A DNA stretch of 64,000 bases, from NCBI GenBank assembly GCA_963813025.1, contig CAWEXO010000009.1, forward strand, positions 32,001 to 96,000, written 5' to 3'. Of the stretch, positions 1 to 64,000 are shown one piece after another. The DNA is from an uncultured Verrucomicrobiae bacterium. Lineage in GTDB: Bacteria > Verrucomicrobiota > Verrucomicrobiia > Chthoniobacterales > JAFAMB01. The notes beneath the pieces are model-generated. The model had not been told where the DNA came from. It was given only the letters and a program-made list of their open reading frames with translations, and made no database searches. The translations under genes were made by a program, and so were the position numbers. Positions within the stretch are counted from its first letter, which is position 1; each line of letters begins with the position of its first letter.

Positions 1-857
1 AATGCCCAAACTGCAGCATCGCTTTGACGTATCATCTTTCCGAAAACCGGGTGAAATGCCATCTCTGCGGTCACCAGGCGTTGGTTCCCAGAAAGTGCCC
101 AAAGTGTGACGATCCGGCTATCCGGTACGCCGGTTACGGAACCGAAAAGATCGAAGGCGTCGTGCAAAAGCTTTTTCCGAAAGCGGCTATCGCGAGGATG
201 GATGCGGATTCGATGGCGCGCCGGGACGCTTACCGGCAGACTCTTGGAGCATTCCGCACGGGTAAAATCGATATTCTTATTGGCACGCAGATGATCGCCA
301 AAGGCCTCGACTTTCCCAGGGTGACGCTCGTGGGAATACTTAACGCGGACATTGGACTTCATCTTCCTGATTTTCGGGCCGGCGAACGCACGTTTCAGCT
401 CCTGACCCAAGTCGCCGGGCGGGCCGGTCGCGGAGAAAGCGCGGGCGAAGTGTACGTCCAGAGCTCGACTCCTTTCAGCCCGTCCATCCAGTTTGCACGA
501 CACCATGATTTTACCGGGTTTTGGGAACAGGAGATCGAATTTCGCGAAAAGTGCGAATACCCGCCTTTTGTGCATTTGCTGCTTATTCAGATTCGCTCAG
601 AACATCAGCGGCGGGCCGAATTCTCAGCGGAGACGCTTCATCGCCGTCTCGACGAGAAAGTCCAGCCGGACACTATTCTGCATCCGGTCGTGCCGGCGCC
701 GATCGAGCGGACAAAGGGATTTTACCGGTTCCAGATCATGCTGAGATCTAAAGCGATTTTGCGTCTAAGCCGGACCGTGCGTGCGGTGCTGGACCAGTTG
801 ACTCTTCCGGAAGACGTCCTGGTCTCTATGGATGTCGATCCGTACAGCCTGTTATAA
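1..857 (+). CDS. priA: Primosomal protein N' (5'-truncated by window edge)
   Basis: Zn-finger CxxC pairs (CPNC, CHLC, CPKC) and the motifs GTQMIAKGLDFP, DFRAGERTFQLLTQVAGRAGR and terminal DVDP; the frame is open from base 3. Confidence 0.95.
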   Translation, partial: CPNCSIALTYHLSENRVKCHLCGHQALVPRKCPKCDDPAIRYAGYGTEKIEGVVQKLFPKAAIARMDADSMARRDAYRQTLGAFRTGKIDILIGTQMIAKGLDFPRVTLVGILNADIGLHLPDFRAGERTFQLLTQVAGRAGRGESAGEVYVQSSTPFSPSIQFARHHDFTGFWEQEIEFREKCEYPPFVHLLLIQIRSEHQRRAEFSAETLHRRLDEKVQPDTILHPVVPAPIERTKGFYRFQIMLRSKAILRLSRTVRAVLDQLTLPEDVLVSMDVDPYSLL

Positions 858-1048
858 GATCTTTGTCGCGCACGGAGGTGACGGAGCACGCGGGGACTGC
901 TCACGCCTCAACCTGGTGGCAGCCGGATATGTGGGGTGTCTTCGATTTTACGGACAGGTGCTAGGCTAGGAACCTGAAGGTGAACGAAGAACAACAGCCA
1001 TTCGCTCCGAATTGCCATCTGCGGGCTGTCCGCTTATTATTTACCAGA

Positions 1049-1420
1049 ATGACCGCCGACTGGCAGCAATTCGTCGAACTTCACGCCGATGATCAGGCGG
1101 ACGAACTGGATTTGGATTCTTTGCTGCCCGGCGACACCCTGCGAGTCATTACCAGCCACACGCAATACGTTTTTCATATGATTGATCGCCAGGAAGCAGA
1201 GTTGCGGTCTTCGCGCTCCGATCGACCTGCCGGAAGAGTCCGGATCGCCGGTTGCGGTTATGGGTTTGCGTCATCGTTCAAGCCGAGACGGCTTTTCTGT
1301 GGTGGTCGGCTGGAATTCACGTTCGCCCGAGACAATGAGCGAGCCCGGTTCCGGACCACGTCGATCCAGGCGATCGTGCATCGTCAGACGAAGGACGTCC
1401 GGAGGGGTGGCGGCGGATAG
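1049..1420 (+). CDS. Hypothetical protein
   Basis: Clean ORF filling the gap between priA and the MFS gene. Start is ATG 1049 or GTG 980. No family recognised. Confidence 0.55.
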   Translation: MTADWQQFVELHADDQADELDLDSLLPGDTLRVITSHTQYVFHMIDRQEAELRSSRSDRPAGRVRIAGCGYGFASSFKPRRLFCGGRLEFTFARDNERARFRTTSIQAIVHRQTKDVRRGGGG

Positions 1421-1523
1421 GACCGATCGGGCCTATTGGAGCATAGGTCCCATAGGTCCCATTGAACGCCGGGACTCGCGAAATCGGTGGTTCTGGCCCG
1501 GTTCCCGACTATGATCAAACGCC

Positions 1524-2852
1524 GTGGCCGAGCTTCCGGAGAAAGCAAAATACGCTCACCAATTCAGCCTCCATAACGCGATCAATTTTCAGATCACGCT
1601 CGGAGCGCCGATGATTATCTATGCCAAAACGCTCGGAGCGAGTTCGACGACCATCGGCATCATCGCCGCTTTGGCTCCGTTGATGACCGTCCTGCAATTG
1701 CCGGGAGCGTATTTCATCCCGAAGATCGGCTACAAAAGTTTCGTCTTGCTCGGTTGGTTTTCGCGTACCCTGATCGTTTTCAGCCTCGCTTTCCTGCCGA
1801 TGGCCACCTTTTTTGACCAAGCGACGAAAATGAGCCTGCTCCTGATGTGCCTCTTTGTCTTTAACGTCCTGCGCGGAGTCTCGACCGGGGCCTGGTTGCC
1901 CTGGTTGACCTCACTGGTCCCGGAGGAGCAACGTGGCGAATTCCTGCGGCGGGACCAGTTACATTTGCAATTTGGGGGGGTCATCGCGCTGGCCATTTCT
2001 TCTCTGATACTCTGGACACATCCGCGGAATTCGCACTTTACGCTCTTGTTTTTCCTGAGCGCCCTCGCCGGCACTTTGAGCCTTCTTTTTATCAAACTCA
2101 CCCCGGACGTGGAGATGGGAGAACAAGCGCGCGGATCGGGGCAGCCAGTCCCGTGGTTGGAAATTTTGCGGTACCCGCCGTTCACGAAGCTTCTGATGTT
2201 CAACGTAGTTTATAACTGGGTCGTCGGCGGGATCGGCGCTTTCGTGATTGGCTACCTAAAAACCAATGGAGGCTTTTTCGACGGGCAGGTCCTGCTCTGC
2301 GGTCTGATGTTGTTCATCGGCGCATTTGCCAGTTTGCCCTTGTTTGGGCGTCTGCTGGAGCGAACCGGCAGCAAGCCGATTCTCCGGATCGGGCTGGTCT
2401 GCTACCTTTGGGCGGTGCTTTGCTGGCTGCTCGTCGCTGCCGGTTTGCTGGAGACGACTCCCGTGGTGATCGGACTTGTTTATTTTATTATGGGAGTCGC
2501 TGGCGGCCTCTTTTCGATCGCCAACACCAAAATTGCGATGGACACAATGCCGACGATGGGCCGAAACCATTTTTTTTCGTTGTTCACCGTTTTCGCCTCC
2601 TTGAGTCTTGGTCTTTCCCCGATCTGCTGGGGTATCATGCTCGACGTGGTGGGGACCTGGGAAACCAAACTCGGCCCGGTGTCGATCAATCGATACAGTA
2701 TCTACTTCGGCTTGCTGGTCCTTCTGGTCCTGTGGACATTTGGACTGGCTCGCCCGTTGGTCGAGCGGCGCGGTGAACCGATTTCGCTGGCTTTGCGGGA
2801 TGCCGTGATCTATCGGCGGCTTCGTTTGTTTGGCCGTTTCCTGAATCGATAG
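1524..2852 (+). CDS. MFS transporter
   Basis: About 12 hydrophobic segments in 442 aa, with an MFS-type loop GRLLERTGSK. Confidence 0.85.
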   Translation: MAELPEKAKYAHQFSLHNAINFQITLGAPMIIYAKTLGASSTTIGIIAALAPLMTVLQLPGAYFIPKIGYKSFVLLGWFSRTLIVFSLAFLPMATFFDQATKMSLLLMCLFVFNVLRGVSTGAWLPWLTSLVPEEQRGEFLRRDQLHLQFGGVIALAISSLILWTHPRNSHFTLLFFLSALAGTLSLLFIKLTPDVEMGEQARGSGQPVPWLEILRYPPFTKLLMFNVVYNWVVGGIGAFVIGYLKTNGGFFDGQVLLCGLMLFIGAFASLPLFGRLLERTGSKPILRIGLVCYLWAVLCWLLVAAGLLETTPVVIGLVYFIMGVAGGLFSIANTKIAMDTMPTMGRNHFFSLFTVFASLSLGLSPICWGIMLDVVGTWETKLGPVSINRYSIYFGLLVLLVLWTFGLARPLVERRGEPISLALRDAVIYRRLRLFGRFLNR

Positions 2853-2901
2853 TTTGTGGGATTTGCTCCGCTGTGCCATGTATTGGCCTTCGTCTCTCTT
2901 G

Positions 2902-4260
2902 ATGGATACCGAAACTTCTCAACGGCCTGCCCCTTCAAGTGTAGCCCCCCGTGTCACCCGGACCGCGCGGCCCATTCGCCTGCCTTTCTCCGGTTTTATT
3001 GCTCTTCGCTATCTTCGGCCCAAACGAACGTTTCTTTCGCTGATCACGCTCATCTCGATTTTTGGGGTGGTTCTTGGGATAAGCGTGTTGATCATCGTGA
3101 TTTCGGTGATGACCGGCTTCGAACGCGAACTGATCCGCAAGATCATCGGCTTCGAATCCGACATCATGATTCGCAGCCCACAACTGATCACCGATTGGCG
3201 GGAGATTCTGACCAAAGTCGAGCATACCCCGGGGGTGCTAGCTGCTGCACCGGTCATGCAGGGGCGGGTCATTGCGGAATTCCAGAACCGGCGCTTGTCG
3301 CCCTGGCTGCTGGGCGTTGAACCCGAGAAACAACGGGCCGTTACCGATTTCGAGCATTTCATCGTGGCCGGGAAATTCGATCTGACCGGCGACACCTGTG
3401 TGATCGGGACGGATCTCGCCGAAAGCCTTGGCTGCAGCGTCGGGGACACGCTAACGATCTATTCACCCGGCAATCTGGGTGTGATTACCGATGAACTAAA
3501 GAAGGCGGAGAATGAACCCGGCAATAAAGAGCACGTCCAAAAGGCGCTCAATCTTGTGTTGCCAACCCAGTTGACGATAGCCGGCCTCTTCAACTCGGGT
3601 CGGTACGTTTACGACTCCGAGTACGTCGTCGTCCCGCTTCACGTCGGGCAGGAAGCTTATGGGCTGGGCGACGCTATTCACGCCATTCAGGTAAAAACCG
3701 GCGACCCGTTTCGCGCTGACGAAGTAAAGGCCCGCCTGAACAAATTCCTGCCCGAGCCAGTCGCGGCGGTCACCTGGATCGACGATAATAAGGAATATTT
3801 TGATGCGATCCGGATTGAACGAACAACAATGTTTTTCGTTCTGATCTTCGTGGTCATCGTCGCCGCTTTCGGCATCATGAGTACCCTCATTACGACCACG
3901 GTCCAGAAAACGCGGGAGATTGGGGTCATGAAGGCACTGGGGGCTAAAGTCAGCCAGATTCTTTGGATTTTTCTGGCCCAGGGAATGATTGTCGGATTCT
4001 TTGGTACCCTCTTCGGCTTGGCGACCGGCATTATTCTGGTTCAGTATCGCAATGAGGTTCGCGATTTTCTCTCCGCGACTTTGCACATCCAGCTGTTTCC
4101 GGCCTCGGTTTATCAGTTCCCGGAAATCCCGGCGGAGATTGTGCCGCGCGACCTGCTGATCATCTGCCTGAGCGGCTTCATCATTTGTTCGATCGCCGCC
4201 TTGATCCCGGCGTATTTCGCGGCCCGACTCGATCCAGTTAAAGCGCTCCGGTTTGAGTAA
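2902..4260 (+). CDS. LolC/E-family (FtsX-like) ABC transporter permease
   Basis: FIALRYLR start, IIVISVMTGF, KTREIGVMKALGA and terminal AARLDPVKALRFE. Start moved to ATG 2902. Confidence 0.9.
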   Translation: MDTETSQRPAPSSVAPRVTRTARPIRLPFSGFIALRYLRPKRTFLSLITLISIFGVVLGISVLIIVISVMTGFERELIRKIIGFESDIMIRSPQLITDWREILTKVEHTPGVLAAAPVMQGRVIAEFQNRRLSPWLLGVEPEKQRAVTDFEHFIVAGKFDLTGDTCVIGTDLAESLGCSVGDTLTIYSPGNLGVITDELKKAENEPGNKEHVQKALNLVLPTQLTIAGLFNSGRYVYDSEYVVVPLHVGQEAYGLGDAIHAIQVKTGDPFRADEVKARLNKFLPEPVAAVTWIDDNKEYFDAIRIERTTMFFVLIFVVIVAAFGIMSTLITTTVQKTREIGVMKALGAKVSQILWIFLAQGMIVGFFGTLFGLATGIILVQYRNEVRDFLSATLHIQLFPASVYQFPEIPAEIVPRDLLIICLSGFIICSIAALIPAYFAARLDPVKALRFE

Positions 4261-4261
4261 T

Positions 4262-4380
4262 CGATGATAGCCGAAAGCCATGGCCGATAGGCAATAGCCC
4301 ATGACTGATTACCAACTCGCTGATGGCCGATGTCCGACTACCGACAACCGATCACGGATGGCCGATGACCGACGACTGAT
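4262..4380. repeat. Degenerate heptamer tract (CCGATGR-like)
   Basis: Runs such as tggccga-tgtccga-ctaccga-caaccga. Related tracts at about 14302-14331, 25818-25860 and 60947-60992. Confidence 0.65.
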
Positions 4381-4386
4381 GTGTCT

Positions 4387-5856
4387 ATGACCGAAGAGAA
4401 CGAGCTGCTCGCCATCCGCCGGCAAAAGCTGAACCAGATCGCGTCGCTGAATATCGATCCTTTCGGAGGCCGTTTCGATGTCACGGATACGATTGGCGGC
4501 CTGCGCGCCCGGTTTAAGGAAGGCGAAAAGGTCCGTTTGGCCGGTCGGGTGACCGCTCACCGGAACATGGGGAAAAGTCAGTTTCTTGACCTCAACGACG
4601 TCACCGGCCGTCTGCAGATATTCATCAATCTGAAAAGTCTCTCACCCGACCAAGCTGAATGGTTCCAGTTGATCGACCTGGGAGACTTCCTCGGCGTCGC
4701 TGGCGAGTTCTTTTTGACCAGAACAAAAGAACCAACGGTTCGGGTGGAACATTTTGTGCTACTGACCAAGACGCTTCGGCCAATGCCCGATAAATGGCAC
4801 GGCCTGTCCGATATCGAGGCGCGTCATCGGCAGCGTTACCTGGACCTGATCAGCAACGCGCAATCTCGCGAAGTTTTTTTAAAACGAATCCGGATTGTCG
4901 CCGAGATCCGCCAGTTTCTTCAGTCGCGCGGCTTCCTGGAGGTCGAGACACCGATGATGCAAATGATGGCGGGCGGAGCGGCTGCTGAGCCTTTCCAGAC
5001 TCATCATAACGCGCTCGATGTGGATTTTTATCTGCGAATCGCGCCGGAGCTCTACCTGAAACGATTGCTGGTCGGCGGTTTTTCCAAAGTATTTGAGCTG
5101 AACCGAAACTTTCGCAACGAAGGGATTTCCCGACGACACAATCCTGAGTTCACCATGTTAGAGGCGTACTGGGCCTACGCGGATTTCGAAGCAATGGCCG
5201 AGTTGGTGGAGGAGCTGATCTGCCAAGTGGCGGAAACCGTCATTGGCACCCTGCAGATCGAACATCGGAACGCGGAGGGTCAGCCGATTCGAACGATCAA
5301 TCTTCAACGCCCCTGGCGCCGCACCCGGTATGAAGATCTTGTGCGGCAAATCGACCCGGATTGGTTCCAAAGATCGCTCCTGGAGAAGATCGCTCAGTGC
5401 CAGGCGCTCGGGGTCGAGCTTCGGTCGGCGAACATGGCGGAGTTTGCGATCACGCAGGAACTTTTCGAGAAGCTGATCGAGCCAACCATCATTGATCCGA
5501 CGTTTGTTACCCACCTGCCCGCGGAGCTCGTGCCTCTGGCCAAGCAGAATCGCGAACAACCGCGGCTTGTGGATGTCTACGAATTGATCATCAACGGACA
5601 GGAAATTTCGCCCGGCTACACTGAACTGAACGATCCAGTCGTGCAGCGCGATCGGCTCGAGACTCAGGCCGGTGAAGAGATCCAGAACCTTGATGAGGAT
5701 TTTCTGCTTGCCCTGGAGTATGGGATGCCTCCGGCGGGTGGTGTTGGCATCGGGGTCGACCGGCTGGTCATGACGCTGACTGGCGCCGAATCGATCCGGG
5801 ACGTGATTCTATTTCCGCAGCTGAGACCGAAGCCTGCATCGCTCACAAATCCTTAG
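4387..5856 (+). CDS. lysS: Lysine--tRNA ligase (class II)
   Basis: YLRIAPELYLKRL, FRNEGISRRHNPEFTMLE and YGMPPAGGVGIGVDRL motifs. Confidence 0.97.
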   Translation: MTEENELLAIRRQKLNQIASLNIDPFGGRFDVTDTIGGLRARFKEGEKVRLAGRVTAHRNMGKSQFLDLNDVTGRLQIFINLKSLSPDQAEWFQLIDLGDFLGVAGEFFLTRTKEPTVRVEHFVLLTKTLRPMPDKWHGLSDIEARHRQRYLDLISNAQSREVFLKRIRIVAEIRQFLQSRGFLEVETPMMQMMAGGAAAEPFQTHHNALDVDFYLRIAPELYLKRLLVGGFSKVFELNRNFRNEGISRRHNPEFTMLEAYWAYADFEAMAELVEELICQVAETVIGTLQIEHRNAEGQPIRTINLQRPWRRTRYEDLVRQIDPDWFQRSLLEKIAQCQALGVELRSANMAEFAITQELFEKLIEPTIIDPTFVTHLPAELVPLAKQNREQPRLVDVYELIINGQEISPGYTELNDPVVQRDRLETQAGEEIQNLDEDFLLALEYGMPPAGGVGIGVDRLVMTLTGAESIRDVILFPQLRPKPASLTNP

Positions 5857-5881
5857 GAATTTGTGAGCGGTGCAGGCTGGG

Positions 5882-5922
5882 GCAGCAGACTCTCCGGCTG
5901 GGCCGGAGAGTCTGCTGCTTTT
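5882..5922 (+). terminator. Intrinsic terminator after lysS
   Basis: Perfect 17-bp stem GCAGCAGACTCTCCGGC/GCCGGAGAGTCTGCTGC with a 3-nt loop, followed by TTTT. Confidence 0.75.
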
Positions 5923-6057
5923 CTGCCACTTAACGCGTTGGAGCAGCGGGCCCCAGCATTGTTATCGATCAAGTCGCGCACGGAAATCACGAAGCACACG
6001 GAGAATGCCTTAGCCGTTAATCAGGCGATTAAATTAAAGCCAGTCGTAAAAGTCTCT

Positions 6058-6630
6058 TCAGCCCCGCTGGCGATTTCCTCGGATTAAGCAGTGGCCAATG
6101 GCATGCACAAAGGTGGCCAGGGCTGCACGGAGTGCCACAGCGAGCGCCTCGTTAGCAACAATAGCCTGCGCGTTTGGTTCCTGACCTTGGAGCGGGATCG
6201 TCAACGATGCGACCTCGATAATCCGCGCCGTCATTGTGGATAGAATCAATCGGAGTGCGGCTTGCGCCGTGGTTCCACGATCCGAGGTGTTCAGAAGGGC
6301 CACCGGCTTGCCTGGGAACTCGGAGCTGCCAACTAACCAGTCTAGGAGGTTCTTGAACGATCCCGGTACTCCGCGCGCGTATTCGGGGCACGAGATCAGC
6401 AGGCCGTCCGCAGTGCCGATAGCTGCCCGTAGAGCAATGATCGGGGAGGGTAGCCTGCTTGGATCCTCTTCGAGATCGGAGTTAAAATGCGGCAGCAAGT
6501 GAACTCCTTCATAAACGACCACCTCAACTTCGGGTGGCGCAAGCATCCCTGCCGCTCGCAGGAGGGCCGTATTCGAGGATTGAGACCGAAGGCTACCGGA
6601 GATGCCGAGCAGGCGAACGGAGTGAGTCAT
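6058..6630 (-). CDS. NADPH-dependent FMN reductase
   Basis: GISGSLRSQSSN, PEYARGVPGSFKNLLDW and GKPVAL motifs. Confidence 0.9.
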   Translation of the reverse strand: MTHSVRLLGISGSLRSQSSNTALLRAAGMLAPPEVEVVVYEGVHLLPHFNSDLEEDPSRLPSPIIALRAAIGTADGLLISCPEYARGVPGSFKNLLDWLVGSSEFPGKPVALLNTSDRGTTAQAALRLILSTMTARIIEVASLTIPLQGQEPNAQAIVANEALAVALRAALATFVHAIGHCLIRGNRQRG

Positions 6631-7012
6631 TCTGAGAAAAGCTAAAGCTGGAAAGCGTCCTTAAGCGAATGCGCTCTCAAGCAAATATCGAAGCTGGGCC
6701 ATCCATCCCAGAAACGAATCATTGCAACGGGTTGTGCCAACCACTCCGTGAAATGAACCGTCGCCTCGCCGATGGTCATCGGATGAGGGAAGGCGCGTGA
6801 GCTCGTGCCGACCCGGACAAACCCAAATTACGGGCGCACACAGGCCGACAGTTTCGGGCCCGGCCAAAGTGGTGGTCGACTAGGTAGCCGAGGCCGTCCG
6901 CGCTACGTCGTAGGCCGCTAAGAGCGGCAACAAGTCGCACGCACTCAACGACGCTTCCTTGCCGAACTAGCCGAAAGGATGGCGAGGCCAGATTGCGAAA
7001 CTTATCGACTCC

Positions 7013-7062
7013 GCACTGGCACTGGCACTGGCACTGGCACTGGCACTGACACTTGCACTAGC
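7013..7062 (+). repeat. Hexamer microsatellite (GCACTG)6 plus variants
   Basis: Six perfect GCACTG units followed by ACACTT GCACTA GC; same family recurs across the window. Confidence 0.9.
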
Positions 7063-7095
7063 GCCGGTCTCGGCGCGCGCTTACTTTCTGCCGCC

Positions 7096-8463
7096 ATGTG
7101 GAAAGGACGTTTCCAGGAAAACACGGCTCCCTTGGTTCAACAATTCACGGAGTCCGTGTCGTTCGATTGGCGGCTTTATCAAGCCGATATCCGGGGATCA
7201 ATTGCCCATGCCGCGGCCTTAGAGAAAGCCGGCTTGCTGACTCCGGCTGAGCGCACGGAAATCGAGAATGGGCTACGCCAGATCGAGCAGGAAATTGAGT
7301 CAGGACGATTCGCGTTCCGGCCCGAGCTGGAAGACATCCACATGAACATCGAGGCCGCTCTGACCGAACGGATCGGGCCGGCCGGGGCCAAGTTGCACAC
7401 GGCGCGAAGCCGAAACGACCAGGTAGCTCTTGATCTTCGGCTATATCTTCGGGACGAGCTGGCCGAGATCGGTGAAGCGCTGCACGCCCTACAGAAAGCG
7501 CTGGTCGCTTTGGCGGATCGTGATCAAGATGTGGTGCTGCCGGGTTATACTCATCTGCAACGAGCGCAACCAGTCTTGTTCGCCCACTATCTCCTGGCCT
7601 TTGTCGAAATGCTGGAGCGCGATGCCAACCGACTGGCTGACTGCCGACGTCGGCTCAATCAGATGCCTCTCGGTTCCGGAGCAATCGCTGGTTCGACGAT
7701 CGTGCTCGATCGTAACTTTATTGCGGAACAGCTCGGGTTTCCTGAAATAACGAGAAACAGCATGGATGCAGTGAGCGATCGCGATTTTGTCGCCGAAACG
7801 CTTTTCGTCCTGGCTTTGTGTGGGACGCATCTCTCCCGGTTGAGCGAGGATTTTATCCTCTACGTTTCTTCCGAGTTCGGGTTCCTCCGGATCAGCGACG
7901 CATATACGACCGGCTCAAGCTTGATGCCGCAAAAGAAAAATCCCGATGTATGCGAGCTGACCCGAGGAAAGACCGGTCGGTTGATCGGAAATCTCGTGAC
8001 GATTTTAACGCTTCTGAAAGGCATCCCAATGACTTACAACCGAGACTTGCAGGAGGATAAAGAGCCGCTGTTCGATTCGCTCGATCAGCTGAAGATGGTC
8101 TTGCGAGTCTTTACCGCGATGATTCCGGGGATCGAAGTCGATCGGGAGCGCACGCTCGGCGCGGCGAGCGATCCGATGTTGCTGGCGACTGATCTGGCGG
8201 ACTATCTGGTGCGCCGAGGGCTGCCTTTTCGACAGGCGCACGAAGCCGTTGGCAAGCTGGTTGCGTGTTCGGTGCGCGAAAACCGGCCCTTGAACAAACT
8301 GACTTTGGAGGAGTTCCGGGCTGCCAGTGACCGGTTTGATTCCGATGTGTTCGCGGTCCTCGATCTGGAGCGGTCGCTCAATAGCCGGACGGCCACCGGC
8401 GCGCCAGCCCAAAGAAATGTTGCGGCGGAATTGGAGGCGTGGAACGCGAAGCTTCGTGGATAA
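7096..8463 (+). CDS. argH: Argininosuccinate lyase
   Basis: MWKGRF start, HTARSRNDQV, PGYTHLQRAQP and GSSLMPQKKNPD. Confidence 0.97.
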   Translation: MWKGRFQENTAPLVQQFTESVSFDWRLYQADIRGSIAHAAALEKAGLLTPAERTEIENGLRQIEQEIESGRFAFRPELEDIHMNIEAALTERIGPAGAKLHTARSRNDQVALDLRLYLRDELAEIGEALHALQKALVALADRDQDVVLPGYTHLQRAQPVLFAHYLLAFVEMLERDANRLADCRRRLNQMPLGSGAIAGSTIVLDRNFIAEQLGFPEITRNSMDAVSDRDFVAETLFVLALCGTHLSRLSEDFILYVSSEFGFLRISDAYTTGSSLMPQKKNPDVCELTRGKTGRLIGNLVTILTLLKGIPMTYNRDLQEDKEPLFDSLDQLKMVLRVFTAMIPGIEVDRERTLGAASDPMLLATDLADYLVRRGLPFRQAHEAVGKLVACSVRENRPLNKLTLEEFRAASDRFDSDVFAVLDLERSLNSRTATGAPAQRNVAAELEAWNAKLRG

Positions 8464-9034
8464 TCAATCCGAGTTTGCCGTCAAGGAGTCGACTCCGGTT
8501 TACACCAGCCCGCATCTCGAAGTTCGCGAGGAGCTGATAAAAATCCCGGGCAGCGAGGATTATCGGAAATGGACCACCGTCCGGCGGAAACACGCTGTCG
8601 TGATCGCGCCAATCACCGAGCAAGGCCGTTTTGTGCTGATCCATGAGGCCAGGATACCAGTACGCAAGTTTCTTTGGGAATTTCCCGCCGGGCAGGTCGA
8701 TCAGTCATTCGATCCCAGCGCCGAGATGCTTCTCGAAGTGGCGGCTCGCGAGTTAGCCGAAGAAACCGGCTATCAACTGGCGGATGATGGGCAACTTGTT
8801 TCTTTTGGCCATTTTTATTCGTCACAAGGATTCACCGACGAGACCCAGCATCTATTCGTGGCTCGGCCGATCCGGATCGCGAGCGGTTTCCCGGCGCCCG
8901 ATGAGGCCGAGGCAATCCATGAGGTGCGCGAGTTTACGCCGGTGGAGTTGCGTTCTATGATCGCTGGACAGATCGTCCAGGACGGCAACACGCTGGCGCT
9001 TTACGCCAGAATGGCCGCCCGAAACCTGGTCTGA
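8456..9034 (+). CDS. NUDIX hydrolase (ADP-ribose pyrophosphatase-like)
   Basis: WEFPAGQVD...ARELAEETG Nudix box; GTG start overlaps the end of argH. Confidence 0.85.
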   Translation: MDNQSEFAVKESTPVYTSPHLEVREELIKIPGSEDYRKWTTVRRKHAVVIAPITEQGRFVLIHEARIPVRKFLWEFPAGQVDQSFDPSAEMLLEVAARELAEETGYQLADDGQLVSFGHFYSSQGFTDETQHLFVARPIRIASGFPAPDEAEAIHEVREFTPVELRSMIAGQIVQDGNTLALYARMAARNLV

Positions 9035-9038
9035 TCCT

Positions 9039-9857
9039 ATGGCTTTTAAACTGTCGAACATATTCAAGTTTCGCGAGGGCGGCGATCGAGAAGCGACCAA
9101 GCCGTTTCTGGATCATCTTGAGGACCTACGATGGGTCATCGTTAAAATGGCGATGGCCCTTGGTGTGGCTATGATGCTGGCTTTCCTGGTTCGCCACCAT
9201 CTCGTGGCAATTTTGCAGTGGCCGCTGCAGAAACTTGATCCGAACCTCCTCAAGTCGCTGGTTTCCCTCGGAGTAGCTGATTCGCTCACGATCTCTTTCC
9301 AGCTCTCTTTTTATGCCGGGATCGTCCTCGCGTTTCCCTTCCTGATCTATTTCGCCGGAGAGTTCATTTTGCCCGCCCTTACTCCGCAAGAAAAGAAAGC
9401 GCTGCTGCCGGCAGCCGCCGTCGGTTTCGGTTTATTCCTGGCCGGCGTCGTTTTCGCCTATTTTTTCGTTTTGCCGCCCACCCTGAGATTCTTTTTCCAC
9501 GACGCCCAGCAGATGAATTGGTCGCCGACCTGGACCGTGCGCGATTATTTCTCTTTTACCACGCAGGCATGCGTCGGGTTTGGCGTAGCGTTTGAATTGC
9601 CGGTAGTGATCCTCGTTCTGATCCGGCTCGGGATTGTGTCGACCGCTCTTTTACGCCGTACCCGCGCTTATGCTTTTCTGCTTATCTTTATTGCCGCCGC
9701 GTTCCTCGCCCCAACGCCGGACGCCGTCTCGATGGCGATGATTGGTACCCCGATGTACATCCTGTTCGAGCTTTGCATTGTGATTGGCGGGTTTATGGAG
9801 AAGAAACGCCGGCGCGAAGAAGAAGCCGCTCTGAGCGCCAAAGGCGCCGGCACATAA
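9039..9857 (+). CDS. tatC: Twin-arginine translocase subunit TatC
   Basis: PFLDHLEDLR, FILPALTPQEK, FGVAFELPV, APTPD motifs; 6 TM segments. Confidence 0.95.
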   Translation: MAFKLSNIFKFREGGDREATKPFLDHLEDLRWVIVKMAMALGVAMMLAFLVRHHLVAILQWPLQKLDPNLLKSLVSLGVADSLTISFQLSFYAGIVLAFPFLIYFAGEFILPALTPQEKKALLPAAAVGFGLFLAGVVFAYFFVLPPTLRFFFHDAQQMNWSPTWTVRDYFSFTTQACVGFGVAFELPVVILVLIRLGIVSTALLRRTRAYAFLLIFIAAAFLAPTPDAVSMAMIGTPMYILFELCIVIGGFMEKKRRREEEAALSAKGAGT

Positions 9858-9861
9858 AGCG

Positions 9862-10551
9862 TCACCAGATTCCGGGTATCAGCCTGTACCGGACCCGTTC
9901 CGCGTAGCGATCGTAGCCTTCGAGCCGAGCGTGCAATTCTCGGTCTTCGAGTGCTGTTCGCAGCACGAAGAGACCGTCCAGAGCAAGGCTCGCCAGTAAG
10001 CCCCACCACGAGCCCAGCAAAAGGGACGTGCCGGCCAGAAAGGCGATCGCCGAGGAATACATTGGGTGCCGCACTACCGCATAGGGACCGGTAGAAATCA
10101 CTCGATGGCCACGCCCACTCTGGATTTTCACGACTGGCGCCGCGAAGCTGTTTTCCCGAAGCACGAGATATTGGACCCAGATCGCAAGAAGAAGAAGGGC
10201 CGCGCCCCCAGTTTGGAGCCAGCGGGGCATAACCGACCACCGGAACCGAACCGCATCGACTCCCATCAGCGCCAGCCAGAGAACGAAAGCGGTCAACAGG
10301 ATAAATAGAACTATCTTATCCCAGCCTGGTTGATCCTTTTGCAGCAACGGCTTTAGTCGTTCCTTAACCAACGCTGGATCGCGCCGGACCAGATCAGCGG
10401 TGGCCCAGATTCCTGAGCCGAACGTCAGGATCAAAAAGACCCAGCCGCTTGGCCACGCCAGCGTTCCCGCTGCGCCGAACAGAATCGCGGCAAACACCAG
10501 AACTTCGATCGCTATAATAATCCAAACTCTCACGTGAACAGTTGGACACAC
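9862..10551 (-). CDS. Isoprenylcysteine carboxylmethyltransferase family membrane protein
   Basis: GHRVISTGPYAVVRHPMY, RTALEDREL and YRLIPGIW. Exact start uncertain. Confidence 0.85.
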   Translation of the reverse strand: MCPTVHVRVWIIIAIEVLVFAAILFGAAGTLAWPSGWVFLILTFGSGIWATADLVRRDPALVKERLKPLLQKDQPGWDKIVLFILLTAFVLWLALMGVDAVRFRWSVMPRWLQTGGAALLLLAIWVQYLVLRENSFAAPVVKIQSGRGHRVISTGPYAVVRHPMYSSAIAFLAGTSLLLGSWWGLLASLALDGLFVLRTALEDRELHARLEGYDRYAERVRYRLIPGIW

Positions 10552-10604
10552 AGGTTGACACAGCCCGGAGCAGGGGCAACAAGGATGCTCGCCACGCTGG
10601 TTGT

Positions 10605-10730
10605 GTAGCGCGCCCGGCCTTGGGTCTGTCGGACTTTGACTTCTTTAGTCCCGAAGGGACGGGAGGACTCAGCCCGCGGGTTTTTAACCCCGGGTAAACC
10701 GTTCAGTACGAAAACGCCCTGAAGGGGCGG
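10605..10730 (+). repeat. Dispersed palindromic element (family D)
   Basis: GTAGCG..TGGGTCTGTCGGACTTTG..GTCCCGAAGGGAC..TTTTTAACCCCGGG..GCCCTGAAGGGGCGG. Homologous to 58689-58811 (reverse) and 42181-42229 (partial). Confidence 0.8.
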
Positions 10731-10946
10731 GAGGCTTGTCGCGTGATCGGAGCGAGCCTGGCCCTCCGATTTGCGCTCCGGCGTTTTCCCGACAACCGCT
10801 TGATCTTCATCGACGCAAGAGACCTGCCAGCTAGCGCCGGTTCGGACGATTTTCCAAATGTCAGTGCGTGCCGAATCAAGCTGGTGGTGAAACCAATCTT
10901 GCTTCGTCGCTCTTGCAAAGGATCTCAGCTTATGCTTTTCGATTGC

Positions 10947-13076
10947 ATGCTTTTTCGTCTGACACCCACTACCTTCAGGCTGGTAGCCGGCCTATTTGTC
11001 TTCTTTAGCGCCAGCTTCACGAAAGCCGACGAGGGCATGTGGCTTTTTAACGCGCCACCGACAAAGGTGCTGCAGGACAAATATCACTTTACTCCCACCC
11101 CCGAATGGTTGGCACACCTTCAGAGAAGCTCGGTCCGCTTCAGTGACGGTGGCAGTGGCTCGTTTGTTTCACAGGATGGGTTGGTTATCACGAATCAGCA
11201 CGTCGGATCGGACGATCTCCAGAAGTTCAGCGACGCGACTCATAATTATATCCGGGATGGCTTTTTGGCGACCTCGCGCAGCGAAGAGAAACGCTGCTTT
11301 GATCTGGAACTCAATGTCCTGGAGTCGATCGAAGACGTTACCGCAAAGGTTAATGGAGCGATTAAACCGGGAATGACTCCCGAGCAAGCTTACCTTGCTC
11401 GCCGAAGCGTCATTGCCGAAATCGAGAAGAAATCGCAGGAACAAACTCGTCTGCGGAGCGACGTAGCTACGCTCTACGAGGGCGGGAGTTACCAGTTGTA
11501 CCAGTACAAAAGGTACACCGATGTGCGATTGGTTTTTGCTCCCGAGCAGCAGGCGGCCAATTATGGCGGTGATCCGGACAATTTCGAATATCCGCGTTAC
11601 GACCTGGATATCTGCTTTTTCCGAGTCTACGAAAATGGTCAACCGGTTCATGTCGACGACTATTTGAAAGTCAGCGCCACCGGTCCATCTGACGGCGACC
11701 TTATTTTTGTTAGCGGCCATCCGGGGAAGACGGACCGGCAGATCACGCTGGCACAGTTGACGGACACACGGGACCGTGTGCTACCCTATCTATTAAATAA
11801 AATGTATCGTCGGGAAGTGTTGCTGTCGGTCTTCGGTGAACGCTCATTGGAGAACTCGCGGCGAATCCGTGAAGATCTTTTTTTTGTCAAAAATAGCCGG
11901 AAGTTCTTGGATGGCGCGACGAGCGGACTTCTTGATCCGTTATTCTTCACCCAGCTTGAGGAGCAGCGCACAAGGCAGCGTACAGAGCTTGCGAAAGAAC
12001 CTCGTTTTCAACCTGCCGCAGAGGCCGAAGACCGCATTGCCGCAGCGCAGCGTGTCATTGCTGACAATGACAAGGATTTTAATCTCTATGAGAAGGGTCA
12101 CGGATTTACGAAGAAAGCCGACGCATTTGATAGCGACTTATTTTGGATTGCGCGAACGCTGGTGCGAGCGGCGGCCGAGCGTCCCAAACCGAACGGCGAA
12201 CGTCTGCCGGAATTTCAGGACTCCGCGCGTACTTCGTTGGAATTGGCGCTCTTTTCGGAAGCCCCGATTTACGATGACGTGGAAGCGCTTACCCTGGGCA
12301 GCTCGCTCATGAATTTCGCCGAGCAGCTCGGAGCGAGCGATCCGCGGGTCCAGTCGATGCTTGCCGGGAAAGCCCCGGACGAACGGGCATTTGAGCTCGT
12401 TGCCGGCACTAAACTCAAGGACGTCAATGTCCGGCGGCAGCTCTATGCGGACGGCGCCAGTGCGCTTCAGTCCTGTTCGGATCCGATGATTCAATTGGCC
12501 GAGCAGGTTGATGCTCCCGCGCGGGCAGTCCGAAAGACGATCGAGGAGCAAACTGAGATCCAGCAACAGGCTTACCAGGTAATTGGCCAGGCGCGTTTCG
12601 CTCTCCATGGTACCAACGACTATCCTGATGCGACTTTTACTTTGCGGCTCGCCTTCGGACAGGTCGCAGGTTACCAGGAGCAGGGCAAAACGATTCCCGC
12701 GTTGACAAATTTTGGCGGCCTTTACCAGCGCGCCGCGGAACACAAAAATCTCCCTCCATTTGACTTATCGGCGCGCTGGATCGAGCGCCGGTCCCAGTTG
12801 GATCCGACCACGCCTTTGAATTTTGTGAGTACGGCCGACATAACTGGTGGAAACAGTGGCAGTCCGGTAGTCAATCGCGCGGGTGAGTTTGTCGGCATAA
12901 TCTTCGATGGAAACCTGCAATCCTTGCGCTGGGATTATTCCTTTGATTCTCGTCAGGGCCGCGCCGTTGCGGTCGATTCGCGGGCCATCCTTGAGGCGCT
13001 CGAAAAAGTGTACGACGCGAACTCACTGGTCAGCGAGCTCACCTCGGGCAAGCAAGGGTTGCGCGCGAGTAATTAA
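10947..13076 (+). CDS. S46 family dipeptidyl peptidase
   Basis: Signal peptide then ADEGMW, GSGSFVS, TNQHV, YPDATFTLRL and catalytic DITGGNSGSPV. Confidence 0.93.
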   Translation: MLFRLTPTTFRLVAGLFVFFSASFTKADEGMWLFNAPPTKVLQDKYHFTPTPEWLAHLQRSSVRFSDGGSGSFVSQDGLVITNQHVGSDDLQKFSDATHNYIRDGFLATSRSEEKRCFDLELNVLESIEDVTAKVNGAIKPGMTPEQAYLARRSVIAEIEKKSQEQTRLRSDVATLYEGGSYQLYQYKRYTDVRLVFAPEQQAANYGGDPDNFEYPRYDLDICFFRVYENGQPVHVDDYLKVSATGPSDGDLIFVSGHPGKTDRQITLAQLTDTRDRVLPYLLNKMYRREVLLSVFGERSLENSRRIREDLFFVKNSRKFLDGATSGLLDPLFFTQLEEQRTRQRTELAKEPRFQPAAEAEDRIAAAQRVIADNDKDFNLYEKGHGFTKKADAFDSDLFWIARTLVRAAAERPKPNGERLPEFQDSARTSLELALFSEAPIYDDVEALTLGSSLMNFAEQLGASDPRVQSMLAGKAPDERAFELVAGTKLKDVNVRRQLYADGASALQSCSDPMIQLAEQVDAPARAVRKTIEEQTEIQQQAYQVIGQARFALHGTNDYPDATFTLRLAFGQVAGYQEQGKTIPALTNFGGLYQRAAEHKNLPPFDLSARWIERRSQLDPTTPLNFVSTADITGGNSGSPVVNRAGEFVGIIFDGNLQSLRWDYSFDSRQGRAVAVDSRAILEALEKVYDANSLVSELTSGKQGLRASN

Positions 13077-13103
13077 CTAGCGAGGCCGCGCCTCAGACCA
13101 ACG

Positions 13104-13439
13104 GTGGATTCGGCCGAGCATTTTCATCACAACGTCTATGTGATCGAGCTCAGTCGCCGGGTGTTGCAGCATCCCTCGATTCTCCAGCTCAACCCGAAAC
13201 GTGATCCCAAAAAACCGTGTGTTTACGTTGGTTTGACCGGGCTCCCGGTGGCGCACCGTTTTGAGAATCACAAAAACGGCTACAAGGCGGCTTGGGTAGT
13301 CGAAAAATACGGTGTTCGGCTGCTGCCGGAACTTTACGAATATCTGAACCCAATGCCTTACGAGGCGGCGGTTCAGATGGAAAAAGATCTCGCCGAGGAC
13401 CTTCGGGAACAAGGTTACACAGTCACCGGCGGAACCTGA
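13104..13439 (+). CDS. Small GIY-YIG-like protein
   Basis: Pattern VYVIEL...VYVGLTG...HRFENH...MEKDLA fits a minimal GIY-YIG domain. Confidence 0.65.
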   Translation: MDSAEHFHHNVYVIELSRRVLQHPSILQLNPKRDPKKPCVYVGLTGLPVAHRFENHKNGYKAAWVVEKYGVRLLPELYEYLNPMPYEAAVQMEKDLAEDLREQGYTVTGGT

Positions 13440-13466
13440 GCGCTTAAGCGGTTGTAATCTCTAGCA

Positions 13467-13572
13467 GTAGCGCCGACGGTCCCGTCGGTACTCCGGTGCG
13501 GGCCGACAGCCTGGGGTGAAGCGCATGGCCTCGTCGCGCCTCCTAGATTACCGACGAGGCCGTCGGCGCTAC
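13467..13572. repeat. REPIN-like doublet, REP family A
   Basis: Inverted REPs GTAGCGCCGACGGTCCCGTCGGTA / TACCGACGAGGCCGTCGGCGCTAC. Confidence 0.85.
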
Positions 13573-13656
13573 GGCCCTGGCCACCTAACGCGCTTATCGA
13601 GCTTCGAGATGCGCGTAGCGCGATGCTCACCCGCGAACTCCAGGCGTTAAAATTCC

Positions 13657-14301
13657 ATGCGGACCTCGAAACAAATGGTCGATCAGGAACTCTACCAGAC
13701 GCCTCGCATTCCGAACACAACCGATCTGGTTGACTTAAAGAAGGCGGCGCGCACCTGCCTGGCTTGTCCATTTGCCAAGAATGCGACTCAGACCGTCTTT
13801 GGCGAAGGCCCTGCTGATTCAACAGTGGTGCTTTTGGGTGAACAACCCGGTGATCAGGAGGATCGCGATGGACAGCCTTTTGTCGGACCTGCGGGAATGG
13901 TGCTCGACCGAGCGTTAGCGACGGCGGGTGTTGATCGTGCGAAATGCTACGTCACCAATGCGGTCAAGCATTTTAAGTGGGAGCCACGCGGTAAACGCCG
14001 GATTCACCAGAAGCCGACGGCGCGGGATATCGAGCAATGCCGTGGCTGGTTCGAGGCAGAGTTACGAGCGCTGAAGCCAAAAGTGCTCGTCTGTCTTGGA
14101 GCGACGGCGACGACGGCGGTGTTCGGGAAAACTATCCGAGTGATGAAAGACCGTGGACGATGGATTGCTTCGCGTTACGCCGAGCAGACGCTGGTGACCG
14201 TGCATCCGTCCTCAATTCTTCGCGCGCCGGACGAGGCCCAGCAGGAGAAAGCCTTCGATGGTTTTGTAGCAGATCTCCGACTCATTGCTGAAGTGGATTA
14301 A
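13657..14301 (+). CDS. udgX: UdgX-type uracil-DNA glycosylase
   Basis: CLAC Fe-S ligands, GEQPG, NAVKHFK, the diagnostic R-loop KRRIH, and HPSS. Start is 13657 or 13675. Confidence 0.88.
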   Translation: MRTSKQMVDQELYQTPRIPNTTDLVDLKKAARTCLACPFAKNATQTVFGEGPADSTVVLLGEQPGDQEDRDGQPFVGPAGMVLDRALATAGVDRAKCYVTNAVKHFKWEPRGKRRIHQKPTARDIEQCRGWFEAELRALKPKVLVCLGATATTAVFGKTIRVMKDRGRWIASRYAEQTLVTVHPSSILRAPDEAQQEKAFDGFVADLRLIAEVD

Positions 14302-14356
14302 GCCGATGGCCGATGGCCGATGACCGATGTCCTGAACCACTCACTGATTCCTTAGC

Positions 14357-15139
14357 TTACGGCAGCCCCCACGCTTTTCGACGTTTGGCAAGCTCCGGCT
14401 CGGGCAATTGCACGAGCAACGGTTGAGCTCTCGGATCGAGCCAGCGCAAGAGATGTTCCAGGTCGCCTTCACCCAAGGCGGTGCACCCGGTCGTGCCCCC
14501 ATGTGGGCCGGCCCAGACGTGAAGGAAAATGCAGGAACCTCGTGCGGGAATTTGCTGCCAGTTATGTTCCACCATCAATCCCCAATGATATTGTCCGCCA
14601 ACCCGAGCCATTCCCTCCGAATGAGACCAATCGGGCCGGTCAACGGTAGCTCGATCCACGATCCGGTTGTAGAACCGTGAACCTGGATCATCAACGGCCT
14701 CGGTGGTTGGAGTGACCTGTCGATAAGCTAGCCGGAGAAACCTGACTGCGCTTGGAGCCGCTTTGCCGAAGATTTCCGAAAACCGGAAAACACCGGCTGG
14801 AGACCGGCCATCGCCCTCCGTCTTTTGCGGCTGCCCGGAAACACCCGTTCCGTGAAGGCCGATTCCCCAGCCGAGCCCGTGCCAGCCAATAACAGCCGGC
14901 ATAGCGCCAGAACTCACTTGCCAGGAGCCGGACGATGGCCGCTCAAATAACTGAACGGTGGCATTCAGATCTCGCCAGGAGCGCGTTTTCACGAGGACCA
15001 GTTGTCGAGCTGAGCGCAGTTGGGGGACGATGTTGCTCACGTTCGCATTCGTCGGGGTAGGGACCATTGCTAGTGCTAGTGCTAGTGCCAGTGTCAGTTC
15101 ATTTAGGGAGCGCAGCAGGACTAGTACCGGCACTGTCAT
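14357..15139 (-). CDS. L,D-transpeptidase (YkuD-like) family protein
   Basis: KTEGDGRSPAGVF, GSCIFLHVW and TTGCTA (His/Cys catalytic motif). Start is ATG 15139 or 15067. Confidence 0.85.
   Translation of the reverse strand: MTVPVLVLLRSLNELTLALALALAMVPTPTNANVSNIVPQLRSARQLVLVKTRSWRDLNATVQLFERPSSGSWQVSSGAMPAVIGWHGLGWGIGLHGTGVSGQPQKTEGDGRSPAGVFRFSEIFGKAAPSAVRFLRLAYRQVTPTTEAVDDPGSRFYNRIVDRATVDRPDWSHSEGMARVGGQYHWGLMVEHNWQQIPARGSCIFLHVWAGPHGGTTGCTALGEGDLEHLLRWLDPRAQPLLVQLPEPELAKRRKAWGLP
15068..15098 (-). repeat. Hexamer microsatellite (GCACTA/G family)
   Basis: TGCTAGTGCTAGTGCTAGTGCCAGTGTCAGT on the + strand. Confidence 0.85.
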
Positions 15140-15192
15140 CCCGTTTACAGACGCGATTTTTCTGCCTACCTTACGCGCTCGACTCATCCCGA

Positions 15193-16557
15193 ATGGCCAA
15201 GATTTACCTGAAAACGTACGGTTGCCAGATGAATGAGCGCGATTCTGAGCAAGTCGCGCGCTCATTGGTGGCTCGGGGGCACGTTCTCACCAAGGACGAA
15301 ACGGAGGCCGAGGTTGTGCTGCTGAACACCTGCAGCGTGCGGGACCTTGCTGAGCAAAAGGCTCTCGGAAAAATGGGTATGCTTGGCGCACTGTCGCGCC
15401 GGAGATCGGTCGTTTACGGTTTTCTCGGTTGCATGGCGCAAAGCCGGGGCGCTTCCCTTTTCCAGGATACCCCACATCTGGATCTGGTCGTCGGTACCCA
15501 GAAATTTCATCGGGTTGCTGAATATGTCGAAGAAGCGCTCGCCCGGAAAGCGGCGGGACTGATGGACGATGTCCGCTGCTCGATTGTTGATATTGCCGAA
15601 GAGCGCGATTCCCAAAGCACCATTCGTGAACATCTCCTGGTTGATCGCCAGGTCACCGCCTTTGTTTCCATCATGCAGGGCTGCAACATGCGCTGCACTT
15701 TTTGCATCGTCCCGTCGACCCGCGGCGAGGAACGAGCGCGCTCGATCGGCGACGTGGTGACAGAGATCAAGGAACTGGTCGATCGCGGAGTTCGCGAAGT
15801 GACTTTGCTCGGCCAGATCGTGAATCTCTATGCTCGGCACGAACTCCCGCGATTGCAGGGAAAAAGCCCCTTCGTGCAACTGCTCGAGGCCATCCAGGAA
15901 ATTGACGGAATCGAGAGGATTCGGTTTACTTCGCCTCACCCGATCGGCTTTAAGAGCGAACTCATTGAGGCTTTCACCCGGCTGTCTAAGTTGGTAGAGC
16001 ACATTCATCTGCCGTTGCAGTCCGGTTCTGACCGGATCCTCAAGGCTATGCGACGCACGTACACGGCGGCAAAGTATCTCGAGCTAGTCGATCGGATACG
16101 GTTCGCCGCTCCGCGGATGGCAATCACGACCGATCTGATCGTCGGGTTTCCCGGCGAAACAGAAAGCGACTACGAAGCGACCCGCACGATCGTCGATCAG
16201 GTAGGGTTTGATAACGCTTTTGTTTTTAAATACTCGAAACGCAAAGACACGCCGGCGGCGCTTATGCCCGATCAGGTCCCCGAAAACGTGAAAGAAGCGC
16301 GGAATCATGATCTGCTGGACCTGGTGAATACCTGGGCCAAGCGTCGCGCCCAGCGGTTCGTCGGGCAAACCGTTGAGATCTTGTGTGAAGGCCCCAGCAA
16401 AACAAACCCGCATCGGTTGACGGGTCGAACGCGTGGAAACAAGGTCGTCGTGTTTGCGGGGCTGCCGGAACACGTCGGAGAACTGGTCCAGGTCCATATC
16501 ACTGAATCAACCGGATACGCCCTCTATGGACAGCCCGTGTCGCTGTCCGCCCCTTGA
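15193..16557 (+). CDS. miaB: tRNA (i6A37) methylthiotransferase
   Basis: KTYGCQMNERDSE, NTCSVR, radical SAM motif GCNMRCTFC and C-terminal TRAM domain. Confidence 0.95.
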   Translation: MAKIYLKTYGCQMNERDSEQVARSLVARGHVLTKDETEAEVVLLNTCSVRDLAEQKALGKMGMLGALSRRRSVVYGFLGCMAQSRGASLFQDTPHLDLVVGTQKFHRVAEYVEEALARKAAGLMDDVRCSIVDIAEERDSQSTIREHLLVDRQVTAFVSIMQGCNMRCTFCIVPSTRGEERARSIGDVVTEIKELVDRGVREVTLLGQIVNLYARHELPRLQGKSPFVQLLEAIQEIDGIERIRFTSPHPIGFKSELIEAFTRLSKLVEHIHLPLQSGSDRILKAMRRTYTAAKYLELVDRIRFAAPRMAITTDLIVGFPGETESDYEATRTIVDQVGFDNAFVFKYSKRKDTPAALMPDQVPENVKEARNHDLLDLVNTWAKRRAQRFVGQTVEILCEGPSKTNPHRLTGRTRGNKVVVFAGLPEHVGELVQVHITESTGYALYGQPVSLSAP

Positions 16558-16561
16558 ACGC

Positions 16562-17137
16562 ATGGAATATCCGCCTCGTATCTATCATTTCAGTTTGCAG
16601 GCAGTCGGCTTGGTCGTCGGCCTTTTCCTGATCGCAACCCATCTGTATGGCTTGCTGCAGCCAAAAGCGACCCAACGCTGGTTGCTCAGTGTGCCGCGCT
16701 CAGCGACTTTTGGCCGTGTGTTGTTCGCCGTCGATGCGGTCTGGTGTTTTTGGCTGGCTTCGACCATGGACCTCGGAGAGTTCGCCGCATTCCGGAGCTG
16801 GATCTTGATTGCCATCCCGGCGCTGGCCGTGATGACGCTGCTGTTTGTTGACGAATTTCTTTCGGCTCGAGCCCTGGGCATCTTTGCTTTACTGGTTGCC
16901 GAGCCGATTCTCTCGGCGGCCTTCTTAAAACCACAGCTGGCCCGGCTTCTCTTGGTCATTCTGGCTTATTGCTGGCTCACGATCGGAATGTTCTGGGTCG
17001 GAAAGCCCTATTTGTTGCGCGACCAGATCACCTGGGTTACCCGAAGCGCGCTCCGCTGGCGAGTGCTTGCGCTTGGCGGCGTCCTCTACGGCGCGGTGGT
17101 GCTCGTCTGTGCGTTCACGGTTTTTAGCCAGGGGTAG
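16562..17137 (+). CDS. Hypothetical membrane protein
   Basis: 5-6 hydrophobic segments; ATG 4 nt after the miaB stop. Confidence 0.75.
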   Translation: MEYPPRIYHFSLQAVGLVVGLFLIATHLYGLLQPKATQRWLLSVPRSATFGRVLFAVDAVWCFWLASTMDLGEFAAFRSWILIAIPALAVMTLLFVDEFLSARALGIFALLVAEPILSAAFLKPQLARLLLVILAYCWLTIGMFWVGKPYLLRDQITWVTRSALRWRVLALGGVLYGAVVLVCAFTVFSQG

Positions 17138-17203
17138 ACAGGTGAAGAATTGTTTGCGCCAAGATTTAGAGCTTCGCTCTCAATATCAGTGGTTTTTGGG
17201 TCG

Positions 17204-17330
17204 GTAGGGCGATCCGCCTTTGCGGATGAGCCTTCGGCCCGACTCGTTTTGAGCCGGACGCTGGAGTTGCCACCTCCAGCGCCCGGCTCAAACAAGTTCT
17301 CGCCAAGGCTCGAATAAATTTTCGCCCTAC
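17204..17330. repeat. REPIN-like element, REP family C (unoccupied IS110-A target)
   Basis: GTAGGGCGA...TCGCCCTAC termini with internal palindrome TTTGAGCCGGACGCTGGAG/CTCCAGCGCCCGGCTCAAA. Homologous to 35078-35090 joined to 37148-37258. Confidence 0.9.
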
Positions 17331-17387
17331 CGGCACAGCTCCGACACCAAGTTTCTGGGCCGATATTTCTGTTGGGTCTTAGGTGCT

Positions 17388-18515
17388 TCAGATTTCCAGT
17401 TCCTTGGGGAAGCTGGAGAGGACGCGAAACCCACTTTCGGCCACTACGCCGTCATCCTCCTGTCGAACCCCTCCCACACCCGGTAGATAGAGCCCAGGCT
17501 CAACCGTGAGTGCCTGACCTTTTTTGAATTCTGTCATCGCAATTCTGGGTAGCTCATGGAGATCCAGACCCAATCCGTGTCCAAGCCCGTGAAAAAAACC
17601 GGTCCAGCGACCGTTCCGGATCTCGGTCGGATAACCAACGTCCCGGAAAAACGTGGAAACCTTTTCTTGCAGTTCTTTGCCCGACTGACCGATACGGATC
17701 CCGTCCAACGCAAGCTTTTGTCCCTCCCAAACAGTGTGCCACAGTTTGCGTTGCGCCTCGCTCGCCCGACCGCGAACAACGGTGCGGGTAAGATCGCCAT
17801 AATAGCCGGTCTTCGGATCTCGCGGAAAAATATCCAGGAGGATCAGTGAGTTAGCGCGAAGCGGCCCGCTGCCTCGCTCGTGAGGATCACACGCCTGGTT
17901 GCCGCCAGCCACAATCGTGTCCGCCGGCTCCCCGCCGGCGCGGAGAATAGCTGTGTCGATTTCCGTCCGAAGAATTTCTGAGGTCAATCGTTTGCCAGAC
18001 CAGCTCAGTTGTCGTCCAGGCCAGATTAAACAGGCCCGCAGCACCTCAAGCCCTCGGGCCAAACCGATTTCCGTTATTCGGATGGCGTGTTGGATTGACC
18101 GAATCTCTTCGACCGACTTGGACTCGCGTTCGGGCCAGAATAAACCGTCGACCGGGGTCAGCTGAACACCCGCATCCGCGAGCTGGCGAGCCAAACCCAG
18201 CGGAAAATTTTCTGGCACAAGCGCGTTTTTCACCCGGCGCTTGCGCAGAAAAACTGTGAGAATCTGGCCAATCGATGGTTTCTTTTTCAGCCGCTCCTCG
18301 AGCGGTTTCTCCAGAGTGTCGAGCGCGACCACCTCGTCAACGGCCGCCTCCCGCCGTCCACGATCAACCTCCAGCTTACTCAGAATGATCGTCCGTCGCC
18401 CATTCTGTTGCAGGAAGACGAAAGGATCAGGCACCGAGATTTTCGTGACATAGAACATATCAGCCGATTCGTTGCTTGCGGCATAAATCAGGCGGGGCGG
18501 AGGGTTGGCAGGCAT
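17388..18515 (-). CDS. M24 family Xaa-Pro peptidase
   Basis: DPHE, LDIFP, YYGDLTRT, HGLGHGLGLDLHE, TVEPGLY and GVRQED metal-ligand motifs. Confidence 0.92.
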   Translation of the reverse strand: MPANPPPRLIYAASNESADMFYVTKISVPDPFVFLQQNGRRTIILSKLEVDRGRREAAVDEVVALDTLEKPLEERLKKKPSIGQILTVFLRKRRVKNALVPENFPLGLARQLADAGVQLTPVDGLFWPERESKSVEEIRSIQHAIRITEIGLARGLEVLRACLIWPGRQLSWSGKRLTSEILRTEIDTAILRAGGEPADTIVAGGNQACDPHERGSGPLRANSLILLDIFPRDPKTGYYGDLTRTVVRGRASEAQRKLWHTVWEGQKLALDGIRIGQSGKELQEKVSTFFRDVGYPTEIRNGRWTGFFHGLGHGLGLDLHELPRIAMTEFKKGQALTVEPGLYLPGVGGVRQEDDGVVAESGFRVLSSFPKELEI

Positions 18516-18526
18516 GGATTTTGAGA

Positions 18527-18565
18527 GTCAGTGATAGTGCCAGTGTCAGTGATAGTGAGTGCCAG
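18527..18565 (-). repeat. Degenerate hexamer microsatellite (GCACTA/G family)
   Basis: GTCAGTGATAGTGCCAGTGTCAGTGATAGTGAGTGCCAG. Confidence 0.75.
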
Positions 18566-18636
18566 GGCGGAGTTCAAGGAGTTCAACAACCTCTGTTTGG
18601 TCAAAGAACCAGCTTGTCTCGCAACATCCAAGGCCG

Positions 18637-18771
18637 GTAGGCGGCAGCTTGCGATCTGGACGAGCAGGCCGCCTTCGCAAGGCTACGGCGGGCCCTCCGG
18701 TCAGGTGTTTGTGCCATTCCATATCCGGGGCCGCGATGGAGGCTTGTCCCTAGTCGGGAGCTCATCTCTAC
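18637..18771. repeat. REPIN-like element, REP family B
   Basis: GTAG...GTCGGGAGCTCATCTCTAC. The interior aligns by eye with 41798-41962 (shared CCTCCGGTCA, CATTCCATATCCGGG, GGCTTGTCC). Confidence 0.8.
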
Positions 18772-18843
18772 CGCAGCCCGTCGTTATGGCGCCAGCGCTC
18801 TTTTCTGCTTCCTGAGCATCCCACTCCGCGCTAAACGGATATC

Positions 18844-19638
18844 ATGAACCTTGGTTTGAAAGATAAAGTGGCGGTAATCACCGGGGGCGGTGTTGGCATT
18901 GGACTAGCCGTGGCGGAAGCCCTCGCGGCCGAAGGTGTTCATCTCGTGTTAGTCGCCCGAACCGCGGATCGCGTTTCTGAGCAGGCAAGCCGGCTGGCCA
19001 AGCAATTTGGCGTGCAGTCGCTGAGCGTGGCCGCCGACGTATCAAGAGTCGAGGACATCGATCGCCTCGTCGCTGAAACGATTAGGCAATTCGGGAGCGG
19101 CATCGACATCCTGATCAATAACGCGGGCACGGGAAGCAACGAAACGGTCATGGAAGCGCCTGACTCAAAATGGCAGTACTATTGGGATCTGCATGTGATG
19201 GCCGCAGTTCGTCTGGCGCGTGGTCTGGTACCGGCGATGCGCCGTCGCGGAGGCGGAGTGATCCTGCACAACGCATCGATCTGCGCCGTCCAACCGCTGT
19301 GGTATGAACCGATCTATAATGTGACCAAGGCAGCATTAATGATGTTTTCAAAGACGCTGGCAAACGAGCTAATCAAAGAGAATATCCGGGTGAACTGTAT
19401 TAATCCGGGTTTGATTTTGACTCCGGACTGGATCAAGACGGCAAAACAGCTTACGGCCGACAAGGGAGGTGATTGGGAAGGGTATCTTGCTTCCGTCGCC
19501 CGCGAGCATGCGCCGATCGATCGATTCGGCACACCCGAGGAACTTGCCAATTTCTTTGTTTTTCTTTGTTCCAGCCGGGCCAGCTACTCGGTTGGCTCGA
19601 CCTACTTCGTGGACGGCGGAATGTTGAAGGTGGTCTGA
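18844..19638 (+). CDS. SDR family oxidoreductase
   Basis: TGGGVGIG, NNAG, catalytic YNVTK and VDGG. Confidence 0.93.
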   Translation: MNLGLKDKVAVITGGGVGIGLAVAEALAAEGVHLVLVARTADRVSEQASRLAKQFGVQSLSVAADVSRVEDIDRLVAETIRQFGSGIDILINNAGTGSNETVMEAPDSKWQYYWDLHVMAAVRLARGLVPAMRRRGGGVILHNASICAVQPLWYEPIYNVTKAALMMFSKTLANELIKENIRVNCINPGLILTPDWIKTAKQLTADKGGDWEGYLASVAREHAPIDRFGTPEELANFFVFLCSSRASYSVGSTYFVDGGMLKVV

Positions 19639-19639
19639 G

Positions 19640-19756
19640 GAAAGCGGAGGGAGCGGCGGGAGCGGGTTCAGCGGACGGAGGTAGCGCATGAGCTGGGAAG
19701 CTGAAAGCAGGTCCTACCTCAAAGTTGCGAACTGTTCGTTAACAAGCTACTTCCCT
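19640..19756. repeat. G-rich repeat element (family E), right arm truncated
   Basis: GAAAGCGGAGGGAGCGGCGGGAGCGGGTTCAGCGG..GTAGCGCA matches the arms at 47671-47704 and (reverse) 47791-47860. Confidence 0.7.
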
Positions 19757-20406
19757 GGGCTACGCAAAAGCCAAGCTTTTTGGCCCTCTAGGAATCAGCG
19801 ATGTGTCCTGGCGGCACGATCCTCAGGGAATTTCGGTCGGGGGGTTCGGATTGTACTTGGAGCCTCGCGACATGGCTAAGATTGGCTATCTGTACCTGCG
19901 CAATGGCGCGTGGGAAGGTAAGCAACTGCTTCCGCCCGCTTGGATTGATAAGGTGACCCACGCCACGATTGATATGCACGTCCCTGGGGAGACGGAACCT
20001 CCCCTGTATTCCAACCTTTTCTGGGTTCTCCCGGAGAAACACGTCTACTTGGCAAACGGGGCCTATGGGCAGAGAATCATGGTCTTTCCCGATTTGGACG
20101 TTGTGGCGGCAACGACGGGCCGGGATTTTTGCTCACTGAGCGAATTGGTCGACTATATTTCCAGCTCGGTGAAATCGGACACGGCGCTCCCTGCTGACGC
20201 AGCCGGCGCGACTCTGCTCGCAAACAAAATACGCGCTGTCTCCATCGAGAAGCCGACGGACGTCGGACCGCAACCGAAGATGGCGGCGAACATCTCAGGA
20301 AAGGTCTATAGATTTCCTCCTAACGAAATAAACGTGAAGTCGCTGTCTCTCACCTTGGCCGATCCGCAGCCACATTACGAGCTAGCTAAAGCCTGTTGCG
20401 AAATGG

Positions 20407-20775
20407 TTAAATTTTTTTCGCCTTGGTCGCGATGAGTCGCTCCTTGTTTAAGGAGGCAAGTTCGCGCAAACGATCCTGAAGTTGAGACCAAGCGTCGACT
20501 CCCAGCCGGATTTGAGCCTCTAGAGGGTGGGGAACATAGTAGCCGGTGGTTTTTCCGGTCTTTCCGCGATAGCTGATATATAAATGTGGACCGTGTTTAG
20601 GGCCGCCATGGTGGCAGCGGCAGTCTGGATTTCCACATCGGCGATAAGTCTCAGATAACGATCCGTAAATGGCCGCCTGTGCCAATTGCCTGATCTGCCT
20701 GAGCAGTTGCAGCCGGGCAGCCGAAGCTTGGTTTTTGGTCGTTGGCATCGCTTCACCCACTACGACAGCGCTCAT
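20407..20775 (-). CDS. DUF6788-like Cys/His accessory protein of the IS
   Basis: GSLSETYRRCGNPDCRCHHGGPKHGPHLY motif; lies inside the IS directly after the transposase. Confidence 0.75.
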   Translation of the reverse strand: MSAVVVGEAMPTTKNQASAARLQLLRQIRQLAQAAIYGSLSETYRRCGNPDCRCHHGGPKHGPHLYISYRGKTGKTTGYYVPHPLEAQIRLGVDAWSQLQDRLRELASLNKERLIATKAKKI

Positions 20776-22183
20776 TGCCGTTCTTCACACGGGCTCGACT
20801 CATCGCCACAAGATTATGGGCGATGATGCACCAGCCAACGTGTCTTTCAAATCCAATCTCACCTTTATAAAAGGCTCGCCGCATGCCAAAGCAGTGTTTG
20901 AGCGTACTCAGCCGCGCTTCAATGCCTGTTCTCCAGCCTTGGCCACGCCGAAACCAGCGCTGTTTCTGTCGCGCAGCCCGGGCAGCGCTTAAACGGCCGC
21001 GAGCCGGCAGAACCACTTGCTTGACTCCCAACTCGGGCCGCAGCCTTTTCGTTGGCACTGTTCCAGAAGCCTCGGTCAGCCGCAGCCAATCGAGGTGCTC
21101 GACCGAATAGCTCCACATGGGCTTCCAGCGCCGGCATCCACTGTTGCTGATCGCAGAGGTTGCCCGGGGCCACAGCATAATTGCTGACAAGGCCGTTTTC
21201 GACTTCGTCGATACGGACCAAGCGCCCAAATTCATTGGGCTTGTGAGCTTTGCCCTTGCGAATGACCACACTGTGGGGTTCAAAGAGGCTCAAGATTTTG
21301 TCCGGATGCCGTGTCTGTGCCTGGAAAATTCGCGCCCGACTCTGGGTGATGACTTTCTCAACCAGGGGCAGGTAATGTTGAGAGAAGCTTCTGCTGCAAG
21401 GACCTTTGAAGAAAGCTTCGTGCCGGGCCACTAATTGGCCATCCTTGAGAGCCTCAAGCACGGCTGCGGCCTGAGTCCTTACTCCTTGGGTCAGTCCAAT
21501 GAGCTTTTTATAGCTTTGCTTTAACTGCTCCTGGCCTGCCTGAGTAAAAGTCCGGGCCGCTCGGCCAATCTCCAACACTCGATATTTGGCCGCTCGGGCG
21601 TGATCGACAATGCGCAGCTCCGACTCGTGGCAACCCTCGGCGATGCGTTGCAAAGACCGGCTCATGACCCGCAGCGAATCAGCCAGCAACGAGCTGTCGG
21701 TTGGATGGTGAATATTGGTTTCTACGGCGGTGGTATCGGTGCGTAGCTTCTTTCCGGCAATGATGGTCGCCTCTTTGGCCTGCTGCACGATCCGCTGGTG
21801 GATCTGCTGGGTGCCTTCCTTGCCAAAGAGCGCAAAAGCCCGACACAGATTGCTAAAATCTGGAATCGGGTCCTCATAAAAGCGGGTGAAGCGTCGATAG
21901 AGAAGGCTGGCTCGCAGTTCGCGGTGCAGTTCGCGGTAGGACCAACCTTTGATGTGCTTAAGCACCACACAGCGCAGCAGCCGATCCGGAGCAATTCCTT
22001 CGCGGCCAACTTTGGTTGGAGCCTGGCGAGCGGCTCGCCAAAGCCTCGAGTGCTCAAAGCCAATAAGCCCGGATCCTCAAGCAGCCGATCAACTGCATCG
22101 AGCATCGGGTCAGTAATGGTGGCGGCTTCCTTAAAGAAAGCGAAAGCAAACAGAGAGGCTGGCCGAACAGTCTTACCGATCAC
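20753..22183 (-). pseudogene. IS5/ISNCY-like transposase, frameshifted as given
   Basis: Homology is split over three ORFs (21722-22183, 20919-21968, 20753-21283). DDE motifs RTDTTAVETNIHHPTDS, AADRGF and RTGIEARLS. Confidence 0.85.
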
Positions 22184-22638
22184 TACCTAATCGATATAGT
22201 CGATTAGGTAACTCTCGTGCAACAATAAAATCAAAATTTTTTTGACGAACTACTCGTTAGCCCTCCGCTGCCGCCACCCGTGGGGAAAAATCATTTCGCA
22301 ACAGCCTTTAGCTAGAGATATATAGCAATGACGCAACCAAATCCGGTCCCCGATTTTCGGGGCCGATCGGACTGGATGGACTCTATCGCAAGGGAGAACC
22401 AACCTACACTCAGGCGTTACCGATTCGTGGGGTCTATGCCCTCAAGGGGACTTGGGAAGACGCCCATACATTTGTGATGGACAGGCTAATCCTGGGGCAG
22501 GGACCACCTGAGCGATGGACCCTTATGTTCGACGGAGACAAGCTTACGGCCCTCGTCAAACAAGGCGGCCGGGAAATTTCTATCGACGGTCAGGCCGGCG
22601 GGTAGGCTTGCGTGTGCTGCCCTTTTATGCTCTCGGAA

Positions 22639-24681
22639 TCATTGCGGACGGATCATCCGTCCGTCGGACTGTCTGCGCTCGACGAACGCTCGCATTTTCG
22701 CGAAATGATGGCGCGCGTTTCCTTCGTTCGCCGGCCGGTTCACGTATGATTGATAGTCCAGCTGCTCGATGCAGGCCGGATCGAGATCTTTCAGAAATGA
22801 ACTAGGCGTGCAGGGTGTCGGCTTACCGTACTTGGATCGGCTGGCACAATGGCTGAGCATCAGTGAGCGGCGGGCGCGAGTGATACCGACGTACAGCAAT
22901 CGGCGCTCCTCGTCCAGCGCGCCTTCTGCCTTCGACCGATCATGCGGAAGAATTCCTTCTTCAATGCCCACCAAAAAGACATGATTGAACTCGAGGCCCT
23001 TGGCCGCGTGCAGGGTAATGAGATGAACGCTGTCCTGATCCGGATCCCGTTCCTCTTCGCGCTGATCGTCGAGGGCTGTTTCAGACAAAAACCCGCGGAG
23101 CCCGTCCGAGGAGCGTTGCTGATATTCCCGGAGAGACCGCACAACTTCGCGCACATTTTCCTCCCGGCTGAGCGCTTCCTCCGGCGTCTTGCTCAACCGC
23201 CGTAATTCGGACAGGTAACCGATTTCGGTCAATAAAGCTTCCAGCAAACCCGCGAGGTCAACGAGCGGCTCACTGGCTTTGGTTTCGTATCGATCGATCA
23301 ACTCGACAAAATCTTCAATCGCCGCGCGACCGCGCTTGCTCAGCAATCCGAGAAACCTGGGCGTCCGCAATGTTTCGAAAAAAGAGCGGGACGCGCTCTC
23401 CTTCAAGGCCAGCTCGACAGTCGACGCGCCGATTCCGCGTGCCGGCGTGTTGATCACCCGCAACAGGTTCAGGTCATCCTGCGGGTTCACCAGAGATTGC
23501 AGGTAGGCCAGGAGATCTTTCACTTCGCGTCGATCGAAAAAGCTCCGGCTGCCGATAAGCCGATAGGGAATCTGGGATCGTCGCAGCAGTTCCTCCAACA
23601 AGCGCGATTGGGCATTCATCCGAAATAGGACCGCCAAATCACCCCAGGCCGAGTTCTCCTGCAGCCGGCGGCGTTGGAGTTCATCGACGACCAACTCCGC
23701 TTCCTTCCGCTCGTCCGGTACCCCGACCAAACGCACTTTCTCGCCCTGACCAAGCTCGCTCCAAAGGGTTTTCAGGCGCCGTCGCGGGTTTTGCCGGATA
23801 AGGCTGTTGGCGATTCCGAGGATGGCGTTGGAACTACGATAGTTCTGTTCCAACTTGACGATCTTCGGCCCAGGAAAATGGCGTTCAAACTCCAGGATGT
23901 TGCTCACCTCAGCGCCTCGCCAGCCATAGATACTCTGGTCGTCATCGCCCACGACGCATACATTCCGATGGAGGCCGGCTAGGTGGCGAACCAAGTCGAG
24001 TTGCAGGCGGTTGGTGTCCTGAAATTCGTCAACCAGCAAAAAACTGAATCGGCTCTGCCACTTCTTTTGGAGAGCCGGAAATTCCTCCAGGAGACGAACG
24101 GCCAAAATCAATAGATCATCGAAATCAACGGCATTGAACGTCTTCAGATCGGCTTGGTAACCCTCCGCCACTGCCACAAGTAGATCGCTTTCCCCGCTCC
24201 CGGCGGTGTGGGCGGTCTCGATCGAAACGGAACCGCGATTTTTGAGGCGGCTGATGACATTGCGCGCCAGGTTCGGATCGAGCTTTTCATCCCGGCTGGA
24301 GATCCGGTTAATGACTTTTCGGATGAGTCCAAGCTGATCCCCTTCGCTATAGATCGAAAAGTTCGGCTTGTAGCCGAGATGACCGATGTCTTCACGAAGC
24401 AGGCGCACGCAGAGCGAGTGGAAGGTGCAGATGGTCAGCGCGCTGGCCTGTTTGCGATCGACTATCGAGGCGACACGGGTCCGCATCTCGGCGGCTGCTT
24501 TATTCGTGAAAGTCACCGCCAAAATCTGGCGGGCATCGATCCCTTCATGGAGCAGGTAAACGATCCGCATCGTGATTACGCGCGTCTTTCCGGTGCCCGC
24601 GCCGGCGAGAATCAGCAGTGGTCCGCCGATCGTGCGAACCGCTTCAGTCTGTTGGGCGTTAAGATCAAAAAGGCGCAGCAT
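22639..24681 (-). CDS. UvrD/Rep/PcrA superfamily I DNA helicase
   Basis: AGAGTGKT, VDEFQDTN, VGDDDQSIYGWRGA, LEQNYRS, TLHAAKGLEF and EERRLLYVGITRA. Confidence 0.95.
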   Translation of the reverse strand: MLRLFDLNAQQTEAVRTIGGPLLILAGAGTGKTRVITMRIVYLLHEGIDARQILAVTFTNKAAAEMRTRVASIVDRKQASALTICTFHSLCVRLLREDIGHLGYKPNFSIYSEGDQLGLIRKVINRISSRDEKLDPNLARNVISRLKNRGSVSIETAHTAGSGESDLLVAVAEGYQADLKTFNAVDFDDLLILAVRLLEEFPALQKKWQSRFSFLLVDEFQDTNRLQLDLVRHLAGLHRNVCVVGDDDQSIYGWRGAEVSNILEFERHFPGPKIVKLEQNYRSSNAILGIANSLIRQNPRRRLKTLWSELGQGEKVRLVGVPDERKEAELVVDELQRRRLQENSAWGDLAVLFRMNAQSRLLEELLRRSQIPYRLIGSRSFFDRREVKDLLAYLQSLVNPQDDLNLLRVINTPARGIGASTVELALKESASRSFFETLRTPRFLGLLSKRGRAAIEDFVELIDRYETKASEPLVDLAGLLEALLTEIGYLSELRRLSKTPEEALSREENVREVVRSLREYQQRSSDGLRGFLSETALDDQREEERDPDQDSVHLITLHAAKGLEFNHVFLVGIEEGILPHDRSKAEGALDEERRLLYVGITRARRSLMLSHCASRSKYGKPTPCTPSSFLKDLDPACIEQLDYQSYVNRPANEGNARHHFAKMRAFVERRQSDGRMIRPQ

Positions 24682-24705
24682 TTGGAGTGCTAAACAGCTG
24701 CACTG

Positions 24706-24840
24706 ATGCCAAATGCCACAAGTCAAAAAATGCCACAAATGCCACAAACAAGGAATTGTTTCGAATGCCGATCGATAGCGCGAAGAAACGCCCTCTTCAT
24801 TGCTGGCATTTGTGGCATTTTTTGACTTGTAGCATTTGCA
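24706..24840. repeat. Long inverted repeat built from ATGCCACAA units
   Basis: CAAATGCCACAAGTCAAAAAATGCCACAAATGCCA pairs with TGGCATTTGTGGCATTTTTTGACTTGTAGCATTTG (1 mismatch) across a spacer of about 60 bp. Confidence 0.85.
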
Positions 24841-24864
24841 GAGCCGACAAGCCTGGAAGCTTGT

Positions 24865-25602
24865 CTACGCCGTTTTCAGCGCCTCGCTATAGCGTTGCTG
24901 TACGTAATCCCAGTTAATTACGTTCCAGAAAGCCTTGATGTATTCCGGCCGCCGATTCTGATGTTTGAGGTAATAGGAATGTTCCCAGACATCGATGCCC
25001 AGCAGCGGCGCTTCGTGCCCCGTTTTGTTTGAGATCGGAGTATCCTGGTTTGGCGTGGTCTCAATCTTCAATTTTCCGCTGTCCAAGACCAGCCATGCCC
25101 AGCCGCTGCCAAAGACCTTGGCCGCCGCTTCCGAGAGTTTCTGTTGAAAGGAAGGATAACCGCCAAAGGCATCATCGATTGCGTTGGCGAGGTCTCCCGA
25201 AGGCTTTCCCTCTTCGTTCTTCTTCAGCATAAGCCAGAAGAGCGAATGGTTGTAATGTCCGCCGGCGTTGTTCCGCACCGCTGTACGAATCTTCTCCGGC
25301 ACCTGATCAAGCTGGGTCAGCAGATCGTTCAGCGTCATTTGCTGGAACCTAGGATCTGCCGTGGCCAGGGCCTTGTTCAGGTTTTCGACATAAGCGGCAT
25401 GATGTTTATCATGATGAATCTCCATCGTTTTCGTATCGATGTAGGGTTCCAGGGCATCGTAGGGATAGCCCAGTTCGGGTACCTTGAAGGGATAGGTCTG
25501 GCTGGCGGTCGCCGTTTGTTCTGCCCGGATTATGGACGGATTCAAGGCTATCGCGCCGGCTGCCAAAGCAACCGTCTTAATGGCATCGCGTCGAGTGATC
25601 AT
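24865..25602 (-). CDS. Fe/Mn superoxide dismutase with twin-arginine signal peptide
   Basis: HHDKHHAAYV, GGHYNHSLFW, FGSGWAW and DVWEHSYY; N-terminus MITRRDAIKTVALAAGAIAL. Confidence 0.93.
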   Translation of the reverse strand: MITRRDAIKTVALAAGAIALNPSIIRAEQTATASQTYPFKVPELGYPYDALEPYIDTKTMEIHHDKHHAAYVENLNKALATADPRFQQMTLNDLLTQLDQVPEKIRTAVRNNAGGHYNHSLFWLMLKKNEEGKPSGDLANAIDDAFGGYPSFQQKLSEAAAKVFGSGWAWLVLDSGKLKIETTPNQDTPISNKTGHEAPLLGIDVWEHSYYLKHQNRRPEYIKAFWNVINWDYVQQRYSEALKTA

Positions 25603-25905
25603 AAACCTAATAGCCGATAGTAAATCGCAAATCGCAAATTGCAGAGCGGAAGAAATAAGCCACGGCAGCCTGTTCGCTTGTTCCTCGCTCCAGACTGTCG
25701 AACGCAGAAACAGAGCCGGCCAGATTTGCCAAGCGGTGCCAACTTTCAAATTGAACAATCAAACTTATCTTAACGATATAGTGTTACCCGCGTCCTGACC
25801 GCGCCCTTTCAGCACGCATTGGTCATCGGCCACCGGCCATCGGTCATTATCACCGCTATTGGCGCTGGCGCGTGAACCCGCTTGCGCCTATAATTACGCC
25901 TTTTC

Positions 25906-27699
25906 ATGAATACCTCTCTTACCACTAAAACGGCCAGTCCGCGTCAGGCGCCCGAACGGGGCGAAACCATGAACGGCGCCGAGATCCTCGTCGCCTGCCT
26001 GGAGCGGGAAGGAGTAGAGGTAATCTTCGCTTATCCGGGGGGAGCCAGCATGCCGATTCATCAGGCTCTGACCAGGTCAAAGCAAATCCGAACCATTCTG
26101 CCCCGCCACGAGCAAGGCGGCGCTTTTGCGGCCGAAGGGTATGCCCGTGCTTCGGGCAAAGCGGGTGTGTGCATGGCGACCTCGGGACCGGGCGCGACCA
26201 ATCTGGTGACTGGTATCGCCGATGCCTATATGGATTCGGTGCCGCTCGTGGCGATCACCGGGCAGGTGCCTCAGGAAATGATAGGCCGAGGCGCGTTTCA
26301 GGAGACGGATTTCTTTGGCATGACTCTGCCGGTGGTCAAGCACAGCTACCTGATCATGGATATCCACGAGATTCCGCGCGTGGTGAAGGAGGCATTTCAC
26401 ATCGCGCAAACCGGTCGTCCCGGCCCAGTGGTGATCGATGTTCCCAAAAATATTCAGAATCAAACCGCGCAGCCGATTTTTCCCGCAGAAATCACCTTGC
26501 GCGGCTATCTGCTTCCGCGCAAAGCGGATGCAGTCGCGTTGAACGAAGTCATCGGGCTGATCAAATCCGCGCGTCGTCCGATGATTTACGCCGGCGGCGG
26601 GATTATCACGGCGGAAGCTGCACCCGAACTTCTGGAATTTGCCGAACAGAGTCAGATCCCGGTGGCCACGACCCTGATGGGCATCGGCGGATTTCCGGAA
26701 AATCATCCGCTCTCCCTGAAATGGCTTGGCATGCATGGCACCGTTTACGCCAATTGCGCCGTAAATGAAGCGGATCTCTTGCTCGCCTTGGGGGTTAGAT
26801 TTGACGATCGCGTGACCGGCAAGGTCGAGAAATTCGCCGAACACGGGACCATCGTTCACGTCGACATCGATTTCTCCGAGCTAAACAAGAACAAAGTCGT
26901 CAAACTCCCGATCCACAGCGATATCAAATATGCGCTGAGCGAACTGAATCGTTTGTTGCGCGAGTCCGGATTTGCCGGATCGACTGAACCGGTTCGAGCC
27001 TGGCATGAACAGATCGATCGTTGGAAGAAGCGATACCCGCTGGATTTCAACGATACGGAAGACCTGATTCAGCCTCAGTATGTCATCCGCCTCTTGCACG
27101 AACTCACCAAGGGCGACGCGATTGTGTCAACGGGGGTTGGCCAACACCAGATGTGGGCCGGGCAATATTACGATTTTACCCGATCGCGCCAGTTCATCAC
27201 CTCAGCTGGACTTGGCGCCATGGGTTTTGGGTTTCCGGCCGCGCTCGGCGCAAAAGTGGCCCATCCGGAAAAGCAGGTGATCGATATCGATGGGGACGGC
27301 TCATTCTTGATGAATATCCAGGAACTAGCCTGTGCGCATATCGAAGAGATCGCAGCCAAGGTGATCATTCTGAATAACCAGCACCTTGGCATGGTAGTTC
27401 AATGGGAAGACCGCTTCTACAAAGGAAACCGCGGCCACACTTTTCTGGGAGATCCGCGCGATCGTAAGCGCATTTATCCGGACTATGTGGAGCTTTGTTC
27501 CGGTTTTGGCGTAAAGTGTGAACGCGTTCTGCAGAAGAGAGACCTGCGTCCGGCACTGGAGCGGCTCCTGGATTCGACGGAATGCTATGTGCTCGATGTG
27601 ATGGTTCCCTATACCGAGCATGTTCTTCCAATGATTCCGTCAGGGAAAACCTATCGCGACATCATAATCGATCAGCGTCACGGCAAGTTCGAAGGCTGA
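25906..27699 (+). CDS. ilvB: Acetolactate synthase large subunit
   Basis: [38 protein letters not shown] and MVVQWE. Confidence 0.95.
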
Positions 27700-27705
27700 G
27701 GTGTT

Positions 27706-28626
27706 TTAATTTTCCCTGAGCTCAAAATGCGTGATCCGGCGAAACGTCTGGTAACGGTCCTCGATTTCTTTCGGACTTAGTTCTACTAACCGATTCAAGC
27801 TAAACGACTCAACGGAGTAGCTGGCAATGACACTCCCGTGAACCACACCTTTTCGGAGGTCTTCAAAGTTGAAACGCTCTTTGCGTAATCCAGCCAGGTA
27901 ACCAGCGAATCCTCCGGCAAACGCGTCGCCTGCGCCGGTCGGGTCCACCAGGTTTTCCAGCGGAAAGGCAGCGCAACTAAAAAATTCATCTCGCGACAGC
28001 AAGAGACATCCGTGCTCGCCCTTTTTGACAGCGACGTACTTGGGACCGAGATCGAGGACTTTTCGCGCAGCTCTGATAAGATTTTCTTCCTCCGTCAGTT
28101 GACGGGCTTCGCTGTCGTTCAGCACCAGGAGATCGATTTGGGTTAACAGCTCAAGCAGCTCTGGACGCATGGTCGTAATCCAGAGATCCATTGTGTCGGC
28201 GATAACAAAACGCGGGGCGGTCGCTTGGTGCCGCACGTTTAATTGGAGGGTCGGGCTGATGTTCCCGAGCAGAATGATCGGTGTCGCGCGATAACGGTCG
28301 GGAAGTTTCGGATTGAAAGTTTCAAACACATTCAGCTCGACATGAAGCGTTCTGCGTTTGTTCATGTCGGCTTCGTATTCGCCGGTCCAGCGGAATGTCC
28401 GGCCATTGGCGATTTCCAGCCCGGCCAGGTCAATTCCGCACGAACGGAGCAGCTCGATATGCGCGGGCGGAAAATCCGATCCGACAATCCCCACCAGATT
28501 AACCGGATGAAAGAAACTGGCGCTGACGGAGGCGTACGAAGCGGACCCGCCGAGCAAATCAGCTTGTTCCTCGGTCTGGGTCTTAATCGTATCGATTGCG
28601 ACAGATCCGACAATAAGTACCGACAT
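27706..28626 (-). CDS. PfkB family carbohydrate kinase
   Basis: LGGSA, VKKGEHG and DPTGAGDAFAGGF. Confidence 0.92.
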   Translation of the reverse strand: MSVLIVGSVAIDTIKTQTEEQADLLGGSASYASVSASFFHPVNLVGIVGSDFPPAHIELLRSCGIDLAGLEIANGRTFRWTGEYEADMNKRRTLHVELNVFETFNPKLPDRYRATPIILLGNISPTLQLNVRHQATAPRFVIADTMDLWITTMRPELLELLTQIDLLVLNDSEARQLTEEENLIRAARKVLDLGPKYVAVKKGEHGCLLLSRDEFFSCAAFPLENLVDPTGAGDAFAGGFAGYLAGLRKERFNFEDLRKGVVHGSVIASYSVESFSLNRLVELSPKEIEDRYQTFRRITHFELREN

Positions 28627-28677
28627 GGCCGAAACGATTGGGTAATTGTGCTTGGATGGCGAGGATTTTTTAGAGTG

Positions 28678-29364
28678 ATGCCCAAAGCTTCAATCTGGGT
28701 GAAGCGTCAGGAACTACCGTGGTTGCCCGCTCGAACGATCGTGTTGAGTTTCGACGATGGGCCTAATGTCTCCGCGACCACGACCGAACGTTTGCTCGAC
28801 GTATTGGATCGAGTGGCCGTGAAAGCGGCATTTTGTGTTATCGGGTACGCCGCGGATGGGGCGCCGAATCTCGTCCGCAGGATGCAAGGCGCGGGTCATT
28901 TGTTAGTGAACCATACCTACAGCCATCGGCTCGAAAGTCTTTTTCGCACGGAAGACTTGGCAACGGAAATTCGCCGGGGCGAGGAAGCCGTGGGCAAGGC
29001 CCTGCGGACCGACAGCTATCGCAGCCGTTGGTTCCGGCCTCCGGGAGGCTGGCTGACGCCAGCGGTAAGGAAATGTCTGTCCGTCAACCACTTTAAGCTC
29101 TTACCGGTGACGCATTTTGCTTTCGATACCTGGTGCAGTCGTCAGGGCGTAAGGCGGTTGGTCGAAGCGCATTTGCGTGTGGCCCGCCGCGATAGCGGCG
29201 GTGTTTTTGTGATCCATGATGGGCTTGTTCGGTGCGGGCCCCTCGACCGGCTTTGCGATCTCTTGCCGGGCAACGACCGTTCGTGGGTACCCGACGCCAT
29301 GGAGTCTCTGATCGTTGGACTTCGGTCCGACGGCTTTTCGTTCGCTCTCCCCCCCGAGGATTGA
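28678..29364 (+). CDS. Polysaccharide deacetylase (NodB/CE4)
   Basis: SFDDGP, NHTYSH, FRPPGG and VIHDG. Confidence 0.88.
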   Translation: MPKASIWVKRQELPWLPARTIVLSFDDGPNVSATTTERLLDVLDRVAVKAAFCVIGYAADGAPNLVRRMQGAGHLLVNHTYSHRLESLFRTEDLATEIRRGEEAVGKALRTDSYRSRWFRPPGGWLTPAVRKCLSVNHFKLLPVTHFAFDTWCSRQGVRRLVEAHLRVARRDSGGVFVIHDGLVRCGPLDRLCDLLPGNDRSWVPDAMESLIVGLRSDGFSFALPPED

Positions 29365-29414
29365 ACTTGCGCGCACGCCCCGAAACGGACGACGCCGTCG
29401 GGGGTACAGGTCCG

Positions 29415-30533
29415 TCAGAATGGCCACGCCGACGGGTCAGCCGGAAGATCGAACCACCCACACAGACGATGCAAAATGTAGGCAATGTCGTATGGAAAGA
29501 CGGACCACTGGGGTATTCCTCCCCGGACCCAAGCCCAGGGACTGATCAGCCAGACCAGAAAAATCCAGCTCGTGAACTGGCCGTCAAGCCGGCTCAAAAA
29601 TTCCGGATTGAGCAGCCAATACACGGCGATAAGAAAAAAAGTAGTCACCGCTAAAACGCGCGTCTGATCACCGGAGAAAGGTAATAATCCGAGCAGCCCC
29701 ACCAATGCCGTGAAAAACGGAACGGATCTCCAGCCGTATTCCGCGTACTTGATGGCGACGAGCCAACCCAGCCCAAGAACAGACCAGAGGATAGCATGGG
29801 AGTGGAAAAAGAATTGGCTCAGGAGGAGCCCGAGATGGCTTTGGATCCAGAAGATTCGCCCGGAATTTACCGAGACACCGAAAACGTGAAAAAGAACGAT
29901 GAGACCGATCTTTCCAACGATTGTCCCTCCGATCAGCGCGACCGCCCATCGAACTGAAAACTCAATTTCGGCTTTCATTCGATTGCTCAGAAATAAGGCG
30001 AGCAATACAGCGCCTGCGCCACAGAAGCTTTGCTCAAAATGCTGCATGCCCAACGCGATACCGATCAGCAGCACAAACAGAAGTTTTCGTGAAACGGCGA
30101 GCGCTAACATCATCAGCGCAAGCGTAAGCGAGTCCATCCCTAGCCAGAAATAGGAGGTCGCGGAGACCGGAAGAAGCGCGAACAGCACTAGAGAGGTGCG
30201 CGCAGCCCCGGTCGTCAATCTGGTAAACGCGACTTTCAGGAACAACGCAGTGAAGGCCAGGGAGAAAAATAGGTGGAAGATAAAGAACGACATCTGGCCC
30301 GTCGCCCCAATCCGCCAAGCCAAAAAGGGTTCGAGCCAGGACCAATAAAGATAATGAGTGTTGGGATCGGCGAAGGGATTGATGAATGGGTTAAAGGCGA
30401 TTAAGCGCGAGGAACTCAGGTCCGGGATGCACCAGATCCCGGTTTTCAGAAGAGTGACCAGCAGGATCAACAAAACAAGTTTCCAGGCCGCACTCTGGTA
30501 GATGAATCGTTCTACGAACTGTCCGACTTTCAT
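29415..30533 (-). CDS. Polytopic membrane protein of unknown function
   Basis: About 10 hydrophobic segments; ATGA overlap with the upstream pseudouridine synthase. Confidence 0.75.
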   Translation of the reverse strand: MKVGQFVERFIYQSAAWKLVLLILLVTLLKTGIWCIPDLSSSRLIAFNPFINPFADPNTHYLYWSWLEPFLAWRIGATGQMSFFIFHLFFSLAFTALFLKVAFTRLTTGAARTSLVLFALLPVSATSYFWLGMDSLTLALMMLALAVSRKLLFVLLIGIALGMQHFEQSFCGAGAVLLALFLSNRMKAEIEFSVRWAVALIGGTIVGKIGLIVLFHVFGVSVNSGRIFWIQSHLGLLLSQFFFHSHAILWSVLGLGWLVAIKYAEYGWRSVPFFTALVGLLGLLPFSGDQTRVLAVTTFFLIAVYWLLNPEFLSRLDGQFTSWIFLVWLISPWAWVRGGIPQWSVFPYDIAYILHRLCGWFDLPADPSAWPF

Positions 30534-31264
30534 CGAAGGAAATCCGCTAGATCCCGTGGAAATGGCGCCTCGAAGTCATATTGCGTGTTGCGAAAAACCA
30601 AACGGAGCCGGGTTGCATGCAGGGCTTGACGCGGCAGGAGGAGTTTTCGTTCCAGCTCGGCAGTCCAACCGGTCTGGATGAAACGGAGATAGCACGTTTC
30701 GTCCGGTCCATAGATCTTGTCGCCGACTATCGGCCAGCCGGCGAACTGCAAATGTACTCTGATCTGATGGGTGCGTCCGGTTTGCGGGACGGCCTCCAAG
30801 AGAGCAAATTTGCCCATTGGATGATCCAGCCGCCGCAACACACGGAAACGCGTCAATGCCGGCGCCCCGTTTGGGTGAACCATGCGCTTGAGATAGATGC
30901 GAGTCGGCTGGATCGAGCCTTGGCGGACAACGGGCTCCGCCACGCAAAACGCTTCTGAGACCGGAGAGCCAAACACGATGGCCTGATAAGTCTTTTCGAT
31001 TTCGCCGCGCTGCATCGCCGCATGCAATTCCTGAGCGGCCGGCCGATTTTTCGCGACCAGGACCACACCGCTTGTTTCACGGTCCAACCGATTGATCAGT
31101 GAGATTTGACCGCCATTAACAATTTCGAAGGCAAGCGTTTCCCGGAGTTGATCCCAGAGCGTCAACGCGCCCCCGGGCCCGGTCGGATGCACCATTAACG
31201 GGGCCGGCTTATTGACGACAAGGAAAGAATCGTTTTCGAAGAGAATATAGAGAGGCGAGAGCAA
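30530..31264 (-). CDS. RluA family pseudouridine synthase
   Basis: VNKPA, NRLDRETSG, TGRTHQIRVH, IVGDKIY and RQALHA. Confidence 0.93.
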   Translation of the reverse strand: MLSPLYILFENDSFLVVNKPAPLMVHPTGPGGALTLWDQLRETLAFEIVNGGQISLINRLDRETSGVVLVAKNRPAAQELHAAMQRGEIEKTYQAIVFGSPVSEAFCVAEPVVRQGSIQPTRIYLKRMVHPNGAPALTRFRVLRRLDHPMGKFALLEAVPQTGRTHQIRVHLQFAGWPIVGDKIYGPDETCYLRFIQTGWTAELERKLLLPRQALHATRLRLVFRNTQYDFEAPFPRDLADFLR

Positions 31265-31274
31265 CTTCTAACCT

Positions 31275-31997
31275 TCAGCGTTGAACAGGCAAGGATCCAG
31301 CCAGACTCGCGTCGTACAAATGGCCATTGTCAAGCCGCACGATTCGGCGAGCGCAGGTTGCTACTTCAGCGCTGTGCGTAACGACAACTAAGGTCCCGAC
31401 CTGTTCTTGAAAAATTCGCTCGAAGATTTCCAGTACTTTGGCGCCGTTCTCACGGTCGAGGTTTCCGGTCGGTTCGTCGGCGAGGATCAGAGAAGGTTGG
31501 TGCACGAGCGCTCGAGCAATCGCGGTTCGTTGCATTTCGCCTCCGCTGAGTTGATGGGTGAAGTGGCCGGCGCGCTGTTGCAGGCCAACCAACTCTAGCA
31601 CGGCTTCGACCCGACCCTTGACTTCGCTTTTTTTCAACTTCTGCAACTCGAGAGGCAGGGCGACATTTTCGAAAACGTTGAGCATCGGCAAGAGGTTGAA
31701 AAACTGGAAGATAATCCCAAGCCGGCGCAAACGGTAATCGGTGAGTTCTCGATCGGATGCCTGCGCCAAAGACATGCGATCGACTACGATCTCGCCTTCG
31801 TCGGGGCGATCCAACCCGCCGAGCAAATGCAATAAGGTGCTTTTACCGGAGCCGGATTCACCAGTGATCGCCACAAAATCATACTTCGAGATAGAGAGAG
31901 TAAGCCGGTCGAGCGCGATCACCAGATTGTCACCCTGTCCATAACGGCGAGTAACGTTTCTGATGGTGATGAACTGCTCGCCTTCGGGACGTTTCAC
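31275..31997 (-). CDS. LolD/MacB-like ABC ATP-binding protein
   Basis: [26 protein letters not shown] and VTH. Confidence 0.92.
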
Positions 31998-32033
31998 GTT
32001 TCGCGTTTCTGGTTTCGCGTTTCAAGTTTCACG
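31990..32033. repeat. Heptamer tract (TTTCACG/TTTCGCG)
   Basis: CGTTTCACGTTTCGCGTTTCTGGTTTCGCGTTTCAAGTTTCACG. Related tracts at about 39983-40013, 43357-43389, 57118-57167 and 57324-57367. Confidence 0.8.
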
Positions 32034-32064
32034 ACTGCAATCCTTTACTCCGCTCGTGCCGCTT

Positions 32065-32092
32065 AGATTAGGGACGGGGCCGTCCGCGCTAC
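32065..32092 (-). repeat. Single REP, family A
   Basis: Reverse strand reads GTAGCGCGGACGGCCCCGTCCCTAATCT, nearly identical to 49074-49101. Confidence 0.8.
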
Positions 32093-32169
32093 GCCAGCCG
32101 CTCGGCCCGCTCACACCGACCGCTCTCATTGCTTTCATCCTTTTCCTATGGTAACACGCTTGCTTCTCT

Positions 32170-33483
32170 ATGGCTTTCTCCTATCAGCAGACTCTGGCCA
32201 AGAGCGCTAGTCTAACGGGAACCTCTCTGCACACCGGTCAGCAAGTGGTCCTGACCTTGCGCCCGGCACCGGTCGATCACGGAATCAAGTTCAAACGAAT
32301 TGATCTGCCGGACGAACCACTGATCGACGCAAAGATCGAGAACCTGAAATTGGTCGAGCGCGCCACGACTATTGCCGAAGGCAACGTCAAAGTGCACACC
32401 GTCGAGCATATCTTATCCGCGCTGAGCGGGATGGGAGTCGACAATGCAACCATCGAGATGGACGCGAATGAACCGCCGATCGGCGATGGCAGCGCGTGGC
32501 CCTATGTGGAGTTGATCCGTCGTTGTGGCTTGGAGAATCAATCAAGTTTGCGCCGTTCTTTTGAAGTGCGCGAACCCTTACACATTGAGACCAAGACCGG
32601 TTCACTGCTTACCATTGTGCCGGATGATAAATTTCGGATCTCCTGCACGCAGGTTGGACCGGGCGGACGGTACACCCAGTATCATTCGACCGAGATCACG
32701 CCCGAGATCTACGAAAAGGAAATCGCCCGAGCGCGGACCTTTACCTTTTACGAGGACATAAAGCCATTGCTCGACAAAGGCTTGATCCGGGGAGGGAGTC
32801 TGGAGAACGCCGTGGTCATCCGGGGTGAATCCGTCATGAGCAAAGAGCCGTTGCGTTATCCCGATGAATTCGTCCGGCACAAGATCCTCGACATTATTGG
32901 GGACGTCTTTCTGGCGGGCTGCCGGTTGACTGGTCACATCATCGCCGTGAAACCTGGGCATGGCCCGAATGGCGAGCTCACGAAAGCGCTGGCCAAGCGT
33001 TATTCGCAAAGGTTAGCGATGGTGCCGCCTCAGGTGATTCCTCGCGGCTCCGACGTGATGGACACCCAAGACATCATGGCGGTGCTCCCGCATCGTTACC
33101 CATTCCTCATGGTTGATCGGGTCCTTTCCTTTGAAGGCGAGAGCAAGGTCGTCGGAATGAAGTGCGTCACGATCAATGAGCCGTTTTTTCAGGGGCATTT
33201 TCCGGGGCATCCGGTGATGCCGGGAGTGCTCCAGGTCGAAGCGATGGCGCAACTTGCCAGCATCTTGCTGAGAAAACAGAATACGATCACCAGTGGCATC
33301 GGCTACTTCATGAGCGCCGATGGAGTCAAATTCCGGAAGCCGGTTCTGCCTGGCGATACGCTGATCATTGAGGCCGAGTTGCTTCGAGCAAAGGGCAATA
33401 TCGGTAAAGCCGCGGCTCGCTGCCTGGTTAATGGTGAAGTCAGTTCAGAAGCCACCTTGATGTTTGCTTTTGTGGCGCAATGA
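32170..33483 (+). CDS. lpxC-fabZ: Bifunctional LpxC deacetylase / FabZ dehydratase
   Basis: LpxC motifs HTVEHILSAL and RHKILDIIGD; FabZ motifs LPHRYPFLMVD and FQGHFPGHPVMPGVLQVEAMAQ. Confidence 0.95.
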   Translation: MAFSYQQTLAKSASLTGTSLHTGQQVVLTLRPAPVDHGIKFKRIDLPDEPLIDAKIENLKLVERATTIAEGNVKVHTVEHILSALSGMGVDNATIEMDANEPPIGDGSAWPYVELIRRCGLENQSSLRRSFEVREPLHIETKTGSLLTIVPDDKFRISCTQVGPGGRYTQYHSTEITPEIYEKEIARARTFTFYEDIKPLLDKGLIRGGSLENAVVIRGESVMSKEPLRYPDEFVRHKILDIIGDVFLAGCRLTGHIIAVKPGHGPNGELTKALAKRYSQRLAMVPPQVIPRGSDVMDTQDIMAVLPHRYPFLMVDRVLSFEGESKVVGMKCVTINEPFFQGHFPGHPVMPGVLQVEAMAQLASILLRKQNTITSGIGYFMSADGVKFRKPVLPGDTLIIEAELLRAKGNIGKAAARCLVNGEVSSEATLMFAFVAQ

Positions 33484-34250
33484 GCATCCACCCCAGCGCG
33501 ATCGTGGATCCGGCGGCCAACCTGGGCGAGGACGTCGTGGTCGGCCCCTATTGCGTGATTGGTCCTGAAGTTTCCCTCGGTGACGGATGCTGGCTGCAAA
33601 ACCACGTCGCGCTTTACGGCCCGACTAAAATTGGTCCGAACAACCGGTTTTACGCTTTCAGCTCGATCGGCCAACGGAGCCAGGATCTCAAGTACTCGGG
33701 CGAGCCGACTTACCTGGAGATCGGCTCGGATAACACGTTTCGAGAATTTGTTACAGTCAATCGCGCGACCAGCATTGGGGGGACGACTCGGATTGGCAAC
33801 GAAGGAAACTTTCTCGCCTACAGCCATGTAGCGCATGACTGTCAGGTCGGAGACCGGGTTGTCTTTTCCAATAACGGTACGCTCGCCGGACATGTGATAG
33901 TCGGCGAGTACGCTGTGCTTGGCGGTCTGACGGCGGTCCATCAATTCTGCCGTATCGGCAAACACTCAATCACGGGCGGCTGTTCGAAAATCGTCCAGGA
34001 TGTGCCGCCATTCATGATTGCCGATGGCAATCCCGCGGTAATTCGCGGCATCAACCTGGTAGGTCTGGAGCGGCGCGGCTACAATCCTGAGAGCATGCGG
34101 ATTTTGAAAGAGAGTTATCGTATCCTCTATCGCTCCAATCTGAATACCAAACAGGCGATTGAAGAGTTGCGGCATAGTTTTCCGAACTCGACGGAGATTA
34201 GCGCGTTGGTTGAGTTTCTGGAGACGACTGATCGCGGGATCGTGCGGTGA
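33480..34250 (+). CDS. lpxA: Acyl-ACP--UDP-GlcNAc O-acyltransferase
   Basis: IHPSAIVDP, QDLKY, HVAHDC, VHQFCRIG and GINLVGLERRG. Confidence 0.96.
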   Translation: MSIHPSAIVDPAANLGEDVVVGPYCVIGPEVSLGDGCWLQNHVALYGPTKIGPNNRFYAFSSIGQRSQDLKYSGEPTYLEIGSDNTFREFVTVNRATSIGGTTRIGNEGNFLAYSHVAHDCQVGDRVVFSNNGTLAGHVIVGEYAVLGGLTAVHQFCRIGKHSITGGCSKIVQDVPPFMIADGNPAVIRGINLVGLERRGYNPESMRILKESYRILYRSNLNTKQAIEELRHSFPNSTEISALVEFLETTDRGIVR

Positions 34251-34311
34251 CAGTGGATGCTGAGCCGCGAAGAGAGCAAAGGCAGTTCTCTAGTTCGCAG
34301 CGCACTCCAAA

Positions 34312-34974
34312 CTAGTTCGGCTTGCCCGGACGAGATTTGACGATCGTATCGGCCGGAAGCACGCCGCCAAAGTTAAGCTGCGGATAAACCAAACTGTTGC
34401 GGCCCACAATGGTTCCCGGATTGAGAACAGTGTGGCATCCGATCTCTGACTTGTCGCCAATGATCGCCCCGAACTTGCGAAGCCCAGTCTGGATTTGTTG
34501 ATCGTTCACCCGAACTACAATTTCTTTTCGATCAAGGCGGATGTTGGACAGGATAACGCCGGCGCCGAGATGACTTTTAAAGCCGAGGATCGAGTCACCG
34601 ACATAATTAAAATGCGGAATCTGCGCGCCATTGAAGATAAGGCAATTTTTGAACTCGCAGGAATTCCCAAGAACAACGCCATCTCCCACGATGACATTTT
34701 CCCGGATGTAACAACCACTGCGGATCTGACAATCGTTGCCAATCCAGGCGGGCCCGAGCAGGGTCGCGCCATTTTCAACGGTGGTACCATGGCCAACGTA
34801 TATCGCCGAACTGATATGAGGGCGCCCAATAATGCGCCCATGAACGGCCGGCTTGAGCCGGAATTGCAGGTAACTGGCAATTTGTTTGAGCGCGTCCCAA
34901 ACCTGGGGGCTGTTGTCGAGTAAAGTCCGGTGTTCGGTCTGAGTGAGGTCGAAGTAGTCGGTCGGGGTAAACAT
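34312..34974 (-). CDS. Hexapeptide-repeat acyltransferase (GlmU C-terminal-like)
   Basis: YIRENVIVG, GNSCEFKN, PHFNYVGDSILG and TGLRKFGAIIGD. Confidence 0.85.
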   Translation of the reverse strand: MFTPTDYFDLTQTEHRTLLDNSPQVWDALKQIASYLQFRLKPAVHGRIIGRPHISSAIYVGHGTTVENGATLLGPAWIGNDCQIRSGCYIRENVIVGDGVVLGNSCEFKNCLIFNGAQIPHFNYVGDSILGFKSHLGAGVILSNIRLDRKEIVVRVNDQQIQTGLRKFGAIIGDKSEIGCHTVLNPGTIVGRNSLVYPQLNFGGVLPADTIVKSRPGKPN

Positions 34975-35016
34975 TTTGCGGAGGAGAGCATACAGAGTGG
35001 AGCAGGTGAACAGCAA

Positions 35017-35061
35017 GTGTCAGTGCTGCTAGTGCCAGTGTCAGTGCTAGTGCCAGTGTCA
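35017..35061 (-). repeat. Hexamer microsatellite (GCACTA/G family)
   Basis: GTGTCAGTGCTGCTAGTGCCAGTGTCAGTGCTAGTGCCAGTGTCA. Confidence 0.85.
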
Positions 35062-35105
35062 ACAACGTTTAAATGGCCCTGTGCCGGTAGATACGGTCTT
35101 GGATG

Positions 35106-35400
35106 TCAAGGGCATTGGTTTAAGGAATGGCGGGCCAGGTTAGGGTTGTAGGGTTGTTGGTGAGAGAGAACACCGAAGGCGATGTGCAGGAGTTTTCGCA
35201 TGACGGCACCGCGGATAGCCAGGGAGTGGAGCTTGCGCGACTCGAGACCTGCGGCCCATTGCTGGATGGGTTTGCACCAGCGGCGAGCAACGGCGGCCGG
35301 CAAATAGAGTGCTTTGCGCAGGAAAGCGTTGCCGATTTTGCACAGGGTGGTTTTGCCGTAGAGCGAGACACCGGAACGGAATTCAGAAGGAGTCAGCCCA
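35106..35400 (-). pseudogene. C-terminal fragment of IS110 recombinase
   Basis: GLTPSEFRSG (catalytic-Ser loop), KIGNAFLRKALYLPA and AVMRKLLHIAFGVL. The N-terminal DEDD domain is absent on both sides of the IS3. Confidence 0.9.
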
Positions 35401-35443
35401 TGTACTTGCCCCGAAAAAACGGACTCGAAATATGATCGGTTGG

Positions 35444-36481
35444 TTAGCTTAGTTTCTCGTGGGTTGCAAGGCAGAAGGCTGCACTTCGGGCAAGGTCGCA
35501 ATCCGGCATAAACGGCAGCCTTCCCGCGCTTTCGCGCGGGCCCCTGCCATTTATTCCGTTTGCTCGTTTGCCCTTCGTTTCACCTTCTGCGGAAGGGGTA
35601 GCCATCACTTTTTCCTTCGAAAAAGTTGTTCTCTGTTTCTGTTGGTAAGCCGCTTCGTATTGGCGGGGCGTTTGATATCCTAACGCGCTGTGGAGACGTT
35701 TGTTGTTGTAGTAGACCTCGATGTATTCGAAGATGGTACTCCGGGCTTGAGCCTTGGAAGCGAAGCAGTTGGTCACCGGAAAACATTCGGTTTTTAACGT
35801 ACTGAAAAAGGCTTCCATCTTGGCGTTGTCATAGCAATTGCCGGCGCCACTCATGCTCTGGCAGGCTTGGATGACCTCCAGCGGTTTGCGCACTGCTTGG
35901 CTGGTATACTGACAGCCCCGATCGGTGTGAAAATATAGCCCCGGTGGTGGTTGGCGCAGCACCAGGGCGTTGTGGAGCGCTCTGACCACCAGACTGGCCT
36001 CCAGGCTCTCGGCCAGCTTCCAGCCCACCACCCGGCGACTAAAGAGGTCCAGAATAATCGCCAGATAAAGCCAGCCTTCGGCCGTCGCGACATAGGTGAT
36101 ATCACTCAGCCAAATCTGATCTGGCCCCTCGGAGACAAGCTCCGCAATCCGATTGGGTTCGGCCTCTTGGCCAGCCACGGTTGTCCGGGGACGAAAAGCA
36201 CGTTTTTTCCGAGCCATCAGCTTCTGCTCCCGCATGAGCCGAGCGACCCGATTCTTCCCCACTCGCCGGCCGGCAGCGCGCAAAGCCAAGGTGACTCGTG
36301 GACTGCCGTAACGTTGCTCATTTTGCGCGAAGATTTCCTGAATCTCGCTGAGCAATTGAGCTTCTGCTCGGGCGCGCTGGGTGACTTCCCCTTTTTTCCA
36401 CTGGTAATACCCGCTGCGCGATACCCCAAGAGCGGCGCAACTTTCCTTGAGGCCATACTGAACCGAGAGCCCTTCAATCAT
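35444..36481 (-). CDS. IS3 transposase OrfB (DDE integrase core)
   Basis: YGSPRV, WLSDITYV, HTDRGCQY, DNAKMEAFFSTLKTE and YNNKRLHSALGY. Joined to OrfA by a -1 shift at the A7 run 36523-36529 (reads KKSDEHPGGRTESRYA-MIEG). Confidence 0.93.
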   Translation of the reverse strand: MIEGLSVQYGLKESCAALGVSRSGYYQWKKGEVTQRARAEAQLLSEIQEIFAQNEQRYGSPRVTLALRAAGRRVGKNRVARLMREQKLMARKKRAFRPRTTVAGQEAEPNRIAELVSEGPDQIWLSDITYVATAEGWLYLAIILDLFSRRVVGWKLAESLEASLVVRALHNALVLRQPPPGLYFHTDRGCQYTSQAVRKPLEVIQACQSMSGAGNCYDNAKMEAFFSTLKTECFPVTNCFASKAQARSTIFEYIEVYYNNKRLHSALGYQTPRQYEAAYQQKQRTTFSKEKVMATPSAEGETKGKRANGINGRGPRESAGRLPFMPDCDLARSAAFCLATHEKLS

Positions 36482-36809
36482 CGCATACCGGGATTCGGTT
36501 CTTCCCCCAGGATGCTCATCGCTTTTTTTAAGATTTCCCGTTGGCGTTTGAGATACTCAATCTCTTTGTGCTGCTGCCGAATCAGCTCCGCCATTTCTTC
36601 AGGACTTTTCATCTCCCCGTTGATCTCGGCGGGCACTTGCTGGCCCAGATACGCCTTTTTCCAGAGGTTTAAACTGTACGCGCTGACGTCCAGCTCCCGG
36701 GCCACTCGCCGCTGTGTTTTGCCGCTGTGGATGATCAGTTCCACCGCTTGGCGTTTGAATTCTTCCCCGTATCGACGGGCCATTTTACTCTTCTTCACGG
36801 TCTCGTTCA
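36478..36809 (-). CDS. IS3 transposase OrfA (HTH)
   Basis: RRYGEEFKRQAV..VARELDVS..LKRQREILKKA. Confidence 0.9.
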
Positions 36810-36911
36810 TTTTACTTTGAGTTCCCGTGTCCGCCAATTCGGGGGAGGTTCAGACAGGAATTCGCGTTGAATTGGTTCTTTGTTTGATGAAGCGCTTGGG
36901 CGCGCGCCTGC

Positions 36912-37112
36912 TGACAGAGCCTTGTGAACACGGGCTTATGTTCCAACCCTGTTTGGAACGGCCTAAGATACGGTACGGTCTTATGCAGGTGCGGCACGAG
37001 GAAGGGTGGACTAATCTACCGGACAGGTTCTACCGACCTTTGGGCGAGGCAGTTTTCCACCCTCCTCGGCCAAGTTCTTCACTTCCAGAGTTCCGCCCTT
37101 GCGGGCGGCTTT
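36912..37112 (-). ncRNA. Predicted bridge RNA of IS110 element A
   Basis: 5' hairpin, then a target loop (CCUCGCCCA 37049-37041; UCCGGUAG 37023-37016) closed by GAGGAGGGUGGA/UCCACCCUUCCUC, then a donor loop (ACCGUAUCU 36974-36966; ACAAG 36925-36921). Ends are approximate. Confidence 0.88.
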
Positions 37113-37147
37113 AAAAGGGAAAAAAATTTGGTGGGGCAAGGTACAAG

Positions 37148-37258
37148 GGCGAAAATTTATTTGAGCCGGATGCTGGAGTTGCCACCTCTAACGCCCGGCT
37201 CAAACAAGTTCTCGCCTGGCGCTCGTCCGCCAAGGCGGATCGCCCTACCGGCACAGGG
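37148..37258. repeat. Remainder of the family C REPIN split by IS110-A
   Basis: With 35078-35090 it forms CCCTGTGCCGGTAGGGCGA...TCGCCCTACCGGCACAGGG and has the same internal palindrome as 17204-17330. Confidence 0.88.
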
Positions 37259-37363
37259 CAAAGGAAGTGCGTCCACCCCTGAACCCGCGCGCCTCAAAAA
37301 AAGTAGTCGAAGCTCTAAGTCGCTCGACGCGCCGCCTGCCTCGGCGGCCACTAGCACTAGCAC

Positions 37364-38491
37364 TAGTGCCTAATTGCGTAAGTTAGTTATATGTATGGCG
37401 ACTTTCCCCTGATGTACCTGGGATTTGGTCCATTCGAAGGGAGCCGCATTGTTATTGTAGTTCTTGATGAAGGTGTCGATGGCGTTGCGCAGCTCTGCCA
37501 CGCTGGTGAAGTTTGCCCCCTGGAGGGCTTGGCGGCTCAAGATACTAAACCAGATCTCAATCTGGTTGAGCCAAGAAGCGTGGGTTGGAGTGAAATGAAA
37601 ATGCACATTGGGGTGAGCCTTCAACCAGCGATCTTGCTTTGGCTTATGGGTCGCAAGGTTGTCTAAGACCACATGAATTTCTTTGTCGAGATTTCCGGCA
37701 ACTACCTGGTTCATAAACTCCAGGAATTCCCGTCGGCGCTGGCGCCGGTAATGACCAGCCTGCACTTGGCCGCTGGCAATGTTGAGGGCGGCAAAGAGAG
37801 TGGAGGTGCCATGGCGCTTGTACTCGTGGCTAAAACCCGTCAGCGCCCTGCCATTGGGCAAGCGAATCCAACCTTGGGCTCTTTCCAGGGCTTGAATGGC
37901 TGGTTTTTCATCAATGGCCAAGATGAGCGCATTCTGGGGCGGATTGAGATAAAGACCGACAATGTCAGCGGCCTTGCGCACAAACTCCGGATCGGTGGAA
38001 ATGCACCAGCTGCGGCGCCGTTCCAATTCAATGCCTTGTTGGCGCAAAATGCGCCAGACTTGATCGGAGGAAACATCGGCCAGACTCTGCGCCAGCAGTC
38101 GCCCATTCCAGCGCCCGTAGCCCGCCGGTGGATCTTCATCCAGCAGCGCCAAGACCCGCTTGACCGTCATTTGATCATACTTGGCCGGCTTTCCACTGCG
38201 TGGCGCGTCTTCCAAGCCAGCCAGGCCTTGGCGCACAAAGCGCCGCCGCCATTTACTCACCGTCACCTCGGGAATGCGCAGGCTCTTGGCAATCGCACGT
38301 CCACTCAAGCCCGCTGCCGCCTTCAAGATAATCTGACTCCTGACCTTGAGCCGGTGTTCGACCCGTTGCGCTCGACTCCAACCCTCCAAGAGCTTGCGGT
38401 TTTCCACAGAAAGTTTGATGCGACCCGTTGCCATCCATCCAACAAATCATAATTTTTCATAAATATAAAGAACTAAAGCAACTAAGTACTA
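37364..38491 (-). mobile_element. IS630-family insertion sequence inside a hexamer microsatellite
   Basis: IRs TAGTGCCTAATTGCGTAAGTTAGTTAT / TAGTACTTAGTTGCTTTAGTTCTTTAT with TA duplicated in CTAG. The empty site reads CACTAGCACTAGCAC[TA]GCACTGACACTGAC. Confidence 0.92.
37370..38434 (-). CDS. IS630 transposase
   Basis: HTH region, IDEK, YKRHGT, VLDNLATHK and SWLNQIEIWF. Confidence 0.95.
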   Translation of the reverse strand: MATGRIKLSVENRKLLEGWSRAQRVEHRLKVRSQIILKAAAGLSGRAIAKSLRIPEVTVSKWRRRFVRQGLAGLEDAPRSGKPAKYDQMTVKRVLALLDEDPPAGYGRWNGRLLAQSLADVSSDQVWRILRQQGIELERRRSWCISTDPEFVRKAADIVGLYLNPPQNALILAIDEKPAIQALERAQGWIRLPNGRALTGFSHEYKRHGTSTLFAALNIASGQVQAGHYRRQRRREFLEFMNQVVAGNLDKEIHVVLDNLATHKPKQDRWLKAHPNVHFHFTPTHASWLNQIEIWFSILSRQALQGANFTSVAELRNAIDTFIKNYNNNAAPFEWTKSQVHQGKVAIHITNLRN

Positions 38492-38509
38492 GCACTGACA
38501 CTGACCTCC

Positions 38510-39913
38510 CTACATCCGACGTGTCAGCTTGGGCCCTTCCTTCGTGTCTTTCACATTCCAACCAAGATCCTCGATTTGTTGACGGAGCTGGTCGCTCGTT
38601 TTCCAATTCTTGTCGGCGCGGGCAGTCTCCCGCTGTTGCACCAGGAGTTGTACGGCCTGCGGTGTTGCCGATGTTTCCTCTTGCAGTTGCAGAACAGCGT
38701 TGATCCGATTCCACCAGTCAAGAAGCGCAGCCGCCTGGGAAGGAGTAAGCTGTGCATGATCCATCTCTCGGTTAGTCGCCCGGATCTGATTGAACACTTC
38801 GGCCAAGGCAGCTGAAATATTCAGGTCTTCGTCCAGCGCAGCAAAAAAAGCATCGGATTCGGCCGGCAAATACCCTCGATCAGGAATTGCCGAGCCGGCT
38901 ACTTCGCGCAAGCGCTGAAGCCACTCGTCGATCCGTTGCAGGGTCTGCCGCGACTCGACCAACCCGTCAAAAGTAAAATTAAGCGGCAGACGATAGTTTA
39001 CGCGGATGAGAGCGTACCGAACTTCCCGGCCATTGAATCCGCGCGCCAGAACATCGCGGAGAGTATAAAAATTTCCGAGTGATTTAGACATCTTTTGGCC
39101 GTCCACTACCAGATGAGCACTGTGCAGCCAATAGGAAACGAACCGCTCTTGCGTGCAAGATTCAGTCTGGGCAATCTCTGCTTCGTGGTGGGGGAAGATA
39201 TTATCGACGCCGCCACAATGAATATCGAGGTGCGGACCGAGCAGCCGGGTAGCCATCGCGCTGCACTCAATATGCCAACCGGGACGACCGCGACCCCACG
39301 GACTGTCCCAGCCCACGTTGCCATCTTCTTCGTCCCACGCTTTCCACAACGCAAAATCCCCAATCTGTTCTTTCTCGTATTCGTCGCTGCGAATCCGTCC
39401 CGAAGGGCGAAGCTCATCGAGGTTCAAGTGCGCGAGGCGCCCATAGGCGGGAAATCGGTTTATCCGGAAATAAACTGAACCGTCGTCGGCCTGATAGGCG
39501 ATATCCTGCTGTACCAGTTCTTCGATCATGGCGATCATCCGCGCGATGTTTTCGGGATCGGTCGCCGCTGGGAAATGATTCGCGGATTTGATTCGTAAAG
39601 TGTGGCAATCCTCAAAGAACGCCTGTTTGAAAGAGGCCGTAAATTGTTCCAGAGGGATTCCCGCGACGCGGCTGTTCCGGATGGTCTTGTCCTCTACATC
39701 TGTGAGATTCATGACGCGTTCGACCGCAAAGCCGCGGCTTTCCAGATGTCGCTGGAGAAGGTCCTCAAAAATATAGGTCCGGAAATTACCGATATGAGCA
39801 AACGAGTAGACGGTCGGCCCGCAGGTGTAGATTTTCACCTGGCGGCCGGCGGGATCGAGAGGCCGGAAAGCTTCGATCTGGCGCGAGTAAGTATTATGAA
39901 ATCGAATCGGCAT
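38510..39913 (-). CDS. cysS: Cysteine--tRNA ligase
   Basis: CGPTVY, HIGN, PGWHIECSAM, FPHHE and KMSKS. Confidence 0.97.
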   Translation of the reverse strand: MPIRFHNTYSRQIEAFRPLDPAGRQVKIYTCGPTVYSFAHIGNFRTYIFEDLLQRHLESRGFAVERVMNLTDVEDKTIRNSRVAGIPLEQFTASFKQAFFEDCHTLRIKSANHFPAATDPENIARMIAMIEELVQQDIAYQADDGSVYFRINRFPAYGRLAHLNLDELRPSGRIRSDEYEKEQIGDFALWKAWDEEDGNVGWDSPWGRGRPGWHIECSAMATRLLGPHLDIHCGGVDNIFPHHEAEIAQTESCTQERFVSYWLHSAHLVVDGQKMSKSLGNFYTLRDVLARGFNGREVRYALIRVNYRLPLNFTFDGLVESRQTLQRIDEWLQRLREVAGSAIPDRGYLPAESDAFFAALDEDLNISAALAEVFNQIRATNREMDHAQLTPSQAAALLDWWNRINAVLQLQEETSATPQAVQLLVQQRETARADKNWKTSDQLRQQIEDLGWNVKDTKEGPKLTRRM

Positions 39914-40019
39914 GCGTGAACGGCGGCTAATACTTAAGCACAGAAGCGAACCGGCGAGCGATGAGGATCAACAAGACGAGAAGCGTGAAACGCGAAACGC
40001 GGAACGTGAAACGCCTCTT

Positions 40020-40535
40020 TCACACCAAAGTTGTGGGTGATTCTGGCGGAAAGGTCGGATCAACCGATTCGAGACTTACGACCGCCATCGCGGCGATGCC
40101 TTCTTTGCGCCCGATGAAACCAAGGCCTTCGTTCGTTGTCGCCTTGAGTCCAATCCGGCGGGGCGAGATCTGCAGCGTTTGCGCCAATCGTTCCCGCATG
40201 CGAGCAAGATAGGGACTGAGCTTGGGTTCCTCGGCAATCACTGACGAATCGATATTGACGATGGCCAGGCGCTTCGAGGTAAGGATGGCCTGGACTCTTT
40301 GTAAGATATCCTGACTATCCATTCCTTTGTGTCGCGGATCGGTGTTCGGAAAATGGTGACCGATATCGCGTTCACCGGCGGCTCCCAGCAGCGCATCGGC
40401 AATGGCATGACTAAGAACGTCGGCGTCAGAATGTCCATCGAGCCCCTGCACATGGGGAATATCGATTCCTCCGAGGATCAGTTTCCGTCCGGCGACCAGC
40501 CGATGAACATCGTATCCGATTCCGCATAAATTCAT
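40020..40535 (-). CDS. ispF: 2-C-methyl-D-erythritol 2,4-cyclodiphosphate synthase
   Basis: GIGYDVH, GHSDADVLSHA, DIGHHFP and KATTNEGLG. Confidence 0.96.
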   Translation of the reverse strand: MNLCGIGYDVHRLVAGRKLILGGIDIPHVQGLDGHSDADVLSHAIADALLGAAGERDIGHHFPNTDPRHKGMDSQDILQRVQAILTSKRLAIVNIDSSVIAEEPKLSPYLARMRERLAQTLQISPRRIGLKATTNEGLGFIGRKEGIAAMAVVSLESVDPTFPPESPTTLV

Positions 40536-40549
40536 TGTTCGTTCACCAT

Positions 40550-41308
40550 TCAATACTCGGCCGGAAGATCCAGAGAGATCTTTCCATTGGTAGCGATCAC
40601 CGCGAGTTTGTCCGCCCCCAGTTGACTGGTCCGAACCAAAACGCGACCGCCTGCTTGTTCCACCAGCAGCTTACCGGCAGCAATGTCCCACCAATTCACG
40701 CTTCGCTCGATATAGGCATCGAAACGTCCAGCCGCGACGTAAGCCAGATCGAGGGCGGCGCTCCCCATCATGCGACATTTCCTGGTGCGCCGAACCATGC
40801 TCTGGAAAACATCAATGGCCGCCTCGATGCCCACGCTGCTTTTAGCGAAGCCAATGGAAACGACAGATTCCGCGAGCTCAATGTGATCGCTCACCCGCAC
40901 CGGTGCTCCATTCAGGGTGGTTGGGCCCTCGGCGGTGACCTGCCAGAGTTCGCGGCGGATCGGATCGCAAATCACGCCCACCAGGATCTGTTCCGATCGC
41001 CGCAAAGCGATCGAAATGCAGAAATGAGGGATCCCGTAAAAATAATTCACGGTTCCATCAATCGGATCGACAACCCATTCGAACTCGCGGGACGATGAGT
41101 TGGACGAGCCTTCCTCGCCGAGGATGGCGTGGTCGGGAAACTCACTCAGAAGCAACTTGGTGATCAGTTCCTGCGAGCGGACATCCAGCTCCAGTTTGAT
41201 ATCATGCGCTTCGGCCGCATCGACTTTTAGTGGTTTTCCGAAGCTTGTCCGCAGCAGTTCACCCGCTTCCAGAGCGGCTCGAGTGGCTGCCTCGAGTTCT
41301 CTGGTCAT
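40550..41308 (-). CDS. Inositol monophosphatase family protein
   Basis: ILGEE, WVVDPIDGTVNY, GSAALDLAYVA and WDIAAG. Confidence 0.93.
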   Translation of the reverse strand: MTRELEAATRAALEAGELLRTSFGKPLKVDAAEAHDIKLELDVRSQELITKLLLSEFPDHAILGEEGSSNSSSREFEWVVDPIDGTVNYFYGIPHFCISIALRRSEQILVGVICDPIRRELWQVTAEGPTTLNGAPVRVSDHIELAESVVSIGFAKSSVGIEAAIDVFQSMVRRTRKCRMMGSAALDLAYVAAGRFDAYIERSVNWWDIAAGKLLVEQAGGRVLVRTSQLGADKLAVIATNGKISLDLPAEY

Positions 41309-41580
41309 AAGAGACAGCCGCCTTTTTGGCGCACGCATTGTCGCGCAATCTGCGGCAATTGGATTTGGTTCAGCTCAATCATGTACAGGCGAGCCTTGCT
41401 TGAGAATGGCGCTTCGACAACCGGAAAAAAGCCGAGCAACCACTCGATTCGAATTTAGCAATCACTAAAAAAGCTAACAACTGATCAATTTCTGATTGAC
41501 GGTGCAAACAATGTTAAGTAGTCAAGCGAATTGTAATGAATATTCTCTCCGCAACTGCGGAATGAAAGGGGGGATCACTA

Positions 41581-41691
41581 ATGCCTACGAAAAAAGCCCC
41601 GGCCAAAAAAGCTCCAGCTAAGTCGACTGCGAAAAAAGCTCCAGCCAAGAAGGTCGCGAAGAAGGCTCCGGCTAAGAAGGCTGCGAAATAG
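41581..41691 (+). CDS. 36-aa Lys/Ala/Pro-rich histone H1-like small protein (not in ORF track)
   Basis: MPTKKAPAKKAPAKSTAKKAPAKKVAKKAPAKKAAK*. RBS AAAGGGGGG lies upstream, repeats vary at synonymous positions, and a terminator follows. Confidence 0.85.
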   Translation: MPTKKAPAKKAPAKSTAKKAPAKKVAKKAPAKKAAK

Positions 41692-41711
41692 TCTTTTTCA
41701 ATTGCTCTCGG

Positions 41712-41747
41712 ATAGGAGGAGATCACACGATCTCCTCCTATTTTTTT
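41712..41747 (+). terminator. Intrinsic terminator of the small basic protein gene
   Basis: 13-bp stem ATAGGAGGAGATC/GATCTCCTCCTAT with a 4-nt loop and T tract. Confidence 0.9.
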
Positions 41748-41797
41748 GTCAATGCGGTAGGGCGAGAATTCAGAGACTGTCTCACAACCCCACGTTG

Positions 41798-41962
41798 GTA
41801 GGGGCAAGCTCCCGCTTGACCGGCAGTGCGCAGGCCATCTCTCGATCTGCACGAGGAGGGCCGCCTCCGCGAGGCTAGGGCGCAGCCTCCGGTCAAGCGA
41901 TTGTGGCATTCCATATCCGGGTCGCGACGAAGGCTTGTCCGTAGTCGGGAGCTCATCCCTGC
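41798..41962. repeat. REPIN-like element, REP family B
   Basis: GTAGGGGCAAGCTCCCGCTTGACC...GTCGGGAGCTCATCCCTGC; homologous to 18637-18771 and 50842-50916. Confidence 0.8.
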
Positions 41963-42304
41963 CGCACGCATCTTCATCGCGCCAACATGCCGAAAGCGGC
42001 TCGAAATAAATTCGAGCCTTAGCGAGAACTCGTTTGAGCCGGCCGCCGGATGGTCGTTCCCCAAAGAGCTCTCAAAGAAATTTCTCTTCATTGCCATCCC
42101 TGTACCTGCTGTCCGTGAAAATCTTGTTTTCCTGCGAGAATTTACGAGGAGCTGAACAGTTTGAAGGTTCACCGGCATCCTGGGCGTGTCGGACTTTGGC
42201 TCTTGTCCCGAAGGGACATCGGGACTCAGATGACATGAGCCGATAACTAGCAGCACCCGAGCTAGGACACGGAACCAAGCAGCATCAGCTCTCAGGTCGC
42301 GGAC

Positions 42305-42760
42305 GGGCTTTAGTCTGGCCACCACGCTGGGGCAGTGAGGCCTGCAACGCCTGGCGCGGGTTTCCCCTATGATGGTGGGCACCAAGCTTTGGTGGGCGGT
42401 CTGCTGCTGATGGCGCTGCGGTCTACCAGTGGACGCCGCTCAAGCAAGCTTGCTTAAGGCATTGCCGGACGCCGCTGCACTTCCTACTGAGTTGCGCGCA
42501 AGACGGCACGGCCGGCGCTGTCCTCATGGGCTTACGTCATGGGTCCGTTGCCTGGGCTGCTGCTGGCTCTTGATGGCGGTTCTGTTCGCGGTCGGCGTGA
42601 TAACCTGATAACCTGGTCTGGATCGCCGCGCTCAGCCTGCTCGTGCTGGTGGAGAAACTCATTCCCAACGGAGTGTGGGTGGCCAAGGTGGCCGGGCTGA
42701 TCCTGATGGGCTGGGGGGCTGGATGGTCTTTTCGGGCGGAGCTTAGGCGCCTGGGCCAGA
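42305..42760 (+). pseudogene. DUF2182-like metal-binding membrane protein remnant
   Basis: Fragments in different frames: VYQWTPLKQACLRHCRTPL, CLGCCWLLMAVLFAVG and WIAALSLLVLVEKL. The 5' half is missing; boundaries approximate. Confidence 0.7.
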
Positions 42761-42801
42761 AACACATTGCGAGATATCCGCGAAAGTCTTCGCCCGAAAG
42801 A

Positions 42802-43338
42802 TCAGCTGGCAGAGCTGATCTTCAGGGCGCGATCGACGATGTCATCAACTGGCCATAAGCGTCCGATGCCTTCGTAACCACACGCCAGAAGGCCTTCTTC
42901 GGGCCCGATGAACTCTGCGCCGCGAGCGCGGAGGCGAGCCACGTTTTCCTGAGTCGCGGGATGCAACCACATCTTGCCATTCATGGCTGGCGCGATCAGC
43001 AGCGGAGCTTTTGTGGCCAGAGCGATCGCGGTGAGTGCGGTGTCCGCAAAACCGAAAGCGAGCTTCGCGATGATGTCGGCGGTGGCCGGCGCGATCAGCA
43101 GCAGCTGAGCGTTGTCCGCGAGCTCAATGTGACCGGGATGCCAATCGTCGCGTTCATCGAAGATGTCGGTCGTCACCGGATTACGCGAAAGGGTTTGCAG
43201 GGTGAGCGGGGTAATGAACTGAGCGGCCCCGCGGGTCATAACGATATGGAGGTCACAGCCCGCTTTCGCCAGTTTGCTCGTGAGATCGGCCGCTTTATAG
43301 GCCGCAATGGATGCTGTGATGCCAAGGACGATGTTCAC
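42802..43338 (-). CDS. coaC: Phosphopantothenoylcysteine decarboxylase (stand-alone flavoprotein)
   Basis: GITASIAAYKA, HIELA, IAPATAD, APAMN and LACGYEGIGR; no CoaB domain. Confidence 0.88.
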   Translation of the reverse strand: MNIVLGITASIAAYKAADLTSKLAKAGCDLHIVMTRGAAQFITPLTLQTLSRNPVTTDIFDERDDWHPGHIELADNAQLLLIAPATADIIAKLAFGFADTALTAIALATKAPLLIAPAMNGKMWLHPATQENVARLRARGAEFIGPEEGLLACGYEGIGRLWPVDDIVDRALKISSAS

Positions 43339-43470
43339 GGGAAAACGTTCTCCTTTTGCGTTTCACGTTTCAAGTTGCACGTTTTGCGGATGGAGCGGAA
43401 GATCGGCATCCCTGCCGGTCAAAGCAGGGGTGACAAGCAGCTAGTTAGCTTGCCGCCAAGCACCCCCAAG

Positions 43471-44343
43471 TCACTCGATGTTTTGAATCTGTTCGCGAAT
43501 TTTCTCCATCTCTCCTTTTGCGCGGACGACAAGCTGAGAGATCTCGGCATCGTTTGCTTTTGCGCTCAGGGTATTGAGTTCTCGCCCGATCTCCTGGCTC
43601 AGAAATTCGAGGGTTCGCCCAATTGCCTCTGGTTGTGCACAGGTTTCACGAAACTGGGTGAGATGCGATTCCAGCCGCGTGATTTCTTCCGAGAAGTCAG
43701 AGCGCTCGGCAAAAAAAACGATCTCGCGGCTTAAACGTTCTTCGTCGATCGCAAGGTCAAGACCAAGCTTTCGGATCCGCTCGTGCAGTTGCGCCCGAAA
43801 GCGAGGACCAACTCTGGGCTGCAAAGCGCGGATCTTTTCCAGATTGGCTTTGATCATTCGGATGCGGTCCTGCAAATCCTTTCGGAGATTACTTCCTTCG
43901 CGCTTCCGCATGGCAACGAGTTTGGTGAGCGCGGACTCGAGGGCATGCAGGGCGAGTTCGCGCACTTGCGGAGGAAGAGCCTTTTCCCGGGGAGCGGCGA
44001 TGACGCCGGGGGAGTTGAGGACGGTGTTGATTGTGACATCGCCGGTCGCACCGAGTTCTTTTTGCAATTCCTGGAATTCGTGCAAATACGTTCTGGCAAG
44101 GTCCCGGTTGAGCGAGGGCTGTACATTTGTTCCGACAACTTCGGCCAGGACGTTCACCATGATTCGTCCCCGGTGAACTTTTTGATCGATCAGCTCCCGC
44201 ATCTCGGTCTCAAGCTCGGCCAGGCGAGCGGGCAGGTTCAGAACTACCTCGACCTGACGTTTATTGACCGAGTGGATTTCGACGACCAGCTTGTTCCCTT
44301 GGCGCGCCACGTGAGCGCGCCCATAACCAGTCATACTACGCAT
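43471..44343 (-). CDS. YicC/YloC family endoribonuclease
   Basis: [35 protein letters not shown] and [11 protein letters not shown]. Confidence 0.93.
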
Positions 44344-47300
44344 CGTGCGATTGATCGGCGGAAACATCGGCCGCCACAAATTGAACAGAATGCGAGGGGC
44401 GGGATGCGCCAAGGCTGCTATGATATTCTTGCAGAGATCGCACATCCAACCCTTTGATTTGGAGAGAGCGGATTGCGCGAATACTGGCCTCAACGCCGCT
44501 GATCGTCGTCAGGATCGGAATTCGCTGTGCGACGGCCAGACTACGAATACGCACTTCGTCGCGGCGCGGAGTATTCCCACTGGGCGTATTGATAATCAGA
44601 TCGATCTCCTCGTTCTTGATCATATCAAGGACATGCGGCCGGCCTTCGGAAAGCTTGAAGAGTTTCCGCACTGGCACTCGCGCGGCTTGCAGAGCCGCGG
44701 CGGTGCCGCTCGTTGCAAAAAGTTTGAATCCGAGGTTAACCAGATCCTGAGCGAGCGTTTTCATCGGACCTTTATCAGCATCCTTAACGCTAACGAAGAC
44801 GTTGCCTTCTCCGGGCAACGGAGGCTGCGCGGCCATCTGCGACTTAGCGTAAGCCAAACCCAGATCGTGGTCGATCCCCATAACCTCTCCGGTCGATTTC
44901 ATTTCCGGTCCCAAAATAATATCGATTCCTGGAAAACGAATGAAGGGGAACACCGCTTCTTTGACAGAATAATGATCGGGAACTATCTCTTCGGTGAAGC
45001 CCAGGTCCCGCAAGCTTTTTCCGGTCATAACTTTTGCGGCTAACTTCGCCAGCGGTACACCGATCGCTTTGCTGACAAATGGCACGGTCCGGGACGCTCG
45101 CGGGTTCACCTCAAGGACATACACTTCGTCGTTTTTTACGGCGAACTGTACATTCATCAGGCCACAGACGCGCAGCTCGGCGGCCATTGCCTTCGTTGCT
45201 CGGGTGATGTGCTTAATAACCGTTGGAGAGAGCGAGAAAGCGGGAATAACACAAGCACTATCGCCGCTGTGAATACCAGCTTGTTCGATGTGTTGCATGA
45301 TCGCCCCAATCACCGACAGTTCGCCGTCGGCGATGCAGTCGACATCCACTTCGATGGCGTCTTCCAGAAAGCGGTCAACCAATACCGGACGGTCCGGGCT
45401 CGACGCCACGGCTAGGCGGACGTAGCGCCGGAGGTCTTGTTCCTGGTAGACTATCTCCATCGCGCGACCGCCCAGCACAAAGGAGGGGCGGACCAAAATG
45501 GGATAACCAACCGAAGCCGCGACGCGCACTGCTTCCTCCTCGCTGGTAGCGGTTCCGTTCGGCGGCTGATTCAAACCGAGGCGTTGGAGCAGGGCCGAAA
45601 AGTGTTTCCGGTCTTCCGCCAGCTCGATGCTCCGAGGTTGGGTGCCGATGATCCTGACACCGTGCGCCTGCAAGGCAGCAGCGAGATTCAAAGGAGTTTG
45701 GCCGCCGAACTGAACGATTGCCGCCCAGCAATCCTCCCGCTGATAAATGTTAAGCACGTCTTCGAGGGTGAGCGGTTCGAAATAGAGTTTGTCGCTGGTA
45801 TCATAGTCAGTCGAAACCGTTTCCGGGTTCGAGTTCACCATGATCGTTTCGAATCCTTCTTCTCTCAGAGCAAAGGCGGCATGCACGCAGCAATAATCGA
45901 ACTCAATCCCCTGACCAATACGGTTCGGGCCGCCGCCCAGGATCATGACTTTGCGTGAGGTGCCGACCCGGGTTTCATTCTCTTCGCCGTAAGTCGAATA
46001 ATAGTAAGGCGTATACGCCTCGAACTCGGCGGCGCAGGTATCAACCAGTCGATACGTCGGAACCGTCCCGGTCTTGAGGCGCTCCGCACGAACCTCGTCT
46101 TCCCCGCGTTGAGTCAAATGCGCGATTTGCGGGTCAGAGAAACCCAGTTGTTTGGCGCGAAGCAGCCCGGTCACGCCGGCCGCGATCTTTGGTTCCTCGC
46201 TGACGATCTCGCGGATGTTCTCCAGAAACCAGGGATCAATGCCGGTTAGTTCATGAATGCGGGCGATCGGAAAACCGGCTTGAACCGCATATCGAATGTA
46301 GAAAAGGCGGTCCCAGGAGGGATTGATCAGTTTGCGCTCCAGTTCCGCGAAATCCCAATCGCCCGTTTCGGCTCGTGGCTCCTGATCGCGACCATCGGCG
46401 CCTAAACCGAAGCGGCCGATCTCCAGAGAGCGGATCGCCTTCTGGAGAGCCTCCTTGAAGGTTCTCCCGATCGCCATCGCTTCTCCGACGCTCTTCATCT
46501 GGGTTGTAAGCGTGGGATCTGCCTGCGGGAATTTTTCAAAGGTGAACCGAGGTATCTTGACGACGCAATAGTCGATCACGGGTTCGAAACTAGCCGGTGT
46601 TTCCCGAGTAATGTCGTTGCGAATTTCATCCAAGGTGAACCCGACCGCGAGTTTTGCGGCGATCTTCGCAATCGGAAATCCGGTCGCTTTTGAGGCGAGG
46701 GCCGAGGATCGCGACACACGTGGATTCATCTCAATGACGGCCATCCGGCCGGTTTTCGGATTTACGGCAAACTGGATATTTGAACCGCCGGTCTCGACCC
46801 CGATTTCGCGAATCACTGCGAACGAGGCGTCGCGCATCATCTGAAACTCGCGATCGGTCAAGGTTTGCGCCGGCGCCACGGTGATGGAGTCGCCGGTGTG
46901 CACGCCCATGGGATCAAAGTTTTCGATCGAACAAACGACGACGCAGTTGTCGAGCCGGTCGCGCATGACTTCCATTTCGAACTCTTTCCAACCTAGGAGA
47001 GACTCCTCGATCAGCACTTCACTGACTGGGGATAGGTCGAGACCGCGCCGGACGATCTCCTCGAACTCGGGACGATTGTAAGCGATGCCGCCGCCAGCTC
47101 CTCCTAGCGTATAGGCGGGCCGGATGATCAAAGGGAACTCGCCGATCGCGGCGGCGACGTCGCGCGCTTCGTCGAGCTGATGAGCGGTTCCGGATCGCGG
47201 CACGTCGAACCCGATCCGGAGCATCGCTTCTTTGAACAGCTGGCGATCCTCACCTTTGGCGATCGCTTCCGCATTCGCTCCGATGAGCTTGACTTGGTAG

Positions 47301-47629
47301 CGATCGAGCACGCCGCGCCGATAGAGTTCCATCGCGGTGTTCAGACCGGTCTGGCCGCCCAGCGTTGGCAATAAAGCATCGACGCGCTCACGCCGGATGA
47401 TGCGCTCGACGATGTCCGCGGTAATTGGCTCGATATAAGTCCGGTCGGCAAACTCAGGATCGGTCATGATCGTTGCCGGGTTGGAGTTCACCAGCACGAT
47501 TTCGTAACCCTCCTCGCGCAGTGCTTTGCAGGCTTGCACGCCGGAATAATCAAATTCGCAACCCTGCCCAATGACGATCGGTCCCGAACCAATCAACAGA
47601 ATTTTGTGCAACTCAGTGTTTTTCGGCAT
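44336..47629 (-). CDS. carB: Carbamoyl-phosphate synthase large subunit
   Basis: [49 protein letters not shown] and an MGS domain. Confidence 0.98.
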
Positions 47630-47670
47630 GAGCGGAGCTAGCTTAACAGCTGACCCTTGGCAGTCAATGC

Positions 47671-47860
47671 AAGCGGCGGGAGCGGATTCAGCGGCGGGAG
47701 GTAGGTAACAGCGGACCAAGACCAGCGAATCACACTTGCCCCGGGTGTATTCGATCTGAGCGAGCTTCAGCTGTTCAACTACTGCGCTCTTGCGCTACTT
47801 CCCTCCGCTGAACCCGCTTCCGCCGCTCCCTCCGCGCTCCGCCCGCTCCCGCCGCTTTCA
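47671..47860. repeat. Inverted G-rich repeat pair (family E) in the divergent carB/trpS gap
   Basis: AAGCGGCGGGAGCGG at the left pairs with CCGCTCCCGCCGCTT at the right; TTCAGCGG/CCGCTGAA also pair. Confidence 0.75.
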
Positions 47861-47895
47861 TTGACTGCCAACTGTTCAGCTGGTTAGCTGCCGCC

Positions 47896-48861
47896 ATGGT
47901 TCGTATTTTAACGGGCTTTCAGCCGACTGGGGTTCTGCATATCGGCAATTATTTCGGCGCCATCAAACCGGCGGTCGAGTTGCAGGCCAAGGGTGAAGGC
48001 TTCTATTTCATCGCTGATTACCATGCCTTGACCTCGGTGCAGGATCCGGCCGCACTGCGGAACTTTATCAGGGAGGCCGCGATTGATCTCCTGGCCTGCG
48101 GCATCGATCCGGCAAAAACCTGTCTTTTCCGCCAATCGGATGTTCCTGCCGTTGCTGAATTGACGTGGATTCTCAGCACAGTGACTTCGATGGGACTGCT
48201 GGAACGCGCCCATTCGTACAAGGACAAGCTCGCCCGCGGGTTACCGGCTTCACATGGCCTCTTCGCTTACCCGGTGTTGATGGCGGCCGACATTCTGCTT
48301 TACGAAACGGATATCGTGCCAGTCGGGAGAGATCAGAAACAACATCTGGAGATTACCCGGGATATCGCCAGTCGTTTCAACGATCTGTATGGTCCCGTCT
48401 TGAAATTGCCGGAGCCGAGTATTCGCGAGGAGGTGGCTACGATCGTCGGTCTGGACGGTCAGAAAATGAGCAAGAGCTATGGCAATACGATTGAAATCTT
48501 CCTCCCGGAGAAAGCGTTGCGAAAGAAGGTGATGAGCATCGTCACAGATTCGTTGCCCGTGGAAGCGCCAAAAGACCCGGCACGCTCCACGGTTCTCGAT
48601 CTTTACCGGCTCTTTGCCTCACCGGAAGAAGTGGCGCGCATGGAGGCGGAATATCGGAATGGGGGAGTCGGCTACGGAGAGTTCAAGAAGAGACTCTTCG
48701 AACATATTTGGGAATCGTTTCGGGTGATTCGAGATCGTCGTGCGGCGAACGTGTCGGACCCGGAGCAGGTCGACACGATTCTGGAACGAGGGGCAACGAA
48801 AGCTCGTACGGTTGCCGCGACGGTAATGCATAAAGTGCGGGCGGCAGTCGGCCTTGCGTAA
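47896..48861 (+). CDS. trpS: Tryptophan--tRNA ligase
   Basis: TGFQPTG, HIGN, YPVLMAADIL, VPVGRDQKQHLE and KMSKS. Confidence 0.97.
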   Translation: MVRILTGFQPTGVLHIGNYFGAIKPAVELQAKGEGFYFIADYHALTSVQDPAALRNFIREAAIDLLACGIDPAKTCLFRQSDVPAVAELTWILSTVTSMGLLERAHSYKDKLARGLPASHGLFAYPVLMAADILLYETDIVPVGRDQKQHLEITRDIASRFNDLYGPVLKLPEPSIREEVATIVGLDGQKMSKSYGNTIEIFLPEKALRKKVMSIVTDSLPVEAPKDPARSTVLDLYRLFASPEEVARMEAEYRNGGVGYGEFKKRLFEHIWESFRVIRDRRAANVSDPEQVDTILERGATKARTVAATVMHKVRAAVGLA

Positions 48862-48885
48862 GCCTGCCCCAGCCGCGCGTCTCGC

Positions 48886-49101
48886 GTAGCGCGGACGGCC
48901 TCGTCCGTATCTTGGAGATGGCACTGTGGAGCACGGAAAGACCGGGCCTGACGGATTGGCAAGAGCTCGTGGGTCCACCTTGAGTCGCGCAGCTGGCTAA
49001 CCGGCAGCGTTTGAGGTTTTCCTAGGCGTTTGGTGGGGACGCTGGCTATCCGCTCAGGCCGCTAAGTCCGCGTAGATTACGGACGGGGCCGTCCGCGCTA
49101 C
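48886..49101. repeat. REPIN-like doublet, REP family A
   Basis: GTAGCGCGGACGGCCTCGTCCGTA ... TACGGACGGGGCCGTCCGCGCTAC. Confidence 0.85.
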
Positions 49102-49246
49102 GCTCAAGCCGCTGCCTGCTCACTTTTTTTTGCGTCGGAATGAAGTTGCCAAACGAATCAATTCGGTAGTGAACAGAGTTTAACAGGGACGCGGGAGTTG
49201 CTGGCCCGAACCGGCCGGCCACTCGGAGCGGTAAGCAGGTAAGGTT

Positions 49247-49477
49247 ATGATTCATAGTAACACAACACATCAGATCGAAGAGCCACTGGCCTCTGAAAAA
49301 ATTCAGATCGATCGGAAAGTTTTCTTTCTGGATCTGAAAGAGAATCAGCGAGGCCGTTTCCTTAAGATTACCGAGGACGTCGGCGGACGCCGCGATACCA
49401 TCATGTTGCCGGCGGCTGCCTTTCAGGATTTTCTCGACGCGCTGAGCCGAATTGTCAGCGTTGAGCAAAAGCTTTGA
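49247..49477 (+). CDS. Single PUR-repeat ssDNA/RNA-binding protein
   Basis: LASEKIQIDRKVFFLDLKENQRGRFLKITE...RDTIMLP is a Pur-alpha-type repeat. Confidence 0.85.
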   Translation: MIHSNTTHQIEEPLASEKIQIDRKVFFLDLKENQRGRFLKITEDVGGRRDTIMLPAAAFQDFLDALSRIVSVEQKL

Positions 49478-49492
49478 GCTTGCACCGAGGTC

Positions 49493-50740
49493 TCAGATCT
49501 TTTCTTTGCAGGCAGCTATCAGGGTACGCTCTGCCGCCATCAGAGATTCCCAAATCTCGTGGTGTCGAGGCTCGTAACGGTTATCCTGCAACGCCGCCAT
49601 CTGACGTCGCAGGCTGATCATTTCTTCAAACTTAGCCAGGTGCGTCTGATAAAGTTCTCGAAGAAAGCGGATTGATCCCGGGCGCTGTTCCCAGACTGAG
49701 CCAAACGACTCGAGGAAATCGCGGGCGTAAACAATCTCACCTCTTTCGTGATGCTGCCAAATGTCGGGAGAGGGCTCAGGCTGATCAAGCAGAAGCGGCC
49801 CGAGGTAAAGATTCTGGAGCATGCCGTTGAGGTAGTGCACTTGTGAACGGCGATCGCGATCGCTTTCGAATTCCGAAAAGCCCCAGGCAAAAAGTAGTCC
49901 AGGATCTTCCAGGTCGTCTGGATAGCGCTCCGCGTACCACTCAAAAAACTCGCTCACCTGCTCCGTCTGCTGGTTCAGCAGGAGGAGCAGAGGAAGAATA
50001 AACCGGGCTCCCGCATGATCCGTGGGATTTGTAGCCAGCGCGTCACGCGCCAGAGCAATTGCTTCGGCGATTTGCCCTTGTTGCCAGGCGACGAGGAGAC
50101 GTCCATGCCGCGCCCGGATGTGTACCTCAGTTGAATTCGGTGTCGCTGCGCGAAGGGCAGCCCGGAATCCTTCGTCGGCCTTTTCCAAGTTACCCTCCTG
50201 CAATTCTATGTCGGCTGATTCGAGCAAAGCCTCCGGAAAATCCGGCGCCAACTCGAGAGCTTTGGCCAGGAGCGCCCGACGCTTTTCCGGTGATTGAAAA
50301 TAGCGAATGGCTAAAACCAATCCCCGGGCGATAGTTTCTGGAGGATCCGCTGGCATATCTGGTTTTCTCATTCCTGGAAAAGAGAGCGAGAGTGCCGGGC
50401 TCGACTCGCTGACCGGCTGCTTGGTTGAACCGACGAGATGCACCTGAAACCCATACTCCCTCGCTAGAAACGGCCAGAAATCCTCATTCCAATCGTCTGT
50501 CTCAGGCACCAGGAGTTCATCCGGCACGCCCTTGGTTTGAAAAAGACGATCCAGAAAAAGCTCAACGCGGTGTTGATCTATTTCACGAACGACCTCGTGA
50601 GCCAGAATGGCGCGGGACTTGCGTTGCGTGACATACAAGATTGTTGGAAGAAGATAGACGACGCCAAATTGCACTGGTGTCGGCACATCCGCCCAGTTCA
50701 GAATCCACACTTCCCGAGTGGTTCGCAGCGGCTGAATCAT
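49493..50740 (-). CDS. TPR-containing hypothetical protein
   Basis: TPR-like helices (KALELAPDFPEA, ALATNPTDHAGAR). Confidence 0.75.
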   Translation of the reverse strand: MIQPLRTTREVWILNWADVPTPVQFGVVYLLPTILYVTQRKSRAILAHEVVREIDQHRVELFLDRLFQTKGVPDELLVPETDDWNEDFWPFLAREYGFQVHLVGSTKQPVSESSPALSLSFPGMRKPDMPADPPETIARGLVLAIRYFQSPEKRRALLAKALELAPDFPEALLESADIELQEGNLEKADEGFRAALRAATPNSTEVHIRARHGRLLVAWQQGQIAEAIALARDALATNPTDHAGARFILPLLLLLNQQTEQVSEFFEWYAERYPDDLEDPGLLFAWGFSEFESDRDRRSQVHYLNGMLQNLYLGPLLLDQPEPSPDIWQHHERGEIVYARDFLESFGSVWEQRPGSIRFLRELYQTHLAKFEEMISLRRQMAALQDNRYEPRHHEIWESLMAAERTLIAACKEKI

Positions 50741-50841
50741 ACGTTAATGGTAGGGGTATCCGCGTGCCACTGCCGGGCCTGTTCCGAGAGAAGAAAATTT
50801 ATCCGAGCATCTTTCGAAATCGCGTCAGAATACGAGGAGTG

Positions 50842-50916
50842 GTAGGGATGAGCTCCTGCTCGTCCGGATCGCGAGCTGGACTGCGCTCTAATGGTCAAGC
50901 AGGAGCTTGCCCCTAC
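50842..50916. repeat. Short REPIN-like doublet, REP family B
   Basis: GTAGGGATGAGCTCCTGCTCGTCC ... GGTCAAGCAGGAGCTTGCCCCTAC. Confidence 0.8.
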
Positions 50917-50990
50917 CGGCCTTGGGTAGATGGAGCTCTTCATCTGAAGCGAAAATTAGGCGATGGACGCGATTTTTATGGGTAGAGCGA

Positions 50991-51524
50991 TCACCAGGCG
51001 ACGGGCAGCCGCTGTTTCTGGCTGAATTTGTCGAGATAAAACAGTTCCTTTTGGGAGATTCCATACTCGTGCACCAGTCTAGTAAGCTTTACATCGAAAC
51101 AACAGTACTCCGCGATTGAAAGCAGCCTCTTTTTTCGCCACCATTTGATCGCGTCCACCCCGTCAGCGGTTTTGCGCAGGCCGAGCGTTGCCTGCGCGAT
51201 GTTGTCGAGTCTGGGTTTACTTCCGGTCTGCTTCTCAATTTCGGTTAGCAGATCCAGAGTGAGCAAACAGTGAGGAAGATCCAGTACGGTGTACCCCATC
51301 AGCACGGCATAATCGAAATTGATGATATTGAAACCGACGACGAGGTCGGCCGCCAGCAAGTGTTGAATCATTTGGTCGACCCGCGTTTCCGAAAAGATCT
51401 GATAGCGGTGGCTGGCCGTGCTGTAGGTCACGGCCAATGAGATTCGCATATCCTGTTTACGGTCCCAGCCTCCCACGTCATGCGCTGTGCCTTGAGTCTC
51501 TAAATCAAAGTAAACGATGTTCAT
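50991..51524 (-). CDS. RNase H-like (DEDD/YprB-type) domain protein
   Basis: VYFDLETQ, VGFNIINFD, LDL and YCCFDV. Confidence 0.85.
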   Translation of the reverse strand: MNIVYFDLETQGTAHDVGGWDRKQDMRISLAVTYSTASHRYQIFSETRVDQMIQHLLAADLVVGFNIINFDYAVLMGYTVLDLPHCLLTLDLLTEIEKQTGSKPRLDNIAQATLGLRKTADGVDAIKWWRKKRLLSIAEYCCFDVKLTRLVHEYGISQKELFYLDKFSQKQRLPVAW

Positions 51525-51595
51525 TGAGTGAACCGGAATGGACTATTCGTTTCGAAGGCTTTGCTTGAGTTTCGAGTCCACCCGGAATGTCGCTC

Positions 51596-53181
51596 TCAAT
51601 CAAAGGAACCCGCATCGAATCGATAAAGATTCTCGAGGCCAGTGACTTTGTACTCTTCAACCACGGTTCCGTCTGAGACATAAACACGCAGTTCTTTTTC
51701 GCCGCGCAAATCCCAGCGCACTTGTTTTACATTCTTGGTTTCGCAGATCTGGAATAGCGGCAATCCATCGGAATTATAAATCCAGACGCCCGACGCATCG
51801 GCTGCCGCAGTTAGCTGGAAAGGGGGTTGGCGGGTGTTTTCCATCGGATTATTTGCCGGCTTGATGAATACCGCGGGCGAATCCGTGCGCGTTTCTGCTG
51901 GTACCACCGATCCATTTCGCAGATCGAAGTAACTGAAATTAGTCAAAGATCGGTCTAGCCATTTTTCCCAAAGTGATTGGCGGGAGTCGGCATTTTGCCA
52001 ACGAAGTCCGACCAATCGCGTGCCGGCGCCGAGATTGATCGTCAGCAGCAGTGAATCGGTATTTCGAGATCCCGCAATCGACCGGGCATCCCGCAGATCG
52101 GCCGGTAATGGTATTTCCCGGATTTGCCCTCCGGTGAGATCCACCTGTTCGAGGAAAGTGTTGCTGTTGTCGTGGCTCAGCAGCCAAACCGTATCTCCAC
52201 GTCCAGCTGCCAGATCGAGCAACAACCTGGCGCTCGCGCGATCGATCTGAAGAAATCCGCCGTTCTGCATTTTCCACAATTCGCCCGCTTGGTTCGCCGC
52301 GACCAATGAGGTCTCAAGCACCGCACACTTGGTGGATTCGCCACCCGGCATTGACAAGTCCCGGAACCCGGTCGCTGCAGTAGTGCTCGCTGGCTCAACT
52401 TTGATCGCGGCCGGCGATGTGCCGGCATCGGCGGGTGGGCTCGGAGAAGGGGTTGGACTGCTGAGCAGCTCCGACTGGTCCGCTGGCAGATCTTCTTTCA
52501 GCAGCAGAAAGCTGTTTTGCGCCACCAACAGCCGATTCGCGTATTGATCGGCGTCGCGGATGCCGGACAGGGGTTGAGTCCATTGAAGAGTCCCCGTTCC
52601 GCGCTCAAGAAAGCAAGGCGGTCTTTTCCGAAGAGCAGGATGCCTGCTCCCGCCCCTTTGATCTGGTCGCCTGGCTCTGTCACTGGATAGACGGTGGGCG
52701 ACGTTCCCTTCGAAGGAAGCACAATTATCTCGCGCGCCCCGGCCTGAGCGAGCACCGCTATTCGATCTTCCGACAGCAAGGTGGCGGAGAGGATTTTGCG
52801 CGGCCTTGTTTCGCGCGGCAGATCGACCCAATCGTTCAGATGAAACGCTACGCCGTCGACCTGAACGTCGCCGATCAGGACTCCGTGCGCTGAATAACGG
52901 CCCGGGGGAGTCGGGTGTCCCCTAGCGTCGTTGCCGTCCCACTGGATCACCAGTCCATTCAAGCCGGCCTTGAAGCTGTCGATAGCTCCTGCCCGGCGTA
53001 AAACTCGCACCAGCTTTCCGCGTTCGTCGAAGACACCCAGACCGATAACTCCCTCGATCGGAGGCGGAGCAAACATCAGCTGTCGTCCGGTGGTCGTTTC
53101 CTGTGCCGGCTGACCGATCAAGTTGGAGCAAACCGGCATTAGCACGAACAGTGCGACCATGTGCCGGAAAAACCTAGGCAT
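51596..53181 (-). CDS. Secreted hypothetical protein, apparently one gene split by a frameshift near 52600
   Basis: ORF 52498-53181 has a signal peptide and FlgD-like GVFDERGKLVRVL..WDGND..PPGRY; coding-like sequence continues in the 51596 frame. Confidence 0.6.
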
Positions 53182-54757
53182 AGTACTTCCAGTTCAGATC
53201 AGGAAAAAGATTATCCCGGCTCTCGCAGTTCTCCAGGAATGGCCGATCCATTACTCCACCCTTGAGTTGGTCATAAAGCCGCGTGAAACGCAGAATGTGA
53301 TCGCGAGTTCTTTTGATGGCGTAAGGCTTTGCGGTGCCGGTCTTCATCAGAAAAGCCCAATCGCTCGATTGCGCCAATAAAAGCTCGCGCGCCATTTGTC
53401 GCAGCATGCGTTCCTTCCACTTCGCGGTTCGTCCTTTGGACCGTCGCGCGCTCTCGGTCATACGCTTGGCGGCCGTGTGCAAGTGTGGGTAGATCCAGGC
53501 GTTTGCTTCATCCAGCCAAACCTCCCAGAATCCTTTATGGCCCCAGCTGGAGGGGCTTGGCTGAATGATTTGCAAAGTCTCGTGTCGCGCCAGGTAGTCG
53601 TTTGGGGTGATAAGTTCAAACGTCTTCTGGTCGTAAACTGCTTTCCGAATGAAGAGATTCAGAAAGGTGGTGCCTTCATACCACCAATGCCCGAAAAGTT
53701 CGGCGTCAAAGGGACTGAGAATAATCGGTTCAAAGTTGGTCAGGCCCAAAAGGTGATCAATTTGCCGGACGCGGCTCGACATGAAATCCCACGCATGGTG
53801 ATCAACTGCTCCCTGGGCCCAGCCGGGAACATAAAGAGCCTTTTGCGCGGTCCGGCCGGTGATCCGGTGATATTTGATGCCGGTAAATTTCCGCATGCCG
53901 TCGGGCGGCAGAAATGGGCGGAGATAGTCGAGATCTAAATCATATCCGATATCTCGATAGAAGTCGCGGTAGGCGGGGTCTCCGGGATAGCCTTCCTGAG
54001 CGCTCCAGACCTGCTTGCTCGATTCGCGATCCCGGGCAAAAACGGCCGGACCGGCGATAGTAAAACAGGGGGAGTAGATGGCGTAGCGCGGACGCGGAGT
54101 GCCGAACATCAACCCGTGAGCGTCGAGCACGAACCAGCGCAACTCAGCTTCTCGCAGGAAGTTCTCCAACCCCTCAAAGTAGGCGCACTCCGGCAGCCAA
54201 ATACCGCGCGGAGCCCTCTGGAAGTTCGCTTTATAGTCATCGCGGGCGATCAAGATCTGGGCGCGCACCGCTTCGGGCTGCTGCTGCATTAGTGGCAAGA
54301 ACCCATGGGTGGCCGCGCAGGTAATGATCTCGATAAACCCGGCATCCTGAAACTTCCGAAAAGCGCCGACAAGATCGCTCCTCAGTCGCTCAACATAGAT
54401 CTCGCGGCACTCGGAAAAGCGCGAGTGATACATCCGGGCAAGGTGATTCAGTTCCTGCCAGTTTTGGGTGCGGTCGATTTCTCGTCGGGACAGTTCGATC
54501 GCCCGATCGATATAGCGCAGGTAACGCTCGCGGAGCAGTTCGTCATTGAGCATCGCGCAGAGGGTCGGCGTGATGGACATCGTGAGGCGGAATGGCACGT
54601 TGTCCCGCGCCAAGCCCTCGAGCATTTGCCAGACAGGCACATAAGTCTCGGTGATGGCTTCGAAAAGCCAATCCTCTTCGAGAAACTCCGGATACTCCGG
54701 ATGCCGCACGAAGGGGAGATGAGCGTGGAGGAGGAGCGCCAGGTAGCCTTTACGCAT
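53174..54757 (-). CDS. GH57 1,4-alpha-glucan branching enzyme
   Basis: LHAHLPFVRHP, ETYVP, WLPECAY, FDAELFGHWW and AQSSDW. Confidence 0.93.
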   Translation of the reverse strand: MRKGYLALLLHAHLPFVRHPEYPEFLEEDWLFEAITETYVPVWQMLEGLARDNVPFRLTMSITPTLCAMLNDELLRERYLRYIDRAIELSRREIDRTQNWQELNHLARMYHSRFSECREIYVERLRSDLVGAFRKFQDAGFIEIITCAATHGFLPLMQQQPEAVRAQILIARDDYKANFQRAPRGIWLPECAYFEGLENFLREAELRWFVLDAHGLMFGTPRPRYAIYSPCFTIAGPAVFARDRESSKQVWSAQEGYPGDPAYRDFYRDIGYDLDLDYLRPFLPPDGMRKFTGIKYHRITGRTAQKALYVPGWAQGAVDHHAWDFMSSRVRQIDHLLGLTNFEPIILSPFDAELFGHWWYEGTTFLNLFIRKAVYDQKTFELITPNDYLARHETLQIIQPSPSSWGHKGFWEVWLDEANAWIYPHLHTAAKRMTESARRSKGRTAKWKERMLRQMARELLLAQSSDWAFLMKTGTAKPYAIKRTRDHILRFTRLYDQLKGGVMDRPFLENCESRDNLFPDLNWKYYA

Positions 54758-55083
54758 GTAGTGAAAAAACTAAAGCGTTTAGAAGGCCGAAAGGCTAGTT
54801 CAGAAGTTGCGGGAGTTGCAGGAATTCCAGGAGTTGCACGGAGGCGGCGCGCTTCATCGGACGAGCCCACCAGGAGCTCCGTCAACGTAGGACAAGTTGC
54901 CAGCTTTTCAGGTCACCAAAGTGGAGCGGATGGTCGTGTCGGACGTTGGTTCATGTCCCTTTGGGACCGGGAAAGTCAAAGTCCTACACCAGCCTTCCCG
55001 CCGGTCCGGAAAGCTGACAAGCTGGAAGCTTAGGTTACTCCTCCAGGGCAAAATGCTAATGACCTTAGCGCACCGCGCGCCTC

Positions 55084-56493
55084 CTACAGGTCGAAATACA
55101 TGTAAAATTCGTACGGATGCGGGCGTAGCCGAAGAGCGTCATACTCCTTTTTTTTCATGCCGATCCAGTTATCGATGAAATCCTTGTTGAAAACATCTCC
55201 CTTAGGAGGAATTCATGATCTTCTTCCATGGCCTCCATCGCTCCGACGAGCGAATCGGGCACGCTCGGCACCTTGGCCAGTTCTTCCGGTGCAAGTTCGT
55301 AAAGGTTTTTGTCGAGCGGATCGCCGGGATCAATCCGGTTTTGAATGCCGTCCAGGCCGGCAAGCAGGAGCGCGGCGAAACGCCAGGTACGGATTGGCAG
55401 CCGGATCCGGGGTACGGAACTCGACTCGTTTGGCTTTCGGGTTCGGCGAATAGGTCGGAATCCGAATGGCGGCGGACCGATTACGAGCGGAATAGGCGAG
55501 GTTAACCGGCGCTTCGAAACCAGGCACCAGACGCTTATAGCTATTCGTGGTCGGGTTGTAGATCGCGGTAAGGGCACGCGCATGTTTCAGTATCCCCCGA
55601 TATAGAACAGAGCCATTTCGCTTAGCCCGGCATATTTGTCGCCGGCAAACAGCGGTTTGCCGTCTTTCCAGAGCGATTGGTGCGTATGCATGCCCGAACC
55701 GTTGTCTCCAAAGAGCGGTTTTGGCATGAAGGTCACGACCTTGTTGTACTTCTTGGCCACATTCTTGGTGATGTACTTGTAGTACATCATGTGGTCGCCC
55801 ATCACTTTCAGCGGCGCGAACCTGATGTCGATCTCGGCCTGGCCGGCTGTGCCGACCTCGTGATGTTGCCGCTCGATCGGGCACTCCCGCCGACTCCATT
55901 TCAAGGCACATCTCGTTTCGGATATCCTGCAGCGTATCCGTTGGTGAAACCGGGAAATAGCCTTCTTTGTGACGAATCTTGTGGCCCAGGTTTGGAAACT
56001 CTTCGCGGGCTGTGTTCCAGATACCTTCCGCGCTGTCAACGCTGTGAAAGGAGCTGTTGGCGCTGTACTCGTACCGAACATCATCGAAAATAAAGAATTC
56101 CGCCTCTGGCCCAAAAAAGGCGGTATCAGCCAGACCGGTGCTTTGAGATAAGCCTCTGCTTTTTCGGCCACGCCACGCGGATCACGGTCATAAGGTTCAC
56201 GGGTGATGGGATCCTTGATCGTACAGATAAAGCTGAGGGTCGGTTCGGCATTGAAGATATCGATCCAAGCGGTTGAAGGATCAGGAATGACAAGCATGTC
56301 GCTGGCATTGATCACCTCTCCATCCGCGAATGCTCGATCCATCAAACCCAAGGCCGTCGTTGAAGATGTCCTCGCTGTATTCGTTCATGGTCGTCGTAAA
56401 GTGCTGCCAGGTTCCTAGCAGGTCGGCAAATTTGAAGTCGATGAGTTTAATACCCTTTTCTTCAATAAATCGGGATACTTCGGCTGGAGTCAT
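55084..56493 (-). CDS. glnA: Glutamine synthetase type I (about six single-base frameshifts as given)
   Basis: [46 protein letters not shown] and RPHPYEF are spread over several frames. Confidence 0.92.
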
Positions 56494-56550
56494 ATTCGTG
56501 TAACTTGAACGCTAGTTTAGGCTTTGAAGAAAGCAGGCAGCCGGCTCGTT

Positions 56551-56895
56551 TTAGATCGCCTGTTCCCCGCGTTCCTCTGTACGGATGCGGATAACTTCCA
56601 GAAGATCATGAACGAAAATCTGACCATCTCCCTTATTCCCAGTCTGTGCGCACTGCTTTATTGCAGCTACCGCGGAGCCTAGCAAATCGTTTCTTACTAT
56701 CAGTTCAACTTTCAACTTTGGAATGAAACGAGGGAGTGCAGGCGCGAATCGGCCGACATCGGTTCGAAGCGCCGGGGCTTGAACGACGAAGCCCTTTACC
56801 TCGATGACGGTCATGCCCTCGATCCCTAGCTCCGCCAACCCGGTCTTAACCTCTTCCAGCTTGAACGGTTTGATGATCGCCTCGATTTTTTTCAT
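56551..56895 (-). CDS. glnB: PII nitrogen regulatory protein with divergent T-loop
   Basis: MKKIEAIIKPFKLEEV, GMTVIEVKGF, TG..GDG.IFV and IRIRTEE; directly upstream of glnA. Confidence 0.85.
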   Translation of the reverse strand: MKKIEAIIKPFKLEEVKTGLAELGIEGMTVIEVKGFVVQAPALRTDVGRFAPALPRFIPKLKVELIVRNDLLGSAVAAIKQCAQTGNKGDGQIFVHDLLEVIRIRTEERGEQAI

Positions 56896-56921
56896 TTTGG
56901 CAACCAGAAAACCATCCCTTC

Positions 56922-56967
56922 AAAAAGGCGCGAGGAAGTGAGACTCCCTCCAAGTCCACTTCCTCGC
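56922..56967 (-). terminator. Terminator-like hairpin in the glnB leader
   Basis: Minus strand GCGAGGAAGTGGACT-loop-AGTC(T)CACTTCCTCGC GCC TTTTT, ending 26 nt before the glnB ATG. Confidence 0.6.
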
Positions 56968-57096
56968 AAGGTACTCGCGCATCTCGTTTTCCTGACCACT
57001 TTGATCCCTTTCATCCCTGTCAAAGTCGGCTCAAGCCCCTAAACTGATACGCGAATGTTTACATTCGGATTCCCGAATGAAGCCGCCTACTGAGTC

Positions 57097-57112
57097 AGCA
57101 CATGGTGTGCCA
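57097..57112 (-). promoter_or_regulatory. Sigma54 (-24/-12) promoter candidate for glnB-glnA
   Basis: TGGCACACCATGTGCT has GG-N10-GC spacing and lies upstream of nitrogen assimilation genes. Confidence 0.7.
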
Positions 57113-57117
57113 GCCTG

Positions 57118-57367
57118 CGTTCCGCGTTCCGCGTGTCGCGTTTCACGTTTCACGTTTCACGTTTCAACATCTCGCGTGTCACGTGCCGCTTTGACTTAAC
57201 GCGGAACTTGTCGCGCCGTAGTCCCCCCGCAAATGGGGGACGGAGGCGGACGGCCAGGTCCGGATCGAAGAGGTTACCAGCGAGCCGCGCCTTCTCCAGC
57301 GAAGAGCCGATAGCGGCCGCAACTCGAAACGCGAAACGTGAAACGTGAAACGCGAAACGTGAAACGG
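57118..57367. repeat. Inverted pair of heptamer tracts
   Basis: (TTTCACG)n at 57118-57167 faces (CGTGAAA/CGCGAAA)n at 57324-57367. Confidence 0.8.
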
Positions 57368-57571
57368 TGACCGATCTGTCTACAAAGCAACAATGCTGCC
57401 CGTGCAAAGCGGTCGGATTGGCGTTTTCTAGACAACCGCCTCGACGGAGAATCTGCATCGGCGAGTCATTCGAGAGCGGACGTCTGGGATCTTAGTTCCA
57501 CCCGGTTTTGTAAAGACTTTTTTGCCACTTGCCGTTGACCATAAAGGTGCCATGTATGCCAGACGATCGCT

Positions 57572-58021
57572 ATGACGCACGAAGAATTTGAGGACTTGAT
57601 CAAGGAAATACGCGAGGAGGATCCGGACCAGCTGAGTTCGGAATACCTCGTGCGCGATAACCCGTTGAAAGAAGAAGTGTTATCGCGCTTTGAGAACAAG
57701 GCTGGGTTTACCTTTCCGGAGGAGTATCGCTATTTTCTGAAGCGTTACGGCGCAGGTGAGATCGGTACCGTAACGATTTTGTCGCCGGACCCGGACAGCC
57801 AATTTGCGCTCTCCCTAAGCGACGACGATCCAAGCCGGAAAGGCGGCGTCGCTTTTGCACAGGACAGCGACGGAAATTCCTATGCATTTCTGGTCGAAAA
57901 CAACGTCTGTTCGAAAGACGTTTGGCTGGCCGAACGGAACGGACACGGCGATCTCACTTACACGGACTACGAGGATTTTTTCGAGTTTGTCGCGGAAGTC
58001 GGGTTCGGCGCGGATAGCTGA
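57572..58021 (+). CDS. SMI1/KNR4 family protein
   Basis: EVLSRFENKAGFTFPEEYRYFLKRYGAG, FAQDSDGNSY and DFFEF. Confidence 0.8.
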   Translation: MTHEEFEDLIKEIREEDPDQLSSEYLVRDNPLKEEVLSRFENKAGFTFPEEYRYFLKRYGAGEIGTVTILSPDPDSQFALSLSDDDPSRKGGVAFAQDSDGNSYAFLVENNVCSKDVWLAERNGHGDLTYTDYEDFFEFVAEVGFGADS

Positions 58022-58025
58022 GCGA

Positions 58026-58427
58026 CTAATTGGAGAGATCTCTTTTCGTCGATGAGTTGCGTTTACCATCCGGGATGAGGGGGGCTCCCGCGATGATCAA
58101 CCGTCTTGCTTCTTCTGCGGTCAGCGAAGGATTGATGGCGAATAATTTAGCGGCCAGGTTCGTTACCTGAGGCGCTGCTATCGAAGTGCCGGAAGCCCGT
58201 ATTTTCTTGCCCCGGGGGATGAAACTTTCGACGTGGTATCCGTTGGCATACACGACGACAGTTTTACCATAACTGGTGAAGGTCGTAGCATCACACGCTT
58301 GATTAGTTGCTCCGACTGTAATGAGATTGCGCGAGTCCAAGGAGGCGGGCACATCTTCCAGAAACCCAGCGTCGCTGTCGGCATTTCCGGCTGCCGTAAC
58401 AAATAACGCATTGGGCGAAGCCTGCAT
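58026..58427 (-). pseudogene. C-terminal remnant of an S8 (subtilase) peptidase
   Basis: FVTAAGN and SGTSIAAPQV are present; the Asp/His catalytic region is absent. Confidence 0.75.
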
Positions 58428-58496
58428 TGCTTCGAGGATCCGGTGGGCGGAAGGTCCCGCTTAATACACACATCAAAAGATTGTGTAATGACGGTA

Positions 58497-58709
58497 ATGC
58501 CTCAATCACTCGCGCTCGTTTTGGTCCACGTTATCTTCTCGACCACAGACTCCGTGGTCGGTTACATCGCCAACCAGGAGATGCAGCATCACAAGATGAC
58601 CTTCCAGAAGGAGTTCCGAGCGTTTCTGAACAAACACGGCGCTCGTTTTGGTGAGCGCCATATCTGGGATCAGCGTCCGGCCGATCTGCCGCCCGTTCAG
58701 GGCGGCTGA
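58497..58709 (+). pseudogene. Internally deleted IS200/IS605-type TnpA (Y1/RAYT-like)
   Basis: N-terminus MPQSLALVLVHVIFST is fused directly to the C-terminal YIANQE..HHKMTFQKEFRAFL..ERHIWD; the HUH core is missing. Confidence 0.8.
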
Positions 58710-58811
58710 CGAGGGAGACGATTCCCCCCGGGGTTAAAAACGCCGGGCTTAGTCCTGATGTCCCTTCGGGACAAGAAACAAAGTCCGACAGACCCAGGGT
58801 GCCGGCGCTAC
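58689..58811 (-). repeat. Dispersed palindromic element (family D)
   Basis: The reverse complement aligns with 10605-10730. Confidence 0.8.
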
Positions 58812-58859
58812 CTGCAAGTCCGACATGCCCGGGCTGTCCGCGCTACGCCGCTACGGCCC

Positions 58860-59876
58860 TCAAGGTGCCGGCTTGACGGCCGGTTCCATCGGCGGCGGAG
58901 AGCTGCTGGACTTCGCAGCGTGTTTTACCAGCGAGAAAAGGTCGCTGTCGGTCGAGAGGACCAGGGTAGAGTCTTCGTGAAAACCTGGTGATAGGTCTCG
59001 AGCGTCTTGAGAAAAGTATAGAATTCCGCCGCCTGCGGATTTGGTTATACGCGCGGGCGTAAATCTCCGTGGCTTTGGCGTCCGCCTCACCTCGGATTTG
59101 CTGCACTTGGCGGTAAGCATTCGACTGGATTTGGTTGAGATCGCGTTCGCGTTGGCCGGCAATGCGGGCCGATTCGCCCTCTCCCTCCGAGCGAAAACGC
59201 TGGGCGATCTGGAGCCGCTCGCTGATCATCCGTTGATAAATGCGGGCGAGGACATCAGGGTTGTAGTTTACGCGCTTGATCCGGAAATCGAGCACCTCGA
59301 TACCGAACTGAGCGAGTTTTTGCGTCGCGGCGGTTTTAATTTCGTCCTCGATCTTCTGACGACCGAACTGAATCGGTGGCAGGATGCCGATAGCGCCGGT
59401 TGCGACCACCGTGTAAACGTTTCGTCGCGCATCGGCTGGCGATCTTTGTCGGTGCGCACGATTTCGATAAGATCATGTTTGGCGATCGAGTTCCGCGTTT
59501 CGCTGCCGAGGATGTCGTCGAGGCGGGACAGAGGCGCTGCGTTCATCGTGCAAACGCACGAAATAGGTTTTCGGGTCGGCGATGCGCCAGCGCGCGAAAG
59601 CGTCCACGTGAATGTAGGTCTTGTCTCTGGTCGGGATGGCAACTGGCGCGCCGTCCCATTCCAGAAAACGCTTGTCGAGACTATTCACTTTTTGCACAAA
59701 GGGGATCTTGAAATGCAGTCCCGGCTCAGTGATGGGGCTCCCGACCGGTTGCCCAAATTGCGTGATGATCACCTGTTCGGTCTGGTCAATTGTATAGAAC
59801 GCGCCGGAGAAGACGAGGAACAGGAAAAAGCAACCGCGAGAAGTGCCGCGGTAAGAAGATAACTCTTTCTGGTCAT
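58860..59876 (-). CDS. hflC: Protease modulator HflC (frameshifted as given)
   Basis: IITQFGQP, EPGLHFKIPFVQ, VDAFARWRIADP and RMISERLQIAQRFRSEG across several frames. Confidence 0.88.
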
Positions 59877-60862
59877 GGCCGGTTTTCTCCGGGCTTGGTC
59901 GAGAGGGGGAGGACCGGCAGCAGTTGCCGAGAGACTCATCGATAACAATTTTTTGCCCAGTTTGGGGCAGGACTTCGCTCATGGTCTCTAGGTAAAGGCG
60001 GGTTCGGGTAATCTCTGGCGCTTTCGATATATTGTTGGAGCACCGCACTGAAAGCCGCGACATCACCCTCAGCTTCGTTGACCCGTTTGAAACGGTAGCC
60101 CTCCGCTGCCCGGATTGTCTGATCGGCTTCGCCTTTCGCTCTGCGGCACAACCTTGTTGTATTCGCCGTTGGCGATATTGATCGCGTTTTCGCGGTCCTG
60201 TTGAGCTTTGTTTACCTCGTTGAACGACGCTTGCACTTCGGTCGGCGGGTTCACGTTTTTCAATTGCACCTGATCGACCCGAATTCCGAGGCTGTAGCGC
60301 TTCGCCAATTCCTGCATCCGCGCGAGCGCTTCGGTTTCAATGTCCTGCCGTCCGATGGTAATCAGTTCGTCAACCGTGCGGTCGCCCACCACCTCCCTCA
60401 TCGCGGCTTCGGACAGGTCACGAAGAGTTTCCCCGGGGTTGCGCACATCGAACAAGATATTGCCTTGGGATCTTCGATGCGATATTGCACGACCCATTCG
60501 ACGAGTGCGGCATTCAGGTCACCGGTGACCATGGATTTTTCCTCGTCCGGTTCCGCGCCGGCCTGAATCGGATTTGTGGTGTAGCCGGGCGTTGAAAAGC
60601 CGAACTCGAGCTTTAACTGTCGCCGGGTCGGCAGCATGGTCACCGTGTCAATCCCAAAAGGCAGCTTGAAGTGCAGCCCCGGATCGACCGTCTGGAAATA
60701 CTTTCCAAAACGGCGCACCACGCCCTGAGACTCGGGTCCCACAGTGTAAGAAGCCGTGAGCAGCGCAATAGCCAGGAGGAGACCAAGGACAATGGTGCCA
60801 ATCCAGGCAAGCGATGGGAGCCTCAAATTCAACGGTATAGTGCGGGGATCGTAATTCGCCAC
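59873..60862 (-). CDS. hflK: Protease modulator HflK (frameshifted as given)
   Basis: GVVRRFGK, MVTGDLN, AMREVVGDRTVD, VNPPTEVQASFNEV and TRTRLYLETM across several frames. Confidence 0.88.
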
Positions 60863-60906
60863 AGAGGAAGGCTAGGCAGACATCCGCTTCGATTCGAGTT
60901 AAAATT

Positions 60907-60927
60907 CAGTGCCAGTGCCAGTGCCAG
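60907..60927 (-). repeat. Hexamer microsatellite (CAGTGC)3
   Basis: CAGTGCCAGTGCCAGTGCCAG. Confidence 0.7.
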
Positions 60928-61063
60928 GAGTGGGGAGTTCAAGCACCGTCGGTCATTTGGATTGGCCATCGGTCATTGGCAGTGTCATTGGTGAAAGTAG
61001 GTGATAGCTCCTCCATCGGAAATTGCCCTTCGCAAAAATCTGCGAGAGAGTTCACCGGGAGAG

Positions 61064-61736
61064 ATGACCGGCCAAATAGACATCGAATCGAAACTCCGGG
61101 GGAGCAGCACGGCCGGGCCGAGTTCTCTCCGTTAACATCAGCGCTATTCGGACAGTCACCTCACGGGGAAGACCGGTTACCACTGGGATTTACAAGGAAC
61201 CTGTCAATGGACGCGTGCGAGTCGCTGGAGTGAACATCGAGGGCGATGATCAGGCTGATCGCAAAAATCACGGCGGCCCGCACAAAGCGGTCTATGCGTA
61301 CGCCATTGAAGACTACGAATGGTTTTCGAAACAGCAGCATCGAGCCTTTAGGCCGGGCGATTTCGGCGAGAATCTCACGATTAAGGGAGTAGACATTACA
61401 AGGGCGGTGATCGGCGAACGGTGGGTAATTGGTTCGGTCGAATTCGAAATTTCCGAGCCCAGGATTCCTTGCTATAAGCTCGGCATAAAGGTTCAAGATC
61501 CTCGTTTTCCCGCGGCTTTCGCCAAAGCGGAGCGGCCGGGAGCTTACCTGCGGATCATCCGAGAGGGGGCACTTGGAAGTGCCGATTCTGTTCGAATTCT
61601 CTCCCGACCCGACCACGGTGTCACGATTCAGGACGTTGCCGACGCGTACCTCTTCAATCACGCTTTGCTCCGCCGCCTGCTCGATGTGCCGCAGCTGCGC
61701 TCTGTTTGGCATGACCGTGCCAGGGACGCGATGTAA
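61064..61736 (+). CDS. MOSC domain protein (YiiM-like)
   Basis: RVLSVN..TTGIYKEPV, GDDQAD..HGGPHKAVY, FGENLT and PRIPCYKL. Homology extends upstream of GTG 61215; using ATG 61064 needs one frameshift near 61115. Confidence 0.85.
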
Positions 61737-61862
61737 TACGGCGGCAGTCAGCAGAGTACGGACCAGGCCTTCCGCCTCCGTCCCCATTTCGGGGGACAAC
61801 GGTACGACAAGTTCCGCGCTGCCCGACTCGGCACCTCACGAACGCCACTAGCACTAGCACTC

Positions 61863-63254
61863 CTAAGAAACTAAATCCGTGGCTGGGTCTAGAGGCGTGA
61901 GTTGGAGTCCGAATTCTTTGGCTCGTCGGCTGAGATTGTGAAGTAGGCGGTCTTTGTATTTTTTCTCGTAGTAGAGTTGCCCTTGCTCGACATAGGCAGC
62001 TCCGAACTTGAGCATGCGATAGAACAAGCGTGCCAGTTTATGAGCTCCGGCGTTGATGGCGGTGGGTGCCCCCAATCGGGCTTTGATGCGGCGGATAAAA
62101 GCGCCGATGGCCGTCTTACTTTGCATGGCTCCTTGGGCCGCCAGCCGGAACATGGCCGCCGCGCGATTCTTGGTTTTTCTGGGGCTGGAACTGAGCAGTT
62201 TGCCGCCGCTGATGCGATTGTCCGGACAGAGTTTAAGCCAGGAGCAAAAGTGTTTTTCGCTTTTCCAACAGGTCATGTCTAAACCCGTTTCCGAAATGAT
62301 GACTTCCACCGCCAAGGTGCTCAAGCCAGGCAACTGACTCAGATCGACACCACAAACGCTGGCCAGATGCGCTCGGCGCTGCAGGGCTAGGCGAACTTGG
62401 GCCGACCGTGCTTGGGCCGCCCCGCTTTGCTCGAGGGCTTGCTCCAAATCTAGTTTAGTGTCGAATTGCTCAAGTTGTTGCTCAATCTTGCTTTCGCAGG
62501 CGGTGATCTTGAGCTGGTAGGTGTCATAGAGTTCCAGGGCCGTTTGCAAGGCGAAGAGATGCTCGGCTCGGTAATCTCCCTGTAAGGCTTTGACGATCTG
62601 ATCAGTGGATGCTTTCACTTGGGGGTGTTTCATCTGGGCAAGCTTGAGCGGATTGCGTTCTCCGGCCAAAATCGCCCGAATCATCGCCATGCCACTATAA
62701 CCGGTGATGTCGCTCAACACGCGGTGCACTTGGATATTCATTTCGGTTAAGGCCTTCTGCATGCGTAACACATGGCTGCTGCAGTCCTTAACCAAGGTGT
62801 CGCGCAGGCGCAGGAAGCTGCGCAAGACGCAGACCTCGTCCTTGGGTCGGAACGAGCCGTTTAAAAGACCAAAGGTGTGGAGTTGTTGAAGCCATTGGCA
62901 GTCCGAGACGTCGCTTTTGCGTCCAGGCAGATTCTTGACATGAGCTGCGTTGACCAATTTTACCTCCAACCCTCTCTGCTCCAGAATCTGGAACACCGGT
63001 ATCCAATAAACCCCCGTTGATTCCATCACTACGGTCTCAATGTGGTGTTCGCTCAGCCAGTCAGCCATCCGCTGCAGATCGCTCGTAAAAGGGCCAAACT
63101 TGCGCACCGTTTCTGAGCCGCGGTCTTCGGGAATGGCCACCAGGTGAAAATTCGCCCCGATATCGATTCCTGCGGCCTTGAGATTGATCCGTTCCAGAAC
63201 ACTCCGGTGAGTTTTTGATTTGTTCTTTCGCTTGGTCGTGGTTTTCTTTGCCAT
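61863..63254 (-). CDS. IS110 family DEDD recombinase
   Basis: AAGIDIG, VVMESTGVYW and KSDVSD give the DEDD residues; the C-terminal domain has NRISGG. Confidence 0.96.
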   Translation of the reverse strand: MAKKTTTKRKNKSKTHRSVLERINLKAAGIDIGANFHLVAIPEDRGSETVRKFGPFTSDLQRMADWLSEHHIETVVMESTGVYWIPVFQILEQRGLEVKLVNAAHVKNLPGRKSDVSDCQWLQQLHTFGLLNGSFRPKDEVCVLRSFLRLRDTLVKDCSSHVLRMQKALTEMNIQVHRVLSDITGYSGMAMIRAILAGERNPLKLAQMKHPQVKASTDQIVKALQGDYRAEHLFALQTALELYDTYQLKITACESKIEQQLEQFDTKLDLEQALEQSGAAQARSAQVRLALQRRAHLASVCGVDLSQLPGLSTLAVEVIISETGLDMTCWKSEKHFCSWLKLCPDNRISGGKLLSSSPRKTKNRAAAMFRLAAQGAMQSKTAIGAFIRRIKARLGAPTAINAGAHKLARLFYRMLKFGAAYVEQGQLYYEKKYKDRLLHNLSRRAKEFGLQLTPLDPATDLVS

Positions 63255-63299
63255 ACCTCTCTTGGGTTAGATGTTGTTCTTGCTTTCACACTGCAGCGC

Positions 63300-63470
63300 A
63301 TCGGCCCGAGTTGGTAGATAGAGAGAAATCTCCTAAACAGGATAGCTCCAGATCGGCAAACAACCCGATCTGGAGCTTCGCTAATGCAACAACCAAAACG
63401 CTCGGAACCAAACTAGCTATCGGGCATAAAGCTCCAATGCCACACCGGTCTTAACTGCCGACCCACTGCT
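63300..63470 (-). ncRNA. Predicted bridge RNA of IS110 element B
   Basis: Target loop UGUGGCAUU (63444-63436) / AUAGCUAG (63420-63413). Donor loop UGUUGCAUU (63391-63383) / UUUAGGAG (63337-63330) around a 13-bp hairpin at 63344-63377. Ends are approximate. Confidence 0.75.
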
Positions 63471-63550
63471 GCCTACTTTCTACGTCGAGATGCCCAAGGC
63501 AATCAATCCAGTGTTTCTTGCCGCAAAAAGAACGCGCAGAGTTCTGGGGA

Positions 63551-63600
63551 ACTAGCTAGCACTGGCACTGACACTGGGCACTGGCACTGGGCACTGGCAC
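63551..63600 (+). repeat. Hexamer microsatellite, right half of the tract split by IS110-B
   Basis: ACTAGCTAGCACTGGCACTGACACTGGGCACTGGCACTGGGCACTGGCAC; the left half CACTAGCACTAGCACT is at 61846-61861. Confidence 0.85.
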
Positions 63601-63636
63601 CCTTTGCTCCTCGCCACCTTGAGCTATTTTTGCCAC

Positions 63637-64000
63637 GTGCCGTCGTCCAAACGACTCTTCGTCGGGATCGAAATTCCTTCGAATTGCCAAGCGGGTCTGC
63701 GGACGATCGATCCGCGGATAGCGGGCCTTCGCTGGCTTTCCGTCGGGCAGTTTCATTTGACCCTCAGTTTCCTCGGACAGATTGAAACGCGGGCTGAAGA
63801 GCGACTCCAGGCGGTTCTGAGCGAAGTGCGCGTGCCGCCGTTTTTTCTACCATTGCGGGGCGTCGGCACGTTCAGCTCGCGCGGTCGCATATCAGTTGTC
63901 TGGGTCGGCGTGGGGAAAGGGCACCCTCACCTTTTTGCGCTGCATCAGCGGATTCAAGATGCCATTCTCTCCGCGGGTATTGAACCTGATCTCAAACCGT
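63637..64000 (+). CDS. thpR: RNA 2',3'-cyclic phosphodiesterase (3'-truncated by window edge; not in ORF track)
   Basis: GTG start, RLFVGI, LRW, first 2H motif FHLTLSFLG and VVWVG. Confidence 0.85.
   Translation, partial: MPSSKRLFVGIEIPSNCQAGLRTIDPRIAGLRWLSVGQFHLTLSFLGQIETRAEERLQAVLSEVRVPPFFLPLRGVGTFSSRGRISVVWVGVGKGHPHLFALHQRIQDAILSAGIEPDLKP

What the first reader, a model, noticed from the sequence alone, without database searches (positions are those of the whole stretch)
35089..37147. IS621-like bridge RNA fully decodable, with its empty REP target present elsewhere in the window
Seen: donor guide ACCGUAUCU equals the element end ACCGTATCT (9/9), and ACAAG pairs with the other end CTTGT. 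Target guides CCUCGCCCA and UCCGGUAG specify TCGCC[CT]ACCGG. Removing the element gives ATAAATTTTCGCCCTACCGGCACAG, present verbatim at 17314-17338. Further unoccupied matches are at 37240-37251 (+), 17202-17212 (-) and 41755-41765 (-). Known: E. coli IS621 inserts at the CTAC end of REP sequences through its bridge RNA. Inference: a natural reprogramming of the same scaffold to a different REP family in a distant host.
Basis: partly seen in the sequence, partly recalled or inferred. Interest (0 to 1): 0.85.

Follow-up and report, generated by a model that had tools for sequence, protein, structure and literature searches.

The report
Broken REP-targeting bridge-RNA insertion sequence
This is a crippled copy of an RNA-guided jumping gene whose guide RNA spells out both its own ends and the end of an abundant host repeat where all its sister copies sit, a habit already published for many relatives and seen here in one more bacterial group.

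Summary
Observation confirmed with corrections. 37147-35089 (minus) is an IS110 element of the IS621 type. An IS3 has replaced 718 bp of it, including the first 239 codons of the recombinase. The genome holds seven intact copies (336 aa, 35% identical to IS621, DEDD and serine present). A covariance model built only from non-Verrucomicrobial bridge RNAs finds 37071-36908 as the best hit in the window (31.8 bits, next 11.5). The donor loop reads all 14 donor bases; the right target guide is 7 nt (CCGGUAG). The left target guide pairs at only 6 of 9 positions here, so 'fully decodable' overstates. All 12 right junctions read CT|ACCGG, against 95 of 249 empty repeat ends. The target is a GTAG-type REP doublet family that also flanks three RAYT-like genes. 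In four related genomes the right target guide changes with the flank. The 'empty target' at 17314 is one of 7 identical sibling repeats. Retargeting to other CTAC-ended repeats is already in Durrant et al. 2024 (ten such guide bins seen in a supplement), and this scan noted the same behaviour on another piece of this genome. Verdict: new member of a known kind.

The parts
35089..37147 (-). IS110-family (IS621-type) element from CT core to CT core, disrupted by an IS3; intact sister copies are 1324-1325 bp
   Evidence: Ends defined by 13 left and 12 right junctions in the genome
37141..37147 (-). Left CT core and right donor half TGTAC
   Evidence: IS621 has CT-TGTAT at the same place
37138..37143 (-). 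Candidate -10 box TACCTT, 17 bp from the right-end TTGACA in the circle junction (function inferred)
   Evidence: same spacing in IS621; promoter reconstitution described in PMC11208160
36908..37071 (-). Bridge RNA gene, target-binding and donor-binding loops; the transcript probably starts near 37131 (inferred) and would include a hairpin at 37093-37108
   Evidence: Best hit of model R1 in the window, 31.8 bits, E about 5e-6; consensus fold of 7 relatives
37041..37049 (-). Left target guide CCUCGCCCA; pairs at positions 3-8 of this copy's target
37014..37022 (-). Right target guide CCGGUAG (7 of 7 pairs with CTACCGG) and handshake AU (pairs with donor bases 7 and 6)
36967..36974 (-). Left donor guide ACCGUAUC (8 of 8)
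36919..36929 (-). Split right donor guide GU..ACAAG (7 of 7 with CTTGTAC) and handshake GC (G pairs with target base 7; C does not pair with base 6)
35401..36852 (-). Nested IS3-family element (OrfA 36478-36837, OrfB 35444-36481), without target duplication; 718 bp of the IS110 are missing at this place
   Evidence: two other copies in the genome have 3-bp duplications
35106..35399 (-). Remnant of the recombinase gene, residues 240-336 (holds the catalytic serine, lacks the start codon and the RuvC domain)
   Evidence: PF02371, E 3.5e-7; tblastn to intact copies; residue map
35089..35109 (-). Right end: candidate -35 box TTGACA (35109-35104), left donor half ACCGTAT (35097-35091), CT core
37148..37259 (.). 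Larger part of the interrupted REP doublet; its far end (37240-37251) is an unoccupied GGA-type end
35078..35088 (-). Outer end of the interrupted REP doublet (ACCGGCACAG...)
17202..17338 (.). Empty sibling REP doublet; 17314-17338 equals the reconstructed pre-insertion site
41755..41765 (-). Single end of the same repeat family, mismatched at target position 14

Best explanation
An IS621-type IS110 element moves in this genome by bridge-RNA-guided recombination. Inferred from IS621: the excised circle joins the right-end TTGACA to the left-end TACCTT and transcribes the bridge RNA; its donor loop binds ACCGTAT-CT-TGTAC and its target loop binds (T)(Y)TCGCC-CT-ACCGG; the DEDD/serine recombinase exchanges strands at the CT core. 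Shown here: that target is the GTAG end of an abundant REP doublet family, every copy sits at the same base of it, and the guide sequences match both sites. The window copy later lost its recombinase through an IS3 insertion with adjacent deletion; it keeps both ends and the RNA gene and could move only with enzyme from an intact copy (inferred).
For: Seven intact copies, 99.1-99.7% identical to a reference copy, all with D10, E62, D104, D107, S248; NF033542 208 bits over a cut-off of 140; only PDB matches IS621 and ISCro4. Model R1 ranks the 13 copies with a left end and one fragment as its top 14 of 24 hits in the genome. 12 of 12 right junctions are CT|ACCGG against 95 of 249 empty ends, Fisher p 1.5e-5. 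Right target guide against flank, five genomes: CCGGUAG/ACCGG, ACGGUAG/ACCGT, UAGCUAG/ACCTK, CCCGGAG/CCGGG, CACAAAG/TTGTG; the true pairing is the best of 120 permutations. Donor base 14 changes with guide base 157 (C with G here, T with A in G023 and IS621). Two copies that share one internal deletion lie at different sites, which fits movement in trans.
Against: No transcript or circle was seen. The left target guide mismatches at position 1 in all 12 copies scored, at position 9 in all 12, and at position 2 in 6 of 9 type-A copies; across genomes a non-cognate left guide scores better on G000 flanks than the cognate one (6.4 against 5.3 of 7). In G006 the right guide has a C opposite target C11 in all 4 copies read, and scores only 3 of 5. 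CGG-ended repeats may simply be the best-kept subfamily, and the five genomes are kin, so both p-values overstate. The DBL handshake base 167 does not pair with target base 6.
Confidence: 0.93

Rival explanations
1. Dual recognition: guide pairing is needed but weak on the left, and the hairpin of the REP doublet (or a protein bound to it) supplies the rest of the specificity, as reported for ISPpu10.
For: Left guide pairs at only 6-7 of 9 positions; the doublet folds into a long hairpin (-50.8 kcal/mol as DNA); none of the 8 GGA-type empty ends with a full TCGCCCTACCGG is of the kind occupied; target stem-loop gating is reported for ISPpu10 (bioRxiv 2026.03.19.712850, abstract).
Against: Several occupied sites lack the partner end within 130 bp and one has a non-repeat left flank; sequence at positions 3-14 alone accounts for the sites. 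This adds to the best explanation and does not replace it.
Confidence: 0.25
2. The guide-like matches are relics: the element targets the repeat by protein-DNA recognition, and the left end carries pieces of target and end sequence picked up by recombination.
For: Two truncated copies are fused to repeat sequence inside the target loop (G000 C4:5894-5754; L036), so such exchanges occur.
Against: The matches lie at the positions of the IS621 guides in an independent model, the right guides are reverse complements and one is split, and they change base by base with the flanks in relatives.
Confidence: 0.03
3. 35401-37146 is an IS3-based composite unit, since the left end TGTACCTTGCCCC resembles the IS3 right inverted repeat TGTACTTGCCCC.
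For: The 12-13 base likeness is in the sequence.
Against: The same left end stands on 12 other copies that hold no IS3, and the IS3 occurs twice elsewhere with its own ends and duplications.
Confidence: 0.01

Closest known systems
IS621 of Escherichia coli and its bridge RNA (Durrant et al. 2024, PMC11208160; Hiraizumi et al. 2024, PMC11208158)
   Same: RuvC-DEDD plus serine recombinase; long left end with the RNA; CT core; donor 12 of 14 bases identical; guide layout, AU handshake, junction promoter spacing; insertion at the CT of the CTAC end of a REP.
   Different: 35% protein identity; left target guide and REP family differ; natural 7-nt right target guide (IS621 has 4, extendable to 7); left guide unpaired at position 9; longer left end (about 295 against about 190 bases); wedge Y/L/A in place of Y/M/M.
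ISCro4 / IS622 (PDB 9t56; bioRxiv 2025.05.14.653916)
   Same: Second PDB match, E 1.3e-44; 14-bp target and donor model (passages).
   Different: 88% identical to IS621 by that paper, so equally distant from this element; its target was not compared here.
Natural IS110 guide bins of Durrant et al. 2024, supplementary file 5 (such as TTCGCCCCTAC, GCCCACCCTAC, GTCGCTCCTAC) and natural target_seq4027 (ATTCGCCCTAC)
   Same: Other orthologues whose target loops read different CTAC-ended repeats; one natural target shares TTCGCCCTAC with this one.
   Different: This element's donor junction was not found in the supplement text held (files 3 and 4 cut, file 2 unreadable).
ISPpu9, ISPpu10, ISPa11, ISRm19 (REP-targeting IS110 elements; Tobes and Pareja 2006, PMC1525189)
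   Same: All copies in a genome interrupt one REP family at one base (passages).
   Different: Other hosts and other positions in the REP (after base 9 or 6).
GTAG-tagged REPs, REP dimers and RAYT (Di Nocera et al. 2013, PMC3733652; TnpA-REP, PDB 4er8)
   Same: GTAG at the outer ends of inverted dimers; flanking a RAYT-like gene; GTAG repeats are known from a verrucomicrobium.
   Different: Could not tell whether this family is one of GTAG-1 to -24 (the consensus figure is not held; the motif was absent from main text and 4 supplements). Three RAYT-like copies, below the NCBIfam cut-off.

Membership tests
IS110 family, IS110 group (IS621-type bridge recombinase) | N-terminal RuvC-like DEDD domain (PF01548) and C-terminal serine domain (PF02371) | tested here: met
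   Met in 7 intact copies; the window copy keeps only the C-terminal 97 residues
IS110 family, IS110 group (IS621-type bridge recombinase) | Short shared core at both ends, no long terminal inverted repeats, precise reconstruction of the empty site | tested here: met
   CT at both ends of 12 copies; reconstructed 25-mer found 7 times empty
IS110 family, IS110 group (IS621-type bridge recombinase) | Long left non-coding end that fits a bridge-RNA model | tested here: met
   Model from 9 non-Verrucomicrobial elements incl. IS621: 31.8 bits, next hit 11.5. The model is crude (13 pairs, rough E-values) and is not the published one; Rfam gave no match
IS110 family, IS110 group (IS621-type bridge recombinase) | Guides complementary to donor and target, covarying with them across orthologues | tested here: met
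   Donor 8/8 and 7/7, right target 7/7, left target 6/9; covariation clear for the right target guide and donor base 14, weaker for the left target guide
IS110 family, IS110 group (IS621-type bridge recombinase) | Promoter rebuilt at the circle junction | tested here: inconclusive
   TTGACA-17-TACCTT in sequence; activity not tested
IS110 family, IS110 group (IS621-type bridge recombinase) | Bridge RNA expressed, bound by the recombinase and needed for recombination | not testable with these tools
   Needs RNA data or a bench assay
GTAG-type REP / REPIN | Abundant short repeat with terminal GTAG, often in inverted dimers | tested here: met
   249 GTAGGGCGA ends; 68 inward-facing doublets, most 105-113 bp apart
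GTAG-type REP / REPIN | Palindromic stem after the GTAG tag | tested here: inconclusive
   Single arms fold weakly (-2.6 to -3.3 kcal/mol), whole doublets strongly (-48 to -51); no shuffle control
GTAG-type REP / REPIN | Associated RAYT gene flanked by the repeat | tested here: inconclusive
   Three near-identical genes flanked on both sides; the one scanned gives NF047646 E 6.8e-19, 68 bits, under the cut-off of 80, no Pfam hit, weak match to TnpA-REP, E 0.043

The most novel reading that the evidence does not exclude
In this family of Verrucomicrobiota the target loop of one IS110 lineage tracks each host's own repeat: G000's guide reads the CGG variant (75 sites in G000), G006's the CTK variant (12 sites in G006, none in G000), and G023's a different repeat not ended by CTAC (17 sites in G023, none in four other genomes). 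The element would then be a parasite that co-evolves, base by base through its RNA, with a RAYT-REP system, down to insertions in the doublets beside two of three RAYT genes, and a natural source of a 7-nt right guide at 35% identity to IS621.
Probability: 0.45. Interest if true: 0.4.

Novelty: new member of a known kind. Interest (0 to 1): 0.2.

Why it matters
It confirms the bridge-RNA rules in a phylum far from E. coli with natural compensatory changes, including the 7-nt right target guide and the split right donor guide. It offers one more distant, apparently recently active orthologue (seven intact copies) for recombinase screens. It does not change the model: REP targeting by IS110 elements and guide-target concordance across orthologues are published.

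Tried and rejected
Sequencing runs: no RNA holder listed; four DNA contig sets laid on an intact copy showed no circle junction, and contigs cannot show absence. Rfam: no family matched the intact locus. Pfam PF01797 found three other Y1 genes, none flanked by this repeat; two lie among a second GTAG family; the candidate RAYT came only from a weak tblastn. Selection at target position 2: C in 6 of 13 occupied against 12 of 95 empty sites (p 0.008), but only 3 of 9 in the copies whose guide has C there, so left open. One 12-mer hit (C13:611528) was dropped from the right-junction count because it is not an element end by blastn; with it left in, 12 of 13, p 1.2e-4. G039 and G004 were left out of the permutation test because no target loop was held. 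The tree had no outgroup (the one tried gave no alignment) and cannot order events; CTAC targeting needs 4 changes, 76 of 500 shuffles as low. IS3 composite reading rejected. Single-sequence folding of the RNA was unconvincing alone (z -2.0). Look-up of earlier findings by sequence was empty.

Full report
What is there. Read on the minus strand, the window shows TTTCGCC | CT TGTACC... at 37147 and ...ACCGTAT CT | ACCGG at 35089. Between them lie 295 bases of left end, a 1452-bp IS3-family element (35401-36852; Pfam and NCBIfam) and 312 bases that encode residues 240-336 of an IS110 recombinase. The IS3 has no target duplication here, while its two other copies have 3-bp duplications, and 718 bp of the IS110 are missing: an adjacent deletion is the likely cause (inference). 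The genome (4.4 Mb, 16 contigs, 80% complete) holds 13 left junctions and 12 true right junctions. Seven copies are intact, 1324-1325 bp, 336 aa, 99.1-99.7% identical to the reference copy. One has an in-frame deletion, three are deleted copies of a variant B, one is a left half of a variant C, and one more fragment holds only part of the RNA gene. Of 22 related loci in GTDB genomes, 18 are from Verrucomicrobiota, among them all those over 45% identity.

Recombinase. The intact protein matches NF033542 (208 bits, cut-off 140), PF01548 and PF02371; its only PDB matches are IS621 and ISCro4. It is 35% identical to IS621 and keeps D11, E60, D102, D105 and S241 as D10, E62, D104, D107 and S248, with A61, G63, N84 and Y264 also kept.

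Bridge RNA. I built a covariance model from nine elements of other phyla, IS621 among them. With filters off, its best of 25 hits in the window is 37071-36908 on the minus strand, 31.8 bits, next 11.5; in the genome its top 14 of 24 hits are the 13 left ends and the fragment. The model is crude and its E-values rough. An alignment of seven Verrucomicrobial left ends folds into long stems around the guide loops; 14 of 44 pairs show a two-sided change, with a covariation term near zero. On IS621 numbering (PMC11208158, sections 7, 8, 11) the guides are: left target CCUCGCCCA, right target CCGGUAG, handshake AU, left donor ACCGUAUC, right donor GU..ACAAG, handshake GC. The donor loop pairs with all 14 donor bases, and the right target guide with 7 of 7. 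The left target guide pairs at 6 of 9 positions in this copy and at 5-7 of 9 in the other type-A copies. If the conserved linker G is counted as in IS621, the guide may simply be one base shorter at its 5' end (inference). The circle junction reads TTGACA-17-TACCTT, the spacing seen in IS621.

Target. The flanks are one end of a repeat family: TCGCCCTAC occurs 249 times empty (45 expected by a fifth-order Markov model) and TCGCCCTACCGG 95 times (2.2 expected); 68 pairs face inwards as doublets, most 105-113 bp apart. The ends begin with GTAG, as the GTAG REP superfamily does (PMC3733652, passages). Three near-identical genes with an HUH motif are flanked on both sides by the repeat; the one scanned matches the RAYT model at E 6.8e-19 but under its cut-off. 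All 12 right junctions continue ACCGG, against 95 of 249 empty ends (p 1.5e-5), which is what a 7-nt right guide predicts; the subfamily structure of the repeat could inflate this.

Natural covariation. Seven of 43 genomes of the family hold a relative at E <= 1e-40. From those loci: G005 ACGGUAG with ACCGT (1 copy); G028 CCCGGAG with CCGGG (1); G023 CACAAAG with TTGTG (6), with a matching left guide (7-8 of 9 Watson-Crick pairs) and donor TGTAT read by AU in place of GU; G006 UAGCUAG with ACCTG or ACCTT (6 flanks, 4 guides), where position 13 follows the guide but position 11 is a C-C mismatch. The true pairing of guides and flanks is the best of 120 permutations; five kin genomes are a small, non-independent set. 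The left guide is less telling: G006's guide fits G000's flanks better than G000's own. Empty sites of each predicted kind are enriched in the matching host: TTCGCCCTACCGG 75 in G000, 6 in G006, 2 in G005; TTCGCCCTACCTK 12 in G006, 2 in G005, 0 in G000; TYTGCGCCTTTGTG 17 in G023 and 0 in the other four. The shorter TYTCGCCCTACC has 199, 103, 59, 40 and 10 sites in the five genomes G000, G006, G039, G005, G004, and 0 and 1 in G023 and G028; several genomes rich in it gave no element.

Mechanism. Shown: ends, core, catalytic residues, guide positions, pairing, site preference, covariation. Inferred from IS621 (PMC11208160, sections 5 and 9 and passages): circle formation, promoter, RNA expression, strand exchange. 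Newer abstracts differ on excision (copy-and-paste and half matches, bioRxiv 2026.08.31.748434; weak expression from the integrated locus, PMC13626964); nothing here bears on that. The window copy cannot make enzyme. Two variant-B copies are 99.4% identical, share one internal deletion and sit at different repeat sites, which suggests that deleted copies move in trans; the window copy could too.

What is known. IS110 elements in REPs: PMC1525189 (passages); Choi et al. 2003 seen only as a citation. Durrant et al. report guide-target concordance across orthologues with zero to two mismatches, and longer natural right guides. Their supplementary file 5 lists at least ten natural target-loop bins ending in CTAC, with targets that look like different REP families (30 of 34 places shown), and one natural target with TTCGCCCTAC. 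This element's own junction was not found in the supplement text held (files 3 and 4 cut, file 2 unreadable), none of the ten Verrucomicrobial rows of their tree table looked like this protein by eye, and a search for IS110, Verrucomicrobi and bridge RNA found no paper (related searches). An unrooted tree of 16 proteins puts the five Verrucomicrobial ones on a separate, fully supported long branch and cannot say whether CTAC targeting is ancestral or repeated. Earlier notes of this scan report the same behaviour on another piece of this genome and in other genomes; they are unchecked and not counted as support.

Verdict. A real, well-supported new member of a known kind; interest 0.2.

Noticed in passing
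G000 C14:454609-455073 (-), C15:124761-125225 (-), C11:605018-605458 (-); L071-L073: Three near-identical RAYT-like genes flanked by the GTAGGGCGA repeat (the C11 copy frameshifted near its end); two have an IS110 copy in the doublet just downstream. RAYTs are usually single-copy (PMC5581495, start of abstract). Missed by PF01797.
   Followed up: partly
G000 C4:5894-5754 (L003); L036: Truncated bridge-RNA genes fused to the repeat inside the target loop; in C4 the join is at CTTCGCC, shared by an inner arm of the doublet and the left target guide. Microhomology deletion or a half-match reaction on the element's own guide DNA.
   Followed up: no
window 37031-37036 (-): The hairpin between the two target guides holds CGGUAG, a second copy of most of the right guide; not kept in G023 or G028.
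   Followed up: no
G000 C9:218159, C4:5894; G006 loci L033, L039, L042, L045: Right target guide with C in place of the G that should pair with target C11, while the targets keep C11.
   Followed up: partly
L007, L008 (G000 C5:185083-185694, C14:330723-331089): A second GTAG family (GTAGCGCCGAC, 48 ends) flanks another Y1/RAYT-like gene; no copy of this IS110 sits in it.
   Followed up: partly
window 37370-38434 (-): Intact IS630 transposase next door, with about 20 near-identical copies in the genome, among short GCACTAG/CACTGAC repeats that also occur at 35010-35070.
   Followed up: no
G000, several contigs: At least three other multicopy IS110 types in this genome (40 PF01548 matches).
   Followed up: no
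L074 (G000 C13:20953-21419): A fourth, more distant RAYT-like gene flanked by related GTAGGG-starting palindromes.
   Followed up: no
window 37134-37145 (-) and 35401-35412 (+): The IS110 left end resembles the right inverted repeat of the nested IS3 over 12-13 bases; probably chance.
   Followed up: yes

Follow-up and report, generated by a model that had tools for sequence, protein, structure and literature searches.

The question raised by this locus is what decides where a mobile element lands. In the window, which is the whole stretch of 64,000 nt that we have analysed, an insertion sequence is embedded in hexamer tracts of the type GCACTR: a CACTAG tract on the left (61846..61859, with 2.7 units at 61846-61861) and an irregular GCACTG tract on the right (63560..63600, with 6.7 units at 63559-63600). 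Hexamer tracts of this kind are found at seven loci of the window. The original prediction had described both features correctly, and went on to propose that the element carries a bridge RNA tuned to the tandem repeat. Our answer is a different one: it is quite probably a canonical RNA-guided insertion sequence of the IS110 family, with its bridge RNA upstream of the gene, which targets an octamer based on CTAG.

The region 61860-63559 is one of 13 copies which we have found by a BLAST search of the region against the genome. Nine are full copies with at least 99.8% identity, one has 98.8% and another one 87.9%; two are interrupted. The presence of 13 copies, nine of them practically identical, suggests that the element is active. 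It extends between two copies of a dinucleotide core (61862..63551, minus strand) and has canonical ends, CCTAAG...GGGGAA on the plus strand; the end close to the RNA was set at 63551 by the junction rule of the whole family and by tandem junctions. The left core (61860..61861, plus strand) is CT, or AG in the sense of the transposase, and a CT immediately precedes CCTAAG in 11 of the 11 flanks listed.

The transposase gene (61863..63254, minus strand) is uninterrupted over 463 amino acids, with a DEDD RuvC-like domain and a C-terminal Tnp domain. Its family assignment is established by computation: it matches DEDD_Tnp_IS110 (PF01548; E 6.3e-20, 72 bits for a cut-off of 29), Transposase_20 (PF02371; E 6.6e-07, 30.1 bits for a cut-off of 21.3) and, in residues 28-416, the NCBIfam equivalog NF033542, called IS110 family RNA-guided transposase (247 bits for a cut-off of 140). 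The four acidic DEDD residues, D31, E78, D115 and D118, are invariant in the eight relatives aligned. Position 349 is Ser in six of these relatives and Thr in the other two; S349 is aligned with the serine in the ESG motif of IS621, whose nucleophile is named as S241 in the part of PMC11208158 which deals with it. The stop codon lies only 1 nt from the far end of the element, while a non-coding arm of about 300 nt is found upstream of the reading frame. The far end (61862..61871, minus strand), distal to the transposase, is GTTTCTTAGG in the sense of the gene; it includes GTTTCTT, one arm of a subterminal inverted repeat of 7 nt. The second arm, AAGAAAC (63519-63513), lies inside the terminal stretch of about 42 nt on the RNA side (63510..63551, minus strand), which is retained in miniature derivatives both in this genome and in a relative.

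In the non-coding arm we predict a bridge RNA of about 180 nt (63293..63472, minus strand), with an outer stem P1 and two internal loops closed by stems. Consensus folds confirm the two loops that had been proposed for this end and place in each of them an inner hairpin (P2/P3 and P4/P5). Both loops are built alike: a 5' strand UGG(U/A)G..., the inner hairpin, a 3' strand ...CCYG and then a guide. Compensatory changes are directly countable among 36 distinct RNAs: P3 has pairs kept by changes on both sides in 8 and 4 sequences, and P5 in 10, 1, 21 and 22. P4 also has compensatory changes, and helices of 5-10 nt are retained there despite their different sequences. In the copy with 88% identity the RNA stretch is better conserved than the coding region. 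A scan of 61000-64000 against Rfam gave no family, the only hit being a sub-threshold CssrB (19.9 bits for a gathering score of 76), and a scan for promoters and terminators gave nothing above chance. One reported terminator was rejected: it corresponds to the inner hairpin of loop 2, with 13 bp. No RNA dataset is listed with this region.

The guides have been studied in the related loci, with a strict pattern for the scaffold which was found in 50 of 79 loci. Guide 1, AUAGCUAG, is located on the 3' side of loop 1 (63413..63420, minus strand) and its effective positions are 2-8. Together with the next two U it reads like the flank on the RNA side followed by the junction (CTAGCTAG|TT). These two U (63411..63412, minus strand) are directly 3' of the guide and read like the TT of TTCCCC, the start of the element; computation shows that in the whole family the two bases after guide 1 match the first two bases of the element, like the handshake guides which have been described for IS621 in the relevant part of PMC11208158. 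When positions 2-8 plus these 2 nt are compared with the site found 105-165 nt upstream, 34 of 42 loci have at most one mismatch (17 have none, 17 have one, five have two and three have four), as against 6 of 1458 control pairs, all six with one mismatch and none with a perfect match. Guide 2, UUUAGGAG, occupies the equivalent place on the 3' side of loop 2 (63330..63337, minus strand) and reads like the far end of the element (CTTAGGAG) plus the core. An exact copy of its positions 2-8 is present at a distance of 1200-2000 nt downstream in 36 of the 39 loci, as against 35 of 1212 non-cognate pairs; with another selection of loci the match is found in 27 of 29. The figures of 42 and 39 loci result from leaving out those with less than 165 nt upstream or less than 700 nt downstream of the RNA, and not all of these loci are independent; a number of them are copies of the same element from the same genome. 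Nine different 7-mers covary between guide 2 and the far end, and the covarying relatives of both guides span several phyla. A natural swap is present in the genome of one relative: its elements have AUUAGGAG, which occupies the place of guide 1, and UUUAAGAG; CTTAAGAG forms their far end, and they are located behind CTTAGGAG.

Thus a complete recombinase with its guide RNA is present, as had been predicted, and covariation in the whole family supports it. Four guides had been proposed. Two of them, AUAGCUAG (63420-63413) and UUUAGGAG (63337-63330), are found in place with the complementarity announced and are sustained by the covariation; the other two, UGGCAUU and UGUUGCAUU, are not. UGGCAUU was supposed to read TAGCACT, but it pairs with the flank of this copy alone and fits none of the 10 further left flanks that were read. 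It corresponds to the 5' side of loop 1, UGUGGCAU (63437..63444, minus strand), which differs among close relatives and for which no partner sequence was found, either in this genome or in the family. The fourth guide lies on the 5' side of loop 2, UGUUGCAU (63384..63391, minus strand); no partner was detected for it, and its proposed pairing through UGUUGCAUU with the GGGGAA end gave no signal of complementarity in the genome or in the family. The 5' sides of both loops have no excess complementarity with the other flank and the near end throughout the family; in the case of loop 1 the mean run with its own flank is 4.05, as compared with 3.62 for foreign flanks. A search for a guide to the GGGGAA end, either in its canonical or in its 4-nt longer form, gave only trivial self-matches and short runs. 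A match of AUUAGC with ACTAGC was also rejected: it lies within the motif AUU-GGUGA/AGCGA, which is conserved in the family whatever the sequence of the end. The lack of partners for the 5' sides of the loops means that the published scheme of four guides is backed here for two of them. The architecture of these two agrees with the published model, with guides that cover the core and handshake bases behind them, according to the sections of PMC11208160 and PMC11208158 on this subject.

A mechanism can be proposed on this basis. Transcription from the minus strand would cover both the gene and the upstream bridge RNA. Guide 1 would pair with the target, which consists of the core dinucleotide and about 5 nt of the flank on the RNA side. 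The two U which follow would make the handshake, by pairing with the final two bases at the incoming end of the element. Guide 2 would pair with the donor, the core and the far end. Exchange across the 2-nt core (CT on the plus strand) would then join the circle junction ...GGGGAA-CT-CCTAAG... to the target ...CT-AGCTA.... In this scheme it is inferred that the RNA is transcribed, that the intermediate is a circle and in which order the strands are exchanged. The circle junction itself, TGGGGAA[CT]CCTAAG, had been reconstructed well: it agrees with the junction rule, with three tandem junctions GG(G/C)GAA-CT-CCTAAG present in this genome and with further ones in a relative.

The target is best seen on the side of the RNA. 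There the element of the window abuts a palindromic octamer, CTAGCTAG (63552..63559), which contains the second copy of the core (63552-63553) and the half-site of guide 1. Of 13 full copies, six have the same octamer at the junction and five have a variant with one position changed. What the copies have in common is an octamer based on CTAG on this flank, and the opposite flank is unconstrained; this one-sided pattern is common to the other multi-copy relatives whose flanks were read. The sites of the copies are REP-like repeats, places beside miniature relatives or unique DNA. As only one half-site is constrained, the element would land at any place where an octamer of this type is present or has formed. 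Such places are REP-like repeats, the termini of related elements and, in one case, a GCACTA tract, whose sequence includes CTAG. The 7-mer TAGCTAG has about 100 sites on either strand (52 + 60 - 12, from counts on the plus strand), of which only about 10 are at element ends. The full palindrome CTAGCTAG is present in seven of the 10 occupied sites and in five of the approximately 90 free ones; this over-representation is not explained by a simple match to the 7-nt guide and weighs against the canonical reading. The palindrome occurs 12 times in the genome, seven at element ends, and the five free occurrences are close to chance expectation (about four, as estimated from the counts).

A discrepancy of 4 nt appears when occupied sites are compared with empty ones. 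The empty site had been reconstructed as ACTAGCA[CT]AGCTAG, which requires a spacer of 8 nt and may be 4 nt too long. In the paralogous empty repeats an 8-nt spacer is absent from all 20 for the copy C9:178780, all 75 for C11:491223 and all seven for C11:436295. Their spacers are CTAG, GTTAG, CTTG, CTCG and the like, with 3-5 nt; one of the 102 has an unrelated spacer of 10 nt. The occupied sites of this genome thus exceed by 4 nt the length expected from their paralogs, which counts against the canonical model. In Leptolyngbya PCC 6406, which has a related element, empty and occupied paralogous sites show a 2-nt AG core and a canonical insertion, and in a relative with the same guide a paralog already carries CTAGCTAA. 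Orthologous empty sites were sought in 41 related genomes with the left flank, which gave only distant matches at the gene level (70-71% identity). In the one congeneric genome, the stretches in synteny with two of the copies either have no intergenic part or are too diverged for an empty site to be seen. Three runs of one soil study, with low-depth contigs of the region, gave no joint of a circle or of an empty site.

Two explanations of this discrepancy have been considered. The first one, which we consider possible but not likely, is that insertion is always canonical and that the sites carried CTAGCTAG beforehand, for example by a change in the copy number of CTAG/CTAA units; the paralogs would then merely lack the variant that was hit. 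It requires no new mechanism. At C13:444795 there is a free CTAGCTAG in a family of repeats which otherwise has CTAG, and relatives show the runs TAGCTAGCTAG, CTAACTAACTAG and CTAGCTAGCTTAGC beside such repeats. However the same rare gain of 4 nt would be needed at five or six independent sites, and the infrequent use of TAGCTAG sites in which the preceding base is not C is left unexplained.

According to the second explanation, which we consider rather doubtful, the mobile unit of this genome is as a rule longer by four bases (...GGGGAACTAG) and needs only CT-AG as a target. The junction octamer CTAGCTAG would then be half target and half element, a view that has no better standing, and the tetramer 63552-63555 next to the element of the window may have arrived with it. 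It is equally doubtful that the donor arises by a slip of the cleavage to the second CT of a resident GGGGAA-CT-AG-CT-AG; such a slip is possible in so far as guide 1 holds UAG twice, four bases apart. The 102 paralogs, which extend across both flanks of three copies and none of which has the 8-nt spacer, agree with these proposals. So does a fourth copy, C2:75785, in which one paralog ends in CTAA, a difference in the same direction as the 4-nt deficit. In the window copy, excision of the 4-nt longer unit restores a perfect hexamer tract. The scarcity of free CTAGCTAG and the preference for C before TAGCTAG at occupied sites, both given above, also point in this direction. Several observations stand against it. 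A junction of the far end with CTAG and TTCCCC was found neither in the genome nor in any of the family loci searched, and no tandem junction carries the extra CTAG. The bases which follow guide 1 are UU and match the TT of TTCCCC, not CT, as is the rule in the family. C13:324363 and C14:331238 have a third paralog already with CTAGTTAG, while C14:37221 ends in GGGGAA-CT-AAGCCT and C3 has CTTGCTAG. Besides, relatives insert canonically. A full cycle, in which the doubled triplet that reads the core (UAG-C-UAG) lets the element be excised one register out at CTAGCTAG, carry half of its target, land at a bare CTAG and rebuild the 8-nt site, appears to us unlikely. If it were true, departure in the normal register would leave a footprint of an additional CTAG; an RNA-guided recombinase would then possess a 'portable half-site' that propagates itself, and repeats would acquire CTAG duplications from it.

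The microsatellite remains to be considered, namely that the bridge RNA is programmed against GCACT(A/G) through UGGCAUU on the left and AUAGCUAG on the right, with the tracts as preferred landing sites. UGGCAUU does pair over 7 nt, two of them G-U, with the left flank and core of this copy; one interrupted copy is 15 nt away from a tract. The genome has 33 strict tracts with a total of 864 nt, so two of 13 copies in their vicinity are more than random placement would give, and a run of 7 nt between this stretch of RNA and the flank is found in 3 of 19 family members, as against 4 of 312 controls with at least 7 nt. These three runs are however in different registers, and column 76 of the RNA alignment, whose base should pair with the core, has an A in the majority of the family. 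No other left flank fits UGGCAUU. Only the window copy lies within a GCACTR tract; apart from the interrupted copy, the 11 remaining ones either have no tract on their contig or are separated from the nearest one by 2 kb or more, and 16 sites with the predicted motif TAGCACTAGC as well as 27 tracts containing CTAG are unoccupied. The presence of CTAG inside the tracts is enough to explain an occasional hit. The original prediction had named insertion of other copies at sites unrelated to GCACTAGC as the observation that would count against it, and this is what we find: a bridge RNA tuned to the microsatellite is not supported, was already largely refuted on its own terms and is most improbable.

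The canonical reading with a CTAG octamer can be compared with known systems. The protein has only a weak similarity to that of IS621, a member of the IS110 group within the family (E 4e-05), and is longer, 463 amino acids as compared with 328 in the solved chain. In our case the guides on the 3' side (7 + 2 nt) are well supported whereas those on the 5' side have no partner, and natural copies conserve only one half-site of the target. Other features are shared with IS621, as far as they are treated in the corresponding parts of Durrant et al. 2024 (PMC11208160) and Hiraizumi et al. 2024 (PMC11208158), which describe its bridge RNA: a transposase with DEDD and Ser/Thr residues, a long upstream non-coding arm which encodes an RNA of about 180 nt, structured and with two internal loops, guides which include the core, two bases after the 3'-side guide which read the other DNA partner, a circle-type RE-LE junction, here a predicted one, and a preference for intergenic repeats. 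To judge from the text of these papers, the polarity would be a mirror image of IS621: here the handshake guide appears to read the flank on the RNA side. In the portion of Xie et al. (bioRxiv 10.64898/2026.08.31.748434) devoted to IS621 substrates, a match to the core and to one arm of the loop is sufficient for recombination. The single flank shared by our natural copies recalls this result, and the tandem arrays with miniature relatives resemble the re-use of sites with one matching arm. However the half-matches described there are off-target events, in vitro and in re-analysed editing data, whereas here the one-sided pattern is the rule.

The intergenic palindromes of Pseudomonas putida offer another parallel: ISPpu10 and ISPpu9 also belong to the IS110 family and insert in repeated palindromes, according to bioRxiv 10.64898/2026.03.19.712850 (see also PMC12288879). 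They use one conserved family of repeats with a stem-loop as an additional determinant, whereas our element is found in several unrelated repeat families and in unique DNA, with just the short CTAG-based motif in common.

Both the element and its bridge RNA are ordinary in the IS110 family: family, RNA and programmability have been in the literature since 2024, and the protein family is already labelled by NCBI as RNA-guided transposase. What it offers is a natural data set, with 13 copies here and about 40 related loci, whose guide pairs are of more than 20 kinds. Within the subfamily, the choice of target and donor is accounted for by the 3'-side guides and the handshake bases, while the other flank is free; these data bear on the debate about recombination with half-matches and off-target insertion. 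The gain of 4 nt, CTAG, at insertion sites is a testable oddity without explanation.

Several relatives of this element target the ends of other mobile elements, a feature in common with the IS1111 group, some members of which, cited in PMC11208160, reportedly target transposon ends. When the target guide is aimed at the ends of sister elements, tandem arrays result. A further likeness to the IS1111 group (seekRNA; Siddiquee et al. 2024, PMC11187229) is the subterminal inverted repeat, with GTTTCTT at the far end and AAGAAAC about 35 nt inside the near end. In IS1111 elements it is the long right end, beyond the transposase gene, that encodes the RNA, as stated in the passage of PMC11208160 on them, whereas here it is found upstream of the gene. 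As a minor observation, CTAG is the rarest tetranucleotide of this genome.

The transposase of this element is encoded by an uninterrupted ORF of 463 aa (61863–63254, minus strand). The Pfam domains DEDD_Tnp_IS110 and Transposase_20 are recognised in the protein (E 6.3e-20 and 6.6e-07), which scores 247 bits against NCBIfam NF033542, "IS110 family RNA-guided transposase" (cut-off 140), and is weakly similar to the transposase of IS621 whose structure is solved (E 4.1e-05). Seven relatives (46–79% identity) were aligned with it, and D31, E78, D115 and D118 are the same in every sequence. Residue 349, the counterpart of the Ser of the IS621 ESG motif, is Ser in six of these proteins and Thr in two. 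Both Thr proteins (loci L038 and L045) belong to families that have at least five near-identical copies; if their elements are active, Thr would serve at this position.

The genome of the window (G000; 16 contigs, 4.42 Mb, 80% complete) was searched by BLAST with the region, and 13 copies of the element were found. Nine are full-length with at least 99.8% identity to the window element, one has 98.8% and one 87.9%, and two are broken by other elements. We are dealing with an ordinary IS110-family element, apparently active, with its predicted bridge RNA. The block common to all copies is 61860–63559. Their left flanks (+ strand) have no common sequence, and the flank which adjoins the RNA-proximal end, GGGGAA, is conserved. 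The bases after GGGGAA are CTAGCTAG in six copies, CTAGTTAG in two, and CTAGCTAA, CTAGCTAC, CTTGCTAG and CTAAGCCT in one each; the last copy has a mutated end (GGGGAC) followed by TGAGTTAG. These bases are flank and not element, since they are far more variable than the 99.8%-identical element.

The counterpart of 63472–63293 in the 87.9% copy of the window genome is nearly unchanged, although the ORF has diverged. Public genomes (Verrucomicrobiae, many cyanobacteria, Deltaproteobacteria and others) gave relatives with 44–88% protein identity. No Rfam family matches this region in an Rfam scan. The alignment of 36 distinct RNAs has a consensus fold in which an outer stem encloses two internal loops; the fold made for the close set has the same parts. 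Loop 1 is closed by P2 (ACCG/UGGU, paired in 36 of 36 RNAs) and has the inner hairpin P3 (UGGNGC...GCCYG); loop 2 is closed by P4 and has the inner hairpin P5 (UGGUGAAG...CUAUCCYG). Changes on both sides which preserve pairs are found in 8 and 4 sequences for P3, and in 10, 1, 21 and 22 for P5. The P4 helix has 5–10 nt and its sequence differs between families; with shuffled partners the mode is 5.

Directly 3' of the CCYG of each inner hairpin there is a stretch of 8 nt. When the RNA was located by its conserved scaffold alone, it was found in 50 of 79 loci. Of 39 testable loci, 36 have an exact second occurrence of positions 2–8 of the second stretch 1200–2000 nt downstream, where the element has its far end; among non-cognate pairs this is so in 35 of 1212. 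With loci selected independently, 27 of 29 agreed. Nine different 7-mers covary with the far end (TTAGGAG, TTAGAAG, TTAAGAG, TTGAAAG, CTAGGAG and others). Positions 2–8 of the first stretch and the two bases that follow it match a site 105–165 nt upstream, which is the junction of flank and element. Of 42 loci, 17 have no mismatch, 17 have one, five have two and three have four; among 1458 non-cognate comparisons none is perfect and six have one mismatch. The first stretch ends with the two core bases (AG in the transposase sense). The two after them read like the start of the element and correspond to the handshake guides described for IS621 in PMC11208158. In the window element guide 1, AUAGCUAG followed by UU, reads CTAGCTAG|TT, and guide 2, UUUAGGAG, reads CTTAGGAG. 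The guide matches place the start of the element at TTCCCC (63551), in agreement with the ends originally predicted.

The original prediction had proposed four guides, and the sequences it quoted are present in the window. The two on the 3' sides of the loops covary with their DNA partners, but the two on the 5' sides are not supported. UGGCAUU, the supposed target guide of loop 1, pairs over 7 nt (two of them G-U) with the left flank of the window copy and fits no other left flank among those compared. Across the family, the mean complementary run of the 5' side of loop 1 is 4.05 with the element's own flank (n=19), hardly longer than the 3.62 with foreign flanks (n=312). This side has three 7-nt runs with its own flank, against 4 of 312 controls with at least 7 nt, and their registers differ. 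The 5' side of loop 2 has no complementarity to the near end, neither in this element nor in the family. Conservation in natural copies is thus limited to one target half-site, both in this genome and in the other multi-copy relatives whose flanks were read. This recalls the "half-match" recombination which a preprint (10.64898/2026.08.31.748434) reports for IS621. As PMC11208160 defines the parts, IS621 has 3'-side guides for the flank adjoining the far end and for the start of the RNA-proximal end. In the present element the guides on this side read the flank adjoining the RNA-proximal end, and the far end itself. We take the polarity to be mirrored, a comparison made with those published definitions and not with the IS621 sequence.

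The guides were also thought to be programmed against a GCACT(A/G) microsatellite. The window copy is indeed flanked by hexamer tracts (61846–61861 and 63559–63600), and such tracts occur at seven loci within the window. However, no other copy is inside a tract. An interrupted copy is 15 nt away from one, and the others are at least 2 kb from any tract or in a contig without tracts, which counts against tract targeting. The microsatellite is not the programmed target of the element; what it seeks is a palindrome based on CTAG, and this only on one side. Its other copies are found in abundant REP-like repeats, beside miniature relatives and in unique DNA. GCACTR-type tracts at 7013–7059, 15064–15098, 18529–18558, 35016–35061, 37349–37366 and 60907–60927 are intergenic and have both orientations; the whole genome has 33 tracts with three or more perfect units.

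A natural swap of guides in one relative genome shows the targeting logic. Its elements carry AUUAGGAG and UUUAAGAG, with the far end CTTAAGAG, and are found directly behind ...CTTAGGAG, a motif which either ends a sister element or stands alone. In its arrays (L126, G001:C42:54500-63500; also L112, L113, L115, L116 and L118) the target guide AUUAGGAG fits sister elements at their far end, and full and miniature elements are stacked head to tail. Guides aimed at RE-like motifs (CTTAGGAG, CTTAGAAG, CTTAAGAG, CTTAAAAG) are also present in L052, L055, L060, L063, L068, L069 and L098. In Leptolyngbya PCC 6406, paralogous empty sites prove canonical insertion at a 2-nt core. Another relative shares the guide of the window element, and there the paralog of the site has CTAGCTAA already.

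Several insertion sites of the window genome lie within repeat families, so that paralogs show the likely empty state. In 102 paralogs which span both flanks of three copies the spacer has 3–5 nt (CTAG, GTTAG, CTTG, CTCG and others), apart from one unrelated 10-mer; none has the 8-nt spacer needed by the canonical model. For a fourth copy, one paralog ends in CTAA. In the window copy, a perfect hexamer tract would be restored by taking out 4 more nt. CTAG is about four-fold under-represented (4034 occurrences in 4.42 Mb versus about 16,800 estimated from base composition); GATC occurs 33,940 times. CTAGCTAG is found 12 times, and seven of these occurrences adjoin element ends. TAGCTAG has about 100 sites when both strands are considered, and the full palindrome is present at 7 of 10 occupied sites versus 5 of about 90 free ones. 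Two readings may be considered. The element may find rare duplications that existed beforehand; against this, the same rare gain would be required at five or six sites. Alternatively, the proximal CTAG may come with the element, through a register slip on tandem CTAG. Against this second reading, the longer-form junction is absent from the genome and from all loci collected, every tandem junction is canonical, and the handshake bases fit TT.

Several families of abundant REP-like repeats (for example ...GGTAGGGCGAAAATTYATTCGAGC...GCGAGAACTTGTTTGAGCC...) occupy intergenic DNA, such as C11:491073-491222, with 75 or more paralogs, and 17285–17326 in the window; several copies of the element lie in the centres of repeats of this kind. 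Three places, C13:324213-324362, C14:332938-333087 and C9:193446-193596, share a repeat, 150 nt long or more, that ends in ...CCCTTGG-CTAGTTAG. In two of them the element is inserted at an identical position, and in the third it is absent. It could be a larger mobile unit carrying the element along, or there could have been two hits on the same cognate site. The interrupted copies contain a 1.41-kb element with a 413-aa ORF, several genome copies and 9-nt overlaps at the break, and a 1.87-kb element with a 471-aa ORF, six near-identical copies and a 6-nt overlap (positions G000:C14:65939-67354 and C3:33057-34467; C3:34625-36496). Non-coding miniatures of about 120 bp, derived from a related element, are found outside the window at C14:36985-37220, C14:104508-104751 and C13:343107-343228. 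They have kept the far end, together with some 45 nt from the RNA-proximal one, and form tandem arrays with the junction GG(G/C)GAA-CT-CCTAAG; one array is closed by the full copy at C14:37221.
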